Below are positions 1 through 13,345 of a stretch of 13,345 nucleotides of DNA, piece by piece; the first letter of the stretch is position 1; every line of letters begins with the position of its first letter. The notes under the pieces were generated by a model that did no database searches, had not been told where the DNA came from, and saw nothing but the letters and a program-made list of their open reading frames with translations. The stretch spans positions 1-13,345 of the forward strand of contig JAWOFP010000061.1 of the NCBI GenBank assembly GCA_046497485.1, in the 5' to 3' direction. The stretch comes from Candidatus Nanohaloarchaea archaeon (GTDB lineage Archaea; Nanohalarchaeota; Nanosalinia; Nanosalinales; Nanosalinaceae). The translations under genes and the position numbers were made by a program.

Positions 1-3000
1 ATCCAACGGTTTGAGGCCTCGACTCTTAGATTGAAGGAGTTATCTAGGTCTGTCTCAGCCTGGAAAATTGATTCCATCGTCCCGTTGTGAGGTATTGAGG
101 TCCGGGAGAGATTGAATGTTCCTTCTTCACTTGAACTAAAGTTGATTTGCTTGACTGGAAGATTTGTCTCATTTAATTCTATACTGTGCTCCCCTTCTGG
201 AGCTCTTATATCCACATAGTATGCAGATTCATTGACTTCTAGCTCTGCTTCATTTAAACTTGAAGGCGGTCCGCCACCTGAGAAACCGCCTCCACCACCT
301 CCACCGGATGAACCGCCATCATTATCAGAGTTAGAGCTTTCTTCCTCAACCTCATAGCTCAAGGATTCAGATGTGAAAGTCGAGTTATTGAAAGAGGCCT
401 GAGCATCCCATTGATATGTTCCAGGTGACGGAGACTCTTCAAAACTAAAGGAATCGAGGCCTGAACTAAGGTTAGATTTGAAAGTTGAGCTCCCGGTTTC
501 GACTGTTAAATTAGGCTCTCCAACCGAAGTTATATTTCCTGAAAACTCTATAGTATCTCCTTCAGTATAAGTTGAGCTGTTAGGCGAGAGTTCAGAGAAC
601 TCAGAGTAAGGATCTAGAGAGAAGTTGCCGACTTCAGAACCATTGACTTTCAAAATGTAGAAACCTGTCTCATTCCAGTCAACTGAACCAGTAACATTTC
701 TTTCCTCGTTCTTATCTAGGAAATAATTTTGAGTAAAGTTAGACTCATTGATTGACAATGTTAGAGATTCATTGATTAGGCCAGAATCAGTATTATTTAG
801 AAGCGTCTCTATCTCGATCAGGCCTTTCTCCGACACATTGAAGGTGCTGTCACCGATAGTTACATTAGGCTTCTCTACTTCCACATCGGAGACATTTGAA
901 CCATTTATTTTAGCTGAAAAGTTCCCGGAATTTAGAGGCCTCAAAGTTTCTGAGATATTCTTTTTACCAGGGCTTACTTCTCCCGTATTAGATGCTTTCT
1001 CTATATCTCCAAGAGAGTAATTCAGATAGTCTAGGCCTGAAACATCTCCAGTGTTTTCAACTGTGGCGTTGAATCTTAGGCTCTGACCTGTGAAAAGCTC
1101 TGTAGAGTTAACTGAAGTCTGGTTTACCGAGATATTTGCATCGTTCAAGACTTCAAAATCTTTTGTATAATTAACTGTCTCCGACGAATAATTTCCTGGA
1201 TCCTCTATATTCTGGGTAAATACGACATTAGCTCCATCGCCTGAATCCAGTTCTATAGACTTGTTATTGCTGTAATCCGTGCCTCCTGTAATATTCATTG
1301 GAACAATGAAAGAGCCTGAAACATCGCCGATATTCTGGGCTGAAACATTGACCGATATATTCTCTCCCTCTACGATACTTGAGTTAGAAAGCGAAAGGCC
1401 TGTGATATTAAGCTCTGCATCGTTCAAAACCTCTAAATCTTTTTCTAGAGTAGAGTTAGCTGCTAGAGTATAGTTGCCAGGAGAATCAAATGACTGATTG
1501 AAGACAGTATCATTATTTGACTGTTTCTCTACCGTTACATTCCGACTCCGTTCTACCTGAGAATCAATCATGAACTCAATAAGACTTGAGGCCTGAACAT
1601 CCCCAGGATTCTCCGCTTGGAGAGTATAATTTACTGAATCTCCTTCCACAATCGTGTTATTTGATAGAGAACTGTCAAGCAATTCGATCGATCCAGGCCT
1701 TAAAACCTCTAAGCTTTCCGATAAATTACCTGAAGAAAGAGTATAGTTTCCTCTGTCACTGAACTTTCTATCGAAAGAAATGCTTTGATTTGATCCCCCT
1801 GAAATATTCCTTTCTACAGACTGGTCTAAGGATTCATCAACTTTCAGAGAGATATTGAAAAGGCCTGAGACATCTCCAATATTGGATGCTGTGACCGATG
1901 CCTCCACAGTATCGTTTTCGAAAAAGTTGTCCGTATTATTTAGTTGGAAGTTAGACAAGTTCAGTTGAGCGTCGTTAAGCACATTCAGATTTCCTGCCTC
2001 GGTACCGTTAACTGAAATGTTATAATAGCCAGGTTCAGTGAAGTCAGTAACAAAACTGTAATTCTTATCTGATTCAAAAGATACGAAGACATTTTGCTGG
2101 CTTATTTCTGTCCCGTTTCTGAGAAGCCTTAGGTCTGCGTCACCGTCGCCCCCGGCATTGTCCACTGTACCTGAAACGTTTACATACCCTCCTTCAACCA
2201 TCTCAGAATCATTCAACTGGGAACTCAGGCTGAAATCCGGATCAGGCATATCCACATCAAGGCCTCCCGCAAATGTTTCATTCACATAAACCTCATAATA
2301 TCCTTCTTCGGAAATACTTTGCTCGAACTGGAAGGACTTAGACTCTTCAGAGTTTAAATTGATAGTCTGATTTTCTGCTGAGCTATCATTGAACTTTAAT
2401 TCTAGGTTAACATCATTTTGCTCATTTCTAAGATTCTCTATATCGCCTGAAACAGCAAATATTTCTTCGATTTCGGCCTCAGAATTATTTACTGTAACGT
2501 TCTCAATCACAGCACCTCGATCAAAATTCTGGATTGCGTACTCAGTAGCAGCATAAGCATCAATAATACCATGACCATAACGAGTATCCTGACCATCTAT
2601 CGAATAGTTAGCAGATGAGCCATCCCAACTATCAGGCTTCCAAGCAGTCTGAACAAAGGCCTCAGAAATATTCTCAGGAGAAAGATAATTGTAGGTCGCT
2701 GACTGCATCAAAGCTGCGGCGCCAGAAACATGAGGTGTCGCCATGCTCGTTCCTCTTTTGTAACCATAGCTGTTACCTGGCTCACTACTGTAAACATTTT
2801 CTCCAGGAGCCGCCAAGTCCGGCACAATGTATTCGCTCGGCCAAGACTCCGGAGGATTATTCCAGGCCTGATCAGAATCAATTTTTTCACCGCTAGAGAA
2901 AGATGTGATGCCTCCACTGGAATTTGAAGCACCTATAGCAGAGACATTGTAAATATTACTTGGCGATATACTTGTTCCTTCCCCGCTGTTACCAGATGCG

Positions 3001-4004
3001 CCGATTACGATAGTGCCATTATTATGAGCATTCTCCACAGAATCGTTGAATATACTGTAATAACCTGCAGCCCCTAAACTCATGCTTAATATATCCGCAT
3101 CGTTTTCAACTGACCACTGCATAGCACCGGCAATATCTGATAAATCCCCGACACAATTACCATCAGGATTTTCATTCATTAATGCCCCTACGTTCATCAA
3201 AGAAACATTTGGAGCAACACCAATATTGGTTCCAGAGGCATTACCTCCTGAAACCGTGCCGCTGACATGAGTTCCGTGATCCCCTCCTCCATGAGAACAA
3301 ACCTTAGGCTCCGAGCCATCAACCTTTCCCGTACCATTCTTGAATTCAGCCCATCCGCCAGGATAGGTCGGATCAGACTCATCAGTAGTAAAGAGATCAA
3401 GATCAGCATGATTGATATCGATACCTGTATCAATCACTGAAACCTTTACACCCTCTCCTCTTGTATCGAACTCGCTCCAAGTCTCAGTAGCATTAATCTG
3501 ATCCATGCCATAAGTGTTAGAGGCTTGAGGACTAGCCTCTGAACCCCCAGAAGCTGAACCTGATTGAAGAGCCTCTACTTCAGCATTCACGTTCAGGCTT
3601 TCTACTCCTTGAACCGATGCAATATTTTCCAATGGAATATTATTTGAGGCCTCTAAAAGAACTGCGTTTGTTATCCAGAACTTATTTTTTACTTCTATAT
3701 TAGGATTTTTCTCCACCATCTTGAGTAAAGGACTCTGTGATTTTGAGGCCTGAGACTTCATTTCGCTTATCTTGGTAGGCCTTCCTTTGTAGCCCTGTAA
3801 TTTGACGAAGACTTGTTCTTTCTCAGGAGTATCTGTGCTGAAAAATCCGAATCCCTCCTGCTGGAACTTTGACTCAAGCTCAGGATCGATATCTACATTT
3901 GATGGATCCTGTGTCGGAACTTCTGCTGACTGACCTGAGACTAACGCCACCAGCAAGACAAGTATTACAGTTAAGCTCCCGAGGCCTGCGAGGAAATGTT
4001 TCAC
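1..4004 (-). CDS. Secreted S8 (subtilisin-like) serine peptidase with propeptide, ~8 CARDB/Ig-like repeats, Gly-rich linker and probable PGF-pre-PGF-like region; 3' end truncated by window
   Basis: Hand translation is open from GTG at 4004 to the left edge. Signal peptide MKHFLAGLGSLTVILVLLVALVSG; catalytic motifs VSVIDTGID (Asp codon 3429-3431), DHGTHVSGT (His 3276-3278), GASGNSG (oxyanion Asn), GTSMATPHVSGAAAL (Ser 2745-2747). Repeats carry N-x-G-D-V-S-G and PG-N-Y-T motifs; linker GGSSGGGGGGGFSGGGPP. Confidence 0.95.
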   Translation of the reverse strand, partial: MKHFLAGLGSLTVILVLLVALVSGQSAEVPTQDPSNVDIDPELESKFQQEGFGFFSTDTPEKEQVFVKLQGYKGRPTKISEMKSQASKSQSPLLKMVEKNPNIEVKNKFWITNAVLLEASNNIPLENIASVQGVESLNVNAEVEALQSGSASGGSEASPQASNTYGMDQINATETWSEFDTRGEGVKVSVIDTGIDINHADLDLFTTDESDPTYPGGWAEFKNGTGKVDGSEPKVCSHGGGDHGTHVSGTVSGGNASGTNIGVAPNVSLMNVGALMNENPDGNCVGDLSDIAGAMQWSVENDADILSMSLGAAGYYSIFNDSVENAHNNGTIVIGASGNSGEGTSISPSNIYNVSAIGASNSSGGITSFSSGEKIDSDQAWNNPPESWPSEYIVPDLAAPGENVYSSEPGNSYGYKRGTSMATPHVSGAAALMQSATYNYLSPENISEAFVQTAWKPDSWDGSSANYSIDGQDTRYGHGIIDAYAATEYAIQNFDRGAVIENVTVNNSEAEIEEIFAVSGDIENLRNEQNDVNLELKFNDSSAENQTINLNSEESKSFQFEQSISEEGYYEVYVNETFAGGLDVDMPDPDFSLSSQLNDSEMVEGGYVNVSGTVDNAGGDGDADLRLLRNGTEISQQNVFVSFESDKNYSFVTDFTEPGYYNISVNGTEAGNLNVLNDAQLNLSNFQLNNTDNFFENDTVEASVTASNIGDVSGLFNISLKVDESLDQSVERNISGGSNQSISFDRKFSDRGNYTLSSGNLSESLEVLRPGSIELLDSSLSNNTIVEGDSVNYTLQAENPGDVQASSLIEFMIDSQVERSRNVTVEKQSNNDTVFNQSFDSPGNYTLAANSTLEKDLEVLNDAELNITGLSLSNSSIVEGENISVNVSAQNIGDVSGSFIVPMNITGGTDYSNNKSIELDSGDGANVVFTQNIEDPGNYSSETVNYTKDFEVLNDANISVNQTSVNSTELFTGQSLRFNATVENTGDVSGLDYLNYSLGDIEKASNTGEVSPGKKNISETLRPLNSGNFSAKINGSNVSDVEVEKPNVTIGDSTFNVSEKGLIEIETLLNNTDSGLINESLTLSINESNFTQNYFLDKNEERNVTGSVDWNETGFYILKVNGSEVGNFSLDPYSEFSELSPNSSTYTEGDTIEFSGNITSVGEPNLTVETGSSTFKSNLSSGLDSFSFEESPSPGTYQWDAQASFNNSTFTSESLSYEVEEESSNSDNDGGSSGGGGGGGFSGGGPPSSLNEAELEVNESAYYVDIRAPEGEHSIELNETNLPVKQINFSSSEEGTFNLSRTSIPHNGTMESIFQAETDLDNSFNLRVEASNRW
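355..2515 (-). repeat. About 8 tandem ~90-aa CARDB/Ig-like domain repeats within the subtilase (approximate bounds)
   Basis: Recurrent protein motifs: (L/F)(E/N)VLNDA junctions; SNIGDVSG / ENPGDVQA / QNIGDVSG / ENTGDVSG; EEGYY / EPGYY / RGNYT / PGNYT / PGNYS. Confidence 0.75.
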
Positions 4005-4103
4005 TAAATCAGATTTATCTTTCCGGGAATATAATGTTTTAAGCCATCAAGCAGTAACTTAAAAAGGATTTAGCTCCAATTTCTTCTTAACCCACACCAC
4101 CTC

Positions 4104-4232
4104 CCTGGGGAGAACATTAAATTTTGGGATTTGCGGACCTCCGGCCCGAAGAGGCCTAAAAAACATGGAGGTAAGAGGAGCCCTCCTAACTTAGAGGGAA
4201 CCTAAAAAAGAGTCCTTCCAGTTCTCCCCAGG
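4104..4232 (+). ncRNA. Candidate structured RNA or structured 5' leader, family not recognised
   Basis: Perfect 12-bp closing stem CCTGGGGAGAAC (4104-4115) / GTTCTCCCCAGG (4221-4232). Inner stems: GGGATT/AGTCCT with two G-U pairs, ACCTCC/GGAGGT enclosing GGCC/GGCC, and AGG-ag-CCCTC/GAGGG-aa-CCT. TATA-like TTAAAAA at ~4059-4065. Confidence 0.5.
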
Positions 4233-4297
4233 ACCCACCCAACCTTACAGCTTACATCGTTGCCACTTATCCATTAATAAATTCTTTCAATTTATTT

Positions 4298-5182
4298 GTG
4301 TATGTGAACTTGGAAAATCTCAGCGCTTCACTAAGCCCAGAAACTGGAGAACTAGCGGAATTACTAGAAGAAGATAGTTCATTATCTATAGAAGAGGAAG
4401 GCGACGTAGATATATACATAGACAAATTACCAGACAATTTAGAAAGGCCTAATGTTGTAGTGACAGTAGACCAGAAAAAAGCCGGTAGGGCATCGAGATT
4501 AGGAGCCAATCAAGTGTTGACCGGCCAACCAGAAGATTTCTCCGATTTGATTTACCAAGAAGCAAAAAAGGCTAGAAAAAATCACTTGGATAACAGAAGA
4601 AACGAGATAACTCAGATAGGACTTCAAGATCTTATTCACAACGTGAGAAACCCTATATCTGTGATAAACGGGTATCTAGACCTGCATAAAGATGACCTGG
4701 ATGACGAACTTCACGAAACCTTAACGGAGAGCGCTTCCAGAATTATAGAGGCCTGTGATGACGCGAATAAGTACAGATTTCACAACGGAGAAAGTTACAG
4801 CGAATTGAGCGAAGAATTTTTCCAGGACATTCATGAATCGCTCTCCTTCAGGATCAAAGACGAAGAAGAAGACCTAGAGATATATGGAGAGAATGAGATG
4901 ATAGAGTTGAATGCTCTTGATGAGATAATGGTCTACAACTTATTGGACAACAGTTTAGAACATGGGGAAACTCCTGAGATTGGGATGGAAGGATACCAAG
5001 ACGGATACTTCACAGCTCATGTCAAGGACGGAGGCAATATACCCGAAGACGTCTGGAACTCGTGGCAGAACGGCGGAGAATACGGAGGAACAGGCAGTAA
5101 GCTGATCTCATACGCCAGAGACATAAACGGAAATGAACTTGAGAGAACGGATGAAGGATACAGGATAAAGATTTCTAGCTGA
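4298..5182 (+). CDS. Soluble histidine kinase-like protein (degenerate receiver-like N-terminus, HisKA, HATPase_c)
   Basis: H-box DLIHNVRNPISVINGYLDL; N-box VYNLLDNSLEHG; G1-like VKDGGNIP; G2-like GGTGSKL. N-terminal VVVTVD...ASRLGANQVL resembles the C-half of a receiver domain. No transmembrane segment. Confidence 0.85.
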   Translation: MYVNLENLSASLSPETGELAELLEEDSSLSIEEEGDVDIYIDKLPDNLERPNVVVTVDQKKAGRASRLGANQVLTGQPEDFSDLIYQEAKKARKNHLDNRRNEITQIGLQDLIHNVRNPISVINGYLDLHKDDLDDELHETLTESASRIIEACDDANKYRFHNGESYSELSEEFFQDIHESLSFRIKDEEEDLEIYGENEMIELNALDEIMVYNLLDNSLEHGETPEIGMEGYQDGYFTAHVKDGGNIPEDVWNSWQNGGEYGGTGSKLISYARDINGNELERTDEGYRIKISS

Positions 5183-5323
5183 TTTAAACCCTAAAAGATA
5201 AGTGAAGACCTTTCACTGTACTATGGATTCAGATTTTATCCAGACTTCGATGAAGCAATCGATACACTTGAAGGGGGGGAATAGACTCCTTGCTCACCTA
5301 ACATTCCTAGATAAAATCTATGC

Positions 5324-5614
5324 TTAATCAAGATAACTTTTTACAGAATCTGCCCCGTTATCTCCTATAGCCAAGATCGCATCTCTTAAACCGTCATCCT
5401 TACCAGCCTCTAAGTAAAGACTGAAGGCCTCTAACATATTCTCTCTATAAGTCGGTGAAAAATGCACATCCAAGCTTTTGGAAGTCACACGAGTATCAAG
5501 ACCTACTCTTCTATCGTAGTCTCTAAGATATCTTCTTACTGTGCTCTTTGCTTCAGCCAGTTTTCCGTCTTCTAATTCTTCATCAGCCAGTTTTCTAAGC
5601 GTATCTAATGTAAT
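5324..5614 (-). CDS. Hypothetical protein (~96 aa) with apparent non-canonical ATT start, or start-mutated pseudogene; not in ORF track
   Basis: Open frame ITLDTLRKLADEELEDGKLAEAKSTVRRYLRDYDRRVG...GADSVKSYLD*, bounded upstream by an in-frame TGA (5621-5623). SD-like GGTGAG at 5620-5625 lies 5 nt before ATT. Directly follows the previous gene's stop. Confidence 0.6.
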   Translation of the reverse strand: MTLDTLRKLADEELEDGKLAEAKSTVRRYLRDYDRRVGLDTRVTSKSLDVHFSPTYRENMLEAFSLYLEAGKDDGLRDAILAIGDNGADSVKSYLD

Positions 5615-5616
5615 AA

Positions 5617-5895
5617 TTACTCACCTATCTCAAATAAATGTCCATTACTGTTCGCCGCATTTCTCAGATGATACACTGAAACATCTCTAGAGAACTCATC
5701 AATCTCCTGCTCCAGTTCCTCCACAAGCCTGGATATTTCATCCTGTAAATAGATAGAACCATTATATTCTACAAACTCATCCTCGAATTTTAAGGCCTCG
5801 TCATTTTCTCCTTCAAAACCCTCTACAGATGATTCAAAATAAGTTGAGGCCTCTAAAGTATTCCTTAACTCATTATGCCTATAATCTTCGCTCAT
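5617..5895 (-). CDS. Acidic hypothetical protein (92 aa)
   Basis: ATG start 3 nt after the upstream stop; D/E-rich like its neighbours. Confidence 0.8.
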   Translation of the reverse strand: MSEDYRHNELRNTLEASTYFESSVEGFEGENDEALKFEDEFVEYNGSIYLQDEISRLVEELEQEIDEFSRDVSVYHLRNAANSNGHLFEIGE

Positions 5896-5898
5896 GTT

Positions 5899-6552
5899 TT
5901 ATCGCTCCCCTTCAAGTATCTGTTGTAATTCAGATAAATTCTCTGCTTTTCTTCCGTCTTTTCTCTCATTTTTCTCAACTAGACCCCTTTCTGGATCATT
6001 TACCATAACCTGTTCAAGTCGGGAAAACTGCACGGCATCTCTCAGATCTAAAACATATCTCTGCCCATCTTTATAGACAGCAATACCATCTGAAGCCTCC
6101 TTGAACTCCTCCATGCCTGCTTTCCTCAGAGCCCAGGGAATATTTCTCTCCCATCCATCAGATTTCTTTCTGACAGTGAACTCTCTATTTTCATCAGGTC
6201 GATGACTGTAGTCGGTAAGATCAAGATCGTATTCTTGATCAAAAAACTGTCTGAAAGGAACTGTCATCAAGTTTCTCTTATTAGAAGACAAGTTCTCTGA
6301 AGCCTCATCGATATTTTTGAAACTTACTCTGAGATTATCTCCAATACTGTTTTCAAAATAGGTTAGGCCTACTCTGAAGCTTTCGGATTCAGGAAGATTC
6401 TTCTCACCCATCTCCATATTAACCTCATAGATTTTCTCAGTAGGATAATCGCCAGCCTCATCTACCTCTGCTATTTCATAATCTTCAACATCTAGGCCTG
6501 AAAGCTGTTCAAAGTTTTCATAAAGTTCTTTTAGGCCTGAAATTTCTTCCAT
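5899..6552 (-). CDS. Acidic hypothetical protein (217 aa)
   Basis: Long acidic ORF co-oriented with neighbours; no motif recognised. Confidence 0.85.
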   Translation of the reverse strand: MEEISGLKELYENFEQLSGLDVEDYEIAEVDEAGDYPTEKIYEVNMEMGEKNLPESESFRVGLTYFENSIGDNLRVSFKNIDEASENLSSNKRNLMTVPFRQFFDQEYDLDLTDYSHRPDENREFTVRKKSDGWERNIPWALRKAGMEEFKEASDGIAVYKDGQRYVLDLRDAVQFSRLEQVMVNDPERGLVEKNERKDGRKAENLSELQQILEGER

Positions 6553-6577
6553 ATTTATGACAAATTAGCCGTGAATT

Positions 6578-7285
6578 TTATATTGATTCTCTCGTGGTAA
6601 CAGATTCCTGGATTTCTTCAGCAAACTGTTCAAGCTCTTCTTCAGAATCAAGTATCTCAACTGTCGCATACATAGATTCCTCATCAAATTCCTGGAACTC
6701 CTCTACATACAGTCTGCGTTCTCCAACCTCAAATCTATAATTTGTGTCTTTTATATCAATGTAACGACCCTGTTTAACCGCTTCAATATCTTCATCAAGC
6801 AAAGTCGACTCCGCATTATTCACCCAATAACCTCCTACTTCGAGGCCTTCACCTGTGCCGATTTCCATAGTCAATTCCTCTACAGTTTCCGCCAAACCTT
6901 CTTCAGAAAGATTTTCAAACCTGTCTACAACACTCACTTCAATGTCTAGGTCTTCCGATATATCGTCTCTAAGATGGTCAGAGACATTATGGATTTCGTA
7001 AGGATGAGCCCCATCTTCTTGATCGGAGTAAACAGTGATTACAGGAAAGCTCTCCTCTAATGCTATAACCCTCTCACCCTGGTAAAGTTTTACCTGCTCT
7101 CCTTCAGAGTCTAAAATCCGGTCAGGTTCGCCGTATACTGCGTCAAAAGTAGCCTCGGCATACTCATGTGAGTTATCGAAATCTTCTGGATCCTTTCCAA
7201 TTATTCCCCCTTTGGAAAGGGCTGTAAAATCTTTTCTAGACATTGAGTCGTGTACCCTTCCTCTATCTCTATTATGCCTATCCAT
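6578..7285 (-). CDS. Acidic hypothetical protein (~235 aa); N-terminal half belongs to a local paralogue family
   Basis: ATG at 7285 preferred over TTG at 7300. FDNSHEYAEA...LDSEGEQVKLYQGE aligns ungapped with the 8011-8433 product. Confidence 0.85.
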   Translation of the reverse strand: MDRHNRDRGRVHDSMSRKDFTALSKGGIIGKDPEDFDNSHEYAEATFDAVYGEPDRILDSEGEQVKLYQGERVIALEESFPVITVYSDQEDGAHPYEIHNVSDHLRDDISEDLDIEVSVVDRFENLSEEGLAETVEELTMEIGTGEGLEVGGYWVNNAESTLLDEDIEAVKQGRYIDIKDTNYRFEVGERRLYVEEFQEFDEESMYATVEILDSEEELEQFAEEIQESVTTRESI

Positions 7286-7338
7286 ACAGCAAGAAAACAA
7301 TTATAGGCCTTCTTTAAAAGCGTTGTTACTTCTAGAAC

Positions 7339-7575
7339 CTAATCTTTGATTCTGTCTCTGAAAACAACCCTAAACTTCTCAAAGGCCTTTGTCGCATTCT
7401 CAGTCATCAAGACAGCGCCGAAAGAAACCGTAAAAAGAGAAATCATAGTTCCCTGAGTCAGAGGCAGCTTACTTCCAACAATCTGAACTTGCAAAAGCGA
7501 TTCCGTCAAGGAGATCAGGCCTATTAACATTACAGAAACACCTGCGAAATCTGTTAAAATCCTGTCAAACTTCAT
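7339..7575 (-). CDS. Small membrane protein, two predicted TM helices (78 aa)
   Basis: Hydrophobic segments FAGVSVMLIGLISL and GTMISLFTVSFGAVLM; basic C-terminal tail; 1-nt TAATG overlap with the upstream gene. Confidence 0.8.
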   Translation of the reverse strand: MKFDRILTDFAGVSVMLIGLISLTESLLQVQIVGSKLPLTQGTMISLFTVSFGAVLMTENATKAFEKFRVVFRDRIKD

Positions 7576-7958
7576 TATATTAGATAATCCCTGTTATCTA
7601 CAGATTTATGCCTTTTCATATCATAACGGAAAAACTTTTCAATAGCTCTCTCGGCCTCTTCAACAGTAGAAGCCTCAATACCATCTTCGACCCCTCCCAT
7701 CGGCGTAGCAAGCCCTAAACTATCTAAGCCTGAAGAAGAATCCTGTTCAAGATAACCAACTATAATAGAATCCTCTCTCGGAAACACAACAAGGCCTCCT
7801 TCAAACCCACGATAAAATCTTGGACCAGATACATCTTCATCATAAAGATCCTCTACCTCTTCTGAAGCCGCTCCAAAACTATGCCTACGAGACGGATCAA
7901 CATCTAATCTTTTGTTAAGCGAGTCAGACAAACCATTATTATAGAACTCTTCCATCAT
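7575..7958 (-). CDS. Acidic hypothetical protein (127 aa), probable distant member of the local paralogue family
   Basis: GFEGGLVVFPREDSIIVGYLEQ resembles GLGLLYEGEDTVVAFLEQ of the neighbouring gene. Confidence 0.8.
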   Translation of the reverse strand: MMEEFYNNGLSDSLNKRLDVDPSRRHSFGAASEEVEDLYDEDVSGPRFYRGFEGGLVVFPREDSIIVGYLEQDSSSGLDSLGLATPMGGVEDGIEASTVEEAERAIEKFFRYDMKRHKSVDNRDYLI

Positions 7959-8010
7959 CTAACAATATAGAGATGAAGCTTTAGAACAATTTCGGCTTCG
8001 AAACACCAGT

Positions 8011-8433
8011 TTAACTTTCTAAATCAACAATCTCCTTCAACTTTACAGCCGCTTCATTAGGCCCATAACTACCGTTAATCTCCAACTCTATATCTTCCCA
8101 GACCTCGGAATCCAGTCTCGAAGTCGAGGCCTCCCGAACAGCACCCGCCTTGTCATCAACAGAGGAGGAAACAGTAAACTGGGAGATACCAAGAGACTCA
8201 CCCTGCTCTAGAAACGCTACGACAGTATCTTCTCCCTCATACAGAAGGCCTAACCCTTGCTCAGATTCGAACTCGTATACAGGCCTAAAAACTGTATACT
8301 GTAAAATATCTGCGGCATAATCCATCAAAGAATCATACTCATCCACACGGCTAATCACAACATCCCCATTTGGAGAAACCCTATCCAGGAAATAACTTTT
8401 CCTCATCTCAGTGTATTCAGCAGAGTCTCTCAC
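8011..8433 (-). CDS. Acidic hypothetical protein (140 aa), local paralogue family
   Basis: GTG start with a TATA-like ATTAAG about 22 nt upstream; similarity to the 10897-11409 and 6578-7285 products. Confidence 0.82.
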   Translation of the reverse strand: MRDSAEYTEMRKSYFLDRVSPNGDVVISRVDEYDSLMDYAADILQYTVFRPVYEFESEQGLGLLYEGEDTVVAFLEQGESLGISQFTVSSSVDDKAGAVREASTSRLDSEVWEDIELEINGSYGPNEAAVKLKEIVDLES

Positions 8434-8511
8434 CTCAAAAACATAGACTCCAAGACTTAATACCCTATCCTAAGACTTTCAAGAACTACCTAAAAAAATA
8501 TTTAGAAATCT

Positions 8512-8534
8512 CTCAAAAGTTAAACAAATGATCC
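8512..8534 (-). repeat. Degenerate copy A of the TA-associated element, downstream of the DUF433/DUF5615 operon
   Basis: + strand CTCAAAAGTTAAACAAATGATCC versus consensus CTCAAAAGTTAAATCAATAATCC, 20/23 identical; no ATG at the conserved spacing. Confidence 0.7.
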
Positions 8535-8551
8535 AAAAGGGAGAAAACCCT

Positions 8552-8857
8552 CTAAATATAGATGATAAACTCATCTCCCAGATCCTCATCAAAATAAGGC
8601 CTCAATTCATCCAATACTTTTTCAGGCCTAGGAAAACCATTTAATTGGAAAATTCCATTATGTTCTAGCTCCGAAGCCAGTTTAAGGAAGTCAGTATCAC
8701 GAGTAACTATAACCGCATCAAGTTCAACCGCATGATTCAAATGAAACCTGTCAGACTTACCAAGGCCTTCTTCACTCATATAGAAAACTTCGAAATCCTC
8801 TTCCTCCAGTAAATCACCTAATTCAGGATCAATATGCTCATCTAAATAAAACTTCAC
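8552..8857 (-). CDS. DUF5615 family PIN-like toxin (VapC45-like)
   Basis: MKFYLDEHI, GKSDRFHL, AVIVTRDTDF motifs; GTGA overlap with the upstream DUF433 gene. Confidence 0.9.
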   Translation of the reverse strand: MKFYLDEHIDPELGDLLEEEDFEVFYMSEEGLGKSDRFHLNHAVELDAVIVTRDTDFLKLASELEHNGIFQLNGFPRPEKVLDELRPYFDEDLGDEFIIYI

Positions 8858-9084
8858 GCAGTCATCTCACCGCTTAACTGGCGGCGCACCTCTTTCGGAT
8901 TCTCATAATAATAAACCAAAGCCGCATAAACATCTCGCTCACTTACATCCAATTTCTCAGAAATCTCCTCAGGCTCAAGCCCTCTCTGCTCATAAAACCC
9001 AACAACATCAACAACTCTAACCCTAGTATCCTTAATCCTAGGCTTGCCATCAAAGACATCCTGAGTCGAAACAATCCGCGACAT
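8854..9084 (-). CDS. DUF433 family antitoxin (VapB45-like)
   Basis: IVSTQDVFDGKPRIKDTRVRV...EEISEKLDVSERDVYAALVYY signature; ATG at 9084 is at the conserved promoter spacing. Confidence 0.9.
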   Translation of the reverse strand: MSRIVSTQDVFDGKPRIKDTRVRVVDVVGFYEQRGLEPEEISEKLDVSERDVYAALVYYYENPKEVRRQLSGEMTA

Positions 9085-9091
9085 AAACAAA

Positions 9092-9122
9092 TTATAGAAC
9101 TCAAAAGTTAAATCAATAATCC
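9092..9122 (-). promoter_or_regulatory. Copy B of the 31-bp TA-associated element; probable leaderless promoter of the DUF433/DUF5615 operon
   Basis: GGATTATTGATTTAACTTTTGAGTTCTATAA; TATA-like TTTAAC 22 nt before ATG 9084; identical to 12384-12414. Confidence 0.8.
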
Positions 9123-9137
9123 CGGAAAAACAGGCCT

Positions 9138-9518
9138 CTATGAAATTATGCTTCTTGCAGACTCTGCAAAACCCTTAACATCTTCCAAATCTGATTTAAA
9201 CTCTTCTAACTCAAAATTAACCTCCAGCTCATAATCAGCCTGATCTCTTTTCTGCTGCAGCCTTTGAAGAAGTATAGCTTCTTCCCTCTCAAACAACTCT
9301 TTATCATCGTAAAGAACTTGGAAAACTCTATCCGCCGTACCTCTATGAGTCTTAGCAACAACACCCTCAGACAAAAGAGCGGCCTTAGCTGCATAGAAAA
9401 GACCATAATAAAGCCTGTTATAGAGAGCTCGGACCGAAACATTAGAATCCATCATCACTTCAACATCCTCAATAGCCTGATCTGAAAGATCCATAAAATC
9501 TTCAGGCTTATCAGACAT
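9138..9518 (-). CDS. HEPN domain protein (UPF0332/COG1895-like), pair 2
   Basis: YNRLYYGLFYAAKAALL..G...KTHRG and RDQADY motifs; ATG 9518 overlaps the MNT stop (TATGTCTGA). Confidence 0.9.
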   Translation of the reverse strand: MSDKPEDFMDLSDQAIEDVEVMMDSNVSVRALYNRLYYGLFYAAKAALLSEGVVAKTHRGTADRVFQVLYDDKELFEREEAILLQRLQQKRDQADYELEVNFELEEFKSDLEDVKGFAESARSIIS

Positions 9519-9825
9519 AAGCCTCACCAGTCTTCTCAACCTCTCTCACAAAAATACTGTCTCTAACCGACTCAAACTCCTCTACAGTCTTCACCACAGG
9601 AACCATAAAAACCCCGAACTCAACATTTACATCAAAAGCCAGTTCCTCAAGAACTTCCTTATCACTCTTTTCTTTCACAACTGCAAAGACATCAACATCA
9701 CTGCCCTCATTTTCTTCACCACGAGCCACAGAACCGTAAAGAACCAATTTCTCCAGAGACTCACCAAGCTCTTCCTCAGCTCTCTCAACGAATTCTTCAA
9801 AGGCCTTTCTCTGTTTAGATGCCAT
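9511..9825 (-). CDS. Minimal nucleotidyltransferase (MNT) antitoxin, pair 2
   Basis: LYGSVARGEENEGSDVDVFAVV = GS-X10-DXD motif. Confidence 0.92.
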   Translation of the reverse strand: MASKQRKAFEEFVERAEEELGESLEKLVLYGSVARGEENEGSDVDVFAVVKEKSDKEVLEELAFDVNVEFGVFMVPVVKTVEEFESVRDSIFVREVEKTGEAYV

Positions 9826-9833
9826 CGAATTCC

Positions 9834-10199
9834 TTACTCCGCTACTTCTTTGAATTTTTGTATAAGTTTCGAAGCTTTTTCCCTCATACTATCCTTATCA
9901 AACCCGATTTCTGCTTCTGGATTATAATCTTTCTCTTCTCTTATAGTCTTCAACTGAGAAAACAGTTTAGCCTCTTCCCTACTTATGAATTCCTCATCTT
10001 TGTAAAGTATCTTACCAACTAAAGTATCAGTACCGCTGTGAGTCTTTGGTTCAAAACCTAGAGATAGAAGAGCTGCCTTCGCCGCATAGAAAGACGAGTA
10101 ATAAAGTGAATTCCAGTAACCTCTATCAGATAATCCTTCAACACTAGTATCAGCAAACGCCTCTTCAGACATTTCTAAATACTCTTCAGCCTCAGACAT
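9834..10199 (-). CDS. HEPN domain protein (UPF0332/COG1895-like), pair 1
   Basis: WNSLYYSSFYAAKAALLSLG.EPKTHSG and REEKDY motifs; ATG 10199 overlaps the MNT stop (TATGTCTGA), same geometry as pair 2. Confidence 0.9.
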   Translation of the reverse strand: MSEAEEYLEMSEEAFADTSVEGLSDRGYWNSLYYSSFYAAKAALLSLGFEPKTHSGTDTLVGKILYKDEEFISREEAKLFSQLKTIREEKDYNPEAEIGFDKDSMREKASKLIQKFKEVAE

Positions 10200-10503
10200 A
10201 GGCCTCACCCGTAGACCTAACCTCTCTACCATAAACAGTATCCTTTACATTCAGATACTCCTCTTCAGTCTTGACAATGGGCGAAAAAGAGACTTCATAA
10301 TCCAAACCGGTTTCAAAAGCCAAATCTCTCAACTCTTTCTTATCTTCTTCAGAATCTACGACTGCAAAGACATCAACATCGCTTTCCTCATTTTCTTCAC
10401 CACGAGCCACAGAACCGTAAAGAACCAATTTCTCCAAAGACTCACCAAGCTCTTCTTGGGCTTCCTCAGCAAATTCTTCAAAGGCTTCACGATGCCGACT
10501 CAT
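10192..10503 (-). CDS. Minimal nucleotidyltransferase (MNT) antitoxin, pair 1
   Basis: LYGSVARGEENEESDVDVFAVV. Start moved to ATG 10503 from alignment with the paralogue and the 22-nt promoter spacing. Confidence 0.92.
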   Translation of the reverse strand: MSRHREAFEEFAEEAQEELGESLEKLVLYGSVARGEENEESDVDVFAVVDSEEDKKELRDLAFETGLDYEVSFSPIVKTEEEYLNVKDTVYGREVRSTGEAYV

Positions 10504-10510
10504 AGATAAC

Positions 10511-10541
10511 TTATAGCACTCAAAAGTTAAATCAATAATCC
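10511..10541 (-). promoter_or_regulatory. Copy C of the 31-bp TA-associated element; probable promoter of the MNT-HEPN-MNT-HEPN operon
   Basis: 30/31 identical to copies B and E; TTTAAC 22 nt before ATG 10503. Confidence 0.8.
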
Positions 10542-10885
10542 CACAGATAACCTTGGATACTGCTTGAAGGTTCGAACGGATCATCACCTACTCTAGGAGG
10601 CCTGTAAGATACTTCATCCAGATCTAAAACATCTTTCTCCAGATTTGCTTCCTCCACTAACTCACCCGCACCAGCATAATCTCTGAACACTAATCTTCTA
10701 TCAAACTCGGAAGCATCAATATCTAGATCAAGAGCCTCAAGGCCTTCAATTAAACCGGTATGAACACTGAAATAGTAGTCATCTAGAAACAAGTTATCCT
10801 TTTCAGACCTGTCATACATTCTCCAAAGCTGATCAATATACTGATGAACATCGACAACATCTTCAACCTCTGGAACATCCTCCAT
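10532..10885 (-). CDS. Acidic hypothetical protein (117 aa)
   Basis: SD-like GAGGA upstream of the ATG; stop codon lies inside repeat copy C. Confidence 0.8.
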   Translation of the reverse strand: MEDVPEVEDVVDVHQYIDQLWRMYDRSEKDNLFLDDYYFSVHTGLIEGLEALDLDIDASEFDRRLVFRDYAGAGELVEEANLEKDVLDLDEVSYRPPRVGDDPFEPSSSIQGYLWDY

Positions 10886-10896
10886 GCTAAATCCTC

Positions 10897-11409
10897 TTAA
10901 TTATCACTCTTGAACGGATTGCTTTCAACGATTTTAGAGACTTCATAGAAGGCCTCCTGACCATCAACATCGTAATGTAACTCGTTTTGGGCGTCAGGAT
11001 AATGCTCTTCTGGGCCTTCATACAGCCACTCTTTAACAGAATCTAAGTCGGCGCCATCTTCAAAGTTGAAAAGATCAATACCTATATCATCTTCACTATC
11101 GGAGATAACCAAGACAGAATTATCATCTTCATATAGAAATGAAGAACCTCTAAAGCCCTCTATGCCTTGTGAAAGTTCAAACCTGGACTCGCCTGCGACT
11201 TTATTCAAATAACTAAATAGAGAACTGAATGACTCTCTAGGACTATGACCTGTATCAGACTCATACCCGGTTTCTCCATCAGACTCATATCCAATTACCT
11301 TTTCTTCATCAGGCATGAACTCTTCGGAAACACGGTGATTTTCCTCAAACCTGCCTAATTCCACATTTCTATTTGGTATAAAATTCCAAGGTATATCGCT
11401 GTTTTTCAT
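10897..11409 (-). CDS. Acidic hypothetical protein (170 aa), local paralogue family
   Basis: SD-like GGAGG upstream; ~54-aa ungapped similarity to the 8011-8433 product. Confidence 0.85.
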   Translation of the reverse strand: MKNSDIPWNFIPNRNVELGRFEENHRVSEEFMPDEEKVIGYESDGETGYESDTGHSPRESFSSLFSYLNKVAGESRFELSQGIEGFRGSSFLYEDDNSVLVISDSEDDIGIDLFNFEDGADLDSVKEWLYEGPEEHYPDAQNELHYDVDGQEAFYEVSKIVESNPFKSDN

Positions 11410-11425
11410 TAGTTTAAATCCCTCC

Positions 11426-11581
11426 TTAGTCGAGTTCAGACTCTAAATAAGACAGAGCTCTCTGAATTTCATCAACATCACCGAATCTTGAATCCCTAAC
11501 AGGATTAACCAAGGCCTCTACCAAGGTCATTCCCTCATCCATATCAAAGGCTTCAGAAGGTTCTGGAAGATTTGTCGCCAT
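11426..11581 (-). CDS. Small acidic hypothetical protein (51 aa), below ORF-track cutoff
   Basis: MATNLPEPSEAFDMDEGMTLVEALVNPVRDSRFGDVDEIQRALSYLESELD*; TTATAAA TATA box ~24 nt upstream; followed by the SD of the next gene. Confidence 0.7.
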   Translation of the reverse strand: MATNLPEPSEAFDMDEGMTLVEALVNPVRDSRFGDVDEIQRALSYLESELD

Positions 11582-11641
11582 AACAGTACAGAGACCAAAA
11601 GAATATTTATAACTAATTAGTAACGAAGATTTACAACTTTG

Positions 11642-11674
11642 AAGTTAAATCAATAATCTCCTAGGCAAAGAACC
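11642..11674 (-). repeat. Partial copy D of the element; 33-bp direct repeat with 12397-12429
   Basis: AAGTTAAATCAATAATCTCCTAGGCAAAGAACC versus AAGTTAAATCAATAATCCTCTAGCCAAAGAACC, 30/33 identical. Confidence 0.85.
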
Positions 11675-12141
11675 TAACTCTCAGATATCTCTAAAACTTT
11701 ACGGTAAAGCTCATCTGATATATAGAAACCCGAATTTCTCAACGCATCCATCTCCTGCTCCATATCTAAATCTGCTTTCATTAGAAGCCCTATAACTCCT
11801 GTAACTTTCAAGCCATGATTTTTAGCTTTCCTACGGCCTTCAGACTCATCAAGCAACACCAAATCAACATCATTCTCTACAGCATACTTGATACAGGCAG
11901 ACTCCCCTATATCCAGAGAATTCCTTAACTCAAAAAAGAAACTATCTTCCTCAACTTCAACAAAATCTAGCGAACTCTCAAACATCTGTAATTTCTCTTT
12001 ACCTCTGTCACCATCCATCAACTCTTCCCAAACCTGTTTAGGAACAATAACTTGGTCAAAATAATCATTGAGAATGTTCAACCTATCGATAAATGCCAAG
12101 TTCAATAGAACAGATGTGTCAGATACACTAACTTTTTGCAT
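11674..12141 (-). CDS. DUF3368-containing PIN-domain toxin (VapC-like)
   Basis: VSDTSVLLNL, VPKQVWEEL, LDIGESACI, LLDESEGR, VTGVIGLL, GFYISDELY motifs. Confidence 0.92.
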   Translation of the reverse strand: MQKVSVSDTSVLLNLAFIDRLNILNDYFDQVIVPKQVWEELMDGDRGKEKLQMFESSLDFVEVEEDSFFFELRNSLDIGESACIKYAVENDVDLVLLDESEGRRKAKNHGLKVTGVIGLLMKADLDMEQEMDALRNSGFYISDELYRKVLEISES

Positions 12142-12376
12142 AACTCAGATCATCCTTCAAATCCTCATCAGTATAATGCCTTTCAACCTCTCTATCACCT
12201 AAAACACTGTGAAACTCCTCTTTCGACAAACCAGCTAATTCTCTAGCTTTACCAAAGCTTAATGCACCTCTCCGATACAATGAGACCGCAAGCTCTAACC
12301 GGAGAGCCTCATCTTTCTCATCATCAGGCAACCTGATCGAATCAAAAACATCCTCAGGAATAACAACATCAGCCAT
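12128..12376 (-). CDS. UPF0175 family antitoxin
   Basis: LRLELAVSLYRRGALSFGKARELAGLSKEEF...HYTDEDLKDDL signature; overlaps the downstream PIN gene. Confidence 0.92.
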   Translation of the reverse strand: MADVVIPEDVFDSIRLPDDEKDEALRLELAVSLYRRGALSFGKARELAGLSKEEFHSVLGDREVERHYTDEDLKDDLSYAKS

Positions 12377-12383
12377 AAATACA

Positions 12384-12414
12384 TTATAGAACTCAAAAGT
12401 TAAATCAATAATCC
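12384..12414 (-). promoter_or_regulatory. Copy E of the 31-bp TA-associated element; probable promoter of the UPF0175/DUF3368 operon
   Basis: Identical to 9092-9122; TTTAAC 22 nt before ATG 12376. Confidence 0.8.
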
Positions 12415-12491
12415 TCTAGCCAAAGAACCACGCCCCTGATATAACAGGATTATATCCAAAAGAGGAAATCTTACTCAGAGAATTTAGATTT

Positions 12492-12547
12492 GGAAAGAAA
12501 AAGAAAAGAAGAAATAAGGAAAATGTGAAGAGAGGCCTTAAGGCCTC
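12492..12547 (-). terminator. Probable terminator of the S-layer gene
   Basis: Perfect 16-bp palindrome GAGGCCTTAAGGCCTC (12532-12547), followed on the minus strand by a long T/C tract, starting 27 nt after the stop codon. Confidence 0.65.
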
Positions 12548-12573
12548 AAATCTGGAACTTAGGGTCGAAGATT

Positions 12574-13345
12574 TTATTCTACGACTTGTCCAGATTCTGT
12601 GCTGATTGTAACCTGCTGGTTACCTTCAAGGTCTCCCTCATTGTTACGGTAATCAGCTAGGAACTCTCCAGCTGCACGTGTGTCTTCGCCACTGTAACCA
12701 GCAACGATCACTGCGTCCTGACCATCCGCGAAAGCGTTTGGTACATGCTGAATAAGTCCTTCTCCTTCAGTGTACTCATCAGCAGACCAAGTATCTCCTT
12801 CATCTGCTAACTCAGCAACTAAGCTGTTAACTGAAGGTCCACCAACCAATACCAGGTTGTCACTGTTCTGAACCTGTCCAACATTGCTGTCAGAGTCAAG
12901 AACTCCATCGGCATAGTTGTAAGTTGGACTCATGCTTGTAACTGATCCAGATCCTCCGCCTTCTGCGGAAAGAGCTCCGTCTTCTCCTGTGAACGCCATT
13001 CCAGATGTGGACTGTGCTCCAGGAACATTCAGTGTGAACGATTCTTCGTCACTGTCTTCAGTGTCGAATTCTCTGTAGGCTCCGTACTCATCGTAACCTA
13101 CTTCGACATCTTCATCGTCCATGTCGTCAACTTCTTCGTCGCCTGTGTATGTGGATGCGATGTCAGCAGTGTTGTCTGCTAGATCGACTTCCCAGACGTA
13201 TGCTTCTTCATCGTCGTCATCGTTCTCAGGCTGAGTGTAAAGTACACCAGGTTCTGCTTCGTTGTTTCTGACTAGGTCGACTTCCTCGTCAGTTCCTGTT
13301 GCCTCTACTTCGTACTGTACGAAGTCAGGTGTCTGAACTTCGCTG
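12574..13345 (-). CDS. S-layer protein, C-terminal part (S_layer_C-like domain); 5' end outside window
   Basis: Frame is open to the right edge. NLVLVGGPSVNSLV...GEGLIQ...AVIVAGYSGEDTRAAGEFL is typical of Methanococcales/DPANN-type S-layer C-termini. Strong TAC/AAC/TTC/GAC codon preference suggests high expression. Confidence 0.85.
   Translation of the reverse strand, partial: SEVQTPDFVQYEVEATGTDEEVDLVRNNEAEPGVLYTQPENDDDDEEAYVWEVDLADNTADIASTYTGDEEVDDMDDEDVEVGYDEYGAYREFDTEDSDEESFTLNVPGAQSTSGMAFTGEDGALSAEGGGSGSVTSMSPTYNYADGVLDSDSNVGQVQNSDNLVLVGGPSVNSLVAELADEGDTWSADEYTEGEGLIQHVPNAFADGQDAVIVAGYSGEDTRAAGEFLADYRNNEGDLEGNQQVTISTESGQVVE

Follow-up and report, generated by a model that had tools for sequence, protein, structure and literature searches.

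Direct copies of a promoter-like element separate toxin-antitoxin modules behind the S-layer gene of a nanohaloarchaeon

Behind the S-layer gene of Candidatus Nanohaloarchaea archaeon (GenBank assembly GCA_046497485.1, contig JAWOFP010000061.1), toxin-antitoxin (TA) operons stand in a row and are separated by direct copies of one short element, which raises the question of what this element is and how it came to be repeated. The window, i.e. the whole 13,345-nt stretch analysed here, belongs to a draft genome of 0.97 Mb (97% complete). The preliminary description had read the row as a cassette array with sites for specific recombination between its units. From the S-layer gene onward, the features are:

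12574..13345, minus strand: 3' part of the S-layer gene (S_layer_C, PF05124, E 1.8e-12), anchor of the hot spot
12490..12550, minus strand: likely S-layer terminator, judged from the sequence, with a short hairpin followed by a pyrimidine-rich tract
12438..12456, no strand assigned: palindrome TATAAC-N3-GTTATA, one copy with 1 mismatch, probably an Orc1/Cdc6 box
12377..12429, minus strand: element copy 1, heading the UPF0175 operon; TATA box TTTAA at 12404-12400, 28 nt before the ATG at 12376
11674..12376, minus strand: UPF0175 antitoxin and DUF3368 toxin module (Pfam)
11632..11674, minus strand: element copy 2, orphan, apparently a decayed promoter and second arm of the 33-bp repeat (30/33 to copy 1)
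10532..11581, minus strand: three orphan ORFs (51, 170 and 117 aa); TATA-like box ~30 nt before the ATG at 11581
10504..10541, minus strand: element copy 3, heading the MNT-HEPN block; TATA 28 nt before the ATG at 10503
9138..10503, minus strand: MNT1-HEPN1-MNT2-HEPN2 block (Pfam)
9085..9122, minus strand: element copy 4, heading DUF433/DUF5615; TATA 28 nt before the ATG at 9084
8552..9084, minus strand: DUF433 antitoxin and DUF5615 (PIN-like) toxin module (Pfam)
8512..8534, minus strand: element copy 5, orphan, apparently a decayed promoter (22-mer scan, comparison of copies)
8434..8470, minus strand: sixth, diverged copy; ATTAAG 28 nt before the presumed GTG start of the ORF at 8011-8433

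The element and the units that it separates

Pfam agrees with the gene families first assigned to the window (UPF0175, DUF3368, two MNT (NTP_transf_2), two HEPN, DUF433 and DUF5615), and two-gene operons of known type II/VII TA families are present. We take DUF433/DUF5615 and UPF0175/DUF3368 to be TA pairs and the DUF3368 toxin to be of the PIN type; MntA scores below its NCBIfam cut-off. The best named relatives of the UPF0175/DUF3368 module are haloarchaeal (60-66% identical), the DUF433/DUF5615 module shares 77% DNA identity with the module that comes first downstream of the S-layer gene in relative G002, and positions 9572-10496 of the MNT-HEPN block have a 71% DNA match in another relative (G063:C76), the tandem being found elsewhere, too, behind a different promoter. 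The three orphan ORFs lack a Pfam or NCBIfam match, and they and six other unannotated ORFs have no paralogue in the genome and the fetched loci; for the 170-aa protein, the searches returned neither a homologue of similar length nor a usable Atlas match. The TGA stop codon of the last hypothetical ORF falls inside the element copy at 10511. Searches of the window for tRNAs and Rfam families gave no match.

The five co-oriented minus-strand copies of the preliminary description (8512-8534, 9092-9122, 10511-10541, 11642-11674 and 12384-12429) do exist: a 22-mer with up to 3 mismatches had 5 matches, and 0 in 200 shuffles, and a 25-mer with up to 5 mismatches matched the 0.97-Mb genome at these 5 places only. 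The sixth copy at 8434-8470 is an addition to that description and resembles the array promoters of relatives G024 and G063. Likewise upheld were the 33-bp direct repeat (11642-11674 and 12397-12429, 30/33 identical) and the common ending of all three TA operons, in which a TAG stop codon is followed by the element 14-17 nt further on. Copy 1 comprises a 15-nt upstream extension, a BRE-like part and the TATA box. As reported, neither the copy at 8512 nor that at 11642 is followed by an ATG at the 28-nt spacing, but the reading of the latter as an attL/attR-like hybrid did not hold: since it still agrees with the full copy downstream of the TATA box (2+4+2+1 positions), it looks like a complete promoter that has decayed, not like a junction with unrelated sequence.

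By its layout, the element looks like an archaeal BRE/TATA core promoter, predicted to serve leaderless TA operons. In 3/3 TA-leading copies (1, 3 and 4), TTTAA precedes the ATG by 28 nt, a distance typical of the genome, in which TTTAA/TTTAT peaks at -30/-28 (625 genes). The window promoters of the three unrelated TA families are 0.85-0.90 alike; elsewhere the likeness is 0.46 within a family in the same genome (28 pairs) and 0.44 within a family between genomes (343 pairs), with 0.38 at random. Such homogenisation is not general among arrays (0.38-0.50 in G014, 0.45 in G021). Promoters of the TGATTTAA type also head solitary TA operons in G028, G036, G072, G014 and G064 and on contig C57 of the genome itself, where no flanking element copy was seen. 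With up to 3 mismatches, the element occurs in 3/60 relatives, and only the match in G028 heads a TA operon; promoters of a different kind head the UPF0175 operons of haloarchaea (21 of the 80 loci inspected). A 17-mer scan of metagenomes gave at least 120 stretches without extended likeness (at most 12/23 downstream bases among the matches listed). In viral contigs, a 19-mer had 2 matches, in one AT-rich stretch and without further likeness, and a DUF433 protein query found no relative.

The S-layer hot spot and variant populations

A TA hot spot lies just behind the S-layer gene in many relatives. S-layer homologues occur in 31/49 relatives, and DUF433 matches no more than 2 kb downstream of the S-layer match numbered 8/49, against 0.11 expected; all 8 are on the S-layer strand, and they represent 7 genomes and 5 genera. 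The terminator-like layout is similar 3' of most S-layer genes (20 genes of relatives examined). A locally repeated joint is also present in the relatives' own arrays, each with its own version; depending on the genome, either a promoter forms the seam or the 3' end of the S-layer gene does so together with the terminator. In G014, it is the S-layer 3' end and terminator that are repeated, with varying length, in 4/4 gaps examined. For the UPF0175 and MNT modules, the homology with relatives ends at or near the ATG; for the DUF433 module, that with G002 and G063 extends into the promoter (copy 4). A proximal-new gradient is present in G024 and absent in G063 and in the window.

Variant contigs from metagenome runs, which stem from mixed populations and are 85-95% identical, provided joints with short sides (22-43 letters) in several cases; the pieces and loose ends considered are those listed, beyond which lie a further 444 pieces and 155 loose ends, and the runs of small share (X5, X7 and X9) do not enter the comparison. 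The proposal that modules are exchanged at the element is borne out in part, in that co-occurring populations do not have the same units and the element's upstream edge coincides with several breaks, but other breaks fall outside the element. In contig 21 of run X3, window positions 10183-10541 are followed by ~850 other bases and then by 11690-12176, i.e. the unit of three orphan ORFs is replaced in a related population, with the break at 10541 on the edge of copy 3. Runs X1 and X2 have a further break at 11658. Outside the repeat, breaks were found at 11690, 9132, 11512, 12490 and 9498/10183, the last of which represents a form with one MNT-HEPN pair in X2 and X3. The loose ends at 9117 and 12409 could belong to TA promoters of different loci. 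Since the tail of the DUF3368 module differs in two runs, the tail is not the fixed cassette part that it had been taken for. As regards misassembly, the 8512 junction is bridged by X2 and X3 contigs and the 9122 junction by X6; the 11658-11674 junction had no bridging contig among the pieces listed. The circle joint 11642/12397 was not among the joints listed (15 of 17, from contigs rather than raw reads).

Competing explanations for the repeat

We consider it fairly probable that the repeat is a TATA promoter that doubles as short homology for the exchange, loss and gain of modules by general recombination, with no dedicated recombinase involved. The observations to be accounted for are the promoter geometry, the local homogenisation across three TA families, the replaced units and the family-wide S-layer hot spot. 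A static TA cluster, in which modules arrived independently by illegitimate events, short-patch gene conversion acted among their promoters and the repeats play no role in mobility, would fit the TGATTTAA core common to TA promoters family-wide, the breaks at 11690, 9132, 9498/10183 and 11512 and the spread of TA modules over many repeat-free sites of the genome; within-array promoter similarity is equally given by pure gene conversion. However, it gives no reason for orphan copies directly behind stop codons, for the 15 nt by which the 33-bp repeat extends beyond the promoter, for the copied S-layer tails in G014 or for the replacement of units with ends precisely at 10541 and 11658, and we judge it unlikely. 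Identity over the whole -38 to -1 region of the three ATG-leading copies could also reflect an operator for one array-wide regulator (e.g. an antitoxin or stress factor), kept alike by purifying selection. That every relative's array has its own version, that six other DUF433 operons of the genome lack the element and that orphan copies retain its upstream half make this a very improbable account.

Movement by a tyrosine recombinase cutting AAC-N6-GTT, as for integron cassettes or dif modules, was the model of the preliminary description and appears similarly remote, even though the direct orientation, the constant distance from TAG to element, the breaks at the element's edge and two tyrosine recombinases encoded in the genome speak for it. 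AAC-N6-GTT is intact in 3/5 copies, the ATG-leading copy at 10511 having GTG, and is missing in 10/10 array promoters tested in relatives. The copies have dyad scores of 3-7/11; a score of at least 6/11 is reached by 91% of the genome's ordinary promoters (572 considered). Given that the symmetry is ordinary and the motif absent from the relatives' array promoters tested, the att-like reading of the dyad fails. Folding of the 5 junctions on both strands gave no hairpin that stands out (energies within ~1.5 sd of shuffles), and neither an attC-like hairpin nor an in-element stem-loop terminator. The two real tyrosine recombinases of this draft genome (97% complete) are both encoded on contigs other than that of the window and score 69 and 53 bits against an XerA cut-off of 220; the IntI profile TIGR02249 reached 23 bits against a cut-off of 265, with no match in the window. 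A third PF00589 match (contig C17) was discarded, as it is below the cut-off and inside a DEAD-box-like ORF. Moreover, PF00589 had no match in 16/50 family genomes, including TA-bearing G018 (a single contig, 96% complete), G002 and G032. Tails that differ between alleles and a repeated unit that differs by genome likewise stand against specific recombination.

For recombinase-free exchange through promoter homology, the following course is conceivable. Homologous recombination within the conserved end of the S-layer gene would bring in an S-layer allele with a linked TA module, while the far joint would form by microhomology or illegitimate joining, immediately before the promoter of the resident module. 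This promoter, or in G014 the tail of the S-layer gene with its terminator, would thereby be copied as a direct repeat of joint-dependent length. Since loss of the resident antitoxin, or of the promoter in front of it, would kill the recombinants, modules would accrete. Repeated promoter copies would permit swaps and deletions like those of PeSL cassettes (see below) and become homogenised, new ORFs being retained only if their ATG lands on the start site, and older units would decay to orphan promoters such as those at 8512 and 11642. As a more tentative and rather doubtful extension, the S-layer locus might act as an integrase-free 'addiction ratchet', in which each swap of the coat allele brings another TA module, loss of the resident one is barred and the promoter of the latter, or the former S-layer tail, is duplicated as a seam. 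In that case, the array would record earlier coat replacements and at the same time be a cassette system with promoters as its boundaries, in which TA genes acquired from haloarchaeal hosts are shuffled.

Known systems, implications and the palindrome

In the T4-type phages RB49 and phi1, modules bounded by promoter-early stem-loop (PeSL) cassettes are lost, gained and replaced in a hyperplastic region via homologous recombination between copies (Arbiol et al. 2010, PMC2839356). As in the window, a promoter is repeated in a variable region, where it separates the stop of an accessory gene from the start of its neighbour. In contrast to PeSL, the window is part of an archaeal chromosome, its predicted BRE/TATA promoter is leaderless and has no stem-loop terminator within the element, and its cargo consists of TA operons, anchored at the S-layer gene and known here from contigs rather than circles. 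Haloquadratum walsbyi, a halophilic archaeon as well, has strain-specific segments that either lie between short direct repeats or replace each other at a single position, with repeat-mediated deletion, deletion-coupled insertion and the S-layer gene itself on a swapped region (PMC3119063); those repeats, however, are mostly <20 bp and share no motif, whereas the seam in the window is a functional-looking promoter and the array accumulates. Acinetobacter dif modules, including the TA-carrying add-dif, resemble the window in that small accessory or TA modules stand in a row with a short repeated site between them (PMC6449649), but dif, the site of Xer proteins, has an 11-6-11 structure and a conserved inner palindrome (PMC6449649, PMC2958812), and the window element has no significant or conserved dyad. 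Unlike archaeal integrons and CALINs (bioRxiv 10.1101/2022.02.06.479319, whose main text does not contain 'Nanohalo'), the window has neither an attC hairpin nor an above-cut-off IntI, and each unit has its own promoter. In a search of titles and abstract openings that covered few subscription journals, we came across no account of TA arrays behind the S-layer genes of nanohaloarchaea; 'toxin' is absent from the available parts of PMC10266531 and 10.1101/2025.02.15.638363.

If the promoter-homology reading is true, genome-reduced DPANN symbionts build integron-like arrays from a repeated promoter or terminator alone, and the seams would date array events. TA accumulation would also be tied to the S-layer gene, the S-layer being a likely virus receptor and host-contact surface.

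The palindrome at 12438 occurs order-wide and is clustered at cdc6, which suggests that it is probably an origin box. Among 30 sampled loci, 9 lie at cdc6 and 1 has a Pfam-confirmed TA pair (22/72 flanking ORFs scanned). It had been considered as the real att site and was rejected: with a single copy in the window and an association with cdc6 rather than with TA pairs, it does not delimit the array. As a likely origin box, it offers a handle on nanohaloarchaeal replication origins.

Promoter-like layout of the repeated element

All five minus-strand copies of the element are present and confined to the array locus, whose start is some 200 nt downstream of the S-layer gene; they are accompanied by a sixth, diverged copy. 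The array's gene families and the 33-bp direct repeat (30 of 33 positions identical) were confirmed, as was the TAG-to-element distance, at 14-17 nt.

Element copies in the window
8434-8470: sixth, diverged copy
8512-8534, minus strand
9092-9122, minus strand
10511-10541, minus strand
11642-11674, minus strand
12384-12429, minus strand

The draft genome (0.97 Mb, 41.5% GC, 97% complete) encodes acidic proteins and was found in lake and hypersaline-lake metagenomes; with the haloarchaeal relatives of its UPF0175 antitoxin, these traits suggest a nanohaloarchaeon. Acidic orphan ORFs without family match run through 5617-8433 and 10532-11581; those of 170, 140 and 127 aa share, by eye, a faint 'LYED/EG' patch that tblastn did not support. 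A large minus-strand gene at 1-4010, which by eye encodes a protease of the subtilisin type and then repeated domains, continues past the contig end. An orphan histidine-kinase-like ORF (HisKA below cut-off) lies at 4298-5182, and a similar ORF is found near the S-layer gene of a relative (G004, L230). AGGCCT is very frequent across the whole window.

In all three copies that lead a TA operon, the ATG lies 28 nt after the start of TTTAA. TTTAA and TTTAT peak at -30 and -28 in our own count over 625 genes of this genome with an upstream gap. Judged by sequence, this layout is that of TATA-driven leaderless genes, whose promoter elements are treated in PMC7289017, the -28 figure being ours and not that paper's. 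Variants built on the TGATTTAA core stand ahead of DUF433 or MNT operons that occur singly, in G028, G036, G072, G014, G064 and on the genome's own contig C57. When the array junctions were folded, none beat shuffled sequences by more than about 1.5 sd.

In a hand-picked set of 53 TA promoters, similarity goes with locus and not with TA family. Pairs within the window scored 0.85-0.90 and different-family promoters of the same array 0.62 (27 pairs); same-family promoters scored 0.46 between different loci of one genome and 0.44 between genomes, and random promoters 0.38. Array-specific promoter repeats of their own occur in G002, G024 and G063 and were not found in G014 (0.38-0.50) or G021 (0.45). 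DNA homology to relatives stops at or near the ATG for the UPF0175 and MNT modules and takes in the promoter for the DUF433 module (S-layer arrays of G002 and G063); the DUF433 module was thus probably the promoter donor, with the other ORFs hooked behind copies. The best named relatives of the UPF0175 antitoxin are haloarchaeal. A tandem operon of four MNT-HEPN pairs (G063:C76, L271:6385-9151) has 71% DNA identity to the window's block and a different promoter.

TA modules behind the S-layer gene

Eight of the relatives' 49 DUF433 matches lie at most 2 kb downstream of an S-layer match, where 0.11 would be expected, and every one of the eight shares its strand. They are spread over 7 genomes in 5 genera; kin are not independent. 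Within 4 kb the count is 11 of 49. We examined 20 of the relatives' 31 S-layer loci, 9 of them picked for TA adjacency. The remaining 11 comprise four in which a clear TA pair follows an S-layer gene (G064, G021, G020, G018), one with a lone DUF2283 and six with neither. The first module varies from genome to genome.

The seam varies as well. The S-layer terminator recurs in all four gaps examined in G014, in two cases together with about 30 and 45 nt of S-layer coding end, and in G002 an upstream promoter piece reappears after the last module. The repeated seam thus differs in identity and length between genomes and joints, which would not be the case for a fixed att site. The copied 3' ends in G014 are possibly relics of earlier S-layer alleles. 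At L221:4000-7732 of that genome, successive TA modules are preceded by decayed S-layer 3' ends and terminator copies. Contig C51 of the window's genome (18000-39400) holds seven or more additional TA modules among pilin-like and ribosomal protein genes, and each of them has a promoter to itself.

Population breakpoints and the agent of exchange

Population variants were drawn from four metagenome runs of three studies (contigs only, 85% threshold). Contig 21 of run X3 matches window 10183-10541, carries about 850 other bases and resumes at 11690-12176, so that the three-ORF unit is replaced between the element's edge and a point 16 nt inside DUF3368. DUF3368 reaches an element copy via a different 33-base tail in X1 and X3; X1 and X2 break at 11658, where X2 has a DUF433-type start upstream of the copy. 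X1 adds a weak 8515/10522 joint (24 letters). Other breaks fall outside the element: 9132; 11512/11553, with 487 bases inserted; 9498/10183, in the repeated HEPN start (X2 and X3, 22 letters); and 12409/12490, which makes the segment with the 15-nt extension itself variable. The contig joints listed include no circle joint. Summed depth in X1, which is not copy number, is 46-110 over TA modules versus about 6 in the flank, and suggests that the modules are common to other populations; X1 may be the source sample.

We favour, with some confidence, homology-guided shuffling with illegitimate far joints. What the data show are the geometry of the promoter, homogenisation within the locus, units that were replaced, and the hot spot. 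DNA would enter through S-layer recombination, general recombination would shuffle the modules, and addiction could act as a ratchet. A precedent among halophiles exists: H. walsbyi shows repeat-mediated deletion and S-layer swaps (PMC3119063). T4 PeSL cassettes (PMC2839356) work in a like mode but have a stem-loop; the window's element has none, and the array is therefore not classed as PeSL. A static TA cluster with promoter conversion, a possible but distinctly less probable account, would fit the locus-bound promoter likeness and leaves the replaced unit of X3 to be explained. A shared operator is quite improbable in our view.

The preliminary description proposed that TA modules move as cassettes, with an AAC-N6-GTT dyad reminiscent of tyrosine-recombinase core sites. 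That reading is half right. The modules are real and can be swapped; their seam has the make-up of a promoter rather than of an att site, and a site-specific system, despite breaks at the element's edge, is as improbable as a shared operator. The special dyad did not hold up: its arms match at 6, 5, 6, 7 and 3 of 11 positions in the five copies, and ordinary promoters are comparable, at least 6/11 occurring somewhere in 91% of 572 promoters under a lenient null (best over positions, spacers 5-8). AAC-N6-GTT is missing from 10 of 10 array promoters tested (11 collected; G002, G024, G063), which show AAG and a variable spacer. By the respective tests, the element is neither a dif (Xer) module site nor an integron attC. 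The genome's two tyrosine recombinases (404-417 aa) lie on other contigs, far under XerA and IntI cut-offs, and PF00589 is unmatched in 16 of 50 family genomes, many of those incomplete.

The palindrome TATAAC-N3-GTTATA

This palindrome has 10 exact copies in the window's genome and none at five other spacings; of the order's 70 genomes examined, 45 contain it, and the control gave 0 matches. Clusters of several copies, nine at most, precede cdc6 and the gene for the small subunit of polD (polD2), and 9 of 30 sampled loci adjoin cdc6. The centre is mostly R-S-Y, and copies are also dispersed beyond cdc6-polD2.

Sites of the palindrome
Window, 12438-12456; own contigs C43 and C51
Relatives' loci: L320-L324, L291, L293, L303, L304, L308-L310, L318, L319
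TA modules with a direct copy on each side: own C51 22782 and 23574; L326, L327, L330; L275, L276

Its sequence context suggests that it is probably the nanohaloarchaeal Orc1/Cdc6 box marking oriC; a literature search, judged by the titles listed and by passages of 10.1101/2025.02.15.638363, gave no title on it. Direct copies bound TA modules in own C51, G051 and G072, and these dispersed copies add a third type of seam. Should these organisms have a site-specific system at all, its site is more likely to be this box than the promoter. In G072 the palindrome repeats every 700-900 bp, one per TA module, often with a conserved 70-bp tail, and many copies are located at contig ends.
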